Source: Candidatus Poribacteria bacterium (GTDB taxonomy: Bacteria > Poribacteria > WGA-4E > WGA-3G). From it: a stretch of 64,000 nucleotides of DNA. Where the stretch lies: assembly GCA_026710795.1 (NCBI GenBank), contig JAPOQK010000005.1:1561-65560 (forward strand), in the 5' to 3' direction. The position numbers and the translations under genes were made by a program. How positions within the stretch are numbered: the stretch's first letter is position 1; every line of letters starts with the position of its first letter. Positions 1-64,000 of this stretch are shown here, piece after piece. The notes beneath the pieces were generated by a model. The model saw nothing but the letters and a program-made list of their open reading frames with translations, did no database searches and was not told the origin of the DNA.

Positions 1-499
1 GGGAATATTGAAAGATTATGACCCGGATTTGGCAGCACTGCTTACTGAAATTTATGGTGATGAAGATTGGCGATATACAAATGCGATAACTCGGACGCAT
101 TTACCGCATCTGGATGGATTCGAACCCGATGCTTCACCAAAGTTTGAATGGCCTGCTGAACTCTCTGCATGCTATGAAGACCTGTTTGACAAGAACAGCA
201 AGGGTGGAGACAAATGGGTAGGTTTGAAACGTTATGAACCGAACGAACTTTCAACTTTAGAGTCTAATGACGGTGAACATTCCGCTATTCTTTTTGTGAA
301 CAAAACAGAAGCAGATATTACTTATTATTGGATAGACTCTGAAGGTAATGAGTCTTATCGTGGACGTGCTGCTGCGGATGCGTTCAGCATTCAACATACG
401 CACGCTGGACATATTTGGCTTGTGAAAGATAATAATGGAGCCAATATCGCCATTTTTCAAGGTGAAGAAAAAACTGGTCGTGCATTAATTGGAGAGTGA
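1..499 (+). CDS. 5'-truncated protein ending in a von Hippel-Lindau (VHL) beta-like domain, possibly preceded by a zincin-like peptidase domain
   Basis: Frame open to window edge; ILFVNKT...YYWIDSEG...HTHAGHIWLVKD resembles VHL beta domain; LKDYDPDLAALLTEIYG resembles the C-terminal helix of zinc-dependent peptidases. Confidence 0.6.
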   Translation, partial: GILKDYDPDLAALLTEIYGDEDWRYTNAITRTHLPHLDGFEPDASPKFEWPAELSACYEDLFDKNSKGGDKWVGLKRYEPNELSTLESNDGEHSAILFVNKTEADITYYWIDSEGNESYRGRAAADAFSIQHTHAGHIWLVKDNNGANIAIFQGEEKTGRALIGE

Positions 500-684
500 T
501 ACGATAATTTATATCTCTCTCTGGTGGTCACGGTGAACAACCGGACCTATTCAAGTGAATTATATTATAATTTAACATGTATGTTACAATGAACTAACTA
601 TCTATATTATTGTTTAGATGAATTATTGCACATAATGTATTCATCTAAATCATCAATTCTATTAAATTTTGAAAGGAAAAGAAA

Positions 685-1704
685 ATGAGAAAATTAGGTT
701 TTCGCCTTTTAGTATTAGTATTAGCATTTTTAATGGTTTCACCTTTGCTTGCAGATAATCACGGGGATAGTATCCTTGACAAAGTGAAAAAGAGGGGTCG
801 TTTGATTTGTGGTGTGAATAAAGAACTTCCTGGGTTCGGTTATCTGGGTCAGGATGGAGAATGGAAAGGATTTGACGTAGATTTTGGTCGCGCAATTGCA
901 GCAGCCGTTCTTGGAGATTCGAGCAAGGTTGAGTTCCGTTCCTTAAAGGCAGCAGATAGATTTCCAGCTCTTCAAACAGGCGAAATAGATGTCTTAATCC
1001 GCAATACCACCTGGACGTTAACCCGTGACACTGCAAACGGTGCAGACTTCTGTCCGCCAAACTTTTATGATGGTCAAGGGTTTATGCTACGTAAAGGTCT
1101 GGAAATAACATCACTGAAGGACCTTGACGGTGCTACTATCGGTGTTACTGCGGGTAGTACCACTGAGTTAAATCTTGCAGATAAAATGCGGACATTGGGG
1201 ATAAAGGTTGAGTCTATTGTTTTTGAGGAAACTGAAACTCTTTACCAGAGTTATGATCAAGGACGTTGTGATGCGGTAACAAGCGATAAGTCTCAACTTA
1301 TTGCACGCAAACAATCTTTGAAGAATCCTGATGAGCATATCATTCTTGATGTAACAATTTCCAAGGAACCTTTAGCACCTGTTACCGTTCATGGAGACAA
1401 CAAGTGGAATGATGTTGTCAGTTGGGTTGTTTATGCTACGTTCTTTGCAGAGGAACACGGTATTACAAAAGCCAAGGTGAAGAACCTGAAATCCGACAAT
1501 CCAGAAATTCAGCGTTTTCTTGGTGAAACTGGAAATATTGGCGAGCAACTTGGTTTACCAGCTGATTGGGCGCGCAATGCTATTGGTGCTGTCGGTCACT
1601 ATGGTGAAATCTTTGAACGTAACCTAACCCCTCTTGGCCTTCCACGCGGTGTCAATAAACCTTGGACAGAAGGTGGATTGCTTTACGCAATGCCTTTCCG
1701 TTAG
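685..1704 (+). CDS. aapJ: General L-amino acid ABC transporter substrate-binding protein
   Basis: Signal peptide; GFDVDFGRAIAAAVLGD, RNTTWTLTRD, ISKEPLAP, GGLLYAMPFR motifs. Confidence 0.92.
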   Translation: MRKLGFRLLVLVLAFLMVSPLLADNHGDSILDKVKKRGRLICGVNKELPGFGYLGQDGEWKGFDVDFGRAIAAAVLGDSSKVEFRSLKAADRFPALQTGEIDVLIRNTTWTLTRDTANGADFCPPNFYDGQGFMLRKGLEITSLKDLDGATIGVTAGSTTELNLADKMRTLGIKVESIVFEETETLYQSYDQGRCDAVTSDKSQLIARKQSLKNPDEHIILDVTISKEPLAPVTVHGDNKWNDVVSWVVYATFFAEEHGITKAKVKNLKSDNPEIQRFLGETGNIGEQLGLPADWARNAIGAVGHYGEIFERNLTPLGLPRGVNKPWTEGGLLYAMPFR

Positions 1705-1731
1705 AACTACACTACACATAGGAAAGTCAAA

Positions 1732-1763
1732 GATGCATGGTGCTTTTCTATGCACCATGCATC
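1732..1763 (+). terminator. Intercistronic 12-bp hairpin (mRNA stabiliser or partial terminator)
   Basis: GATGCATGGTGC-N8-GCACCATGCATC right after the binding-protein gene. Confidence 0.55.
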
Positions 1764-1770
1764 AAATACA

Positions 1771-2985
1771 ATGGCACAAAATTCAACAAAAATCCCCTTC
1801 TGGCGAGATACTCGCGTTCTTCAAGTATTATTCCAAATCCTTTTTCTTCTTGGTGTATTTCTATTAGCAGGAATTCTCTACGCAAATATGCTTAAAGGGT
1901 TAGACAATCTCGGCTTGAATCTCAAACTTGATTTTTTGAGAAATGAAGCGGGGTTTGATGTATCCGATACCGTCATAGAATATGATCCGTCGAATACGTA
2001 TCTAAAGGCGTTTATTGTCGGTGTGCTGAACACCCTAAGGGTTAGTTTGTTGGGAATCTTGTGTGCGACAGTGCTTGGTCTCTTTATTGGGATTTCTCGT
2101 CTATCAACCAATTGGTTGGTGCGAAACATAGCGGCTACATATATTGAGATCTTCCGTAATATTCCGCTCCTGCTTCAAATATTGTTTTGGTATACCGTAT
2201 TCGGTTCACTGCCTGCAGCACGAGAGAGCATTAATCTATTTGATACTGTCTTCATCAACAACCGGTCAATATATTTTCCCTCTCTACAACAGACAGCAGG
2301 AATCAGCAGTTGGGTTGGATATTTTTATGCTGCAGCTATTTTGTCAGTAATCTCTATATTTGTCTTAGCATTGATTTTCCATCGCAAACAGGTGGAAAGG
2401 ATGGAAGAAGGAGATGACATTGGATATTTCACACATGTAACCAGAGCTGCGAAATGGAGTATTGTACCCGTTTTCTTTATAGTTGCTATCATAGGGTGGT
2501 TTCTTGCGCCAGAGAGTCCATTCGTATTGGGACGCCCAGAGTTGCAGAGGTTCAACGTTGAGGGTGGAATACGTTTTTCAGCAGGTTTCATTTCTCTCCT
2601 AATTGCGTTAAGTGTCTATACCAGTGCCTTTATTGCTGAAGTGGTCCGAAGTGGTATACAAGCAGTTTCAAAAGGACAACGGGAAGCAGCGCGAGCAGTC
2701 GGTTTGAGTACTGGACAGACGTTACGTTTAATCATTTTACCGCAAGCAGTTCCAATTATTATCCCACCACTTACAAGCCAGTATCTCAACCTCGCTAAAA
2801 ACTCAAGTTTGGCAACAGCAGCGGGTTATGACGACCTATTTCGCATTGGAAGTACCATTTTGACTCAAGCTGGGAAAGCAATTCCTGTTTTTGCTATGGT
2901 CATGGCAAATTACTTGATAATAAGTCTCACAACATCAGCAGCAATGAATTGGTATAACAGATGGGTCAACCGTTTTAACCGGTGA
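1771..2985 (+). CDS. aapQ: Amino acid ABC transporter permease
   Basis: Multiple TM segments; FRNIPLLLQ, AFIAEVVRSGIQAVSKGQREAA motifs; start moved downstream of the hairpin. Confidence 0.9.
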   Translation: MAQNSTKIPFWRDTRVLQVLFQILFLLGVFLLAGILYANMLKGLDNLGLNLKLDFLRNEAGFDVSDTVIEYDPSNTYLKAFIVGVLNTLRVSLLGILCATVLGLFIGISRLSTNWLVRNIAATYIEIFRNIPLLLQILFWYTVFGSLPAARESINLFDTVFINNRSIYFPSLQQTAGISSWVGYFYAAAILSVISIFVLALIFHRKQVERMEEGDDIGYFTHVTRAAKWSIVPVFFIVAIIGWFLAPESPFVLGRPELQRFNVEGGIRFSAGFISLLIALSVYTSAFIAEVVRSGIQAVSKGQREAARAVGLSTGQTLRLIILPQAVPIIIPPLTSQYLNLAKNSSLATAAGYDDLFRIGSTILTQAGKAIPVFAMVMANYLIISLTTSAAMNWYNRWVNRFNR

Positions 2986-3045
2986 TGTATATATGTATGA
3001 TTTTTACAGTAGTTCAACGCGTATCAACCTAAAGGATGTCGCATA

Positions 3046-4287
3046 GTGGAAGAACAAGCAGATATTCAACAAATTAAACCACCAACAAATGCAAAGGGAC
3101 CTGTAGGGTGGCTTAGAGAGAATCTATTTAATACTTGGTATAACGCACTTCTGACTTGTGTTGCCTTGTTGTTTCTCTATTTTACCTTTAAGGGAATATT
3201 AACATGGGCATTCACTGAAGCAGAATGGAACGTTATTCCTGCCAACCTACAACTTTTTGCTATCGGACCCTACCCCCGGGATCAAGTCTTTCGTATATGG
3301 ATTTGCCTCTATATATTGACAGGACTCTTAGGTTTGAGTGCAGGAATCTGGCGTGGGATAGTCCAACGATGGACAATTGTTGTTGGAAGTATTTTTCTTG
3401 TATTTCTCGTTATACCTTTTGAGATTGTTCCGCGTCAAGATAGTAATTACGTTTCAATTGAATTTAGGTTTAACTTGATCTGGCTTATTTTTGAGTCACG
3501 ACGATGGCTATTAGGTAATATAGCAATACTTATAGTGACATTTTTTCTGGGAAATCGTATTTCCAGATTGCGTCCTTGGATATTGGGTGGGTGGATACTT
3601 TCTTTTCCGATAATCATGTTTGTCCTACACGGGTTTGGTGAAAATGCTGTTCATACAAGTTTGTGGGGTGGACTGATGCTCACATTAATTCTTGCTGTAG
3701 TAGGAATTGCCGTTTCATTTCCACTTGGTGTGTTTTTAGCACTCTGTAGACAGAGTAAACTTCCAGCTATCAAATGGGTATCAATATTTTATATTGAAAC
3801 GGTGCGTGGTGTGCCGTTGATAACAATTTTATTCATGGGAAATACTTTGATAACCATCTTTATACCTTATTTTACCATAGACCAAGTTTTAAAGATGATG
3901 GTTGCTATAACTTTGTTCTCCGCTGCCTACATGGCAGAGAATGTCCGTGGTGGTCTGCAGTCGATACCCAGAGGACAACATGAGGCAGCACAAGCTGTAG
4001 GACTCAATTACGTTCAGAGCATGCTGTTTGTTGTATTACCGCAGGCACTACGTGCTGTCATCCCAGCGATTGTTGGACAGTTTATTGCACTCTTTAAGGA
4101 CACATCTTTAGTGTCTATCATTGGCCTCATTGACCTGTTAGGTGTCGCTAAAAGTATTCTTGCAGAATGGTTAGGACGTCACGTTGAGGTATATTTATTT
4201 ATCGCCCTTATCTATTTTATTTTTTGTTTTGCAATGTCTAAAGTCAGTCAAGAAATTGAAGCAGAATTAGGAGTTGGCAAGCGTTAA
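3046..4287 (+). CDS. aapM: Amino acid ABC transporter permease
   Basis: WLRENLFNTW, WGGLMLT, RGVPLIT, AYMAENVRGGLQ motifs. Confidence 0.9.
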   Translation: MEEQADIQQIKPPTNAKGPVGWLRENLFNTWYNALLTCVALLFLYFTFKGILTWAFTEAEWNVIPANLQLFAIGPYPRDQVFRIWICLYILTGLLGLSAGIWRGIVQRWTIVVGSIFLVFLVIPFEIVPRQDSNYVSIEFRFNLIWLIFESRRWLLGNIAILIVTFFLGNRISRLRPWILGGWILSFPIIMFVLHGFGENAVHTSLWGGLMLTLILAVVGIAVSFPLGVFLALCRQSKLPAIKWVSIFYIETVRGVPLITILFMGNTLITIFIPYFTIDQVLKMMVAITLFSAAYMAENVRGGLQSIPRGQHEAAQAVGLNYVQSMLFVVLPQALRAVIPAIVGQFIALFKDTSLVSIIGLIDLLGVAKSILAEWLGRHVEVYLFIALIYFIFCFAMSKVSQEIEAELGVGKR

Positions 4288-4339
4288 GGTGATGTCTGAT
4301 AAATTCGCACAATATGTATCAGAGAAGAGGGAATAAAAA

Positions 4340-5101
4340 ATGACTGAAAACGAAAATACATCGAATGACCCAATCATAATCTGTGAAGACGTACACAAAT
4401 GGTTTGATGATTTCCATGTCCTAAAGGGTATAACTACCACTTTTAAGAAAGGTGAAAAGGCAGTAATTTGCGGTCCATCAGGGTCAGGCAAATCTACGTT
4501 TATACGGACAATCAACCGCCTTGAGGAGCATCAACGCGGCACAATCATTGTTGATGGTATTGAACTTACTAACGATCTCCGTAATATCAATCTGATTCGT
4601 CAGGAAGTCGGAATGGTATTCCAACAGTTCAATTTGTTTCCACATTTATCAAACCTAAAGAATATAACCTTAGGTCCTATAAGGGTAAGAAAACTGTCAA
4701 AACGTAAAGCTGAAGAAGAAGCATTAGCATTACTTGAACGGATGGGTATTGCGGATCAAGCATATAAATATCCGTCAGAAATTTCTGGTGGACAGCAGCA
4801 ACGTGTTGCCATTGCAAGGGCATTGGCAATGGAACCCAAGATTATGCTGTTCGATGAACCGACAAGTGCCCTTGACCCAGAGATGATCTCTGAAGTATTA
4901 GATGTGATGCGTGAACTTGCACATTCGGGGATGACAATGCTTGTTGTTACACATGAGATGGGATTTGCCCGTGAAGTAGCGGATCGGGTCATGTTTTTTG
5001 ATGAAGGAGTAGTTGTAGAGGAGGCAGTACCAGCAGATTTCTTTGATAATCCACAACACGAACGCACGAAACTTTTCATTTCGCAAACACTGCAACATTA
5101 G
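4340..5101 (+). CDS. aapP: Amino acid ABC transporter ATP-binding protein
   Basis: Walker A GPSGSGKS, signature ISGGQQQR, Walker [13 protein letters not shown]. Confidence 0.93.
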
Positions 5102-5124
5102 AGATATTTGTATGGTGAATCTTT

Positions 5125-5883
5125 ATGCGGTTAAGAGACAAAATAGCCATTGTCACAGGAGCAGGACGCGGTATCGGTAGAGCAATCGCCATTCGGTTTG
5201 CTGAAGAGGGTGCAAAGGTTGTTGTTGATGACGTGAACGATGATATTGGTAAAGCAACTGTCTCTGATATTACCGATGCAGGTGGTGAAGCCTTATTTAT
5301 CAACGCTGATGTATCTGATACTGCGGATGCTGAAAAACTAATTACTCAATCTGTTGAGGTATATGGAAAAGTTGATATACTTGTCAACAACGCTATCTGT
5401 TCTACGGAAGATGTCCTGAACAATAACTGGGAAGCAAATTTAGCAGTTGCCCTTCAAGGTACAAGTCATTGTAGCAACGCGGTGATACCAATTATGCAAC
5501 ATGCAGGCGGTGGTAGTATTGTCAACATCGCATCGGTTAACGGTCTCATTGGATTGCAAGGAATTCATGCCTATTCTGCTGCGAAAGGTGGTGTGATTGC
5601 ATTGACGCGTTCTATGGCAGTTGCACACGGCAAAGATAATATCCGTATCAACTGTATCTGTCCCGGCACCGTGCAAACTGAAGTCTGGGAACCGATGATT
5701 GAACGCAATCCACAAATCTTGGATGAAATCATACCGTGGTATCCGCTGGGACGAATCGGAAAACCATTGGACATTGCTAATGCTGCGCTGTTCCTCGCAT
5801 CTGATGAGGCGAGTTTTGCAACAGGTGCGGTTTTCGTGATTGACGGTGGGTTGACTGCTGGCAATCACCAATTTCCTATCTAA
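5125..5883 (+). CDS. Short-chain dehydrogenase/reductase (SDR)
   Basis: TGAGRGIG, NNA, YSAAK motifs. Confidence 0.93.
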   Translation: MRLRDKIAIVTGAGRGIGRAIAIRFAEEGAKVVVDDVNDDIGKATVSDITDAGGEALFINADVSDTADAEKLITQSVEVYGKVDILVNNAICSTEDVLNNNWEANLAVALQGTSHCSNAVIPIMQHAGGGSIVNIASVNGLIGLQGIHAYSAAKGGVIALTRSMAVAHGKDNIRINCICPGTVQTEVWEPMIERNPQILDEIIPWYPLGRIGKPLDIANAALFLASDEASFATGAVFVIDGGLTAGNHQFPI

Positions 5884-5975
5884 GTATCCAACTTCTCAAA
5901 ATTTAAAAGGTAGACTTGATTTTATCTTTGTATACGTATAAAGTCATTGAACATCAATACACAAGGAGTGACACA

Positions 5976-6827
5976 ATGGTAACACAAGAACAGGTAGACT
6001 TTTTTCAGGAAAACGGTTACCTCAAGTTCGGCAAAGTATTAGATAGTGATGGTGTAGAAGCCATGCGCGCAGGATTAGATACCATCATCGATTTAGAACT
6101 TAACGAAGGTGATGATTCCTCCCCTGAATTCAAGTATGGTCATGACCGTCAAGGGCAGCGACTCCATAGAGGAAGAGATCATCCGCGCGCCATCCATCAA
6201 TTCGTCAATATGTGGAAACGTGAAATGAGTTATGAGGCAGCGATCCACAATCCGCTAATTGCAGGAACTGCTCGCGCATTATTGGAAACTCCAGAAGTCA
6301 GACTCTGGCATGACCAAGTTATATCCAAACCACCGCAAGACAATGGACACTTCGGTTTTCATCACGATTTCTTCTTTTGGCCCCTCAGTCCTCCCAACAT
6401 AGTGAGTTGCTGGCTTGCTTTGGATGATGCTACTGTAGACAGCGGTTGTATGCACGTCATGCCGAAAAGTCACAAAGATGAACGTTTCTCTGTTGAGGCA
6501 AAAGCAGCGTTTGATGCAGCAACAGCAAAGGCTCAAGAAGAAGGACGAGAACCACCTCCGAACCCATGGTCAGAAAGACGGAGCTTAGACATCAGCCACG
6601 GTATCCCAGTGGAGTTAAAAGCGGGTGAGTGTATGTTCCATCACTGTCTGAATTGGCACGGCACACCCCCGAATGTTACAGATCATCAACGCAGAGCATT
6701 TGTCATGATTTTCATGGCACAAGATGTTTGCTATAATAACGCGCAATCTCCGGGGCACGTCCTTGTTCCGACAATAGAAGTAGAAAATGGTGAACCACTT
6801 GTGGGTGATGGGTTCCCTGTGGCATAG
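5976..6827 (+). CDS. Phytanoyl-CoA dioxygenase (PhyH) family Fe(II)/2-oxoglutarate dioxygenase
   Basis: FFQENGYL, HHD facial triad, WLALDDATVDSGCM, distal H and R; AAGGAG RBS before ATG 5976. Confidence 0.9.
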   Translation: MVTQEQVDFFQENGYLKFGKVLDSDGVEAMRAGLDTIIDLELNEGDDSSPEFKYGHDRQGQRLHRGRDHPRAIHQFVNMWKREMSYEAAIHNPLIAGTARALLETPEVRLWHDQVISKPPQDNGHFGFHHDFFFWPLSPPNIVSCWLALDDATVDSGCMHVMPKSHKDERFSVEAKAAFDAATAKAQEEGREPPPNPWSERRSLDISHGIPVELKAGECMFHHCLNWHGTPPNVTDHQRRAFVMIFMAQDVCYNNAQSPGHVLVPTIEVENGEPLVGDGFPVA

Positions 6828-6833
6828 CATAGT

Positions 6834-8105
6834 ATGGATACTGAGATGAAAGATTCAACATTTATTAAGAGAGTCATTCTAAAAAACTATAAGAGTATTG
6901 CCGCGTGTGATGTGCAGTTGCAGCCTCTGACGTTTCTCGTAGGTCGCAACGGATCGGGTAAAAGTAACTTTCTTGATGCGTTGCGGTTTGTTGCGGATGC
7001 ATTGAATACATCGCTTGACCATGCCATAAGAGATCGCGGTGGACATAACGGTATCCGTCGACAGGCTCGCAGACGTCCAAAATATCTAAGTATTGGACTA
7101 AACTTTGTTTTACCTGACGGTTTTTCAGGGTACTATTACCTTCGTATTAATTTCCTCCCTGCTAAGTATTTTGAGGTACAGAACGAAGTATGTATCATTC
7201 AAAACAAACAATCATGTATAGCAGACGCGTACTATAGAGTTGAAAACGGAATTGTGAAGGATGCAAGTGTCGAAGTAGCACCAGCGGTTACAACAGATCG
7301 ACTTTACTTAGTAAATGCTTCAGGTCTTCCTGAATTTCGACCTGTCTACGATGCATTTTCGCGTATGGGATTCTACAATATTAACCCCGCTTATATTCGA
7401 GATATACAGATACCTGATTCTGGTAATATGTTAAATCGGAATGGTAGCAACATTACAAGCGTTCTTGCCAACCTTCCTCAATCAGTTAAAACGCACGTTG
7501 AGGAATATCTTACATTGGTTACGCCTGGAATACATGAAGTTCAAGTCAAATCACTTAGAAATAGGGAAATAATAGTGTTTTTGCAGAAAGTCGCAGATGG
7601 TGACTATGTCTGGAGATATTATGCAAACGATATGTCCGATGGAACACTTCGCGCATTGGGAATTCTTGTAGCACTATTTCAGGAAAATCTTGACGTTGAA
7701 AATCACATTAAACTTGTGGGAATAGAAGAACCAGAACTGGCACTTCATCCTGCTGCTGCTGGGGTGTTGCTTGATGCACTTCGGGATGCTGCGTGTAAGA
7801 CACAGGTTATCATTACCAGTCATAGTCCGGATTTGCTTGATAACAAGGATTTAGATATAGATTCAATTCTCGCTGTTGAAGCACATGACGGAACTACTGC
7901 AATTGCGCCCATAGACGAGGCAAGCAGATCTGTGATCAGAGATAGGTTGTTTACAACTGGTGAACTTTTGCGCCTTGATCAATTGCAACCAGATCCGATA
8001 TCTGTTGAAGCTGCGGCAAAAACTAAACAACTCACCTTCACTGAAATTTTAAAGAACGAGAATATTCGTATAGACAAGAAAAATCGAAGAACAGATGACC
8101 TTTAA
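6834..8105 (+). CDS. AAA_21/AAA_15-type ABC ATPase
   Basis: LKNYKSI, GRNGSGKSN, MSDGTLR, IEEPELALHP, ITSHS motifs. Confidence 0.88.
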   Translation: MDTEMKDSTFIKRVILKNYKSIAACDVQLQPLTFLVGRNGSGKSNFLDALRFVADALNTSLDHAIRDRGGHNGIRRQARRRPKYLSIGLNFVLPDGFSGYYYLRINFLPAKYFEVQNEVCIIQNKQSCIADAYYRVENGIVKDASVEVAPAVTTDRLYLVNASGLPEFRPVYDAFSRMGFYNINPAYIRDIQIPDSGNMLNRNGSNITSVLANLPQSVKTHVEEYLTLVTPGIHEVQVKSLRNREIIVFLQKVADGDYVWRYYANDMSDGTLRALGILVALFQENLDVENHIKLVGIEEPELALHPAAAGVLLDALRDAACKTQVIITSHSPDLLDNKDLDIDSILAVEAHDGTTAIAPIDEASRSVIRDRLFTTGELLRLDQLQPDPISVEAAAKTKQLTFTEILKNENIRIDKKNRRTDDL

Positions 8106-8706
8106 AATTGGATGTATTGTTGAGGGAGATGGTGAAGTTGGAGCTGTTCCTGTCTTGATTCGTCGCATAGCGTCGGATCTCTATCCAGAGTTGCCGCTTA
8201 TCGTAGAACGTCCAATTCGTGCACCTAGAAATTTGGTGGTTAAGGCAGATGAACTTGAGCGAAGGATCGAATTAGCAGTTCAAAAAATTAGTGGAAAGGG
8301 AGCAATAATTATCATACTTGACAGCGATAATGACTGTCCTGCAGAATTGGGACCTGCATTACTTAACAGAGCATTGCAGACTCGTAGCGATTTACCGATT
8401 GCTGTTGTGCTCGCTAAGTGCGAATTTGAGGCATGGTTTCTTGCCGCAGCTCAATCAATTCGTGGTCAGAGAGGATTAAATGAAGATATTGATACTCCAA
8501 AGGATCCAGAGACAATCCGTGATGCAAAGGGATGGCTTAGCAAGCGAATGGAAAATTCCAAAACATATAGTGAAACGCGCGACCAACCAGCATTTGCAGC
8601 ACTCTTTGACATTGAACAAGCACGGAAAGCAGACTCATTTGACAAATGCTACCGAGACATAGTACGTCTCCTTGAAGAATTGCAAACAGTGAATAAGCAA
8701 GAATAA
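8095..8706 (+). CDS. DUF4276-like (TOPRIM-related) protein
   Basis: IVEGDGE, ILDSDNDCP, EFEAWFLA, DPETIRDAK, SFDKC motifs; overlaps ATPase stop by 11 nt. Confidence 0.8.
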   Translation: MTFKIGCIVEGDGEVGAVPVLIRRIASDLYPELPLIVERPIRAPRNLVVKADELERRIELAVQKISGKGAIIIILDSDNDCPAELGPALLNRALQTRSDLPIAVVLAKCEFEAWFLAAAQSIRGQRGLNEDIDTPKDPETIRDAKGWLSKRMENSKTYSETRDQPAFAALFDIEQARKADSFDKCYRDIVRLLEELQTVNKQE

Positions 8707-8746
8707 ACTATCACAATAATTTCCCTACTTATATGGAGTACACAAT

Positions 8747-10150
8747 ATGGAAAACAAACCAAATGTCATTTTTGTCCTAACAGACGACCAAGGTCCTTGG
8801 GCAATGGGTTGTAGTGGTAACGACGAATTACGTACGCCCTACATTGACCAACTCGCCGCCGAAGGTGCCCGCTTTCCCAACTTTTTCTGTACGAGTCCTG
8901 TGTGCTCACCTGCACGCGCAAGCCTGATGACTGGGCGCATCCCATCAGCACACGGCGTACACGACTGGATTCGCGATGGAAACATGCCACCTGATCCTGC
9001 ACGCTATCTGGAAGGATTAACATGTTATAGCGATGTTCTCGCAGAAAACAATTATACCGTAGGATTGAGTGGAAAATGGCATCTCGGAGATAGTCTAACA
9101 CCACAGCACGGATTCAGCCACTGGTTCGCTTTGCCGACAGGTGGTAGCAAATATAACGATGCAAATATGATTCGTGATGGACAGGTTGAGATGCAACCCG
9201 GCTACCTCACAGACATAATTACCGATGATGCGTTAGATTTTATATCAGCAAATAAAGATGGACCATTCTATCTCAGCGTCAACTATAACGCTCCGCATAC
9301 CCCGTTTAATGGACATCCACAAGACATCGTTGATTCTTACGATGATTGTCCGTTCAAGACCTGTCCACAAGAACCATTGCATCCGTGGGCAGTGCAGGGT
9401 GCAGCAGCACACATGGGTAATCGTGAGTCGTTGAAAGGTTATTACGCTGCGATTACAGCACTCGATTTAAATGTCGGACGAATATTAGATCGACTTTCAG
9501 AATTAGATATCCGTGAGAACACGCTTGTTGTCTTTAGTAGTGATAACGGTTATTCTTGTGGACATCACGGCTTTTGGCATAAAGGCAACGGAACATTCCC
9601 ACTAAATATGTATGACAACTCTGTTAAAGTGCCATTTGTTATCAGCCAACCCGGAAGGATTCCAGAGGGACGTGTTAGCGAGGCAATGGTAAGCCAATAC
9701 GATTTCATGCCGACACTACTTGATTATCTCGGTTTACCTGATCCGAACGATGATATGTCACCAGGAAGAAGTTTTGTTTCCGCACTTACAGGAGAAACAA
9801 ACGATGCACAAGACGAAATCGTTGTATTTGACGAATACGGTCCTGTCCGTATGATCAGGACACAAGAGTGGAAATACGTTCATCGCTATCCCTACGGTCC
9901 ACATGAACTATACGACTTGAAAAATGACCCTGGTGAACGGAAGAATTTGGTAGAAGAAAATGAGCATAACGCCCTAATCAGCGATATGCGTCAACAGATG
10001 GGTGCATGGTTTGAACGGTATGTAGTGCCAGGATTAGATGGAGCAAGATGTTCGGTCACCGGTGGTGGACAAGCAGCAAAACTTGGAGGAGGTAATTACG
10101 GAGAAGATTCCTTCCATCCAAGATACGCACCACCAAGGCGAAATGTCTAA
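8747..10150 (+). CDS. Formylglycine-dependent sulfatase (S1), no signal peptide
   Basis: PNVIFVLTDD, CSPARASLMTG, GKWHLG, SDNG motifs. Confidence 0.95.
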   Translation: MENKPNVIFVLTDDQGPWAMGCSGNDELRTPYIDQLAAEGARFPNFFCTSPVCSPARASLMTGRIPSAHGVHDWIRDGNMPPDPARYLEGLTCYSDVLAENNYTVGLSGKWHLGDSLTPQHGFSHWFALPTGGSKYNDANMIRDGQVEMQPGYLTDIITDDALDFISANKDGPFYLSVNYNAPHTPFNGHPQDIVDSYDDCPFKTCPQEPLHPWAVQGAAAHMGNRESLKGYYAAITALDLNVGRILDRLSELDIRENTLVVFSSDNGYSCGHHGFWHKGNGTFPLNMYDNSVKVPFVISQPGRIPEGRVSEAMVSQYDFMPTLLDYLGLPDPNDDMSPGRSFVSALTGETNDAQDEIVVFDEYGPVRMIRTQEWKYVHRYPYGPHELYDLKNDPGERKNLVEENEHNALISDMRQQMGAWFERYVVPGLDGARCSVTGGGQAAKLGGGNYGEDSFHPRYAPPRRNV

Positions 10151-10215
10151 ACATCTACGATGACTGCTACATGCACATGTAGTGTTAATTTGATGATGCC
10201 GAATAGAGGTTAGAC

Positions 10216-11757
10216 ATGTCGAATCACAAGGAAAACAATAGCACGCACATTTCGCGCCGAAGGTTTTTAAAGAACGTAGGCACAGGGACGGTTGCTGCGG
10301 CTGTCGCGCCTACGGTCTTGCTTGGTGCAGAGAAAAAAGGAGGAAATAATATGCAAAACCAACCAAATGTCATTTTTATTCTAACTGACGACCAAGGACC
10401 TTGGGCAGCAGGATGTTGCGGAAACGATGAAGTCCGCACACCTTTTATTGACCAACTCGCTTCAGAAGGCACACGTTTCCCCAATTTTTTCTGCACAACT
10501 CCTGTTTGTTCACCCGCCCGTGCGAGTCTAATGACTGGACGTATTCCATCGGCACACGGTGTGCATGATTTTTGCAGGGACGGCAGCATGCCACCAAATG
10601 CTGAACGTTATCTTGAAGGTTTGACATGTTATACTGATGTGCTTGCTGAAAATAATTACACCGTCGGATTGAGTGGAAAGTGGCATCTTGGCGATAGTCT
10701 AACACCACAACACGGATTTAGCCACTGGTTTGCTTTACCATTAGGCGGCAGTAGATACAATAACGCCAACATGATTAGAGATGGAAAAGTAGAAAGGCAA
10801 CCCGGTTATCTCACTGATGTAATTACCGATGACGCATTAAATTTTATATCTGAAAATAAAGAAGGTCCGTTTTATCTCAGTGTCAACTATAACGCACCAC
10901 ATACCCCGTTTAATGGACATCCGCAAGACATCGTGGATTCTTATGACGATTGTCCATTTAAGACATGTCCACAGGAGGCATTGCATCCTTGGGCAGGACG
11001 TGGTTCACTCCCTCACATGGGCAATCGCGAGTCGTTAAAAGGATATTTCGCAGCTATCACGGCACTCGATTTAAACGTCGGACGCATTTTAGAAAAACTT
11101 GCTGAGTTAGATATCCGAGAGAATACGCTTGTCGTTTTCAGTAGTGATAACGGTTATTCCTGTGGACATAACGGTTTTTGGCATAAAGGCAACGGAACAT
11201 TCCCATTGAATATGTATGAAAACTCAGTCAAGGTGCCATTTGTCATCAGCCAACCCGGGAGAATACCAGAGGGACGTGAAAGCGAGGCGATGGTGAGTCA
11301 ATACGATTTCATGCCTACATTACTTGACTATCTCGGTCTACCTGATCCCAATGACGACCTGTCCCCCGGTAGGAGTTTTGTTCCAGCCCTTACCAGAGAA
11401 ACAAACGATGCTCAAGATAGAATCGTAGTTTTTGATGAGTACGGTCCTGTCCGTATGATCCGCACGCAAGAGTGGAAATATGTTCACCGTTATCCTTATG
11501 GACCGCATGAACTCTATGATATAGTGAATGACCCACGCGAGCGGAAGAATCTGGTAGATGACAAGGCACATAGAGCACTGATTAGCGATATGCGAAGACA
11601 GATGGGAGCATGGTTTGAGCAGTATGTAATACCACGTTTAGATGGATCAAGATTTGGTGTCACTGGTGGAGGACAAGCAGCAAAAATTGGAGATGGGAAA
11701 TATGGGGAAGATGCCTTCAAGATAAGACAAGCGAGACAAAACCAGAATAGACAGTAA
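10216..11757 (+). CDS. Sulfatase paralog with N-terminal Tat-like leader; alternative internal start at 10351
   Basis: Same sulfatase motifs; SRRRFLK leader; GAGGT RBS at first start, AGGAGG before ATG 10351. Confidence 0.92.
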   Translation: MSNHKENNSTHISRRRFLKNVGTGTVAAAVAPTVLLGAEKKGGNNMQNQPNVIFILTDDQGPWAAGCCGNDEVRTPFIDQLASEGTRFPNFFCTTPVCSPARASLMTGRIPSAHGVHDFCRDGSMPPNAERYLEGLTCYTDVLAENNYTVGLSGKWHLGDSLTPQHGFSHWFALPLGGSRYNNANMIRDGKVERQPGYLTDVITDDALNFISENKEGPFYLSVNYNAPHTPFNGHPQDIVDSYDDCPFKTCPQEALHPWAGRGSLPHMGNRESLKGYFAAITALDLNVGRILEKLAELDIRENTLVVFSSDNGYSCGHNGFWHKGNGTFPLNMYENSVKVPFVISQPGRIPEGRESEAMVSQYDFMPTLLDYLGLPDPNDDLSPGRSFVPALTRETNDAQDRIVVFDEYGPVRMIRTQEWKYVHRYPYGPHELYDIVNDPRERKNLVDDKAHRALISDMRRQMGAWFEQYVIPRLDGSRFGVTGGGQAAKIGDGKYGEDAFKIRQARQNQNRQ

Positions 11758-11887
11758 TCCGCATATTTATTTGGGATGTATAACATATAAGAAAATTACA
11801 TGGGTTTCTATTTTGACTAAACATCCCAAACGCATAACTGAATTGCAATACCAAGACATTAAATATTAACTCAAGTTGATACATAAT

Positions 11888-11943
11888 GTAGCACAATCTG
11901 TTAGATTGTGTCCGAATAGACGCAAACGAACAGTTTGCGCTAC
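11888..11943. repeat. GTAG-type REP doublet
   Basis: GTAGCACAATCTGTTAGATTGTG ... CGCAAACGAACAGTTTGCGCTAC; related copy at 42118. Confidence 0.65.
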
Positions 11944-12043
11944 AATATTCCGAGAATAACGCCCTTTTTTGAATAAAACAGTATCCGCATGTCTAAGATT
12001 TTGTAGGTAGCAACTTGGGTTAAATAATAATAATAGGAGTGAT

Positions 12044-12889
12044 ATGACGAGAGCGTTTGCGCCAGGCAACATTTCGTGTGTATTCAAAATAATTCCGCAC
12101 CCAGATCCAGCATGTATGCATTCTCTCGGTATGGGTTTCACCGTCAGCGAGGGTGTTGAAGTCACCGTTTCTGAATCTCACGAAACAGAAGTTTCATTTA
12201 ATCAACAAGACATCATTTTCCCAACAGTCAGTGCTGTGGTTAATCGGCTAATCCAAAATACAGATGTTTCAGGTATTAAAGTAAATCTCATGTCTCCACT
12301 TCCTCTTGGATGCGGTTTCGGTTTAAGTGGTGCGGCTTCACTTGCTACAGCTTATGCCCTGAACGAACTTTTAGGGTCGCAGCAGAAAAATGAAGAATTA
12401 GCAATGATCACACACGTGGCTGAAGTTGAAAATAGAACGGGCTTAGGTGATGTCTGTTCACAATACCACGGTGGGTGTCTCGTCAAATTGAAGGAAGGTG
12501 CCCCTTTAGTTGCCGACAAATTGCCAATACCCGAACAACCGATCTATTATCGGTACTTTGGACCAATTCATACAAGCGAAGTCCTCAGAAACAGTGAACA
12601 AACGAAACTTATCAACAAGGCGGCAGATACAGCATTAACCGTTTTACAAAAACTCACACGCACACAATCAAATCCCGAATTATTTACTGAATGTTTTGCG
12701 ATTGCGAAGCAGTTTTCAGTGGATAGTGGTTTGCTCAGTGATGATCGGGTGATAGACACTATTGCACAGATTGAGGCAGCAGGTGGTGTAGGTTCTATGA
12801 TTATGTTAGGAAACGGAGTCTTCAGCACACATGCCTTCAATGGTGCAACCGAGACACAACTCTCAAAAAATCCCGCACGACTCATCTAA
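12044..12889 (+). CDS. GHMP kinase resembling archaeal pantoate kinase
   Basis: RAFAPGNIS, PLGCGFGLSGA, HVAEVENRTGLGDV, SMIMLGNGVF motifs. Confidence 0.75.
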   Translation: MTRAFAPGNISCVFKIIPHPDPACMHSLGMGFTVSEGVEVTVSESHETEVSFNQQDIIFPTVSAVVNRLIQNTDVSGIKVNLMSPLPLGCGFGLSGAASLATAYALNELLGSQQKNEELAMITHVAEVENRTGLGDVCSQYHGGCLVKLKEGAPLVADKLPIPEQPIYYRYFGPIHTSEVLRNSEQTKLINKAADTALTVLQKLTRTQSNPELFTECFAIAKQFSVDSGLLSDDRVIDTIAQIEAAGGVGSMIMLGNGVFSTHAFNGATETQLSKNPARLI

Positions 12890-12940
12890 TATGCCTGTTT
12901 TACGTCTAATACATAACGAATTCCACTTTCTGGAGTTGTT

Positions 12941-14899
12941 ATGAGAATGAATGTCGCAATTATCATCGCGTTTGTTGTTGCATCTTCAGCATTCTGTGCT
13001 GTGGATTTTGAGGAGGTAACCTTTGGGTTCAACAACGGATATAAACAAGGAAAATGGACACCACTGACCGTTAACCTCCGAAGTCAGAATTCCCCTGTTC
13101 CGTTCAACGGAGAACTCACAGTTGAAGTTCGTAATTATAATACGGATGAAACAATTTACCGATATGCCACACCACTACATCTAAGTAAAACTGATCGGAA
13201 GCAGAAAAAACTATCTATCTACTGTCCAAAATCTTCTTTCCATCTTATCCTTCAATTAGAACAATCAGATATAATTGATCAAGACATTGAGTCTTCGATG
13301 TCAAAAAACGTTGTGATGCACGAAATCACACCACCAACACCGATTGCGAACAAAGATTATTTTGGGTTGGTATTAGCACCGAATGGAGACAAGATACAAA
13401 AAATCATTGATAATAAGCGATTAGATGATGATGGCACACAGGTTCATATTAAGTATCTACCGAACTCACGTGTAATGCCTACAAGGTGGATAGCTTATGA
13501 TGCCGTTGATCTTATCATTATTCGTGAGGTATCACTTACAGACCAAAGAATTTTAAAACAACAGCAAACAGCACTGTTAGATTGGGTACAACGTGGCGGG
13601 ACACTTATCGTTTCTGGAGGAAGCAACTTCCATTTCATTAAAGATAGTTTCATTGAGCAATTACTTCCTGTAAAAATGATTTCTGAAGAGACAATTGATA
13701 AGGTGCCACCCATCTTAAAACAACAATTCGGACTTATTACATCAAACAATCCTTTCCAAGCGTTTAAAAACATTTATTTTGAACCTAAACACGGATGCCA
13801 AACTCTGCTCGGAACTGATAAACAGATTTTCATTGCCAAACGAAACTTGGGAAGTGGACAAGTAATATGTTTTTCCTTTGATTACAATACACCACCATTT
13901 TCTGAACTGAAGCCGGGAGATACATTTTGGCATTGGCTACTGAAAACACACGGGAAATCACCTCGATTTTTTGCTAATAAATACGCGCCATTTCGTCAAC
14001 ATGAGGAAAAACTTCATGAACATTTTCTTTCAAAAATGCCAACACAGATTCCTATCATAAAATTATTAACTGTTATACTCCCAATATATCTGCTCAGTTT
14101 TGGTGGTATTACACTTTATTTTAGTAAAAAAGGAAGGAATGTGCATAACAGAAATCGTCGTTATTGGATTGTAGGATTAATCTTTGTGATTATATCCGTT
14201 AGTATCATTGGCGCGGCGCGTGCTGTGTTACCTAAGAATATCACAACAGAACAGTTCTCAATTTTATCAATATATCCCCAACAGAAAAACGCGCACATGC
14301 AAAGTTATGTTTCACTTAGGGCTGCTGCGCGGACAAAGACAACAATTCCAATGTCACAAAACACCTTTATTCATCCTTTGAGAATGGAAAATACCACTAA
14401 ACCTGCACAGTTCCATTTTGGATCACCGTCTGAGTTGCGAGAGGTATCTGTAGAACCGTGGAGTCCCAGCACATACATACAAGAGACATTTTTTCCATTG
14501 GATATGCAGCAAACACCGATAAAACTTGAAAACACATGGAGAATTACAGGGGAAGCAGCAATCTACTTAGGGGATGTCACACTGGGAGAAAGCAATTTAT
14601 GGGTATCAGATTCACCAAGTCAAGCGTTAAAAAAATTACCACCACTTGAAGATCTTAATGAACCAAGAAAAACTTTAGCGAAAATCTTACAACAGGAAGG
14701 TTTACTACAATATCTATTGCAGCAAGAAGATTCTCGTCAGATCGGTAAAACGCAAAACCGCACGGTAATAATTGGATGGATTTCGCAGTTGGTACAAGAT
14801 TCAACAGTGAATCCGCACATATCAGCAAACGAATTTGTTAGCGAGAACAATGAGACTTTAGTTATAATGTCCCTTGATGAAACAGACACAGGAATGTAA
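12941..14899 (+). CDS. Membrane-anchored protein with class I glutamine amidotransferase-like domain
   Basis: Signal peptide; YDAVDLIII...ALLDWVQRGGTLIVSGG; two TM helices near residues 370-430. Confidence 0.6.
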   Translation: MRMNVAIIIAFVVASSAFCAVDFEEVTFGFNNGYKQGKWTPLTVNLRSQNSPVPFNGELTVEVRNYNTDETIYRYATPLHLSKTDRKQKKLSIYCPKSSFHLILQLEQSDIIDQDIESSMSKNVVMHEITPPTPIANKDYFGLVLAPNGDKIQKIIDNKRLDDDGTQVHIKYLPNSRVMPTRWIAYDAVDLIIIREVSLTDQRILKQQQTALLDWVQRGGTLIVSGGSNFHFIKDSFIEQLLPVKMISEETIDKVPPILKQQFGLITSNNPFQAFKNIYFEPKHGCQTLLGTDKQIFIAKRNLGSGQVICFSFDYNTPPFSELKPGDTFWHWLLKTHGKSPRFFANKYAPFRQHEEKLHEHFLSKMPTQIPIIKLLTVILPIYLLSFGGITLYFSKKGRNVHNRNRRYWIVGLIFVIISVSIIGAARAVLPKNITTEQFSILSIYPQQKNAHMQSYVSLRAAARTKTTIPMSQNTFIHPLRMENTTKPAQFHFGSPSELREVSVEPWSPSTYIQETFFPLDMQQTPIKLENTWRITGEAAIYLGDVTLGESNLWVSDSPSQALKKLPPLEDLNEPRKTLAKILQQEGLLQYLLQQEDSRQIGKTQNRTVIIGWISQLVQDSTVNPHISANEFVSENNETLVIMSLDETDTGM

Positions 14900-14937
14900 T
14901 ATACACTCAATCAAATTTTAAAATAAGAGATAAACAA

Positions 14938-15873
14938 ATGGACGTGCTATCACTCGGAATTTTTGTCGTTGATGTTATTGGAAAACCGATAGACCGCTTC
15001 CCTGAAAAGGGCAAATTAGTGCTTTTTGATGAACTGGAAATCCATTCCGGTGGTTGTGCAAACAACACAGCGATTGCTCTTGCACGACTCGGTGTTTCTG
15101 TCGGTGCAATGGGTAATATCGGCAATGACCATTTTGGAGATTTAATCCTGCAATCCCTGACTGAAAACAAAGTTGACACAGCCGGAATACAACGAAATAC
15201 GGATGCAAACACTTCCTATACATTCGTAGCAGTCGCTTCAGATGGCGAACGGAGTTTTTGCCATTACATCGGAGCAAACGGTGAACTTTGCGAAAACGAC
15301 CTGAATTGGGATATAATTAAAACAGCAAAAGTACTTCATATCGCTGGCGCATTCGTCATGCCTAAATTTGATGGTCAACCGATGGCAAATGTCCTTAAAA
15401 AGGCAAAAGCATTGGGAATAACTACCTCCCTTGACACCACATGGGACGCATCAGGAAAATGGTTAGAAACATTGGAACCGTGTCTGCCTCACGTTGACAT
15501 CTTTCTACCGAGTTTGATCGAAGCAGAACATCTCACAGGCACATCCGAACTCCGTGAAATCTCAACATTTTTGAGAAACTATGGAATCAGCACTATTGGT
15601 ATTAAAATGGGGGAACGCGGTAGTTATGTTACTACCCCCGATGAAGAGCTGTTTGTCCCTGCATATCCCGTTAACATCGTTGATGCAACAGGAGCCGGTG
15701 ATGCTTATGTGGCGGGATTCCTCGCTGGAACTGTAAAAGGATGGGATCTCAAAACTACTGCCGAATTAGCATCAGCAACAGGTGCTGCATGTGTCACTGC
15801 AATCGGCACCACCGCGGGAATCCAAAATCTTGAAGAAACTATGAATATCTGTCAAAACAACACCGTAACATAA
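14938..15873 (+). CDS. PfkB family carbohydrate kinase
   Basis: GGCANNTAIALARLG and DATGAGDAYVAG signatures. Confidence 0.93.
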   Translation: MDVLSLGIFVVDVIGKPIDRFPEKGKLVLFDELEIHSGGCANNTAIALARLGVSVGAMGNIGNDHFGDLILQSLTENKVDTAGIQRNTDANTSYTFVAVASDGERSFCHYIGANGELCENDLNWDIIKTAKVLHIAGAFVMPKFDGQPMANVLKKAKALGITTSLDTTWDASGKWLETLEPCLPHVDIFLPSLIEAEHLTGTSELREISTFLRNYGISTIGIKMGERGSYVTTPDEELFVPAYPVNIVDATGAGDAYVAGFLAGTVKGWDLKTTAELASATGAACVTAIGTTAGIQNLEETMNICQNNTVT

Positions 15874-15895
15874 GAACGGAATAGGAACTCGCATC

Positions 15896-16825
15896 ATGAA
15901 TGATAACGCAATCGTCCAAACAGAAAACCTAACAAAATGGTACGGTGAAGTCATGGGTGTGAACGATGTCACATTAACCATTCACCCCGGCATTACAGGT
16001 TTGCTTGGTCCGAACGGCGCAGGTAAAACCAGCCTCCTCAAATTAATGACTGGTCAACTCAAACCCAACATGGGTATCATCACTGTCCTAAACCAACCTG
16101 TCTGGAACAACTATATGCTCACACAGCGAGTCGGCTATTGTCCAGATATTGAATTAGCATACCAATTTATGACAGGTTTTGAGTTCGTCACTTTTTTCGC
16201 AACGTTGAGTGGATATCAAAGAGCAGAAGCGGAAAATCAAAGTATGAAAGTCCTTGAAACGGTGGATATGGTTTCGGCAGCAGAGAAACCGATTGGATCC
16301 TACAGCAAAGGGATGCGTCAACGTATTAAACTCGCACAAGCACTTGTGCATGAGCCAGAACTCCTTTTTTTAGATGAACCACTTACTGGACTTGACCCGA
16401 TCGGAAGACGGCATGTCATAAATCTCCTCGCTAAACTTGAAGAACAAGGGATTAGCATTGTAGTCTCAAGCCATATACTCTATGAAATAGAAGCGATGAC
16501 AGAAACTATCCTACTCATTCATCAAGGACGAATTCTTGCTGAGGGAACTATCTCAGATATTCGCGAACTGATTGATGAACACCCGCACAAAGTCTACTTA
16601 AGTGCTGACGATCCGCGCCGTTTAGCCCAAATCTGTCTGCCGTTTGAAGATATTCTCAGCGTTACTTTCGGTGATGAAGCAGGGGATGTTATCATTGAAA
16701 CAGCAAAACCGGATGCTTTTTACGCACGACTCCCCGAAATCCTCATTGAAAACGAGTTGAATGTCTCTCAACTCTATTCACCTGACGACAATTTATCCGC
16801 TGTCTTCAAGTATCTGGTTGGGTAG
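15896..16825 (+). CDS. ABC-2 type transporter ATP-binding protein
   Basis: GPNGAGKT, YSKGMRQR, LDEP, SSH motifs. Confidence 0.92.
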   Translation: MNDNAIVQTENLTKWYGEVMGVNDVTLTIHPGITGLLGPNGAGKTSLLKLMTGQLKPNMGIITVLNQPVWNNYMLTQRVGYCPDIELAYQFMTGFEFVTFFATLSGYQRAEAENQSMKVLETVDMVSAAEKPIGSYSKGMRQRIKLAQALVHEPELLFLDEPLTGLDPIGRRHVINLLAKLEEQGISIVVSSHILYEIEAMTETILLIHQGRILAEGTISDIRELIDEHPHKVYLSADDPRRLAQICLPFEDILSVTFGDEAGDVIIETAKPDAFYARLPEILIENELNVSQLYSPDDNLSAVFKYLVG

Positions 16826-16867
16826 ATTATCACACATGCCAGAATATCTATATCTTTTCCAGAATTA

Positions 16868-16896
16868 TGTAACCTTTCCACATTAAACCCGCGTCA
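16868..16896 (+). promoter_or_regulatory. Possible ECF-sigma autoregulatory promoter
   Basis: TGTAAC-N18-CGTCA about 50 nt upstream of the ECF gene; spacing slightly long. Confidence 0.4.
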
Positions 16897-16946
16897 TTAT
16901 GTATTGATAGAACATTAAGAAATCTTCCACTTTCTTGAGGTGTCTG

Positions 16947-21065
<4,119 letters not shown>

Positions 21066-21086
21066 AAACCTAAATACAATATATGT

Positions 21087-21406
21087 CCAATACATATCCA
21101 AAATAAATTCCATTTTTAATTTGACACATACAAATAGATACTATATAATTAACACATGTTTAGAATGTAGTCCTATATCGATAACACGTGTTTGGATACT
21201 CAAAAAGAGGTTAGGTTCCCTGATGAAGCGACAATTCGTGAACACAAACTTTACAGCCACAATGTGCGACAATTTCCGAAGGTAAGATTGAGTGAAACAA
21301 ACAAAAATGGGGCAGAAAAAAAATGCTAAAATCGCGTCACTTTCCTTGTCCAGACTGGATTCAAAACGTCACAGTGACGTGCAAAAGGTCACATTTAAAA
21401 CACATA
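21087..21406 (+). ncRNA. Copy A of duplicated promoter-bearing non-coding element (putative ncRNA)
   Basis: Aligns by eye with 60647-61005 in two blocks; own consensus promoter; no ORF conserved between copies. Confidence 0.45.
21121..21149 (+). promoter_or_regulatory. Perfect sigma70 consensus promoter
   Basis: TTGACA (21121-21126) N17 TATAAT (21144-21149) with AT-rich upstream region. Confidence 0.8.
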
Positions 21407-21549
21407 GGAATGGTATTAAACGGGTATCTGTCTTTACACTACATTCTGAGGTTCAGAAAACAGAATGAAATATAGTCTTGAAACCGATCCAACAAGAGAA
21501 AAGTAATATCCATGCCAATAACTTTACGCACTCACAAAGATTAATTTGC

Positions 21550-21578
21550 TTGACAAATTCAACGAAAACCTATTTAAT
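21550..21578 (+). promoter_or_regulatory. Likely sigma70 promoter of the rid-fabV unit
   Basis: TTGACA-N17-TTTAAT. Confidence 0.55.
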
Positions 21579-21651
21579 AATAAAGGTTATTCTAACCAAT
21601 CGTGATTGTTACACCATTAAATATGAACTTATTCGGGAGATATAAAATTAG

Positions 21652-22113
21652 ATGAAAATAGAGAAACGGCTTGAAGAATTAGGGATCGAATTACCAGAAC
21701 CTGCAATACCCGTAGCAAATTACGTTACCACAGTTCAAACAGGAAATCTTGTCTTCACATCTGGACATGGACCCGGCACAGGTGAGGGCAAAATCTATAA
21801 AAGCCAACTCGGCACAGATGCCACCATTGAAGAGGGATATGAATCTGCACGTCAAGTTGGACTCGGATTAATAAGTACACTCAAACATGCGTTAGGCGAT
21901 CTGGATCGGATCAAACGCGTTGTGAAGGTAGTCGGTTTTGTCAATTCTTCTGCAGATTTCACTGATCAACCTGCTGTCGTCAACGGTGTATCAGATCTAC
22001 TTGTTGAAGTATTTGGTGATAAAGGCAAGCATGCACGTTCTGCTGTTGGCATGGTGCAATTACCCGGTGGTATACCTGTTGAAGTCGAAATGGTCGTAGA
22101 AATTGAAGACTAA
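21652..22113 (+). CDS. RidA/YjgF family protein
   Basis: PVANYV, DQPAVVNGVSDLLVEVFG, HARSAVG, PVEVE motifs. Confidence 0.9.
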   Translation: MKIEKRLEELGIELPEPAIPVANYVTTVQTGNLVFTSGHGPGTGEGKIYKSQLGTDATIEEGYESARQVGLGLISTLKHALGDLDRIKRVVKVVGFVNSSADFTDQPAVVNGVSDLLVEVFGDKGKHARSAVGMVQLPGGIPVEVEMVVEIED

Positions 22114-22135
22114 CCCTTAGAAAAGAAGGATAATA

Positions 22136-23329
22136 ATGGCAGTTCAAATTGTCAAACCACGGATTCGTGGTTTTATCTGTACAAACGCGCATCCTGTTGG
22201 TTGTCAAACAAACGTTCAAAACCAGATACAACAAATTAAAGAGAACGCTCCGATCAAAGAGACAGGTTTGAACGCACTTGTTGTTGGTGCATCAACTGGG
22301 TATGGACTCGCTTCTCGCATTGCGTTAACATGGGGATACGGGGCAAAAACGTTGGGACTTCTCTATGAACGTCCCGCAGATGAACGCCGCACTGCATCAG
22401 CAGGTTATTACAATACCGTCGCATTCCATCAAAATGCACAACAGGATGGATTTTTAGCAGAAAGCCTTAACGGGGATGCCTTTTCAGATGATGTGAAGCA
22501 AGATGCCATCGCACAACTCAAAGCAAATTTTGGCAAAATAGGTATTCTTGTTTATAGCATCGCTGCACCACGCCGAACCCATCCACGCACTGGTGAAACA
22601 CATAATTCTGAGTTGAAACCGATTGGTGAACCGTATACAGGGAAAACCATTGACCTGAGCAATGAAGTCGTTGCACCTGTAACAATAGAACCTGCAACTG
22701 ACAAAGAAATCGCTGATACGATCGCTGTGATGGGTGGTGAAGATTTGGAGATGTGGGTTGATGCGTTAGCAGATGCCGAATTGCTTGCCCCAAAGGTTAC
22801 AGTTGTTGCATATACCTATATCGGCAGTTCCTTAACGTGGTCTATCTACAAGGATGGCACAATCGGCAAGGCAAAGGACGACCTGAAAACACGTGTTGAC
22901 GCACTGGATGAAAGACTTTCAAATCAGTTCGGTGGTAATGCGTATATATCGGTAAACAAAGCTGTCGTTACGCAAGCCTCCGCGGCAATACCTGTTGTAC
23001 CGCTTTACATCAGTATCCTTTATGATATTATGAACGCGAAAGGTATAAATGAAGCACCGATTGGACAGATGCAGCGGTTATTCTCAGAACATCTCGGTCC
23101 TGAACTAACACCGCAACTTGATAGTGATCGTTACATTCGGTTAGATGACAGAGAATTACGGCAGGATATTACCGATGCGGTCACTGAACGGTGGGAAAAA
23201 ATTGATACTGACAATTTTCATGAACTCTCTGATTACGCTGACTACAGACGTCGCTTCCGAAACCTCTTCGGTTTTGAGGTAGAGGGTGTTGACTACGATG
23301 AAGCAGTAGAGACAGAAGTGACATTCTAA
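22136..23329 (+). CDS. fabV: Enoyl-ACP / trans-2-enoyl-CoA reductase FabV
   Basis: RGFICTNAHPVGC, GASTGYGLASRI, VMGGED, YKDGTIGKAK, LFGF motifs. Confidence 0.93.
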   Translation: MAVQIVKPRIRGFICTNAHPVGCQTNVQNQIQQIKENAPIKETGLNALVVGASTGYGLASRIALTWGYGAKTLGLLYERPADERRTASAGYYNTVAFHQNAQQDGFLAESLNGDAFSDDVKQDAIAQLKANFGKIGILVYSIAAPRRTHPRTGETHNSELKPIGEPYTGKTIDLSNEVVAPVTIEPATDKEIADTIAVMGGEDLEMWVDALADAELLAPKVTVVAYTYIGSSLTWSIYKDGTIGKAKDDLKTRVDALDERLSNQFGGNAYISVNKAVVTQASAAIPVVPLYISILYDIMNAKGINEAPIGQMQRLFSEHLGPELTPQLDSDRYIRLDDRELRQDITDAVTERWEKIDTDNFHELSDYADYRRRFRNLFGFEVEGVDYDEAVETEVTF

Positions 23330-23383
23330 GAATTGAAACTTGTTTAGTAAACAGATTGCACGTTAGATTCGGGATGGTATCGT

Positions 23384-23710
23384 GTGGATTTACAAACTAT
23401 CCGTGAGAGAGTTCAAAATGGTAACTATCTTGTCAAAAAACATGCAATTCTGCATGCTCAAAAGGAAGGTTTTCAAGTTAAACACATGGTAGAAGTAATC
23501 CTCAATGGGAGAATAATTGAAACATATCCAGATGATCAACGAGTATTGATTTGTGGACGTTCTACTTTACTGAAAAACATTGTGGTTTATCTACATGTTG
23601 TGTGTGAATATGCGGATCCAATTTATATTGAGTTTGTGACTGCTTACATCCCCGATGAGAATCAGTGGCAATTTCCTCCGTTTTCCCGATTAAGACTTAG
23701 AAGGAGATAA
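23384..23710 (+). CDS. DUF4258-like protein (putative RelE-fold toxin)
   Basis: KHA..., ILNGRIIETYPDD, LHVVC, VTAYIPD..W pattern. Confidence 0.7.
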   Translation: MDLQTIRERVQNGNYLVKKHAILHAQKEGFQVKHMVEVILNGRIIETYPDDQRVLICGRSTLLKNIVVYLHVVCEYADPIYIEFVTAYIPDENQWQFPPFSRLRLRRR

Positions 23711-23713
23711 CCT

Positions 23714-23977
23714 ATGACACCGAAGCCACCTCCAATTTGTGCAGAACATAACAAACAAAAAGAATGGCGGCAAACGGAATTCAGCTATAACGAAAATGGA
23801 ATTACAATTCGTATTCCGAACGTCTATGCTTGGGTTTGTCCAGAAGATGGTGAAGCATCATTCACACATGAGACTGCCGACGAATTGATTGTAGTATTGC
23901 GCGATTTCGTTGAAGCTGCCAAGCGTGCCAAAGAGAGGCGGTCTGTTTTCACTGAATATGTTGTCGCTGTTGAATAA
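23714..23977 (+). CDS. YgiT/MqsA-like zinc-finger protein (putative antitoxin)
   Basis: CxxH ... IPNVYAWVCPEDGEASF pattern, 3 nt after the DUF4258-like gene. Confidence 0.65.
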   Translation: MTPKPPPICAEHNKQKEWRQTEFSYNENGITIRIPNVYAWVCPEDGEASFTHETADELIVVLRDFVEAAKRAKERRSVFTEYVVAVE

Positions 23978-24030
23978 ACTTTTCTTTTAAGGTGAAATTA
24001 TAAACAATACCTGAAAATAAGGAGAAACTT

Positions 24031-24753
24031 ATGGCACAACCTTTTGTTACAGTTTGGAACGAATTTAGACACGAAAAAACGAATGAAGCTATCAAAAAAT
24101 TATATCCCAAAGGTATTCATAATGCAATTGCCGATGGGTTAAGCGAACACGGAATTGAAACCTTGACTGCTACGTTAGATGAGCCTGAACACGGACTAAC
24201 TGACGAAGTGCTTGAAAAAACGGACGTGTTGATATGGTGGGGACATGCCGCACACGGTGCCGTTGAAGACGCAATCGCTGATAAGGTAAAAGCACGGGTA
24301 CTGCAAGGTATGGGACTTATCGTCTTACATTCTGGACACTATTCTAAGCCGTTTATCCGTTTGATGGGAACATCTTGTAGCTTGAAATGGCGTGAGGCAG
24401 CGGAAAAGGAACGAATCTGGGTGATAGAACACGGACATCCAATTGTCGAAGGACTTGACGAGTACTTTGAAATTGAGCATGCCGAAATGTATGGTGAACC
24501 GTTTGACATTCCTGAACCCGACACGCTTGTTTTCATCAGTTGGTTCCCCGGTGGTGAAGTGTTCCGTAGCGGTTGTTGCTACTACCGCGGCAGAGGAAAG
24601 ATATTCTATTTCCGTCCCGGTCATGAAACATATCCAATTTATTACGACGAAAACGTCCGTCGTGTGATAGCAAACGCATCACGTTGGGCAGCCCTCGGAG
24701 ATGCACCAAAACCTGTTTTTGGACATTCACAACCCTTAGAACCGTTAGAATAG
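24031..24753 (+). CDS. thuA: ThuA (trehalose utilisation) family protein
   Basis: [33 protein letters not shown] motifs. Confidence 0.9.
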
Positions 24754-24809
24754 AAGACAATAGAAAACAACATTAATTGACTCTATTCCTTCAAATTTAT
24801 AACTTAAAC

Positions 24810-24945
24810 TATAGTGAACTTTAGAATTAACAGGACATTTTGAGTTGTAGGAGGAAACTCCGATTCCCGACTATCAGTGAGTTTTGTCGCGATTCGGAGA
24901 TCGCTCCTACAGAAATGTGTCTCTTTAATTTCAATGTTTACCATA
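24810..24945. repeat. REP doublet embedded in a long imperfect inverted repeat (REPIN/MITE-like)
   Basis: GTAGGAG...CTCCTAC core (24847-24910); arms TATAGTGAAC..AATTAA..ACATTT and AAATGT..TTAATT..GTTTACCATA. Confidence 0.65.
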
Positions 24946-25021
24946 AATACAGAATGTGCTCCTATGTGGAAACTTGAGCTAATTTACCACTAACTCTTTT
25001 AACCTTAAATGGAGATGAACC

Positions 25022-25744
25022 ATGGAAGACAATAAAGCCAATACCGCACAACTATTACAAGACGGTTATGTATTGATTGAAGGTGCATTGTCCCCTGAAG
25101 AGACCGAGAATATCCGTCAACGTGTAAATTACGCACGCGAACAGGGTTGGGAAGAAGGATTGAACGCAGTTGGCAATATGTGGTTTGATTCTCTGCTTGA
25201 CAGAGAGCCGGATACTTATACGCCACTTGTAGGACATCCAAGTGTTCGTCCATACCTTGAAGGACTAATGGGTAAGCAGTGTCAACTTCGTAGTCTACGT
25301 GCTCATATCAACCCGGGTCCATACTTACAGGAATGGCACATGGACTTTTACGGTTACTGGCACGAAAAGCGATATGTAGAAGAACACCCGTTTGCTATGG
25401 CACCAGCCGGTATTAACACCACTTACTATTTTCAAGACAACGGACCAGGTGATGGACACCTGAAGTTTGTAAAAAATGGACATATCAACGAGCCACCGAA
25501 TCTTTATCCTTTAGATAGACCTAAATTTGAGGAATGGTGTGAGGCACAAGAACATGTTATATTGTACCCGAAAGCAGGGGATTGTGTCGTGTTCATCAAC
25601 CACATGCCACACCAAGGTGCAAAGGAAAGAGACGATATGGAACGCAGCAATGTAGTGTGTCATTATCAGGTTACACCGATGTATGATGGTGTGTGGCATG
25701 TGTCACGTCCGCGTGGATATCAGGGCACCTTTCCGTTTGCTTAG
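25022..25744 (+). CDS. PhyH family dioxygenase
   Basis: DGYVLIEGAL, WHMD, KAGDCVVF..HMPHQG, R motifs. Confidence 0.82.
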   Translation: MEDNKANTAQLLQDGYVLIEGALSPEETENIRQRVNYAREQGWEEGLNAVGNMWFDSLLDREPDTYTPLVGHPSVRPYLEGLMGKQCQLRSLRAHINPGPYLQEWHMDFYGYWHEKRYVEEHPFAMAPAGINTTYYFQDNGPGDGHLKFVKNGHINEPPNLYPLDRPKFEEWCEAQEHVILYPKAGDCVVFINHMPHQGAKERDDMERSNVVCHYQVTPMYDGVWHVSRPRGYQGTFPFA

Positions 25745-25801
25745 AAATATATTCAAATGTTTCAAGCACAGGTGTGCTTTACATCCCAAGATGTTAAAAA
25801 A

Positions 25802-26866
25802 ATGAAGAATTTCAATTACTATCCCACAATAATAATCTTGCTTCTGTTTACAACTATTGCATTCGCGCAAGAGGGGAATATAGAACGCAAAGAAGATGGA
25901 CATAACTCTATGAATAGACTTCGTGTAATCATGACATCGGATTTTCCACCGATTGGTGTCGTCAAGGGTGGAAACGCACCCAACCATCAGAAAAGTGACC
26001 CCGATGATATGCAGTCAATGGTCCGCTTTCTATTGTATGCTAATGAGTTTGACATTGAAGCACTGATTGCTTCTTCGGGTACCTTTGCCAACATTGCCAA
26101 GAAACAACACATACTGGATGTGATTGACCGCTATGAAAAAGTATATGAGAATTTAAAAAAACATGACCCCTTGTATGCTACCCCGGACTATCTGCGTTCG
26201 GTTACTTTCCAAGGACGTAGCGGCACCTGGGGCAAAAAGGGAACTGTCAATATTGGTGAAGGAAAAGACAGTGAGGCTTCGGAGGCAATTATCCGCATCG
26301 TGGACAAACCCGATCCTCGCCCGGTCTATATTGGCATCTGGGGAGATTGCAGCGTTGTAGCGCAAGCAGTGTGGAAAGTCCAAAATACACGCAGTGCTGC
26401 CGACATAGAAACGTTCCTAAGCAAATTACGTATTCATCAAATCGCTACCCAAGATGGCACGATTGGTTGGCTACGCGATAATTACCCAAAGGTATTCATC
26501 ATTCATTCCAAAAAGACTTACCAAGGGATGTTCGGAGGACGTGATCCGATTTCAAACCTTGCATGGGTCAACGAGAACATTCGCAAAAACCACGGACCTC
26601 TCTGCGACGTGTACCCGCACGAAGGGATGGGATGCACCGGTGTGTGTGAAGGGGATTCGCCTTCGTTCCTGTGGTTAGTTAGTGCTAACCGCGGATTGAA
26701 CGATCCGGATGACCCAACCCAGGAAAGTTGGGGAGGACAATTCAAGCGAGTCGCGAACACCAATCACTACGTTGATGGTCCCGGTACATCAAGCATCTCC
26801 AAGTGGCGTGCCGACTATCAGGCGGAGTTCAAGGAACGCGCAGATTGGTGTATAAGTCCCCCTTAG
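25802..26866 (+). CDS. Secreted DUF1593 / nucleoside hydrolase-like protein
   Basis: DPDDMQSMVRFLLYANEFDIEALIA, EGDSPSFL, SWGGQF, RADWC; signal peptide from ATG 25802. Confidence 0.85.
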   Translation: MKNFNYYPTIIILLLFTTIAFAQEGNIERKEDGHNSMNRLRVIMTSDFPPIGVVKGGNAPNHQKSDPDDMQSMVRFLLYANEFDIEALIASSGTFANIAKKQHILDVIDRYEKVYENLKKHDPLYATPDYLRSVTFQGRSGTWGKKGTVNIGEGKDSEASEAIIRIVDKPDPRPVYIGIWGDCSVVAQAVWKVQNTRSAADIETFLSKLRIHQIATQDGTIGWLRDNYPKVFIIHSKKTYQGMFGGRDPISNLAWVNENIRKNHGPLCDVYPHEGMGCTGVCEGDSPSFLWLVSANRGLNDPDDPTQESWGGQFKRVANTNHYVDGPGTSSISKWRADYQAEFKERADWCISPP

Positions 26867-26983
26867 TGCTTCGTCCACTTTTATTTATGGTGCATTAACA
26901 ATAGGGTGAGGTTTCTCATCCGACAACGAACAGATACCATCAATTTAAAATGATCTGAACCTTAAACGAATTGGAGGACACTC

Positions 26984-27769
26984 ATGCATAAATTTGTAAC
27001 TTGTCTGTGTGCTGTGTTTCTGATAGGGAGTTTACAGAATGTCATCTCAGCTGCAGAACTGGAAGGGTTAGTTGTTTATTTTGCATTTGAAGCTGGCAAA
27101 GGTGAAACCGTCGAAGACCTGTCAGGGAAGGGAAACCATGGAGATTTAGAAGGTGATACTGACTGGGGTGATGGTAAGTTCGGTAATGGACTCAATTTTG
27201 GTGGAGAGAATGGAATTGTCCGAGTCAAACATAATAACGACTTTGTATTTACCGAAGGTATCACCATTTGTGCGTGGATTCGTCCTACCTTGGTCGTAGG
27301 ACCCGGCACATGGCAATTGATTGCTGCAAAAGGTCCCGATGTAGACGAATTTTTTGAAATACTTCTACATCCGGATGGATACATCTGGATGGGTTGGAAA
27401 TTAACAAATGGTCGTCAAGTTCCTGCAAAAAGTCCCGTTAAGATAGACAAAGATACATGGCAGCATGTTGCTGTTTCCTATCAAAGAAATGAATGGTGGA
27501 CAGTATATCTTGATGGAGAGGTATTGATAGATCATCCAAAGCAAGATGCCAAATTAGTTCCTGTTGAATCACCTTTAATTATCGGAACTGAGGAACCGCT
27601 CAATTTAAACCGCTACTATAATGGCGATATGGATGAGTTTGCTCTCTTTGACCGTGGACTTACCCAAAAAGAGGTTCAAAGGATACAGGGTGGTATTGAG
27701 GATATATTAGCAGTTGAACCGACAGCGAAACTCTCCACAACGTGGGGTAGTATTAAACAGAAGTATTAG
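26984..27769 (+). CDS. Secreted LamG (concanavalin-like) domain protein with C-terminal TTWG motif
   Basis: EDLSGKGNHG, GKFGNGLNF, WQHVAVSY, GDMDEFALFDRGLT; ends AVEPTAKLSTTWGSIKQKY. Confidence 0.88.
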   Translation: MHKFVTCLCAVFLIGSLQNVISAAELEGLVVYFAFEAGKGETVEDLSGKGNHGDLEGDTDWGDGKFGNGLNFGGENGIVRVKHNNDFVFTEGITICAWIRPTLVVGPGTWQLIAAKGPDVDEFFEILLHPDGYIWMGWKLTNGRQVPAKSPVKIDKDTWQHVAVSYQRNEWWTVYLDGEVLIDHPKQDAKLVPVESPLIIGTEEPLNLNRYYNGDMDEFALFDRGLTQKEVQRIQGGIEDILAVEPTAKLSTTWGSIKQKY

Positions 27770-27780
27770 CATTCATAGTG

Positions 27781-27838
27781 TGTCAAATTGACATCAGCAG
27801 CCGAAAGTTATATTAAGGCTAAAACTGCCAATTTGACA
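27781..27838. promoter_or_regulatory. Two palindromic boxes, candidate enhancer-binding-protein sites
   Basis: TGTCAAATTGACA (27781-27793) and TGCCAATTTGACA (27826-27838). Confidence 0.55.
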
Positions 27839-27876
27839 CGGTTACTGTGTAAACCATTCAATCTAAGGGATTAAGG

Positions 27877-27893
27877 TTGGCACAGATATTGCA
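27877..27893 (+). promoter_or_regulatory. Sigma54 (-24/-12) promoter of dnaK
   Basis: TTGGCACAGATATTGCA = TGGCAC-N5-TTGCA with exact GG-N10-GC spacing. Confidence 0.7.
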
Positions 27894-27948
27894 CTTATAT
27901 TTATCATTAATATTGTAAAAGAATAGAATTAATAAATCGGAGATAAAA

Positions 27949-29877
27949 ATGGGTAAAGTAATTGGAATTGATTTAGGAACAACAAATTCATGTGTCGCTG
28001 TATTAGAAAGTGGCGATGCAAAAGTTATTGAAAATGCGGAGGGAAATCGGACGACCCCTTCGGTTGTTGGTTTCACGAAAGAGGGAGAACGTCCGGTCGG
28101 ACAAGTAGCCAAAAGACAAGCCATCACAAACCCTGAAAACACAATATTTTCAATTAAACGGTTCATGGGGCGAAAATATAGCGAACTTGGGGACGATGCT
28201 TCCCGAGTGCCTTATGAATTAAAAAGCGACAAAGATGGGGATGTTGCAGTAGATATTGAAGGCAAAGAATACTCTCCCCCAGAAATCTCCGCTATGGTCT
28301 TGCGGAAAATGAAAGAAACTGCTGAAGCATACCTTGGAGAAGAGGTTACACAAGCAGTCGTCACCGTACCAGCATACTTCAACGACTCACAACGTCAAGC
28401 GACAGCAGATTCAGGTAAAATCGCAGGTTTAGAAGTGCTACGGATTATCAACGAACCAACCGCTGCTTCACTCGCTTACGGGTTGCAGAGTGAAGGTGAT
28501 AAGAAAATCGCTGTTTATGACCTCGGTGGGGGCACTTTTGACATCTCAATTCTGGAGATAGGTGATGGTGTTTTTGAAGTGAAAAGCACTAACGGTGATA
28601 CACACCTCGGTGGTGATGACTTTGACCAAGCCGTAATTGATTGGATGGCACAAGAATTCCTCAGTAGCCAAGGGATTGATTTACGAAACGATCAGATGGC
28701 ACTACAACGCCTGAAAGAGGCAGCGGAAACTGCAAAGTGTGAACTATCCAGCACACTCCAGACAGATATTAATCTGCCGTTTATTACTGTGGATGCCAGT
28801 GGTCCGAAGCACCTTAATCTAACACTTACCAGAGCAAAACTGGAACAAATAACCGATGATCTCGTAGAACGTTCTCTTACACCATGCAAACAAGCACTCA
28901 GTGATGCTGAGATGCAACCCGCTGATATTGACGAAGTTATACTCGTCGGTGGGCAAACACGAATGCCGAAAGTTCAGGAGGCAGTCGAGCAACTCTTCGG
29001 TAAGGAACCACACAAAGGTGTTAACCCAGATGAAGTAGTAGCAGTTGGTGCTGCAATTCAGGGCGGTGTGCTTGCTGGAGACGAAGAAGTCAAAGATATT
29101 CTCTTGCTTGATGTAACCCCACTTTCACTCGGTATTGAAACACTTGGTGGGATGTTTACTCGGCTAATTGAAAAGAATACCACAATACCAACGAAAAAAT
29201 CCGAGAAGTTCACAACCGCGGAAGACAACCAAACTTCAGTTGATGTGCATGTCCTGCAAGGTGAACGGGAACAAGCGGTCTACAACAAAACAATTGGTCG
29301 GTTCCGACTCAGTGATATTCCACCTGCACCCAGAGGTGTTCCACAGATTGAGGTTACATTTGATATTGATGCAAATGGTATTCTCAATGTATCCGCAAAG
29401 GATACAGCAACGGGTAAGGAGCAGAACATTACAATCACTGCCTCCTCCGGTCTTACGGATACAGAAATTGATCAGATGGTGAAGGATGCGGAAGCGCACG
29501 CTGAAGAGGATAAACAGAAACGGGAAGAAGTTGAGACACGCAACCGTGCTGATTCTTTGGTCTATGAAACCGAAAAAAACCTGAAGGAATTTGGCGATAA
29601 GGTAGATGATGCGACTAAGCAAAAGGTTAACGCTGGCGTTGAACGTGTCAAGCAGGCACTGGAAGCGAACAACAATGAAGAGATAAAATCTGCAACTGAT
29701 GACCTAATGCAGATATGGCATGAGGCTTCAGCACAATTATACCAACAGACTGCTGATGCTGATCCGGGTACTGGTACTCCTCCTCAAGATACTCCCTCTG
29801 AAGATGCTCCACCAGAGGATGTGGTAGATGCTGAATACGAAGTTGTTGACGAAGATGAGAATAAGGAGAAGGAGTAG
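27949..29877 (+). CDS. dnaK: Chaperone DnaK (Hsp70)
   Basis: [48 protein letters not shown]. Confidence 0.99.
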
Positions 29878-29902
29878 ACTATCCTAACTTAAGTCTACTT
29901 CT
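29873..29902 (+). terminator. Hairpin overlapping the dnaK stop
   Basis: AGTAGACT-N11-AGTCTACT followed by a short pyrimidine run. Confidence 0.45.
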
Positions 29903-29944
29903 ATTCATGAGGTGTTATAGATGTCTTATAGGAACTTTACCTTA

Positions 29945-30169
29945 TACCATTTCTAATATTTATTGTCCCATTACTGGATTCAACCATTGTTATTGATTGG
30001 AAATCTTTCTTCTGTAGGATCGACCCGGTGAATGCCTAAATGGCATTCATACCGTTGATTTGGGGGAATGCCTAAATGGCATTCATACCGTTGATTTACC
30101 GGTCGCGACCACGAGGTCGCTCCTACAAGTAGTCCTCAGCAAATGGCACTTTATTTATTAGAAATGGTA
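29945..30169. mobile_element. MITE-like element with 14-bp terminal inverted repeats and TTA flanks
   Basis: TACCATTTCTAATA ... TATTAGAAATGGTA, TTA on both sides; contains REP halves and two 36-nt hairpin units. Confidence 0.65.
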
Positions 30170-30496
30170 TTACATTTATGGGGCATCTACAACAGGGATA
30201 GATTGAGTGTTTCTCAAATTAGAAGAAAAATGTCTGCACATTGATATGGCAACCTACCAAATCGGTCGGTGTAACAGAATCCTTGGCATCCTCTCCAGTA
30301 TGGTATTACAAAAGGCGTGATATTACCTTTGACTATGTCACCTAAATTAGGGTGGCTATGTCTTTGGACTGAATATGTGAAGTAGTTGAGGAAAATGAGA
30401 ATAAAGACAAAGAATAAAAATAGAATTAAAAAACCCTCGTACCAACATCCTTTATAGACGTTTTTACGAGGGCATTCATTTTATAATGGAAATGTA

Positions 30497-31423
30497 TTAG
30501 TACCCCAGCAGTGCAATCCCCTCACGGTAAGTATTCGCAGATGTTTGCAATGCATTCAACTCGTCATCTGTCAATTCAATCTCAATAATCTCTTCAATAC
30601 CGTTTGCACCGAGTTTTATCGGAACACCGATATAAAGGTCGTTGATGCCGTATTGACCTGTGAGATGTGCAGAACATGGCAGTAGCCGTTTCTTGTCCAA
30701 GACAATCGCTTCTGCCATTTGTGCTAACGATGCACCAGCAGCGTAATACCCACTTGTCTTAAGAAGATTGACCACCTCAGCACCACCATCACGGGTGCGC
30801 TGTGCCATCGCTTCAATACGATCTTCGGGTATCAATTGCGGTATTGGAATGCCGTTGACGGTTGTATAACGTGGTAGTGGCACCATCGTGTCACCGTGTC
30901 CACCAAGCACGAGGGCATGGATATCTTCTACCGATACACCAAGTTCAAGAGAAATAAAATAACGGAACCGTGCTGAATCCAATACACCTGCTTGTCCAAC
31001 GACTCGGTGTGACGGAAATCCTGATACCTTCCACGCGTGGTAGGTCATGATGTCAAGTGGATTGGTAAGCATCATAATGATGGTGTCTGGAGAATGCTTC
31101 ACTACGTTTTCTGTGACACTGCCAACAATGTTTGCATTTGTTTGTAGTAAGTCTTCGCGTGTCATACCCGGTTTGCGCGGGGAACCTGATGTGATAATCA
31201 CTAAATCGGAATCTGCGGTTGCGGAATAATCAAGGTCACCGCTAATCGCGGCATCAAACAGTTCCACCGGTCCCATCTCTGCCATATCCAACGCTTTACC
31301 TTGCGGGACTCCATCAACGATGTCAATCATGACAACATCCCCAAGCTGCTTCTGTGCTATCAGGAATGCTGCTGTCGCTCCGACGTTACCTGCACCAATT
31401 ACACTAATTTTCTTTCTTGCCAC
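30497..31423 (-). CDS. mdh: Malate dehydrogenase (LDH-like)
   Basis: GAGNVG, PRKPGMTREDL, LDSARF, GGHGDTMVP; GTG start with GGAGGA RBS. Confidence 0.96.
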   Translation of the reverse strand: MARKKISVIGAGNVGATAAFLIAQKQLGDVVMIDIVDGVPQGKALDMAEMGPVELFDAAISGDLDYSATADSDLVIITSGSPRKPGMTREDLLQTNANIVGSVTENVVKHSPDTIIMMLTNPLDIMTYHAWKVSGFPSHRVVGQAGVLDSARFRYFISLELGVSVEDIHALVLGGHGDTMVPLPRYTTVNGIPIPQLIPEDRIEAMAQRTRDGGAEVVNLLKTSGYYAAGASLAQMAEAIVLDKKRLLPCSAHLTGQYGINDLYIGVPIKLGANGIEEIIEIELTDDELNALQTSANTYREGIALLGY

Positions 31424-31637
31424 TTCTTCCTCCGTTATGAGTAATTTATTCGAAGATTTGAGTTGTCCAAAACTACCTTTCTCCCTGTTCACGAATTGCT
31501 ACCAACTCTTCCAAGATACGTTTATGAAGACGATATAACTCATAGCCTATCCCAAATCCGATTCCCGCTAATACTCCGATTCCTACGATAAATATGGTTT
31601 TTCGAGACATGAGACTAATCCTTTTGTGTATTGCGTT

Positions 31638-32885
31638 TTACGAAAAGTTCTCAATAATCGCTTCACCGTACTCAGATGTGCGAACCTTTGTAGCACCTTC
31701 CATCAACCGTTCCAGATCATAGGTTACTTTCTTTTGGAGAATAGTCTTTTCAAGTCCAGCGATAATCAGGTCTGCTGCTTCTTGCCAACCGATATGTTCC
31801 AACATCATCACTGCGGAAAGGATAAGTGAACTTGGATTGACGACATCCTGATCAGCATATTTGGGTGCTGTGCCGTGTGTTGCCTCAAAAAGTGCGACTT
31901 CATCATTGAGATTGCCCCCCGGTGCCATACCGATTCCACCGACTTGCGCCGCTGCTGCATCGGAGAGATAATCGCCGTTCAAATTCGGTGTAGCAATCAC
32001 ATCGTATTCATCGGTTCGCGTTAAAATCTGCTGTAGCATGCTATCCGCAATTCGATCATTGACGATAATTTTACCTTCTGGTACGTTTCCATCATACTTG
32101 TCATAGAGTTCGGCTTCCGTGATAGTGGAATCAGCAAATTCCTCTTTTGCCAGTTCGTATCCCCAAGCACAGAAAGCACCCTCAGTAAACTTCATGATAT
32201 TCCCTTTATGAACAAAGGTGACACTTCGTCTGCCGTGGTCGATTGCGTATTGAATCGCCATTCTCGCTAAACGTTTTGTCCCGAAAATGCTTATCGGTTT
32301 GATGCCAACACCAGAGTCTTCTCTGATTTCAACACCCATTTCGGTGCGAAGTAGGTCAATAACCTTTTTCACTTCTGGTGTGCCTTGTTCCCATTCAATC
32401 CCAGCGTATACGTCTTCGGTATTCTCACGGAATATTACGACATCCATTTTTTCAGGATGGGTAACAGGAGCCGGGACACCTTGGAAGTAACGGACAGGTC
32501 GGATACAGGCATAGAGTTCAAGGACCTGACGTAGTGTTACGTTTAGACTACGAAACCCACCACCGACAGGTGTTGTCAGTGGACCTTTGAGTGCCACACG
32601 GAAATGTTCAATCGCATTGAAGGTATCTTGTGGTAACCACTCATTATATTTTGCCATGGCGTTTTCGCCAGCGTAGATATCAAACCATACAATCTGATTC
32701 TTTCCACCATAGGCAGTTTGGACAGATGCATCAACGACACGACGGGTCGTTTTCATAATGTCGCGTCCGATACCGTCACCTTCAATTACAGGAATAATAG
32801 GGTTATTTGGAACAATCTTCTGTCCGTTGGTTGTTTCTATCTTTTCACCTGTTGTTGGGACTGTCAATTGGTCAAAATCAATCAC
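31638..32885 (-). CDS. icd: NADP-dependent isocitrate dehydrogenase
   Basis: [53 protein letters not shown]. Confidence 0.97.
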
Positions 32886-32969
32886 TTGGATTCCTCTCTG
32901 ATTAACATAGAATCTCTATAGTCTGATCACGTTTAGTTTATATAGGGGTGTAGCGAAGAGAACTTTCTA

Positions 32970-34526
32970 TCATTCAAATATCTCGGGACCAGCCATCCGT
33001 TCATGTAGTGCGACAACTTCATTAGCGATTGTCATATCATCGGACGGTTTTGGAATAATCTTGGGGTCTGGAGGTATGACAGGTCGGATAATCTTGATTT
33101 GGAGTTGTTCCCGCGCATCCATTATCCAACCAAATCCGCGGAAGATGTATGTCAGGAACGTCCTGTCGCTTTCGTAAATATCCAATCCTTCTTGAACTGC
33201 CCATCCGCCAAAATCGGTATTAGGAGTTAAACGGAGCGGTGGTTCATTTTCACGACCTGGACGCACGACCCCCTCAATGAATGCGATCTGATATATACGC
33301 TGCATAATTGCTAACCGCTTTTTCTGTCTGTCACTGAGTTTAATTTCCCCTTTTTCAACAGCATCAATAAAAGGGTTGAAATAGATTGCCGGTCTGGGGT
33401 CTTGTTGGATTTCGTCAGATCTGCCAGCGGCGGCAATTTCTGGGTGTCCGAAGGTTGGCAAAGCGATGCGCATCCGTTCACGAATTGCTGTTTCCCTTGC
33501 ATTCGTGTCAAGTGGTTCTATCTGATTGATAAATGCTGTCATATCATGGATAGCACCGAAATGTCTGTCTCCATCTAATGCCATCTGTGAAGCGACAAAG
33601 AAATCGGAAACTGCACCAGCGTATAAAGTAGCAAGGTAGCGAGCAACAACGTTAGAACCTGCAGAACCGTGATGCGTCTGTATGATTCCCATACGTTCTA
33701 ATATATTTGCTTCAACGGAACTTGCCTCTCTACCCAAAAGGAGGCTATAACATGTTTGGAATGCGGATTTCTCATCTTTTTGGTGTTCAGTAATAAGGTC
33801 ATTGGTACGCATTGCGAGAACTTGTGGGTGTAAAGCACTGCTTTGTCTCAACTGGTGACGCATGAAGACAGATACTGTCCCCACTGCAACGTTTTCCATG
33901 TGTGTTCCAATGAGTTCCAATAGCAGAGAACCAGAATTTCTTGTGGCTTTAATACCCTTCTGATTTGGGACACTTAATTTACGTAACGTTGAAAAATGTT
34001 GAATGACTGCTTCAGGCCCAGCGTCGGGGAAGGATTTTACGAATTCTGCGACCTGATTGATGAGGCGATGTTTCCCTGTTAAACTGTCTCTGCGGAGTTC
34101 AGTAAACCGATAAAACTTTCTGTCTATTAATTCGGATAAAATTGCTTCTTCATCTAAATTATCAGAATGTTTCTCAGGTTTTCTACCAAATAGTCCTGTG
34201 AAAATAACATAAGCCGGACTAAGTTTGTTAGCGATAATTTCACTTTCTGAGACGGCACCGCGTATGGCAAAACTTCTGATATTCAGGGTTATCTGTGCAT
34301 CCTTACAATTCACAGCTGCCTTGTGTAACACAGGATTGGCAAATACATTTGTGGATTGCGGCATAGAACTGAAACTTTTTAGGGCTGCCGCAATATCGTC
34401 CTCCCCTAAATCTGCTGCTCTATCCATTGACTCCGTTACAGGGGAGTAGGCAGAGGCAACGGGAACTTCAGACAGAATTTTTCTGACCGCCGCTACCTGT
34501 TTCGCCTCCATATTCTTATTCAACAT
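32970..34526 (-). CDS. Divergent citrate synthase-fold protein
   Basis: HHGSAGSNVVAR, RHFGA, TFGHP, DPR, PNTDF, RGFGW...EQ..IIRP occur in citrate synthase order; upstream of icd-mdh; GAAGGAG RBS. Confidence 0.7.
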   Translation of the reverse strand: MLNKNMEAKQVAAVRKILSEVPVASAYSPVTESMDRAADLGEDDIAAALKSFSSMPQSTNVFANPVLHKAAVNCKDAQITLNIRSFAIRGAVSESEIIANKLSPAYVIFTGLFGRKPEKHSDNLDEEAILSELIDRKFYRFTELRRDSLTGKHRLINQVAEFVKSFPDAGPEAVIQHFSTLRKLSVPNQKGIKATRNSGSLLLELIGTHMENVAVGTVSVFMRHQLRQSSALHPQVLAMRTNDLITEHQKDEKSAFQTCYSLLLGREASSVEANILERMGIIQTHHGSAGSNVVARYLATLYAGAVSDFFVASQMALDGDRHFGAIHDMTAFINQIEPLDTNARETAIRERMRIALPTFGHPEIAAAGRSDEIQQDPRPAIYFNPFIDAVEKGEIKLSDRQKKRLAIMQRIYQIAFIEGVVRPGRENEPPLRLTPNTDFGGWAVQEGLDIYESDRTFLTYIFRGFGWIMDAREQLQIKIIRPVIPPDPKIIPKPSDDMTIANEVVALHERMAGPEIFE

Positions 34527-34921
34527 GAAATCTCCTTCGTTCAGAATCTGATTCGTCCCAAAATACACAACCACCCGAAAACGCCGCATGCTATTTAAAA
34601 CTTACGTTTAGATGGTGAGGTATTCAGATTCTCTCAATTAAGAAAGTTTACTGACTGATTGTTTTTGTCTTTAAAATATAGTATCAAAATAAATGTTAAA
34701 AGTCAAGATAAAAGTTGGGAATGGGTGAGTAAAGTTATTGTACTCTTGATCAAATTTCCTTATCTGAACCAAGAATCGCGAATCAATACCAAATACGTTG
34801 TTGGATATTTATGGAATTAAGAATGCCAAGATTGCTTCCATCTTAGTAATTTTCTCAGTATATTCCCATAGGTAGATAGGGATGTGTCTGCGAAATCCAT
34901 AACAGTCAATTGAAGGTCTTC

Positions 34922-35040
34922 GTAGGTCGGAGTGAGCACAGCGAAGTCCGACATCTTACATTCTGTAGGATCGACCCGGTGAATGTCTAAATGGCATTCA
35001 TACCGTTGATTTCTTGATTTGGCAAATCTTGGTTCAGACA
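34922..35040. repeat. Mosaic repeat: REP + GAATG-hairpin unit + GGTTCAGACA repeat
   Basis: Segments match 20912, 30014-30061 and 60572-60630. Confidence 0.75.
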
Positions 35041-35098
35041 ATAAACAAATACCATTATTCACAGATGTTAAATAACCGTAGCCAAGAGCGCAAATGAC

Positions 35099-35127
35099 TT
35101 GACAAAATCCTGATTTTACTTTAGAAT
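35099..35127 (+). promoter_or_regulatory. Sigma70 promoter
   Basis: TTGACA-N17-TAGAAT 25 nt upstream of the epimerase gene. Confidence 0.65.
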
Positions 35128-35152
35128 TCAAGAAAAAATTGGACTGGAGACA

Positions 35153-35965
35153 ATGATGAAACTCGCGATATGCAACGAAATGTTTGAAGATTGGAAAATA
35201 GATGATGTGTTCACCTATGCCGCAGAACTCGGTTACGAAGCGGTTGAAATAGCACCATTTACATTGGCAGATTCTGTTTTAGACATCAGTGAAACCGAAA
35301 GAACACGAATCCGAAAGGCTGCTAAAGACGCAAAGATAGAAATCGCAGGATTACACTGGCTGCTGGTTTCACCACCGGGACTTTATGTCAACCATCCAGA
35401 GGAAGAAATTCGAAACGAAACACGGGATTATCTACTTGCCCTTATTGAACTTTGTGCGGATTTAGATGGAAAGATATTAGTTTTCGGTTCACCCCAACAA
35501 CGGAATGTCATGGAACCGCTAACCTTTGAACAAGCCTGGAACTATACACAAGACACATTCACAGAAGGGGCAGAGCTTGCTGGCAAAAGAGGGGTCGTAT
35601 TGTGCATGGAACCATTGTCAAGCGATCAAACAAACTTTATATCACACCCCGATAAAGCCGTTGAAATGGTTGAAGCAGTGAACCATCCTAACTTTCAGAT
35701 GATTTTGGATGTTTGCAGTACTGCTAAAGAAGGATTGGATATGCCGACACAGATTCGCAACTGTGCCAAACACGTTGCACACTTCCACTCCAATGACGAC
35801 AACGGATACCTACCCGGTTCCGGGAATGTAGACTACCCACCAATCATTGAAGCATTGAAAGAAATTGATTATAAGGGTTATGTCTCAACAGAGGTATTCG
35901 ATTTCAAACCAGATCCAAAAACAATTGCTAAACAGAGTATTGAATTTTTGAATTCCCTAATATGA
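35153..35965 (+). CDS. Sugar phosphate isomerase/epimerase (xylose isomerase-like TIM barrel, ketose 3-epimerase-like)
   Basis: GYEAVEI, MEPL, ILD, HFHSND, PGSGNVDY, STEVF metal ligands. Confidence 0.88.
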   Translation: MMKLAICNEMFEDWKIDDVFTYAAELGYEAVEIAPFTLADSVLDISETERTRIRKAAKDAKIEIAGLHWLLVSPPGLYVNHPEEEIRNETRDYLLALIELCADLDGKILVFGSPQQRNVMEPLTFEQAWNYTQDTFTEGAELAGKRGVVLCMEPLSSDQTNFISHPDKAVEMVEAVNHPNFQMILDVCSTAKEGLDMPTQIRNCAKHVAHFHSNDDNGYLPGSGNVDYPPIIEALKEIDYKGYVSTEVFDFKPDPKTIAKQSIEFLNSLI

Positions 35966-37554
35966 AAACACAACTCAACGAAATCTATAACGCATATAAC
36001 TCACTTAGATCAGGAATGGGACGTTGGCTCAAACAGAGCATGTTGCTTGATCCTCCCGGTCCGAATAAAGGTGGCGAAGATGAGGCAAACTACGCACTCG
36101 CGTGGTTTCCACACTATTTAATTACTGGTGATGAAACCGTTCTGAAACACTTTGACAAGCTCAAGTCAGAACTTGTCGGTTGGGTAGAACGAGATTGTGT
36201 GCACGGTTACGAACCGAAGGCTGAAGCACACCACGGCACAGAACCTTTTCTGCTATTCCTGCCTCGCTATATCGGATTAAAACCTGATGATACCGAAGCG
36301 AATTCACTCCTATCAGATGCCGCTGAACACATTGGAAATTGGGTACAAGAAATACCACCTTGGTACGATTATACAAAAGATACCTTTATCGGATACAACA
36401 TCGGAACGGAATTTGTGGAAAACACAGAAAAAGATGCCTATGAACTTGCGGAACACTTCCGTTTTATCCACATAGCACTTGCCGCGTATCGGTTCACTGG
36501 AGAAAAACGATATATGGAGTGGGCATTGCGGTATGGACGTAAACGTGCTGAGCGTATCATCGCTGCATCAGATCCGATGCCATTACTCTGGGATTTGAAT
36601 GGAAATGGGTTAAGCGAAGAAGATGTAAATGAAAAGAACCTTCACCGATTGGTGGCAAGTTCACACCACATTCCGGGTGATCCTTTGGCTGGTATTGAAA
36701 ACCTATTGGCTTCTGGTGCTATCTATGCCTTAGGAGATCTATACCTCTTGTCTGAGGATGAAATCTTCCAATCCGCAGCAAAACGCATCGTTGAACCTCT
36801 CGTCACATCACTTGATGATCCATATAACGATCCAGCATCGGCTGCCTTGAGCTATTATCGATGGACATTTAATGATTCCTATTTTGATAATACAATCACT
36901 GAAGGTTTAGAAAACTTACCTCCTACTCCCCCAAAATTACTGGCACTTGTTTTCCCGCAAAAAAACCGTCGCAGAGAACCCGGCGTTGGAAAACGTGCGG
37001 ATATGGCATATTGGGGAGAATGGTCAGATGATGGTTCCGTAAAACCAATTCGGGAACCTTCAACAGCAACATTAACACTTGCATATCAGGTAACAGGTGA
37101 TGTTGCCTACGCACTACGTGCCTTGCAAAATGCCGCTACCCGTCTGGATATGGCACGACGAGTACTACGTGGTGGACGGGAACACGCGGATATGGGGGGT
37201 GCGGTGTGCTCGGTTGCGGCAGGACACGGACGCAATTGGGGACAAGGTGCAGTAACCGCATGTTACGGTCCGCTGCTTCTCGGGACCCGTGAAGTACTAG
37301 GAAAAGTTGTTCCGCTTGTCACCATCAAAAAAGCCGATGGTAAAAATCAGATCCCATCAAACCTTCTCTCTCTGGTACGACCTCTAATTGAAAAAGATAA
37401 AAATGTTGAAGTGATTTTCTATAATAGCGGCGATTCACCCATCACTTTTTCGTGGCAGTTTCACAAACACGTTGATGTATTGCAATCTGATAAAGAGACT
37501 TCATGGAAAGAGGAAACACTTGAGGTAAGCGAAATACAAAAACGGATTTTGTAA
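35962..37554 (+). CDS. Hypothetical protein, possibly an (alpha/alpha) toroid enzyme
   Basis: 530-aa ORF with ATGA overlap; repeated AYxxTGExxY helix-turn patterns. Confidence 0.6.
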   Translation: MKTQLNEIYNAYNSLRSGMGRWLKQSMLLDPPGPNKGGEDEANYALAWFPHYLITGDETVLKHFDKLKSELVGWVERDCVHGYEPKAEAHHGTEPFLLFLPRYIGLKPDDTEANSLLSDAAEHIGNWVQEIPPWYDYTKDTFIGYNIGTEFVENTEKDAYELAEHFRFIHIALAAYRFTGEKRYMEWALRYGRKRAERIIAASDPMPLLWDLNGNGLSEEDVNEKNLHRLVASSHHIPGDPLAGIENLLASGAIYALGDLYLLSEDEIFQSAAKRIVEPLVTSLDDPYNDPASAALSYYRWTFNDSYFDNTITEGLENLPPTPPKLLALVFPQKNRRREPGVGKRADMAYWGEWSDDGSVKPIREPSTATLTLAYQVTGDVAYALRALQNAATRLDMARRVLRGGREHADMGGAVCSVAAGHGRNWGQGAVTACYGPLLLGTREVLGKVVPLVTIKKADGKNQIPSNLLSLVRPLIEKDKNVEVIFYNSGDSPITFSWQFHKHVDVLQSDKETSWKEETLEVSEIQKRIL

Positions 37555-37586
37555 GTAGCATGTAGAACAGTAAAACCCACATTTTA

Positions 37587-37655
37587 TACCATTTCTAATA
37601 AATAAAGTGCCATTTGCTGAGGACTACTTGTAGGAGCGACCTCCTGGTCGAGACC
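37587..37655. repeat. Partial inverted copy of the right end of the 29945 MITE-like element
   Basis: Reverse complement of 30101-30169 with 2 mismatches by eye. Confidence 0.8.
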
Positions 37656-37666
37656 TTACTTGAATA

Positions 37667-38482
37667 TTACACACTAAAATTCTGCGCAATAAGTACCAAA
37701 TCCAGAATATTTACTTTCCCATCGTCATTAACATCCGCTTCCTCACTCTCTTCACCGAATCGAGAGGCTACGAATACAAGATCTAAGATATTGATGACAC
37801 CATCCCCTGTCACATCATAGGTTGATACGTCAGAGAGTAGATTAGAACTGACCAATTTAAAAACGAGGTTTTGGCTATTCTCAAATTTAACGGGACCGAA
37901 ATCAGGAGCAAGCCATTGGTAGGATGTTGAGCGCGATATTGTCGCAGCTTGGCTTCTTGTACGTATCTTGACTTTTATGCAATCTTCAAATGTACCAGCT
38001 GGAGTCACAACATCTTCCACCGCTATAACTTCGCTAACACTGGTGAATGTGACAGGACCGACAAAGTCAACATCGGTTTCAGTCGTGTATTCCCACGGTT
38101 CGTTGAGTTGCGGTGACAATGGATAAAAGAGAATAGGTGGATAGAACAAGCCTGTAGCTACACCGAACACTGAGCCGAGTTCTACTACATATTTATATAA
38201 TTTGATCCCTTCTTCGTCAAAATCCACAAAATACTTTTCTGTTAGGATAGAATCTGTTCCTACGGTTTCAGACGAGATTTTAAGTAATGACAGTTCAATA
38301 CCGTTAATTGATTCCTCAGATGCATCAATTGAGTAAGTGATTCGTTCAGTTTTATCGTCGGTTTCTAACACCCATACATTACCGAGATTTGTCGGATAAT
38401 AAATCTGCGATGCTACCTTACCAACACAACATACCGTAAGAACTACTGCAAATAAAACTATACATAATTTGTTTCTATACAT
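37667..38482 (-). CDS. Secreted protein: shared beta-rich domain plus C-terminal dockerin-like repeats
   Basis: YYP..GNVWV, VTPAGTFEDC, YQWLAPDFGPVKFE; DVTGDGVINILDL and DVNDDGKVNILDL. Confidence 0.8.
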   Translation of the reverse strand: MYRNKLCIVLFAVVLTVCCVGKVASQIYYPTNLGNVWVLETDDKTERITYSIDASEESINGIELSLLKISSETVGTDSILTEKYFVDFDEEGIKLYKYVVELGSVFGVATGLFYPPILFYPLSPQLNEPWEYTTETDVDFVGPVTFTSVSEVIAVEDVVTPAGTFEDCIKVKIRTRSQAATISRSTSYQWLAPDFGPVKFENSQNLVFKLVSSNLLSDVSTYDVTGDGVINILDLVFVASRFGEESEEADVNDDGKVNILDLVLIAQNFSV

Positions 38483-38641
38483 TCAATTCTCCTTATCTGA
38501 AAATGTATAAGCTTCTCTCATGAACACCGATTATTTTGAATAAAAATGGAAACGCCTTGATTCAGCAATTTCAAGCAATCCGGTATGGTGTCAGATTGCT
38601 TATTGTATCAAGGCGTTTATCCAACGATCATTGCAGCAATA

Positions 38642-40366
38642 CTATTTAAGAATAACCATTCTACGGGTAGCAGAAATATACTCTGTTTGGAGTGAATAGA
38701 AATAAATACCACTCGAAACATGTTCACCTGCTTCATTCTTACCGTCCCAATATGCTGCTGTGGAACTTGTCATGTATGAACCAATTGACTTGTGACCAAG
38801 ATTAAGCGTCCGAAGTGAATGTCCAGAGATATCAAAGATCTGAATCGTTACGTTTGTGTCACGACTCAGTTGATAAGGTATCCAAGTCTCAGGATTGAAA
38901 GGATTCGGGAAGTTCTGTGCCAGAATTGTTTCTCTCGGTCGCACATCACCAACGCGCATCTGGACACTTAGAAATGCATTGTTAATGTCTGTAGAAGTAA
39001 CAGTGCGTTGAAACGGCCCAGACACAATAGTTCCATTTTCATCAATGAGCGCAACCTCAATCTTATCATCAACATTAATAACGCTCTTACGATTTAGATT
39101 TGCCCACACAGTTGAGACATATCCGTTGTCATTGATGACTTTCTGTGTAGAAACAACACCACTACGAAGGTTTTTAGCAACTAAGGTGTAAGTTGTACCC
39201 TCTTCTTCAGCTTGTAAATCGCTTGTGATGACAAATGCCCACGCGCTCTTATTCGTCGATATCTTAGGTGCTGCTGCCGCATCGTCGGAAGGTTTTTGCC
39301 ACGCTGTACCAGTAAAGGTTGCTTTTCCACCATCGGGAGTATTGACAATATAACCACTCATACCATCTATATCAAATCCATCGCCTTCTTCAGCGGTGGA
39401 GTAACCGACAAAACTCTGTTTATCCGCATCTAACTTGATAACAACCGTAGAACCCAACATCATTGCAAGTGATTTTGCGGTGTAAGGTTCTGCTGGCATT
39501 AGAGGAATAGAGATTAGGTTTAAACCCGAAACAAGGGTCATATTAAATTTGGGTTCAGACACTTCTGGAGTTTCAGGCACAACAGGTTCTTCTGGGGTCT
39601 CAGGTTCTTCTGGAGTTTCAGGCACAACAGGTTCTTCTGGGGTCTCAGGTTCTTCTGGAGTTTCAGGCACAACAGGTTCTTCTGGAGTTTCAGGTTCCGT
39701 TATTGATTCATCAACTAAGTCATAACTTTGTAGTTCATACACAATCCCTTGATCATCTTCGTATTTGACAGGACCGAGATCAGGTCCTAACCACTGGTAT
39801 GAAGTTGATCGGAGTACTGCGACTGCAGTGACGACTCTTCTATCAATTCGAAGTTTGACACAGTTCTCAAATGTTCCTAACGGGGTTTCTACGGGTTCAA
39901 TAGCATCAACTGTTATTGTGCTTGTAGTGTTTGCTGTACCAACAAGGTTCAGTTCTGTTGTCGTCATGACATCCCACGTCCGTCCAAGTGGCAGGTCTGC
40001 TGGGAAGAAAAGAGCAGGTGGATCAAGCATTGCTGCAGCGATACCAAATGCGCCTTCTTCTAAACTTGTCCGGTGAAGTTTCAAATCCCCCGCATCATCA
40101 GATATATAATAAACATCGTCATCAACTGTTTCTGTGCCGAGGGTCTCAGTGAATATTCGCAGAATAATAATACCTTCTTCTTCATCGGTATCAGGTTCTT
40201 CAATAGTATATGTGCGGCGTTCAGCACCATCGGCACTTAGGAAAACCCATGTATTGCCGATAGCAGTCGGATAATAATCTTGTGCTGCTGCTGTAAGTGC
40301 TAAACAGCATATAAGGCTAAACACCAAAACCGGTTTCAGCCAAGATATAGATCTTGTTTTCTTCAT
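38642..40366 (-). CDS. Secreted protein: same N-domain, Pro/Glu linker, FlgD-Ig/sorting-like C-terminal domain
   Basis: YYPTAIGNTWV, ETPLGTFENC, PETPEE repeats, QNFPNPFNPETWIPYQL...WDGKNEAGEHVSSGIYFY...RRMVILK. Confidence 0.85.
   Translation of the reverse strand: MKKTRSISWLKPVLVFSLICCLALTAAAQDYYPTAIGNTWVFLSADGAERRTYTIEEPDTDEEEGIIILRIFTETLGTETVDDDVYYISDDAGDLKLHRTSLEEGAFGIAAAMLDPPALFFPADLPLGRTWDVMTTTELNLVGTANTTSTITVDAIEPVETPLGTFENCVKLRIDRRVVTAVAVLRSTSYQWLGPDLGPVKYEDDQGIVYELQSYDLVDESITEPETPEEPVVPETPEEPETPEEPVVPETPEEPETPEEPVVPETPEVSEPKFNMTLVSGLNLISIPLMPAEPYTAKSLAMMLGSTVVIKLDADKQSFVGYSTAEEGDGFDIDGMSGYIVNTPDGGKATFTGTAWQKPSDDAAAAPKISTNKSAWAFVITSDLQAEEEGTTYTLVAKNLRSGVVSTQKVINDNGYVSTVWANLNRKSVINVDDKIEVALIDENGTIVSGPFQRTVTSTDINNAFLSVQMRVGDVRPRETILAQNFPNPFNPETWIPYQLSRDTNVTIQIFDISGHSLRTLNLGHKSIGSYMTSSTAAYWDGKNEAGEHVSSGIYFYSLQTEYISATRRMVILK
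39563..39697 (-). repeat. Three tandem 45-bp coding repeats (EPETPEEPVVPETPE)
   Basis: TTCTGGAGTTTCAGGCACAACAGGTTCTTCTGGGGTCTCAGGTTC x3, third copy slightly varied. Confidence 0.9.
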
Positions 40367-40421
40367 AAATTGTCTCCTTTTACATATAATAATGCGCGAT
40401 GTTGATAAGTTCTGAACAACA

Positions 40422-40610
40422 TCAAAACAGGGTTATCACTGGATATGTGTTCGTGTCCATAAAAAGGTATTTTATATAAGGCTGTTGATTTCGTGCTTGG
40501 TAATGGATATCATCCTGTTCGGATATATAACGGAATCCCAACCACATCCCGATTGCCATAAGTAGAATAGCAATGACTATAACAACTAATACCACTTTCC
40601 AAGGCACCAT
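40422..40610 (-). CDS. Small single-TM hypothetical protein
   Basis: 62 aa with strong hydrophobic helix, co-oriented with neighbours. Confidence 0.5.
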   Translation of the reverse strand: MVPWKVVLVVIVIAILLMAIGMWLGFRYISEQDDIHYQARNQQPYIKYLFMDTNTYPVITLF

Positions 40611-40922
40611 ATCAGCTTTTCCACACGATTCGCGATAGTAGTAATATACTATCAGTTTAATATTAACATTTCAAGATTAAATGCAAGGTTGTTTAGAATA
40701 CCTTCGCTATAATAGACGAATTCAAACAATGTAACCCACATTTATGAACAATATAAAATTGTCCAGCCGGGCGAAATGTATATAGAACGTGAAATCCACC
40801 AGACACATAACCCCAGCGGGGTGACAGGTATATCATCAAACTCCTGTTAATACCAAGATGATTCAATTAACTCACACCTACAAAAAATATCCAAACTATA
40901 GTTTTACTACATAAGAATATCC

Positions 40923-41936
40923 TTAATTAATAGTCACATCAATAGTAACAGTTGTTCGTCCTTTATTATTTTCAGCGAAAAGTGTTATTCTTCCTCTGAT
41001 CGGGGCATTGGTAAAACGTCCAGCAACCCATAGATCCTGTTTACTTTGGAAGTTCGTTGCGAAACCCGTTCCATCACCTGGTGGTACAATATTTCCTGTC
41101 ACGGAGAGTATTCCTAAATTCCCAACTTCCGTCACATAGTCTTCTACATTCTCAAGTACCCTGGCACTGAGTGTATCTCCCAGACGCGAACCGGAAACTT
41201 GAAAATTTAGTGATGGGAGTTGCCACATGGGAGGATTCTGTGCATTTAAAGGTGGCGGTCCGACCAATTTTAAACTAACCATCTCAAAAACCTGACCATC
41301 ATCAGCCTCATATTTGATAGGACCGACATCAGGTGCTAACCATTGATAGGAAGTTGTTGGATCAAAGTTTATTGTCCCTCCTGCAGCAACAACTGTTAAT
41401 ATCAACTTTATTTTGGCACAGTTCTGAAATGTTCCGGCAGGAGTAACAATGTCTTCAAATCCAACTATTTCAAAATTGGTTGTGCTTTTTAAATCTATTT
41501 CCAATATAGGGCTTTTTAGGTTTGCATCTACGATCACATCCCACTTATCACCTAATACTAATTCTTTAGGAAAGAAAATTGCGGGAGTTGTGAAAATCGC
41601 TGTAGCATTACCAAATGGAGCTTGTTCTAAGACGGTTTTATGAAGTTTAATTCCTTCCTCGTCAGATGTCAAAAAGTATTTGTCCGTGTCAACAACCTTA
41701 TTAGTGTTGGGATTCACAGTTTCAATTTTTAGGAGGGTATATTCGCTATCGGCAACGTCTTCAGGTTTCTCAAGCTTATAAACACGGTTTTGCTTCCCGT
41801 CGGTTCTTTCCAGCACCCACTCATTACCGATATCTGCGGGATAATAATTCTGTGCTGCTGCAGTGTAAGAAAAATTACATATAATAGCTAATACTAAAAG
41901 CAATTTCAAAATATTCCAAAACGGGGTTGTTTTCAT
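40923..41936 (-). CDS. Secreted protein: same N-domain with a third type of C-terminal domain
   Basis: YYPADIGNEWV, VTPAGTFQNC, YQWLAPDVGPIKYE; GAGGA RBS. Confidence 0.82.
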   Translation of the reverse strand: MKTTPFWNILKLLLVLAIICNFSYTAAAQNYYPADIGNEWVLERTDGKQNRVYKLEKPEDVADSEYTLLKIETVNPNTNKVVDTDKYFLTSDEEGIKLHKTVLEQAPFGNATAIFTTPAIFFPKELVLGDKWDVIVDANLKSPILEIDLKSTTNFEIVGFEDIVTPAGTFQNCAKIKLILTVVAAGGTINFDPTTSYQWLAPDVGPIKYEADDGQVFEMVSLKLVGPPPLNAQNPPMWQLPSLNFQVSGSRLGDTLSARVLENVEDYVTEVGNLGILSVTGNIVPPGDGTGFATNFQSKQDLWVAGRFTNAPIRGRITLFAENNKGRTTVTIDVTIN

Positions 41937-42088
41937 AGTTTAATTCCTCATATCTCTTCCATTGTGAGTGTCTTGACTTTTACAAGAATTCGTGTGATAA
42001 TGTCTACATGTTACTACAAAATACAGAACGTTTTCAAGAAGAAAAGAGTGCAGAAGAACATAGAATCAAACTGCACTCACTATAGAAA

Positions 42089-42191
42089 TACCATTTCTGA
42101 TAATACAGTTCTCTTTTGTAGCACAAACTGTTAGTATGTGCCGTATTACCCACATACTACAATAACCGGGAACATAATATCAGAAATGGTA
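42089..42191. mobile_element. Short MITE-like element with variant of the same TIR
   Basis: TACCATTTCTGATA ... TATCAGAAATGGTA enclosing a GTAG REP. Confidence 0.6.
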
Positions 42192-42213
42192 TAACCAACA
42201 AAGGAGAACATTG

Positions 42214-42945
42214 ATGCGGTTGGAAGGGCGCGTTGCAATTGTAACGGGAGGTGGCGGCGGAATTGGAAAGGCGACATGCTTAGCGTTTGCTCAAGAAGGT
42301 GCAGATATTGTCATCCCAGAAATAAATATGAAGAATGTGGTGTCGGTCTCACAAGAAGTAACTGCTCTCGGAAGACGATGCAATGTAATTGAAACGGATG
42401 TCGCAGATGGCGAATCCGTGTGTGCAATGGTCAACATGACACTTGAAGAATTTGGAAGAATTGATATTTTAGTCAACAACGCAGGCATTTTCAGTTACAC
42501 CCGTATAGATGCATGCACCGAAGCGGAGTGGGATAGGATGATGGCAGTCAACCTCAAAGGTCCATTTCTCTGTTCACAAGCAGTCATGGATACGATGAAA
42601 ACTCAAAAGTTCGGACGGATCATCAATCTCGGTTCGTTAGCGGGACAGGTAGGTGGTATAGTTGCATCTGCACCTTATTCTGCATCGAAAGCAGGTGTCA
42701 TGTGTCTCACGAAATCGTTCGCAAGAGTTTTAGGTGAGTATGGAATTACAGTCAACTCAATTGCACCCGGGATCGCGGCAACCGAGATGGCAAAAAATCA
42801 TCCTGATATGACTGACCAAATACCCCTTGGACGCGTCGCCGACCCTTCCGAAGTAGCAAATGTAATCCTTTTCCTCGCTACGGAAGAGGGGCAGTACATT
42901 ACAGGGGCAACACTTGATGTCAATGGCGGTATTCGGATGGCATAA
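42214..42945 (+). CDS. SDR family oxidoreductase (FabG-like)
   Basis: TGGGGGIG, NNAG, YSASK; AAGGAG RBS. Confidence 0.93.
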   Translation: MRLEGRVAIVTGGGGGIGKATCLAFAQEGADIVIPEINMKNVVSVSQEVTALGRRCNVIETDVADGESVCAMVNMTLEEFGRIDILVNNAGIFSYTRIDACTEAEWDRMMAVNLKGPFLCSQAVMDTMKTQKFGRIINLGSLAGQVGGIVASAPYSASKAGVMCLTKSFARVLGEYGITVNSIAPGIAATEMAKNHPDMTDQIPLGRVADPSEVANVILFLATEEGQYITGATLDVNGGIRMA

Positions 42946-42960
42946 CAAATTGGGAAGGAA

Positions 42961-43974
42961 ATGGATATGGAATATAGGACACTTGGACGTGCAGGAGTGA
43001 AGGTATCCTCTCTCTGCCTTGGAACGATGATGTTTGGCGGACCAACAAATGAAAAGGACTCCATCCGAATCATCCACCGTGCCATGGATGCGGGTATTAA
43101 CTTTCTTGATACGGCTAACGTCTATAACGGCGGTGAATCAGAGCGGGTCATCGGTAAAGCAGTGAGTGAAAACCGAGAGAAGTGGGTTATTGCCACAAAA
43201 GTTCACGGCACAATGGGAGATGATGTCAATGAAAGTGGTTCTCACCGATTTCATATCATGTCAGCAGTAGAAGCGAGTCTCAAACGGTTGGGTACCGAAC
43301 ATATTGATGTCTATTACCTGCACCGTTGGGATGCTTCCACCCGAATTGCGGAATCTTTACGGGCACTGGACGATTGCGTTCGGCAGGGGAAGGTTCGCTA
43401 CATCGCTTGTTCCAACTTTGAGGCATGGCGTGTTTGTGAGGCATTCTGGACAAGTGAAAAGTTGGGGTTAGAGGAATTTGTCTGTGTTCAACCGCTCTAT
43501 AATATAGTAAATCGCGATGCTGAGGTAGAGCTGCTCCCGTTTTGTGAAAAGTATGGAGTGGGAGTTGTGCCTTATAGTCCGTTAGCACGGGGTGTGTTGT
43601 CAGGAAAATATATGCGTGGGGAACAACCTCCGAAGGGTTCACGAGCAGAACGTCAGGATAGACGAATTTTGCAGACTGAACTTCGGGATGAGAGTTTTGA
43701 CGTAGCACAGAAGTTGAAACCTTTAGCAGATGCACACGGTAAAACATTGACGCAATTTGCATTGGCATGGGTGTTAGCAAATCCGACCATTACGTCTGTC
43801 ATCATTGGTCCTCGGACAATGGAGCAGTTAGAGGATAACTTCGGGTGTTTAGATTGCGTCCTAACAGAAGATGATGAAAAGGCAGTTAATGCGTTAGTAC
43901 CACCTGGAGAACATACAGGTAAAGGGTATAATGACCCCGCGTATCCTGTGCTTGGGAGAAACCTGAGAGATTAA
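42961..43974 (+). CDS. Aldo/keto reductase
   Basis: LCLGTMMFG, DTANVY, IATK, YYLH, PYSPLARG. Confidence 0.94.
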   Translation: MDMEYRTLGRAGVKVSSLCLGTMMFGGPTNEKDSIRIIHRAMDAGINFLDTANVYNGGESERVIGKAVSENREKWVIATKVHGTMGDDVNESGSHRFHIMSAVEASLKRLGTEHIDVYYLHRWDASTRIAESLRALDDCVRQGKVRYIACSNFEAWRVCEAFWTSEKLGLEEFVCVQPLYNIVNRDAEVELLPFCEKYGVGVVPYSPLARGVLSGKYMRGEQPPKGSRAERQDRRILQTELRDESFDVAQKLKPLADAHGKTLTQFALAWVLANPTITSVIIGPRTMEQLEDNFGCLDCVLTEDDEKAVNALVPPGEHTGKGYNDPAYPVLGRNLRD

Positions 43975-43996
43975 GTTATAATATATGTTTTAACCT

Positions 43997-44083
43997 TAGG
44001 TCGGAGTGAGCCTATCAAGCTCCGATATGTATGATTTCAGCGAGTTTCCAATGTCGGACTACGCTACGCTCACTCCGACCTAC
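43997..44083. repeat. REP doublet between convergent genes
   Basis: TAGGTCGGAGTGAGC ... GCTCACTCCGACCTAC; same family as 20912 and 34922. Confidence 0.75.
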
Positions 44084-44121
44084 GTATATAATGTCAAATT
44101 ATTTTCAAAAATCACCACAGT

Positions 44122-44937
44122 TCAACCCCACAACTCAAGTCCTAACAACTTCTTACCGAGCTCAGTCAACTCTGCAGTTTCACCAGTCTCATGTTCCTTT
44201 TCTGCACGCTCTCCACCAAAACCTGCCATCCGTTCTTTCCATGCATTGATACGACGGTCTCGCGCTTCCTGATTTGCTTCACCAGTAGGTGTCATCGTGA
44301 TGTATTGCGCAACGCGTGGGGCATCTGCTGTATTGATACCAGCACTGTGAGGTAAAGCACTATGCCAAATTATCAAGTCCCCCGCATTTGCAGGAACAGG
44401 AATCATACCTAACGCTTCTAAATTCTGTTGACGTGGATCCTCATTCTCAGGAAGACTCTTTATCCACTCCTCAATTTTGTTGTGGAATCCTGGAACACAC
44501 ACAAACGCACCTTGGTTTGCAGCGGTATCAGTTAGATAGAGGACACCTTGCACATGGAAACGGATTGGAAGGTCTATGGACATGTCCCAATGGAGTCCAA
44601 CACTTGACCTTTCATATTTACCGGGAAGATTGGGAGGACTCATGCTGGCGCGATCAAAACTTACCCATAATTTCTCCGTTTCCCATATCTCTGCGAAAGC
44701 CTGATGCACACGAGGGTATTGACGTGTTCCCCACAATGCCGGGTGTTGATAGATTTCAACCATAATACCGCGTGGTGGATCTGTGTACCAACTCTCTGGT
44801 GAATCGGCATCCATCTCAAGGAAATCCCAAACCGCCTTTTCTGCGTCCTGGATTAACTCAGTCGGTGCAGCATTAGGAATAATGACATATCCGTTTTCTT
44901 CCCAAAATGCTAAATCTTCTTTGCTTAATACTGGCAT
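44122..44937 (-). CDS. PhyH family dioxygenase
   Basis: FWEENGYV, LHWD, QGVLYLTDT..QGAF.CVPGFH, AGDLIIWHSALPH. Confidence 0.88.
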   Translation of the reverse strand: MPVLSKEDLAFWEENGYVIIPNAAPTELIQDAEKAVWDFLEMDADSPESWYTDPPRGIMVEIYQHPALWGTRQYPRVHQAFAEIWETEKLWVSFDRASMSPPNLPGKYERSSVGLHWDMSIDLPIRFHVQGVLYLTDTAANQGAFVCVPGFHNKIEEWIKSLPENEDPRQQNLEALGMIPVPANAGDLIIWHSALPHSAGINTADAPRVAQYITMTPTGEANQEARDRRINAWKERMAGFGGERAEKEHETGETAELTELGKKLLGLELWG

Positions 44938-45037
44938 CTGGTTTTTGTTCCTTTCAATGCTTAAGTTATTCCATATCTAATAATTATGTTTCATTACGAA
45001 CTTCAACCATTGGTATGAGTTCCAAGATATAACGTCC

Positions 45038-45502
45038 TTAATACGATAAACGACGTAAAAACGCTGATAAAAAGATGATAATAAGTCCTAAAATGATCGT
45101 AAGGTTCAACCACGGTGTAGGCTTTTTCTGGAACCCCTCAAATACTGGATATGGGAACGTTAAAACAACCGCAAGCGTATAAACCAGAAATACGATAAAG
45201 AATTTGATAGCTAAGACAAAGATGTAAAGTGAATAGTCTACTTCTCCGGACTCTACAGCAGTCATCCGAGCAGTTCTAAGGAAACTGATAAAGTTATACA
45301 CACCCGATAAAAGAACAGTGAGTAGAGCAGTCCAGACTATTGAGCTGAATCGTCTGAGTGCTGATAAAATCAACGTTTTTGGGTCGGGAAGGCGATTGGC
45401 AATAGGAATGAGAACAACGCGGAAAAAGAAGAAACCGCCTATCATCAAGACAACGGAACCGACGTGCACCCATTGTATCAAAGGTTTTAGCAACATTATC
45501 AA
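45038..45502 (-). CDS. Four-TM membrane protein, CopD/DUF4149-like
   Basis: WVHVGSVVLMIGG...RRFS..VW...LLSGVYN...LAIK pattern. Confidence 0.65.
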   Translation of the reverse strand: MIMLLKPLIQWVHVGSVVLMIGGFFFFRVVLIPIANRLPDPKTLILSALRRFSSIVWTALLTVLLSGVYNFISFLRTARMTAVESGEVDYSLYIFVLAIKFFIVFLVYTLAVVLTFPYPVFEGFQKKPTPWLNLTIILGLIIIFLSAFLRRLSY

Positions 45503-45596
45503 GATTTAAAATAGCAGCAGAAAGATTATCGGCTATCAGAAAGATGGCGGAATGCGCGTTTGGCATTCCGCATGATCCGATAACAATATATGCTTA

Positions 45597-45836
45597 TTAT
45601 ACTACCGGTTTTCCACCAATCGGACTGAAACAGGCACGCGATTGTTTGCATGCTTTTGGTGAAACAAACTGGTCGTCTGGTCCGACTACCTGCATTGTGC
45701 AATTGCACCAATAGTGTGTTGCCGGATTTTCTTCAACAAGGTTCTGCAGGTTCCCGCCGGGTATGTATATTGCCTTTGTCCGTAGATCCTGGCATATAGG
45801 ACGGTTAAAAATTGGAAGTGATTTTCCCTCTAACAT
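45597..45836 (-). CDS. Small Cys-rich hypothetical protein
   Basis: CQDLRTK, YWCNCT..VGPD, C..SR.CF; GAGGA RBS just after the FAD subunit gene. Confidence 0.65.
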   Translation of the reverse strand: MLEGKSLPIFNRPICQDLRTKAIYIPGGNLQNLVEENPATHYWCNCTMQVVGPDDQFVSPKACKQSRACFSPIGGKPVV

Positions 45837-45850
45837 GTTCTTTCATCCTC

Positions 45851-46834
45851 CTATTTGCTGACTGCCATCATCGCAGCACGACTGATGAGATTCTGGGTTA
45901 GTGTCACCTTGTATTCGTTATCGTTCAAGGGTTGTGCGTTCTTAACTGCTTCCTCGCCTGCTTTCGTACTGACGGAGTCGTTAATCATCTTTCCAGTTAG
46001 AGCAGTTTCAGCATCCGTTGAACGCCATGGTGCGGGTGCAACGCCACCGAGCACGATACTCGCAGTTTGACATGTTTTCCCCATCATTTCAAAAACACCT
46101 GCGACACTTGCCAATGCAAAGTCTGGTGCACCTTTCTCTCTCACTTTTAGGTAAAGACTTTTTGTGTTTGGATTAGGATTTGGCACCTGAACTTCCACAA
46201 CGATTTCATTTGGTTCAAGCACATTTTCGCGAAACGGATTTGCCGCTGGCAATGTGAAGAATTCCTCAACTTTTATTGTCTTCTCACCTTCAGGACCAGC
46301 AATCTTTATTGATGCGTTGAGTGCGATTAACGCTGGTGCAATATCCGACGGATGCACAATATAAACTGGATCCCCTCCGAAGATGGCGTGATATTTACTC
46401 AAACCTTCTACAGCATAACATAAGTCTCCACCTTTTTTAAGACAACTAATGGTCTCATCTCTGTAATACCAGCATCGAGGACGTTGGCAAAGATTACCGC
46501 CAAGAGTACCGACATTGCGAATCTGTGGTGTAGCAACCGAAGCTGCTGCTTGTGCAAGTACAGTGTAGTGCTGTTGGATAGTCGGGTGCATTGCAATCTC
46601 AGCAACGGTGGTTAATGCACCGATTTTCAATCCTGACGCATCTGCAGATATGCTATCCATGCCGGGTAAGGTCTTGAGATTGATCAGCGTTTTAGGGGTT
46701 TCAATGTACTCCTTGAGTTCAGCGAGTAGGTCAGTTCCACCTGCAATCATCATGATTTCGCCCCATCCGCTATCACTCAGAAGTGAGGTAACTTGTTTCA
46801 GACTGGTCGCGTTGACGTAACTAAATTTTTCCAT
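45851..46834 (-). CDS. Xanthine dehydrogenase family FAD-binding subunit (PaoB/YagS-like)
   Basis: AGGTDL, QIRNVGTLGGNLCQRPRCWYYR with Cys-rich 4Fe-4S-type insertion. Confidence 0.92.
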   Translation of the reverse strand: MEKFSYVNATSLKQVTSLLSDSGWGEIMMIAGGTDLLAELKEYIETPKTLINLKTLPGMDSISADASGLKIGALTTVAEIAMHPTIQQHYTVLAQAAASVATPQIRNVGTLGGNLCQRPRCWYYRDETISCLKKGGDLCYAVEGLSKYHAIFGGDPVYIVHPSDIAPALIALNASIKIAGPEGEKTIKVEEFFTLPAANPFRENVLEPNEIVVEVQVPNPNPNTKSLYLKVREKGAPDFALASVAGVFEMMGKTCQTASIVLGGVAPAPWRSTDAETALTGKMINDSVSTKAGEEAVKNAQPLNDNEYKVTLTQNLISRAAMMAVSK

Positions 46835-46845
46835 TGCTTACCTCC

Positions 46846-48960
46846 TTATGCTTTTTCAGCAAGTGCGGTTAGGACTTTATCGGGTGTAATGGGTAGTTCT
46901 CGTATACGGACACCGATTGCGTTATAGACAGCATTTGCGATTGCGCCAAGTGTGGGAATACACGGCGGTTCACCGACACCCGTGACTTTACGGTGCGTAT
47001 CAAAAACGATTGACTTGATTTCGGGTATCTCATAAGTTCCTGGAACTTTGTAATCCTCAAGGTTAGCGTTGAGCATCCGTCCTGTTTGCGGATCCATGAT
47101 CCGTTCTTCAAGCAAGGTTTGCCCTAACCCCATAATAACACCGCCATTGATTTGGCTTTCCGTTGTTAATCGGTTAATTGCCAATCCGCAATCTTGGACT
47201 GCGACAATCTTGAGGACTTTGACATGACCTGTTTGTGTATCTACCTCAACTTCAGCGAACTGCGTGCCTGCGACACCACCTTGACGAAGTTCCTGATCCC
47301 AGTTTCCACCTTCGCTAATACTCTCTTGTCCGAGTAGACCTGTCGCCTGATTCCAAGTGACCGTATTGGTTCGGTCAGATGCAACGTAGATAGTGCGACT
47401 TCCAATACGGAGGTCATCCACGGGTGCCTTGAGTAAAGGAGCAACGTGTTCAAACAGTTTCTGTTTCGCTGCCATTGCTGCGGTCTTGATAACAGGGGCA
47501 ACGGATGCTGTTGTCTGACTTCCACCACTACCACCAGAGGGTAGTCCAGGTCCACTATCCCCTACTTTTACAGAAATATCTGTTGGTGCGAGTCCCAATT
47601 CTTCAGCGACGATGATAGCAATGGCAGTCCGAATTCCAGTGCCGATGTCTTGTGTGCCAGTGACTGCTTCAACGGTTCCGTCAGCATTGATGGTAACACG
47701 TGCTTGCGTGCCTCTGCCACCGCCGCCACCCCATTGACCACTACCAACACCCATGCCACGTTTTTTAACACCTGTGCCAGAACCGGGGACAGTATTCCGT
47801 CTGTGCCATCCGATTTCCTGTGCACCGAGGGTGTACTGTGCTTGACGCACCTCGCTTGAGTCATTAATGCGACGGAATTCCAATGGATTCATTCCGAGTT
47901 TTTCTGCAAGTTCATCCATCAGTGAGTCCATTGCGAATGCACCCTGCGGATGACCTGGTGCACGCATAGCGCGTTGGTTGCCAGCATTTGTAGCGACGTT
48001 AAACTTTTCTGTTTTCCGATTTTCTACGTGATAGACATAAGGTGCTTGGAATCCTGCACCACTGGAGATACCACCTGTACCGTAGCCGCGCATATCATAA
48101 GCAACGAGTCGACCATCACTTGATGCACCTGCCTTCACATGTTGTGTCATTGAAGGTCTATTTCCAGCAACAAGGTGTTCCGCCTTACGTGTCAGCATCA
48201 ATTTTATCGGTTTGCCGGTGATACGTGATAATTGTGCTGCAGTATGTCCTTCTACCCCAGGACCGAATTTGCTGCCAAAGCCGCCACCCATGTGTTCTGT
48301 GATGACTCTGACTTGGTTCGCGGGTATATCAAAGCGACGCGCGAAATCGTTTCGGACTCCAAAAACCGCTTGTGTAGATGCCCAAACGGTAAGATTCTGT
48401 TCATCTGTCCATTCAGTGACGTGTCCATGTGTTTCTAAACAGACATGCGTTTGGACAGGCGCGTGATAGGTGGCTTCTACCGTAACTGCTGCCTCCTCAA
48501 AACCTGCTTTCACGTCTCCCTGTTCGTTAATACCGGGATTACTCTGATTTCCCTCCCAATCGCGTATCTGCGGGGCATTTTCTGCCATCGCATCCGCTTC
48601 TGTAACAACGAAAGGTAATTCTTCTAATTCAACAAAAATCAACCGTAGTGCGTCTTTAGCAATGTCGTCTGTTTCTGCTGCGACCGCTGCGATCTCTTGC
48701 CCTTGGTAACGCAGTATTCTACCTGCTTCTGTTAACGGCATAACCGCTTGTACACCGGGCAAGGCTTCGGCACGACTAAGGTCAATATCCATCACGGTTG
48801 CATGTGCAACATCAGACCGTAGAATCCGAGCAAAGAGCATTCCCGGACGATTGATGTCATAAGTATACTTTGCTTTTCCTGTAACTTTATCCTTACCGGA
48901 CAAACGGGTAATACGCTTGCCAATAAGTCGAGATTGACTTGCTTCTCCCCATGATGCCAT
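46846..48960 (-). CDS. Xanthine dehydrogenase family molybdopterin-binding subunit (PaoC-like)
   Basis: KVTGKAKY, GGGFGSK, MRAPG, QINGGVIMGLG, GVGEP. Confidence 0.93.
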   Translation of the reverse strand: MASWGEASQSRLIGKRITRLSGKDKVTGKAKYTYDINRPGMLFARILRSDVAHATVMDIDLSRAEALPGVQAVMPLTEAGRILRYQGQEIAAVAAETDDIAKDALRLIFVELEELPFVVTEADAMAENAPQIRDWEGNQSNPGINEQGDVKAGFEEAAVTVEATYHAPVQTHVCLETHGHVTEWTDEQNLTVWASTQAVFGVRNDFARRFDIPANQVRVITEHMGGGFGSKFGPGVEGHTAAQLSRITGKPIKLMLTRKAEHLVAGNRPSMTQHVKAGASSDGRLVAYDMRGYGTGGISSGAGFQAPYVYHVENRKTEKFNVATNAGNQRAMRAPGHPQGAFAMDSLMDELAEKLGMNPLEFRRINDSSEVRQAQYTLGAQEIGWHRRNTVPGSGTGVKKRGMGVGSGQWGGGGGRGTQARVTINADGTVEAVTGTQDIGTGIRTAIAIIVAEELGLAPTDISVKVGDSGPGLPSGGSGGSQTTASVAPVIKTAAMAAKQKLFEHVAPLLKAPVDDLRIGSRTIYVASDRTNTVTWNQATGLLGQESISEGGNWDQELRQGGVAGTQFAEVEVDTQTGHVKVLKIVAVQDCGLAINRLTTESQINGGVIMGLGQTLLEERIMDPQTGRMLNANLEDYKVPGTYEIPEIKSIVFDTHRKVTGVGEPPCIPTLGAIANAVYNAIGVRIRELPITPDKVLTALAEKA

Positions 48961-49029
48961 CTGTTTTCTCCTTTTCAATACATGACACGTTCAAATTGAC
49001 TACCCTACAAAAGTGAGGGAATATTGAAA

Positions 49030-49674
49030 CTACATCTTCTCTGAAGCGGTTTCAACAGCGTCAAATATAAACGGGTAAGTGCCGCAACGACAAGTGTTGC
49101 CCGATAAGCCGTCCTTAATCTCTGCGAGCGTCGGTTTTTTGTTTTCGTTCAAGAGTGCCACGGATGAGACGATGAATCCGGGTGTACAGAATCCGCACAT
49201 CGATGCATCGTGCTGGATAAATGCATCTTGCACGGGATGCAGTTCATCTCCATTGGCAATGCCTTCTACGGTTGTTATCTGTTTCCCTTGTGCGTCCATT
49301 GCGAGCATCATACAGGCATAGACAGGTTTGCCATCAACTAAGACAGTGCATCCCCCGCATTCACCTTTGTCGCATATAAGTTTAGCACCTGTCAGATCAA
49401 CATAGTTTCCTTCCGTATCAATTCCATCTCGCAAAACTGATAGCAATGTAGTGCGTGCTTCAACTTCAATCTGATATACTTGGTCATTGATATTCAACTG
49501 AATTTCCGCAGTGGAGATGGCTTCGTCCGTTTGTGCATCCGCTTTTTCTGGAGCACCGACTAATACAGCTGCTGGTGCGACGGTTGCAGCAACGGTTCCT
49601 GTACCTACACCCTTTAAGAAACTTCGACGCGAAATATTCGTACCCTTCTTTTTCTCCTTTTCTTTATCTGACAT
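49030..49674 (-). CDS. 2Fe-2S subunit with Tat signal (PaoA/YagT-like)
   Basis: SRRSFLK; CDKGECGGC, CGFCTPG, CRCG; AGGAGG RBS before ATG 49674. Confidence 0.92.
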   Translation of the reverse strand: MSDKEKEKKKGTNISRRSFLKGVGTGTVAATVAPAAVLVGAPEKADAQTDEAISTAEIQLNINDQVYQIEVEARTTLLSVLRDGIDTEGNYVDLTGAKLICDKGECGGCTVLVDGKPVYACMMLAMDAQGKQITTVEGIANGDELHPVQDAFIQHDASMCGFCTPGFIVSSVALLNENKKPTLAEIKDGLSGNTCRCGTYPFIFDAVETASEKM

Positions 49675-49917
49675 ACCTTCCCTCCTTTCGTGTGTATCCA
49701 ATGCCTAAAATAATAAACCGATAGTCGTTAATCCATAGGTCTGGTGCGTTATGAAATACCTTCAGTCATAGGTTTATATATCTAAGTTCTTCGTAAAATA
49801 TATCACGTTTGACTTTTTTTATCAAGCGGAATTATTTAAATAGATATGTAATTTTCGCCATGTGTTTTTCTGTTAGAATCACAAAAAGCACAGAAGGGTT
49901 TTAGTTTGCTGATGTTT

Positions 49918-50088
49918 TGTCTGAATCAGGATTATCAGGATTGTGAGTTTGAAACTATACATCACATATCTAAGTATAGATGTTTATCTATTGAAAGGAA
50001 CCTCGAAATACCATATTCATAATCCTGGAAATCTTGTAATCCTGATAATCTTGGTTCAGACAATTAATCATGCAAATTCTGGTTCAGA
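49918..50088. repeat. Inverted and tandem AATCCTG/GGTTCAGACA repeat cluster
   Basis: TGTCTGAATCAGGATTATCAGGATT facing AATCCTGGAAATCTTGTAATCCTGATAATCTTGGTTCAGACA (9-nt period). Confidence 0.7.
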
Positions 50089-50303
50089 AAAAACTTAAAA
50101 GAAAATAATATGTGGATATTTATCGTAGAATAGGGTAACATATTAGCATATTGATTCGTCTAAAAAGAGTTCTACCAATTGATCCAACTAATTCAAATGC
50201 GGTGGATGTTTCAATAAAATTCTGATAATAACTACATGAATAGAAACCTTAGTGGCGAACATGCCTAAACGATTATTACACTATCTAAGCATAAGGAGTT
50301 ATG

Positions 50304-50636
50304 ATGGCTGAACATACTTTTGAAATCACCGACGATACATTCGAAGGGATGGTGATTCAATCAGACACCCCTGTCGTTGTTGACTTTTGGGCAGAATGGT
50401 GCGGTCCGTGTAAAATGATAGCACCTATTTTGGATGATCTTGCCGCTGAAAATGCCGACACTTTCAAAGTCGGAAAAGTCAACGTGGATGACAATCGTCA
50501 AACAGCGATGAAATACAGTGTGCGGAGCATTCCGACCCTTCTTGTATTCAAAGATGGAGAAGTAGCGGATCAGATTGTTGGCGCAATGCCTAAAGATGCG
50601 CTTAAGAAGAAAATCTTGGATGTTATCAAGAAGTAA
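50304..50636 (+). CDS. trxA: Thioredoxin
   Basis: DFWAEWCGPCK, SIPT; TAAGGAG RBS (start 50301 or 50304). Confidence 0.96.
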   Translation: MAEHTFEITDDTFEGMVIQSDTPVVVDFWAEWCGPCKMIAPILDDLAAENADTFKVGKVNVDDNRQTAMKYSVRSIPTLLVFKDGEVADQIVGAMPKDALKKKILDVIKK

Positions 50637-50756
50637 CCTAACGCAACATTAGATCTATCCTCCTCATTGTGGAAGCAGCAGAGCCGAAGCATAACCGCTT
50701 CGGCAGGCTTCTGCGAGGGTTTTGTCCTACCAAGTTCCTTTTCGTAACACCACCTC

Positions 50757-52043
50757 ATGTTTTGGCGATTTGTCTACAACGCGCTTGCACTTCCCATTAT
50801 GTTTATCGGCTTTCATGTGGCAGCGTGCTTTAATCGCAAATTTCGTGAGGGAATCATTGAACGACGAGATGTCTTTGAAAAATTAAACCGTCAACTCAAC
50901 GATGCCCGAAATATAGAGAAAACTGCATGGTTTCATTTTACCTCTGTCGGAGAATTTGAACAAACGAAACCGCTAATTGAAGCGATTTATGCAGATACAC
51001 GAATTGTCTTAACTTTTTTCTCACCTTCTGTTGCACCAAATGTAGAATCTTATCCTTATGTTGATGCGGCTGTATTTCTTCCCTTTGATACCCCTCGTAA
51101 TGCAGAACGTTTGATTGATCTCATTCAACCTACTTGTCTAATCTTTTCAAGATACGATATATGGCCCAACCTTGTCTGGAAAGCATCCAAATACAATATT
51201 CCTACCATTATTATTGCTGGAACAGTTCAATCTGGTTCTAAACGTCTTTCTCTTCTTGCAAGGTCATTTTTTCGGAGTGTGCATCGGCATATAACGTTAC
51301 ATTGTGCTATTTCGGAAGATGACGCAGCTCGGTTTCAACAACTGGGTTCTACAAATGAACAGGTTGTCGTAACTGGTGATACCCGTTATGAGCAGGTGTA
51401 CGGACGCGCACTTTCGATTGCACCCGATACAGTCTTTTTCCACGGACAAGATACTTTAAAGCATCCCATCCTCATTGCTGGCAGCACATACTCAGATGAT
51501 GAGGCAGTTGTATTTGAGGCGTATCAGATTCTTCGGAAAGATATACCTGACGGTAGGCTACACTTAATATTGGTTCCACACGAACCGACACTTGATAGGA
51601 TAACGGAAATTAAAGCAGAATTGAATAAGAAAAAAATAACATATCTTTGTTATTCAGAACTCAGTAGCGATGTGAATTTGGAGAGCATGGATGTTCTCAT
51701 CGTTGACACAGTAGGGATTTTGGCTAAGCTATACCAATTAGCAGATATTGCATTTGTTGGAGGGAGTTTTCACGGTAGCGTGCACAATGTTATGGAACCT
51801 GCTGCAATGGCGAAACCGATTCTATTTGGACCGACGATACAGAATGCTTACGAAACGTCTCTTTTACTCGAAAAAGGAGCGGCGAAACTTGTACATACAC
51901 CACAACAAATGGCTAAGGTTATCACAGAATGGCTGGACAACAGCGAGTCAAGAATAACTACTGGCAACATTGGAAAGCAGTTGGTTGAGGAAAATCTTGG
52001 GGCAGTGGAACGGACTTTGGAACATTTGCGAAAATATGTGTAA
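50757..52043 (+). CDS. waaA: 3-deoxy-D-manno-octulosonate (Kdo) transferase
   Basis: WFHFTSVGE, LPFD, IWPN, TGDTR, VGGSF..HNVMEPA...PILFGP. Confidence 0.9.
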   Translation: MFWRFVYNALALPIMFIGFHVAACFNRKFREGIIERRDVFEKLNRQLNDARNIEKTAWFHFTSVGEFEQTKPLIEAIYADTRIVLTFFSPSVAPNVESYPYVDAAVFLPFDTPRNAERLIDLIQPTCLIFSRYDIWPNLVWKASKYNIPTIIIAGTVQSGSKRLSLLARSFFRSVHRHITLHCAISEDDAARFQQLGSTNEQVVVTGDTRYEQVYGRALSIAPDTVFFHGQDTLKHPILIAGSTYSDDEAVVFEAYQILRKDIPDGRLHLILVPHEPTLDRITEIKAELNKKKITYLCYSELSSDVNLESMDVLIVDTVGILAKLYQLADIAFVGGSFHGSVHNVMEPAAMAKPILFGPTIQNAYETSLLLEKGAAKLVHTPQQMAKVITEWLDNSESRITTGNIGKQLVEENLGAVERTLEHLRKYV

Positions 52044-52083
52044 ATTGATTGGCAAGAAAGCACGGTACGATAGAAATGCTTTC

Positions 52084-52527
52084 TTATCGTTCAATTTCTG
52101 TTGACTTCAAAGCCTGTTGAAAGTCTTCTGGAGTGTTTGCAAGGATTGCTGCACGATGTAACTGCTTAAGACGGTCTAAGTCATCAATTGCATCAAGCAC
52201 GGGTTTGAAAGCATTTGCTGCTTCAAGTTCCAAACGTAGTTCCAACACCTCAAGGATATCTTCAAGAGCACGTGTCTTTATTCCTTGTTGTATTCCTTGT
52301 TGGAGAGCTTCTGCCGTCGCTTTTTCAGTTAAATATTCAACGAGAGGAGATTCGTGCATGGTTTCCTCCGAAATAATATCTATAATCATTTGATGTTCGT
52401 AAACTAAATTTCCTATGACAGCCTTTCCAGCAAAATACGCTGGCTTGTCCGGTACCTCTACGGTATCCGAAACTTGAACACAACGTCTTAACCATTGTTC
52501 AGCGTCAACATCCGCAAGACGTTTCAT
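52084..52527 (-). pseudogene. C-terminal remnant of an Rpn/YhgA-like protein with internal start at 52359
   Basis: MHESP..EY, QQGIQQG repeat, LELRL, LKQLHRAA pattern typical of Rpn C-termini; no nuclease domain. Confidence 0.55.
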
Positions 52528-53588
52528 TAGCGTAGTGGAATAGTGTCCGTGTCCGTTTTAGTCTGGTAGCGAATTGTTAACATCGGACGCAGATTTTCAT
52601 CGACTACCTCTTTTGATGAGAAAGTAATTGGTGCAGTCCCATCCCGTAATGCGAAAAGATATCCGTAGTTGTAATCAGGATTTGCAACCCAATAACGAAC
52701 GGCATCTGTGATTAAATCGCTTTTGAAGGTATAACGTTTGTTTGACTCTTGAATTTCAAAAGCACCATCAATTCGATGTGCGACATCATCAGAACCGTTG
52801 TAATCACTTTGGTTATCGCCATCAATCCCTGCCAACATGGCTTGTGCAGGAGGTTTATTCCATGGCAAGTTGCGATGTAATGCGCTGTTATATGTGAGTT
52901 CGTCCTCTTGTGCGCGGTCTGATTTTCCTCTGCCTTCTTTCCACGGAAGCAGAACACGACGGAGTATCAAGGTCTGAGCAGAATCTGTTTCAAATTGCTG
53001 GGCATGTAGACTTATTGTCGCATCCAAGACCTGTTTTGGATCTCGGATAGCCATATCTTCAAATGCATCATAGAGGTCAAAAGCAACAAAAAAGACACTG
53101 CCAGTCGGATTACATTGAAGGGTTGATTCAGCCCCAACGTTGTTGTTACGTGTTTTTCGGTCTTTACTGACAATCAAACTGGTATCCTGTGAGCTGCCAG
53201 AAAATGTAACCGCGTTTCCCGTGCCGAAGGTTATTTCGTTTTCGGCAGGTAGTGTTAAGTCTATCTCTGTTTTTGTGTTTTTAAGTGATAGACGGTAGGA
53301 TTTTCCTGTCTCTAACGGTGAAGTGAGAATCAGCACGCGGTTTAAACGTTCATCAAGCAGCGCAAATTCAATTTTGACATCCGGTATAATCTGATAGAAT
53401 GATAAATCTTCAACGGTATCTGCTTGCAACTCTCCATCAAATTGCAATTGAAGTGCAGTCTGAGAAAGTGGTTCTGCTTTTAACAGTTTAGGTGTGTTTT
53501 CTGCTTGTTGACTGTCAGATACCAAGAACACAAAAAATAGAATGGATATAAATGTTAATAACGCCTTCACCTTGTACCTCCAATACAT
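52527..53588 (-). CDS. Secreted Ig-like plus DNRLRE-like domain protein
   Basis: Signal peptide; LQFD...SFYQI; NNVGA, AFDL, WKEG, ITDAVRYWV.NPDYNYG, FSSKE..RPMLTI. Confidence 0.7.
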   Translation of the reverse strand: MYWRYKVKALLTFISILFFVFLVSDSQQAENTPKLLKAEPLSQTALQLQFDGELQADTVEDLSFYQIIPDVKIEFALLDERLNRVLILTSPLETGKSYRLSLKNTKTEIDLTLPAENEITFGTGNAVTFSGSSQDTSLIVSKDRKTRNNNVGAESTLQCNPTGSVFFVAFDLYDAFEDMAIRDPKQVLDATISLHAQQFETDSAQTLILRRVLLPWKEGRGKSDRAQEDELTYNSALHRNLPWNKPPAQAMLAGIDGDNQSDYNGSDDVAHRIDGAFEIQESNKRYTFKSDLITDAVRYWVANPDYNYGYLFALRDGTAPITFSSKEVVDENLRPMLTIRYQTKTDTDTIPLR

Positions 53589-53591
53589 AAA

Positions 53592-54794
53592 TTATTTCGT
53601 AACCTTTGTAATAAAGACCGCATTAAGCACCTCACGTTCTCGATTGCCTGACGGTTTATTGATCACTTCATCATTTACCACAAAGGTACTTGAGGAACCA
53701 CCATCAAGATTGATTGCTTCAGTCGCACCAAGTTCAATAAGAATGCTGGCAAGTTCGTAAAGTGTTAAGCCGGTGCTATACTTAGGTTGCCGTCCGTCTG
53801 CGACAACTAAAAACAGTTTATCGGCATTGTACCCCAGAGCTGTCCGCGGTTCATGGCTTAGGTTTAGTTCTTGGTTGCGTTTACCGGGGACATGTTTCTT
53901 TTCTTGATTGTGTTTATCCACAAGTATTTGATTTATTTTTCCATTTCTGAGCAGTCGTAACCTTCCACCAACGGCATATCGGACTTGATTCCATTCAGGT
54001 GGTGAAAGCGTAACGGTGAGTTTACCACTTGCACCAGGAATAAGTTTGTTGACACTTGGGGTTTTTACTTGAGTACTAATCCAAAGGATTGCACCGTCTC
54101 GCGGTATTGCACTGTTTCCATCACTTGAAACCGACTTTACCTGATAAGGATGTGTATAGTTTGGTGTCAATGGCAGTTTGAGTCCACTGAGCATTATTTC
54201 TTTCCCTCTACGTCGGTTGGTCCGTGTTGATTCTCCGAGGCGCGGGGTATAAAGTATCACTTTGCATCCATCAAGTCGACGTTGATTTATACAGCCAATT
54301 TCCAATGATTGGTTGTCAATCTGCAGGTTTGATTTCATTTTCACGGGAGAACTCAAGAATTCACCGGTCTCTGTAACACCAAAGCATGCATCTGTATCTG
54401 TCGGATGTGTGATGAGTTCTCCATCTTGGACATGAAGGCTTTCCAAAACGCCACCGTATCCCCGCATATCACCGAGAACACCAAAGCCACCGTTAACTGC
54501 TACGACAACCCTACGGTCTCCGCGTTGTGTCCGCCGTTTTGCTATAGAACGAACAGTCTCTTTTCCCAGCACTTGAGAATTTGCAAGTGCTACTTCAAAA
54601 TGCAAGGTAGACTCTTTCCTAGACATCTCAGCGACATAGAGGACACAAGTTTCAACATCCCAATCGTATTTGTAGATATTGAGTCCAGGTAACTGATCTG
54701 GAAAGAGTTGTGTCTTTTTTCCAGCTGCATGAGCAACAGGTATAAATAGGCATATAATTGATATTATTATGCCCAACCGATGTCCAAAACGCAT
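53592..54794 (-). CDS. Phosphodiester glycosidase (NAGPA) family protein
   Basis: AVNGGF, EPRTALG, VADGRQ, AINLDGGSSS. Confidence 0.9.
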   Translation of the reverse strand: MRFGHRLGIIISIICLFIPVAHAAGKKTQLFPDQLPGLNIYKYDWDVETCVLYVAEMSRKESTLHFEVALANSQVLGKETVRSIAKRRTQRGDRRVVVAVNGGFGVLGDMRGYGGVLESLHVQDGELITHPTDTDACFGVTETGEFLSSPVKMKSNLQIDNQSLEIGCINQRRLDGCKVILYTPRLGESTRTNRRRGKEIMLSGLKLPLTPNYTHPYQVKSVSSDGNSAIPRDGAILWISTQVKTPSVNKLIPGASGKLTVTLSPPEWNQVRYAVGGRLRLLRNGKINQILVDKHNQEKKHVPGKRNQELNLSHEPRTALGYNADKLFLVVADGRQPKYSTGLTLYELASILIELGATEAINLDGGSSSTFVVNDEVINKPSGNREREVLNAVFITKVTK

Positions 54795-54796
54795 GC

Positions 54797-55165
54797 TTAC
54801 TCCTTCTCACGATATATCTCTACTGCAAAGTAGGCGATCGGTTGATTAATTGGGGGATGGAGTTTCTTGACAATAAGATGGACTGTCTCTACAGGAAATT
54901 GTCTTAATATTTCTGAGCAAATTGTCTCTGCAAGTGCTTCAATCAGGTGAAATGACTTTTGTGTGCCAATATCAACAATGAGATCAACGACTCCTGCGTA
55001 ATCAATCGTGTCCTCAAGCGCGTCGGATTTACCAGCATCAACAAGTGAACACCCCAATGCTGCATCTATTTCGTAATGTCCACCGACTTCACGTTCTGCT
55101 TCAGGCACACCGTGGTTGCCATGAAATTTGATACTTTTTATGATGATTTTATCCATTTTTTTCAC
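54797..55165 (-). CDS. folB: Dihydroneopterin aldolase
   Basis: FHGNHGV..ER, SDALEDTIDY, LIEALAE, KLHPPI. Confidence 0.93.
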   Translation of the reverse strand: MKKMDKIIIKSIKFHGNHGVPEAEREVGGHYEIDAALGCSLVDAGKSDALEDTIDYAGVVDLIVDIGTQKSFHLIEALAETICSEILRQFPVETVHLIVKKLHPPINQPIAYFAVEIYREKE

Positions 55166-55229
55166 TGTTTGATTCAGTCCATATCTATCTCTATTTTAGC
55201 AAATGGACTCTCAAAAATCAATCCTAAAT

Positions 55230-55258
55230 TTGACTCACATCTCTTGTTATGATATACT
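55230..55258 (+). promoter_or_regulatory. Sigma70 promoter of moaDE
   Basis: TTGACT-N17-TATACT with extended -10 TG. Confidence 0.6.
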
Positions 55259-55304
55259 TTTAGACACATAATTCTAAATGGAAATAGAGCAGCAAGGAGA
55301 CCTA

Positions 55305-55559
55305 ATGAAGGTTACAGTCAAATACTTTGCCGTATGCCACGAGATGTTAGATAGATCCGAAGAAGAGATGCAGCTGCCGAAAGGTGCTACCGTCCAAACG
55401 ATTTTAAAAAGACTTGAGGAAGAATGGCCTGAAATTGCTGAGTTTTACGAAGTGATGCAAATGTCTGTTAATTGGGAATATGCCACCGAGAATACTGAAC
55501 TAACAGAGGGTGATGAAGTGGCGTTGATTCCTCCTGTAACAGGGGGAAGAAATGTTTAA
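55305..55559 (+). CDS. moaD: Molybdopterin synthase sulfur carrier subunit with GG followed by RNV
   Basis: VKYFA, SVNWEY, GDEVALIPPVTGG; AAGGAG RBS. Confidence 0.9.
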   Translation: MKVTVKYFAVCHEMLDRSEEEMQLPKGATVQTILKRLEEEWPEIAEFYEVMQMSVNWEYATENTELTEGDEVALIPPVTGGRNV

Positions 55560-55995
55560 GATTACCACGGATGTCATTACAGGTGCAGAGGTCCGGGAAG
55601 CGGTAGAGGCACCGGATGCCGGCGCGGTGATTCTGTTCTTCGGAACCGTTCGGGATAATACCGACGGTAGACCGACAAAATACCTCGAGTATGAGGCATA
55701 TCCTCCAATGGCTGAAAAGAAGATGGCGGAGATTGCTGATGAAATAGCAGATAAATGGGGTATTCATCGCGTGGCAATGATTCACCGTATCGGTAGGTTG
55801 GAAATAGGCGAAGTAAGTGTGGCTGTAGCGGTAGCTTCTCCGCATCGCAAAGATGGTTTTGAAGCCTGTCAATATGCGATGAATCGACTGAAACAGATTG
55901 TGCCTATTTGGAAACGCGAGGTGTGGGCAGACGGTGAAGCAGAATGGGTGAAACCGGATGCTGTCTTCTTTGAAGAACTGCCTGAAAGGACATAG
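55552..55995 (+). CDS. moaE: Molybdopterin synthase catalytic subunit
   Basis: GAVILFFGTVR, LEYEAY..MA, HRIG, SPHR, LKQIVPIWKRE. Confidence 0.95.
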   Translation: MFKITTDVITGAEVREAVEAPDAGAVILFFGTVRDNTDGRPTKYLEYEAYPPMAEKKMAEIADEIADKWGIHRVAMIHRIGRLEIGEVSVAVAVASPHRKDGFEACQYAMNRLKQIVPIWKREVWADGEAEWVKPDAVFFEELPERT

Positions 55996-56059
55996 TTGGC
56001 TGTCGGCTTCATATAATGCTAAATACTATAAAAGATAATTTTATAGGTGGCAACTTATG

Positions 56060-56929
56060 TTATTTTAACTTAATGAAGTTTTCAATCACATTTTTCAAAC
56101 CCCTTGGATCCAATTGTTCAAAAAATTTAGTGTTCTTAATACCCATAGCATTTAACCATGTTTTCCAATATGCTTGAATAATGTCAGAATCTTGGAAATG
56201 CATCACTCCATTTTCTTCGCGAAGTCGTATTTCAAGCATCAAGAATTTTATATTGAGATCACTGAAGTTTTTGACTGGTCGTAACCCTTCACTTCTGTTC
56301 TTTATCTTATTAACTGCTTCTGATTCATCGCGCAAAGTTCCAACCCTCATATATGTATCTTCGGGACGAATCGCTTCAATGTCAATATCAAAATTGAGGT
56401 AGCCATCAGAAAGACAGATTATCAAATTCTGGTGGTTTTTCGAGAAGGAAGACTCCGCTTTAGACCTAAACCAATCCCAAATATCTGAACCGGTTTGTGG
56501 GTGTTGCTGAACATGGTCATATAACTCAGGAATAGCATCAATTAACTCCTGTTTCCTTTTTTGGAATTCAGGATTTTCGCTACGTTTTTTTGGTGCTGTA
56601 ATTGTCAACTTGCTTATGATTTCATCGGAAGGATGCTTTGTTTTAGGTTGCTTTGGAACTGCAAGAGTAAGACTATGTGGAGTTTTTATTGTGCCGCCTT
56701 TCATGATGGTGGGTTCAACAAGTTTGTAAAACTGATCAACAACCTCTTTTATAACGTTGATGTCTCTTTCTCTTTGGTCGGGATGTCTTTCTTTACAAAC
56801 ACGATCCGATGTATCAATAATCACAACGATGTTTACGGGAGCATCTGATACTTTACTATCCGAATAACTTACATTTAGGAAAATAAAAAATAGAATATAT
56901 ATTACTACGGTGATATTAATTCTTCTCAT
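56060..56929 (-). CDS. Exported vWA-like hypothetical protein
   Basis: Signal peptide; NIVVIIDTSDR, GSDIW, LIICLSDG resemble MIDAS elements. Confidence 0.65.
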   Translation of the reverse strand: MRRINITVVIYILFFIFLNVSYSDSKVSDAPVNIVVIIDTSDRVCKERHPDQRERDINVIKEVVDQFYKLVEPTIMKGGTIKTPHSLTLAVPKQPKTKHPSDEIISKLTITAPKKRSENPEFQKRKQELIDAIPELYDHVQQHPQTGSDIWDWFRSKAESSFSKNHQNLIICLSDGYLNFDIDIEAIRPEDTYMRVGTLRDESEAVNKIKNRSEGLRPVKNFSDLNIKFLMLEIRLREENGVMHFQDSDIIQAYWKTWLNAMGIKNTKFFEQLDPRGLKNVIENFIKLK

Positions 56930-56938
56930 ATAAAACCT

Positions 56939-58504
56939 CTAAAATGTTTTAAGAGTTGTTTTGAAATTCTCAAGCGTCTGCTTCGCAAGTTCTTGAATCT
57001 CGGTGATTTGGTTTGAGATTTCCTGAGGTTGAAGATCGGTACTACATTGTGCTACATACCGACACCATCCCGTCACGAATTCATTAGCCTGTGCTTCCAT
57101 TTTCTTTATGTCAATAACCCTTTCGCGTTGTCCTTTTAAGTGTGCTTCGATCTCAGATTCACATCTGTCAATTTCCATTTGAAGGCTGTCAACCTGCTCG
57201 TTTAACAATTGGATTTCGTCTTGAATACTTTGGATTTCAGCATCTAAGCCAGCGATTTGGACTTCAATCGGATGCCGATATGTTTTTAGGAGCGACTCCG
57301 AATAGGTTCGTTTCTCTTCATCAAGTCGACTTAAACCTTCTTCTAAATTTTGGATTTCAGTATTTAAAGCAGATAATTCAACCAGTTTATCACTCTTTTC
57401 TGCTTTAATCTGCATTTCCACCTGCTTAGACTTGTCGTTTTGTGGGCGGATATTTTCCCATAACCCTAAAACCCAATGTAAACCGAAGCCTAAAAGGACT
57501 GAGGGACCAAAACCTAAGAGAAGGAAAAGGAAAAATAATCCCGCCTTACCTGACTCCCAAAAAGAATCCCAGTTAACATTTGTATTGCTTTCAGCTAAAT
57601 CTTTTCTTGCTTGAACTATCTTTTCTGCGATGTCCAATCCAACTGCCGCTTCAACGGAGAAAGTCATAAATATGAAGAAAATAACCACAACCCATTTTGT
57701 CCGTTGTTTTGTCCATTTTTCAGAATACCAAGCTAGATGCGTTACAATTGCAAGAAAGATGAATATAGAAGGAAACATAAGAATCAACCATCTGCGCGGG
57801 TCCTCATCGCTGGATTGCCAAGATCTATCTAACGCCTTGTAGTCAATAAGAGCAGTTAAATCCATATCATCACTCGATTTGACAACTTTTTCCCCCGCAG
57901 ACACATAAAAAAGATAGAGATAAAAGAATAGTGCAATAACCGCAGCTGTGGCGAAACTCGAAAAAATTAATTTAGGAACCCTCTGTAATATATTAGAGAC
58001 CCCGTGTCGTAATTTTGAAAACCAGTGTTCAGACTGCTGGTGAACCGCTCCATCCGTGTTCAAAGCATCTAATTCAACTTGAGTTGGTGATTCTAAATCT
58101 GTTTCGATTTTGGCTTTTTCTAATTTCTTGGATTCCATATCCGAAATCTTTACTTCAATTTTTTCGTTTAGTTCCACAATACGTGAACCTTCCGATGTCT
58201 CCAAGATTTCTACTGGGGATTCCATTTTTACATTGAGCTCGGTTAATTCTACCTTCTTTATTTCAAGTTCTTTAGTTGCATCACGGATCGCATTTTGCCG
58301 CTGGACCTTCTGATCCTCAAGTACACTTTTATCCTCAACCAAAACCTCTATTTTTGCTTGAAAATAATCATCGGTAAATGCGATTTCAAGATTCTCATCA
58401 CGGATAATGACATTAAGATGTTCTTGTAATGCCTCTGTTATCCCTCTGCCCGCAGCTGCACAAGCAAAACCACTGTCTGCACTATAATGAGGTTTACCAT
58501 TCAA
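56939..58504 (-). CDS. Coiled-coil protein with central 4-TM domain
   Basis: Heptad-rich N and C halves flanking four hydrophobic helices; TTG start with GAGGAGG RBS overlapping the upstream TGA. Confidence 0.8.
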   Translation of the reverse strand: MNGKPHYSADSGFACAAAGRGITEALQEHLNVIIRDENLEIAFTDDYFQAKIEVLVEDKSVLEDQKVQRQNAIRDATKELEIKKVELTELNVKMESPVEILETSEGSRIVELNEKIEVKISDMESKKLEKAKIETDLESPTQVELDALNTDGAVHQQSEHWFSKLRHGVSNILQRVPKLIFSSFATAAVIALFFYLYLFYVSAGEKVVKSSDDMDLTALIDYKALDRSWQSSDEDPRRWLILMFPSIFIFLAIVTHLAWYSEKWTKQRTKWVVVIFFIFMTFSVEAAVGLDIAEKIVQARKDLAESNTNVNWDSFWESGKAGLFFLFLLLGFGPSVLLGFGLHWVLGLWENIRPQNDKSKQVEMQIKAEKSDKLVELSALNTEIQNLEEGLSRLDEEKRTYSESLLKTYRHPIEVQIAGLDAEIQSIQDEIQLLNEQVDSLQMEIDRCESEIEAHLKGQRERVIDIKKMEAQANEFVTGWCRYVAQCSTDLQPQEISNQITEIQELAKQTLENFKTTLKTF

Positions 58505-58932
58505 AATTGTTCCTCCTCTTTAGGTGCTGGTGTTCTCTTATTGGAGAGTTTGCTAAAACGTGTCAGAAATTGTGATGTCCACTTTCTCCAAAGACTATCA
58601 GAACTAACACAATTGGCATGTGTTGGTTGGCGTTTATGAACTTCTTTTAGTTTGTGTATTGCTTCTGACGGTTCTGGAAATGTAAAAAACTCACGATCTT
58701 TGTTAGGACGCGACTCAATGAGTTCTTGATGTATCAAGGTTTCAAGTTCCTTTGGATTGTCACATAATTCCTCATGAACAACATCAAAAGGCAGTGGTAC
58801 ACCAGTTCCGACCGTGCCATTATAGCCATGATAAAGTTGGTCTGCTCGATCTTGTGCAGTTTGCGTCTCCGTAAATCCGATTTTTACTAAGTCCGGCATT
58901 GCCTTATTCGTCAAGATATAAACACTTCCCAT
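58501..58932 (-). CDS. T5orf172/GIY-YIG family nuclease-domain protein
   Basis: GSVYILTNKAMPDLVKIGFT, TGVPLPF, LE..IH..L...R...REFF. Confidence 0.88.
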   Translation of the reverse strand: MGSVYILTNKAMPDLVKIGFTETQTAQDRADQLYHGYNGTVGTGVPLPFDVVHEELCDNPKELETLIHQELIESRPNKDREFFTFPEPSEAIHKLKEVHKRQPTHANCVSSDSLWRKWTSQFLTRFSKLSNKRTPAPKEEEQF

Positions 58933-58990
58933 AAATTATCCTTTCATACGTATTATATTAAGGTGAGTTTCGGTATAATTATTTGAAACG

Positions 58991-59052
58991 GATGCGGTTA
59001 GGAAACCGCGCCTACTAAGAATGTAGGAAGCGGAATGAATTGCGCGCCTACA
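58991..59052. repeat. GTAG-type REP pair
   Basis: GCGGTTAGGAAACCGCGCCTAC and GTAGG...GCGCCTAC. Confidence 0.6.
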
Positions 59053-59111
59053 ATGTTATAAATCTAAAGAACATGGGACTGTATGTCTTATTAATGGTTT
59101 CAACAGAGATA

Positions 59112-60236
59112 TTACGAAACGCAAAACCGATCAACAAACTTGCTAAAGATGTCGATTCCCTTCTCAAATTGATCTAATGCCATCCACTCATCAACGGTAT
59201 GTGCTTGTAAAATACTTCCTGGTCCTATAATCACTGTTTCCATGTGCTTTGAAAAGACCGCTGCATCGGTGCTATACGCCACAGTATGCGGTTTCGTATC
59301 TCCAGTGATTTCAAGTGCTGCTTGGATAATATCAGCGTCAGGTGACGTGCGAACGGGACCAGCATTGATGAATAGATTGAATTCCAATCCGTATTTTTCA
59401 GCCGCTTCGCGTCCCCGATCAATCCATATTTGCGGTTCGTCACCCGGCATCGGACGGTAGTTTATATTACACACACTCATTGGTGAGGTGATGTTGGCGG
59501 TACACTCTCCATCACTGATGGTGATATTCCAATCTGTAAAGGGCGGGGTAAATTCAGAATTGAAATATTGAGAATCGGTTGTCAATTCTTGATGTATCTC
59601 TCGCATTTCTGAAAGAAACGGTATGAGTTTTAGATTTGCATTGTCTCCTTCACCGGTGCTGCTGTGGGCTGCGCGTCCGTATGCAGTCACCGAAAAACGA
59701 ACTGCACCTTTGTGGGCATAAACGGCTTTCAGCTCAGTCGGTTCCCCAACCACCCCGTATTGTGGAAATCCGTGCTGTTTGAACATCTCCGATTTTTCTT
59801 CAACAGCACTTGCACCAAAATAGCCGACCTCCTCATCAGCAGTGATAACCACATACAGTGGGGCATCTAACTCAGACACGGAATAACGAGACGCAACCTC
59901 AATCATACAAGCGACGCTGCCCTTCATATCGCAGCTGCCACGACCATACATCTTATCGCCTACGATTCGCGCCTCAAAAGGGTTTTCTGACCAGCCAATC
60001 GCAGGAACGGTGTCTATATGTCCAAGAAGTGCGAGTCCACCTTTATTGGTATTGCGTCCTTTACGACCAATCAGATTTACTTTCAGTACACCTGCGGGGT
60101 CATTATATTCCACACGTTCCACTTCGCAACCAACGGATTCCAACGTATCAGTAAGGAAGTCCATGACTTCAACGTTGCTTTCAGGGCTTACTGTGTCATA
60201 ACCAATAAGTGTTTTAGTCAATTCTATTGCATTCAT
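59112..60236 (-). CDS. argE: M20 family amidohydrolase, acetylornithine deacetylase-like
   Basis: GHIDTVP, GRGSCDMKG, ADEEVG, GEPT, AHKG, GPGSILQAHTVDEW. Confidence 0.8.
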   Translation of the reverse strand: MNAIELTKTLIGYDTVSPESNVEVMDFLTDTLESVGCEVERVEYNDPAGVLKVNLIGRKGRNTNKGGLALLGHIDTVPAIGWSENPFEARIVGDKMYGRGSCDMKGSVACMIEVASRYSVSELDAPLYVVITADEEVGYFGASAVEEKSEMFKQHGFPQYGVVGEPTELKAVYAHKGAVRFSVTAYGRAAHSSTGEGDNANLKLIPFLSEMREIHQELTTDSQYFNSEFTPPFTDWNITISDGECTANITSPMSVCNINYRPMPGDEPQIWIDRGREAAEKYGLEFNLFINAGPVRTSPDADIIQAALEITGDTKPHTVAYSTDAAVFSKHMETVIIGPGSILQAHTVDEWMALDQFEKGIDIFSKFVDRFCVS

Positions 60237-60485
60237 AGTTTTCTATTTTACTGAATGCTGTGTAGTTTGTCAATTCCTTTTTATCATAAAAGGTTTATTA
60301 GTTTTAGGGTTTTTGATTAGATTTTATCACAAACGTTCTTGTTCCTATTGCTTTTTTGAGGTGTTCAATCATTATTTGTCTCAACTAGGACTTGCCGTTT
60401 ACAGGACCCCTAACATTGTATGGTAGGGTCTCTGTGTCCTGCCATATCCATCCTTTAAAAAGGAACACTGGAATACCAAACTCAT

Positions 60486-60631
60486 AATCCTGTAAATCCT
60501 ATAATCCGTGGAATGCCAAAAGGCATTCATACCCGACAAATGCCATACGCGCATTTGGCGTTGATTTGGGGGAACGCCAACAGGCGTTCATACCGTTGAT
60601 TTCTTGATTTGGTAAATCCTGGTTCAGGCAA
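60486..60631. repeat. Three GAATG-type hairpin units nested inside an AATCCTG repeat
   Basis: GAATGCCAAAAGGCATTC, AAATGC..GCATTT, GAACGCCAACAGGCGTTC with CGTTGATTT tails. Confidence 0.75.
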
Positions 60632-60646
60632 TCATAATTTAAAATA

Positions 60647-61005
60647 CCAATATATATCCAATAAAACATTTACTTTTTAATTTGACATCTACAAAAAGAT
60701 ACTATATAATTAACATTTGTTTAGAATGTAGGATTATATCTGTGACACGAGTTGAGATACGTTAGAAGGAGGTATAAACACAAATTCACCAAGTGTGTAG
60801 TGCTTGGTTTTTGTGTCTAAGGGACTGTATATGGGGTTTCTAAATTTCCCAGCTTCATGTCTTACAAATTGTGAAGGTAGGTCAAGATAAGAAAAAGACT
60901 AAAAAGGAGCAAATAAAAAAAGCGAAATTCGCGTCACATTCCTTATCCTGACTGAATTCTTTAAGTCACAGGTGACGTGTAAAACGTCACAATTTATAGC
61001 ACATA
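60647..61005 (+). ncRNA. Copy B of duplicated promoter-bearing non-coding element (putative ncRNA)
   Basis: Aligns with 21087-21406; TTGACA (60682-60687) N17 TATAAT (60705-60710). Confidence 0.45.
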
Positions 61006-61301
61006 CTGATAAACAACGTAAGGGTAAATTAACAGGTATAGGTTTGCTTCTCTCTACACGGTCTATAAGAGATTATATTGAATTGTGAAAAATATATCCG
61101 AAAATACTTAAAACCAAATAACCCTGTTGTCATCAAATTGTATCTTGACAAGATATAATGGAAAGATTAATATAAATATATGATGTGTATATCTAAATGA
61201 AGTTCTACAATATTCAACCTAATTTTCCTCAGAATATGCCGACTTTTATTGCAAACTGACTAAATAAAATATTGCTCTATTATATGGACTATAGACAAAA
61301 A

Positions 61302-62285
61302 ATGCGAATTCTGCTATTATTTCAATACGGTTTCATTTTGATGTTGACCCTCTTTTGCGGTATTGCGATTAATTCTGCGTTTTGTGACCCACAATCATTG
61401 ATTGCATTTGCTTCTAATATTAATGGGAACTGGGACATTTACCTTACAGATTCCAGTGGGAAGAAACCTGTAAATCTTACGCTCAATCCATCAGCCGATT
61501 ACTACCCAATGTGGTCACCCGATGGGACTGAGATCGCATTTTTTTCAAGACGTGATAAAAACCACGAAATTTATGTGATGCACGCTGATGGCACAAATCA
61601 GAGAAGGTTGACACATCATCTAGCAACAGATAAAGCACCTTCATGGTCACCAGATGGCAAACGTTTGGCTTTTAGTTCAAATCGTGAAGGTCATTACAAT
61701 ATCTACATTTTAGAATTAAAAAGCCGTGTGGTAAAAAATATCACTAAAAACAATTTCTCAGACGGTATACCTATTTGGTCACCAGATGGAAGATTTTTGG
61801 CTTTTCACTCACAACGTGACTTAAATTGGGATATATACACCATTGATGTTACAAGCCGAGAAGAGCAACGATTAACACATCAACCATTGATGGATACATA
61901 CCCAACGTGGTCACCTAATGGTAAGAATATATTATATGCTTCTATGCGGCAAGATGTGGATCAAGCCGATTTCGACCTCTACCTAATGGATGCTGAGGAT
62001 GGTGGGAACAAAAAAGCACTCACTGATACACCAATTGATGAGGCAGTTCCATCGTGGTCACCTGATGGTAGTTTGATTGCATTTCAATCTGAAAAAGATG
62101 CACGATGGGTTATACATCTTATGAACGCAGATGGAAGTGAACGTCGTGAGCTTATTAACAATAATGCTTGGGCAGCACAACCGAAATGGCAGGTTGGTAC
62201 TGTAGGATTATCTATTGAACCCTCATTTTTACAATTTCAACAATGGGGTAAACTTAAGACCCCGTACGAAGCCATCAATAACTAA
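61302..62285 (+). CDS. TolB-like PD40 beta-propeller protein with degenerate C-terminal WG motif
   Basis: Repeated P.WSPDG..IAF.S.R.....IY; ends IEPSFLQFQQWGKLK; start uncertain. Confidence 0.85.
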   Translation: MRILLLFQYGFILMLTLFCGIAINSAFCDPQSLIAFASNINGNWDIYLTDSSGKKPVNLTLNPSADYYPMWSPDGTEIAFFSRRDKNHEIYVMHADGTNQRRLTHHLATDKAPSWSPDGKRLAFSSNREGHYNIYILELKSRVVKNITKNNFSDGIPIWSPDGRFLAFHSQRDLNWDIYTIDVTSREEQRLTHQPLMDTYPTWSPNGKNILYASMRQDVDQADFDLYLMDAEDGGNKKALTDTPIDEAVPSWSPDGSLIAFQSEKDARWVIHLMNADGSERRELINNNAWAAQPKWQVGTVGLSIEPSFLQFQQWGKLKTPYEAINN

Positions 62286-62340
62286 AAGTGAACAAACGGT
62301 GCGTTATTCGTGTCGTATAGAATACAAAGGAGATGTTTAT

Positions 62341-62988
62341 ATGCGTAACATGATGTATGTTTTGAGTATATTATTAATTATCGGTATACTAATGTTGAAC
62401 GGTGTTAGTTATAGTTATGATAGAGCAATTGAGGCAGAGATGGCTGACACAATTGAAGCACCAATGGTTGTCGCCGATGATGATGGAGCATCAGACGGAA
62501 AGTATGTATGGATGGAAGGACCTCCACTTGCTGGTGGCGGTGACCAAGGTTGGGCTGAATTCATAATAGATATCCCAACAGCCGGCACCTATGCATTATG
62601 GGCACATGTCTTTGTGTGGGATGGAAACAGCGACTCTTTTTGGGTAACTTGGCAGCCAGCGGATCCAGATGAAGATGCTCAGGTTACAAAAAATACAGAA
62701 TACCGTTGGAGTATTGGTACAAAGAATGAGTGGCACTGGGATCGTATCAATCATTGGTTGGATGGTGGAACTTTCGACAGAGAATGGGAGTTACCTGCCG
62801 GGGAATCAACCCTACGCATTGCTGTTAGGGAAGATGCGGCAAAATTAGATGTGGTCTTTATCACAGATAATCTCTCTGATAATGTGGAAGAAGTCAACCC
62901 GCGTTTCCCTGGACCTGAGGATGTTACCCCAGTTGAACCTCAAGCGAAACTCACCACAACATGGGGAAACCTCAAATCGCAATGGTAA
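62341..62988 (+). CDS. Secreted CBM-like jelly-roll protein with TTWG motif
   Basis: IEAE, ASDGKYV, GTYALWA, SDSFWV, REDAAKLD; AAGGAG RBS; ends VEPQAKLTTTWGNLKSQW. Confidence 0.82.
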   Translation: MRNMMYVLSILLIIGILMLNGVSYSYDRAIEAEMADTIEAPMVVADDDGASDGKYVWMEGPPLAGGGDQGWAEFIIDIPTAGTYALWAHVFVWDGNSDSFWVTWQPADPDEDAQVTKNTEYRWSIGTKNEWHWDRINHWLDGGTFDREWELPAGESTLRIAVREDAAKLDVVFITDNLSDNVEEVNPRFPGPEDVTPVEPQAKLTTTWGNLKSQW

Positions 62989-63032
62989 GTAATTCGCATA
63001 ACACAATTCAGTGTTAAACCCATATCTATTTT

Positions 63033-63064
63033 AGGTTGAGATAACAATTTGGTTATCTCAACCT
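63033..63064 (+). terminator. 13-bp perfect hairpin between paralogs
   Basis: AGGTTGAGATAAC-N6-GTTATCTCAACCT. Confidence 0.55.
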
Positions 63065-63098
63065 GTTACCTTACAATAATATATAGAAAGGAGTTACC

Positions 63099-63776
63099 AT
63101 GAAATACGGTATTATTGTTTTTTCAATGCTAATTGTTTCAGTATTTGTTATTACACCAGTGAGTTATTCTGCGGATTTTGAACTGGCACTTGAAGCAGAA
63201 TTGGCGAATGTTATACAGGAACCGATGGTAATTGCTGAAGATGCGCAGACATCAGATGGCAAATACGTCTGGATGGAAGGAGAACCTGCAACAGGTGGTG
63301 GTGACAAAGGTTGGGTAGAGTTCATTATCAACCTTCCCGATGATGGCACCTATGCATTATGGGCACATACTTTTGCATGGGACGGCAACAGTGATTCGTT
63401 TTGGGTAACATGGCAGCCCTCTGACCCAGACGAAAATCCTCAAGTTACAAAAAATACTGAGTATAGATGGAGTATTGGCACAAAAAATGCTTGGCATTGG
63501 GACCGTATTAATCACTGGTTAGATGCTGGAACCTTTGATAGGGAATGGGAGTTTGATAAGGAAGGTGAAACTGTATTGCGCATTTGGACACGTGAGGATG
63601 CGTCAAAATTAGATGCGATTTTTGTGACTTCAAATACAAATGCAGGGACCCCTGACCAAGCCAAAGTCCGTTTGCCAACAGCTGAAGATAGGGAATTTCA
63701 GGTTGAAGGACTATCCGTTGAAGCGAAGGACAAATTGACCACCACATGGGGTTCACTGAAACAGACATATCGTTAA
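63099..63776 (+). CDS. Tandem paralog of the CBM-like protein with TTWG motif
   Basis: Shares WDGNSDSFWVTWQP and QVTKNTEYRWSIGTKN; ends VEAKDKLTTTWGSLKQTYR. Confidence 0.85.
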   Translation: MKYGIIVFSMLIVSVFVITPVSYSADFELALEAELANVIQEPMVIAEDAQTSDGKYVWMEGEPATGGGDKGWVEFIINLPDDGTYALWAHTFAWDGNSDSFWVTWQPSDPDENPQVTKNTEYRWSIGTKNAWHWDRINHWLDAGTFDREWEFDKEGETVLRIWTREDASKLDAIFVTSNTNAGTPDQAKVRLPTAEDREFQVEGLSVEAKDKLTTTWGSLKQTYR

Positions 63777-63857
63777 GAAAAGATGGGTAAGATCCGTTCC
63801 AACTTGATAATCTATATGGTTCTGCACTCCACTGCATGTAATCTAAAGATGTTTGAT

Positions 63858-63890
63858 TAAGAAAAGGGACTTTAGTGGTCCTTTTTCTTA
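63858..63890 (+). terminator. Intrinsic, possibly bidirectional, terminator
   Basis: AAGAAAAGGGAC-TTTAGTG-GTCCTTTTTCTT. Confidence 0.7.
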
Positions 63891-64000
63891 TGAAACGATT
63901 GTTTATGAAATAATAGGTCTGTTCACGATAGTGATGGACTTCCCATTTGTCAAATCCACGCTCAATTTGTATGATCTGTTCAGTGGAACCGAGTTTTGAC

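Follow-up and report, generated by a model that had tools for sequence, protein, structure and literature searches.

Two intergenic stretches on one contig of a Candidatus Poribacteria genome look alike and carry the same consensus promoter sequence, and the question raised by this locus is whether they are genes for a non-coding RNA or copies of a mobile element. The genome, G000, is a metagenome-assembled genome (MAG) of 4.70 Mb in 114 contigs, 94% complete. The window, that is, the whole stretch of 64,000 nucleotides that was analyzed, belongs to its contig C108 (window position equals C108 position minus 1560), and the runs containing the window locus are sponge metagenomes. A previous reading of the letters (the sequence-only reading) had singled out positions 21087-21406 and 60647-61005 and had proposed either a multicopy non-coding RNA of 250-300 nt or a non-autonomous mobile element with a strong promoter. 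Both stretches were found at these positions, each with a variable middle between conserved 5′ and 3′ blocks, and an alignment of the two (copies A and B) showed 80% mean column identity over 421 columns. The perfect sigma70 promoters that had been described were present in both copies (Table 1), both copies lay between divergent genes as stated, and the separate promoters attributed to the downstream genes were also recovered. The extents first given for the element turned out to be too short, copy A being an insertion of about 21041-21512 and copy B lying within an inserted block at 60287-61126 (Table 1).

Table 1. Coordinates of the features of copies A and B, of the neighboring promoters, and of the TnpB matches discussed in the text. 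Positions are those of the window unless a contig is named.
Feature	Position	Strand	Remarks
Copy A, whole inserted segment	21041..21512	+	By comparison with the empty site in G024; right edge between ..AGTAATATCCA and TGCCAATAAC
Copy A 5′ module: upstream box, promoter, first ~110 nt of parent non-coding unit	21088..21262	+	
Copy A promoter, TTGACA-17-TATAAT	21121..21149	+	12/12; predicted start near 21156
Copy A 3′ block: A-run, TCGCGTCAC..CCAGACTGGAT.., palindrome ACGTCACAGTGACGT, further GTCACA	21327..21398	+	
Copy A tail (A-type)	21399..21512	+	Ends directly before the conserved rid promoter region
Promoter region of rid itself, outside the element	21550..21578	+	..TTGACAAA(A/T)TC.. in 11/11 relatives' loci
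Inserted repeat block with copy B	60287..61126	+	Flanks TTATCA (60281-60286) and TTGTCA (61127-61132)
Copy B 5′ module: upstream box, promoter, first ~60 nt of parent unit	60648..60773	+	
Copy B promoter, TTGACA-17-TATAAT	60682..60710	+	12/12; predicted start near 60717
Copy B terminator-like hairpin (9 pairs, 3 G-C, 3-nt loop) and T-run	60788..60818	+	
Copy B start of shared 3′ unit: GAAGGTAGGTCAAGATAAG, then A-rich run	60873..60923	+	
Copy B 3′ block (GTCAC array)	60924..60996	+	Reference for the 94-match genome search
Copy B tail	60997..61126	+	Terminus ..AAAACCAAATAACCCTG; conserved in B-type and class II copies
Promoter-like site of tolB-like gene, outside the element	61145..61173	+	10/12; also beside the G024 empty site
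TnpB zinc-ribbon matches at contig ends	C87:18-212, C102:156-350, C73:6-182, C113:6-143, C43:75271-75465		
TnpB zinc-ribbon match, internal	C16:63655-63810		

In agreement with the sequence-only reading, no ORF was common to copies A and B. A 20-codon ORF in copy A and a 19-codon ORF in copy B, considered as coding candidates, were in different frames and were discarded; a frame open through the 3′ block was also discarded, being broken among copies by a CACA-GTGAC/CACAGGTGAC indel.

The stretches had been taken for a pair, and the genome proved to contain dozens of them (93-94 3′ blocks and 48-51 promoter blocks). BLAST of both copies against G000, which the sequence-only reading had suggested, returned roughly 50 matches to the 5′ block and more than 90 to the 3′ block. 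For the 3′ block, 94 matches were obtained with its core as query and 93 with a pattern allowing at most 2 mismatches (0 with the reversed pattern as control), and the signature of the 5′ promoter module was found 51 times. According to what stands upstream, 48 of the 94 3′ blocks follow a sigma70 module (class I, the kind present in the window) and 28 follow the truncated head of a protein-coding gene (gene X; class II), the remaining ones having ..GGTTCAGAAAA directly upstream (5 blocks), other sequences (8), or being cut by contig ends (5). About 30 3′ blocks stand at contig ends and point inward, which indicates that the repeat breaks the assembly. The distance from promoter to 3′ block ranged from 212 to 590 bp in the 47 paired copies; the middle differs between subtypes and is nearly all deleted in some of them, for example in copies on C15, C44, C4, and C31. 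The same 3′ block search was applied to relatives. Against 93 copies in G000, nine congeners contained 15, 14, 13, 9, 4, 2, 2, 1, and 1, the other 29 genomes of the genus contained none, and none was found in 65 genomes of the sister genus. This excess of copies in G000 over its congeners indicates a lineage-specific burst.

The promoter is nearly invariant while whole copies are only 70-92% alike: the -35 box reads TTGACA in 50 of 51 family copies, the -10 box reads TATAAT in 49 of 51, and the spacer is 17 nt long in all 51. Of the 107 perfect TTGACA-N17-TATAAT sites on both strands of G000, 50 belong to the family.

Insertion sites, orientation, and ends of the repeat

A relative, G024, lacks both window copies at the corresponding loci. 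There, tgt and rid lie in synteny (G024:C108) without segment 21041-21512, and the right edge adjoins TGCCAATAAC before the rid promoter; the argE/tolB-like spacer measures 118 bp with a single TTGTCA (G024:C407), against 1004 bp in G000. The empty site also sets the end of the copy A tail, which is common to the copies on C44 and C15. The sequence upstream of the rid promoter was different in each of 11 relatives and the promoter itself was conserved, which points to this spacer as an insertion hot spot. In relatives, the spacer corresponding to 21513-21651 was seen to house an element ending in a ..ATAAATAACCCTG terminus (G018) and a class II-like module in opposite orientation (G046).

Orientation was analyzed on crude gene calls, for which ORFs of 90 aa or more were taken (3661 in all, spanning 87% of the genome). 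The next downstream ORF was co-oriented with the element in 84 of 93 cases and opposite in 9, one element being without a neighbor; if elements fell at random in position and strand, with spacers weighted by their length, the expected co-oriented fraction would be 0.597 (binomial P=4.8e-11). Among the 64 copies with both neighbors called, 42 were in divergent spacers, which make up 29% of spacer bases; a further 16 had tandem neighbors in the orientation of the element and 3 had tandem neighbors in the opposite one, and 3 lay between convergent genes. Three of the nine exceptions rest on ORFs of 96-108 aa with a co-oriented gene beyond, and these ORFs are probably spurious; the other six look real. 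The 84 downstream proteins were mostly unrelated and included, judging by their N-termini, RplM, TsaD, AccD, and sulfatases (genes rplM, tsaD, and accD among them). With respect to these genes, the 3′ blocks stand 140-300 nt upstream of start codons, beside the genes' own promoters. The repeat ends 140 nt (copy A) and 146 nt (copy B) before the start codons, and the end of the element lies, where readable, 15-25 nt 5′ of the -35 box of the next gene.

The ends of the element were then compared. The block containing copy B has TTATCA and TTGTCA at its flanks, and its left end carries a degenerate inverted copy of its right terminus. The terminus of B-type tails, ..AAAACTAAATAACCCTG, occurred 152 times in G000 (70 forward and 82 reverse, with at most 3 mismatches), and pairs of inverted termini (CAGGGTTATTTAG..) bound units of 302-915 bp, one of them of 302 bp, with five compact units enclosing family copies. 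Copy A has no inverted termini. No target-site duplication was found at copy A, and no consistent one in 6 further units bounded by terminal inverted repeats that were inspected. Termini reading CAGGGTTATTTAGTTTT.., which number 152 in the genome, bound a small inverted-repeat family, for example at C47:4533-4834, and this terminus module is common in congeners without the GTCAC block.

Other repeats occur in the same spacers. Small abundant repeats share them at 20912-20993, 21041-21075, and 60470-60640, among them a hairpin repeat GTAGGTCGGAGC..GCGACCTCCGAC and GAATGCC..GGCATTC hairpins. In G000 and relatives, an ..AATCCTG(T/G)..GGTTCAGACAA repeat stands directly 5′ of most family copies; it has 93-100% matches in many congeners.

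The search for an autonomous partner covered Y1 transposases and TnpB, and the longer parent units (about 0.7-1.2 kb; see below) contained no ORF. No match to a Y1 transposase was found in G000, and the RAYT/REP model was rejected. G000 does contain a multicopy TnpB (IS605-type) element, with 6 zinc-ribbon matches of which 5 are at contig ends (Table 1), so that this element also breaks the assembly. An origin of the repeat as a TnpB/IscB guide RNA (omega RNA) was considered and rejected: the TnpB right end, ..GGGGAGTATGTCAA, is unlike the repeat, and no TnpB match lies beside a 3′ block. The sequence-only reading had named a match to the end of a known insertion sequence as a finding that would speak against it, and none was seen against the TnpB end, the only multicopy insertion sequence end examined.

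A parent non-coding unit and a second head

In relatives, the promoter of the window copies leads into a conserved sequence of about 275 nt. Using a single-sequence query, this longer, parent unit was detected in 35 of the 159 genomes searched in the order (14 out of 39 from the genus of the window, 20 out of 65 from the sister genus, and none from 16 other genera), with 1-6 matches per genome. The genes flanking full units are not syntenic, and in the sister genus the conserved unit extends over about 1.0-1.1 kb without an ORF. One full unit is present in G000 (C58:603-916, minus strand; 83% identical). Copy A matches it at 82% over 178 nt, from the upstream box to RNA position ~110, and its 5′ module also matches the parent units of relatives; copy B matches it at 80% over 127 nt, to position ~60. 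No match between either copy and the C58 unit was found beyond the 5′ module. Since only the 5′ heads match, the window copies look like internal-deletion chimeras that keep two ends.

The parent unit is apparently a conserved, structured non-coding unit. A model of 26 pairs was tested on 24 non-redundant sequences from two genera, with the caveats that this alignment had also served to choose the helices and that most compensations come from two clades. In it, 97.7% of pairs were formed and 9 pairs had changes on both sides; none of 500 shuffles reached this value, and slid controls reached at most 3. The global fold predicted by RNAalifold changed between sets of 10 and 24 sequences. When 13 relatives' loci were searched against Rfam at E<=1, the only match was a chance one to a human lncRNA model (E=0.8). 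Some copies of the unit in relatives (loci L126, L130-L132, and L134-L135) have an insertion of about 110 nt between the two conserved halves of the unit. A CUGAUGA box made a hammerhead ribozyme a candidate. Hammerheads have a conserved catalytic core around three helices. No Rfam hammerhead match was obtained, core positions vary (..CUGACGC.. in the sister genus), and there is an extra base between helix II and GAAA (alignment read by eye); the candidate was rejected. A long-range pairing of the RNA 5′ end with the 3′ block was also rejected: it was predicted on 10 sequences, lost in 24, and uncompensated in the G000 copies.

At half of the 10 full-unit loci examined in relatives, a GTCAC block follows on the same strand, 0.6-1.2 kb downstream; at the other 5, none was found within about 3.3 kb downstream. 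In G000, contigs C58 and C5 are probably linked, which would put a 3′ block some 1.05 kb beyond the start of the full unit; the link rests on an overlap of about 148 nt that was read by eye and is partly generic repeat.

Class II copies carry a different head. Upstream of the 3′ block they have an extended -10 promoter, a leader rich in CA, a hairpin, and a ribosome site, together with an ORF of 29 codons that corresponds to the first 24 codons of a family of proteins of 220-250 aa (gene X). G000 has one full copy of gene X (C97:39557-40243, minus strand) and 28 truncated heads (24 codons) fused to the 3′ block, and in some relatives gene X forms multicopy units of 1.4 kb. Its N-terminus is DUF2280-like (Pfam E=0.027, below the cut-off; language-model score 0.91, 21/30 matches). 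Immediately 5′ of the ribosome site, each gene-X subfamily has GT.AC-type palindromes of its own (GTTACC, GTACCA, CGTACC, and TGTACG). The junction seen at the start of the copy B 3′ unit (Table 1) recurs after the truncated gene-X ORF in class II copies. Since heads of classes I and II meet the 3′ unit at the same junction (..GGTAGGTCAAGA..), we conclude that two promoter-bearing heads were joined to one 3′ unit.

Proposed mechanism and rival explanations

The explanation that we favor, and consider probable, is that the two stretches belong to a dispersed repeat, gene-less and non-autonomous, which has recently multiplied in this Poribacteria lineage; each copy would be a chimera of the head of a parent unit and a 3′ unit, mobilized in trans and carrying an outward promoter. 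The second proposal of the sequence-only reading, a non-autonomous mobile element with a strong promoter, is in line with the high copy number, the empty sites, the lineage burst, the lack of a shared ORF, and the conserved ends around a variable middle; lineage restriction, promoter invariance, orientation bias, and chimeric ancestry were likewise observed. According to this explanation, each copy would keep the head of a parent of about 1 kb, with its consensus sigma70 promoter and first 60-110 transcribed bases, together with the conserved 3′ unit (A-run, GTCAC array, and tail), the middle having been replaced or deleted. A trans-acting factor would move or copy the element at the DNA level through these conserved ends. 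Copies would persist only where the strong outward promoter reads in sense into the next gene, and insertions firing antisense into genes would be lost, leaving copies in promoter-side spacers, just 5′ of the gene's own promoter. The element would then be an extra, portable upstream promoter or, in copies with a hairpin terminator such as copy B, it would yield a short by-product RNA. A strong outward promoter would explain both the retention pattern and the likely effect of the copies. The GTCAC array is probably a protein-binding DNA site, either for the mobilizing enzyme or for a regulator. On the other hand, the near-invariance of the GTCAC block exceeds what recent spread alone would give in copies that are 70-90% alike elsewhere, and the block may have a function of its own. 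Copy B and 7 others have a terminator-like site that would block read-through. Promoter activity and read-through into the downstream gene are putative, as is the mechanism of mobility, all of them being predictions from sequence.

An unlikely alternative is that the copies are genes for a multicopy, trans-acting, small or medium-sized non-coding RNA, of which the conserved 5′ and 3′ parts would be the product. Its strength lies in the ancestry of the 5′ block, since the parent unit resembles a real structured RNA, is shared by two genera, and has no Rfam counterpart. That part of the RNA proposal of the sequence-only reading stood; the part concerning the window copies did not. These keep only parent nt 1-110 (copy A) and 1-60 (copy B), so that the 3′ strands of the helices are lost and the parent helices are not kept. 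The predicted RNAs of the window copies folded no better than shuffles, with plus-strand z-scores of -1.25, +1.75, -0.69, and -1.79 and minus-strand z-scores of +0.09 and +0.30, none of them significant, and RNAalifold gave only -3.5 kcal/mol for the 93 distinct 3′ blocks. In a few variants the palindrome keeps its pairing on the plus strand through G-U pairs (by eye), as would suit an RNA; against this, the 3′ block also contains a 1-nt indel and unpaired changes. Subtypes, moreover, differ in the middle or have lost it, no copy is present in 29 of the 39 congeners, and a trans-acting RNA need not sit upstream of a gene and point at it. The evidence from the parent unit is itself limited by the choice of helices and the two clades mentioned above.

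As regards the transcript, copy B has a promoter and a terminator-like hairpin (60788-60808) that together predict an RNA of about 100 nt, not the 250-300 nt previously suggested. Only 8 of 51 copies have a terminator-like site no more than 180 nt from the predicted start (7 of these are B-type, with the site near +70), and a scan for hairpins followed by T-runs found none in copy A. A small hairpin with a T-run considered as a minus-strand terminator was rejected: its left arm varies freely among copies and the terminator scan found none. No Rfam match, which had been named as a possible refutation of the sequence-only reading, was obtained at gathering score in the 64-kb window. Contigs of runs X8, X20, X14, and X2 were compared with the interval 17000-25000. 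A single RNA-run contig, of 156 nt, lay at 21019-21172 (5 differences, 1 gap, depth 3.3), and there was repeat-derived depth over the copy A 3′ block; such contigs carry no information on starts, ends, or strand, and the run may contain DNA.

The 3′ block is the basis of another explanation, to which we give an equally small chance: the element would be a regulon-building cis-regulatory cassette, in which a phased array of GTCAC operators would place some 90 downstream genes under one regulator. The GTCAC motifs and the TCGCGTCAC.TTCCTT.TCC.GACTG sequence are nearly invariant in the 93 copies and likewise in the copies of other genomes, successive motifs begin about 31 and 20 nt from one another, close to whole turns of the helix (hand count), and 84 of the 91 GTCAC-N0-4-GTGAC palindromes of G000 are in 3′ blocks. 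The position of the blocks relative to start codons and to the genes' own promoters would also suit an operator, and so would the similar palindromes that precede the start of gene X and change by subfamily. The single full copy of gene X, however, has a different palindrome. No GTCAC palindrome outside the repeat was found beside a candidate regulator gene in G000: of the seven, six are in ORFs and the single intergenic one falls within rRNA. Twenty-nine of the 39 genomes of the genus lack the array, as do the G024 loci, which indicates that the genes work without it, and the downstream genes have no common functional theme. No convincing match to an alternative-sigma promoter was seen by eye in the 3′ block.

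A more speculative idea, which we regard as rather improbable, concerns the parent itself. The unit of about 1 kb may be a new gene-less element built around a long structured RNA, with at least 275 nt of co-varying helices, a consensus promoter, no Rfam counterpart, and 1-6 non-syntenic copies per genome in two genera; its RNA or the GTCAC array may aid its own spread or act in trans, and promoter-bearing derivatives would then have rewired about 90 genes of G000. Finally, it is hardly credible that the similarity arose as an artefact of assembly or binning, or through local segmental duplication without element identity: the MAG has 114 contigs and many copies are at contig ends, but a DNA contig from an independent sample (X2, 20963-21347) reproduced copy A in place with 0 differences, the copies have different unique flanks and unrelated neighbors, and the family is present in complete single-contig relatives.

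Comparison with known repeats and significance

The dispersed, promoter-bearing repeat resembles MITEs, which derive from longer transposable elements by internal deletion: it is short and non-coding, with 93-94 copies, conserved ends, a deleted or replaced interior, insertion polymorphism (from 93 copies to 0 across 39 congeners), and a lineage burst. It departs from MITEs in having a longer parent (about 0.7-1.2 kb) without an ORF of its own and in that one of the conserved ends is a promoter; no related transposase-encoding element was found when parent ORFs, Y1, and TnpB were examined. The repeat is a new promoter-bearing, MITE-like family, and no such family appeared in the literature on Poribacteria intergenic repeats, judged by titles and abstracts in a limited search.

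Correia elements (CREE) of Neisseria measure about 100-155 bp and have well-defined inverted ends and a TA duplication. By description, the Poribacteria units differ in being 210-590 bp long or more, with inverted termini in some and no consistent duplication, and also in their complete internal 12/12 promoter in 50 of 51 copies and their strong orientation bias toward the next gene. Both are short, gene-less, multicopy intergenic repeats with a strong outward promoter (putative here), and in the Correia case the expression of neighbors is altered. Correia elements are among the mobile elements with functional promoters (PMC3575422), and a second source states that they may modulate expression and that a transposase of an insertion sequence might mobilize them in trans (PMC3898611). 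The location of the Poribacteria repeat upstream of a set of unrelated genes is reminiscent of the REP2/CREN repeats of Neisseria meningitidis. REP2 is short, abuts the start codon, supplies both promoter and ribosome site, and is associated with fewer than 20 genes. Unlike REP2, the Poribacteria element ends 15-25 nt 5′ of the gene's own conserved promoter, has 93 copies, and derives its head from an apparently structured non-coding unit. REP2/CREN repeats influence the expression of the unrelated genes that they precede (PMC3898611).

Putative mobile promoters were defined by Matus-Garcia, Nijveen, and van Passel (2012; PMC3575422) as similar non-coding sequences upstream of non-homologous genes in one genome, with a mobilizing mechanism that is unknown. 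Their survey covered positions -150 to -50 before start codons, requiring at least 80% identity over at least 50 nt upstream of non-paralogous genes, and most families were pairs (PMC3575422). The Poribacteria repeats are likewise highly similar non-coding sequences 5′ of non-homologous genes, and they differ in forming a family of about 50-94 members. Copies A and B fall outside the strict definition, since positions -150 to -50 are native sequence in both and the repeat stands further upstream; the element is predicted to work like a putative mobile promoter from that more distant position.

These results have consequences at several levels. For assembly, the breaks at about 30 contig ends are relevant to Poribacteria MAGs in general. 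For ancestry, the data point to an undescribed structured non-coding unit common to two genera. As for gene expression, one repeat family makes up almost half of the perfect consensus promoters of G000 and stands before about 90 unrelated genes, housekeeping genes included. If these promoters fire, a single burst would have added an upstream promoter to about 2% of the gene complement of this uncultured sponge symbiont, and the family would represent a large natural case of promoter propagation.
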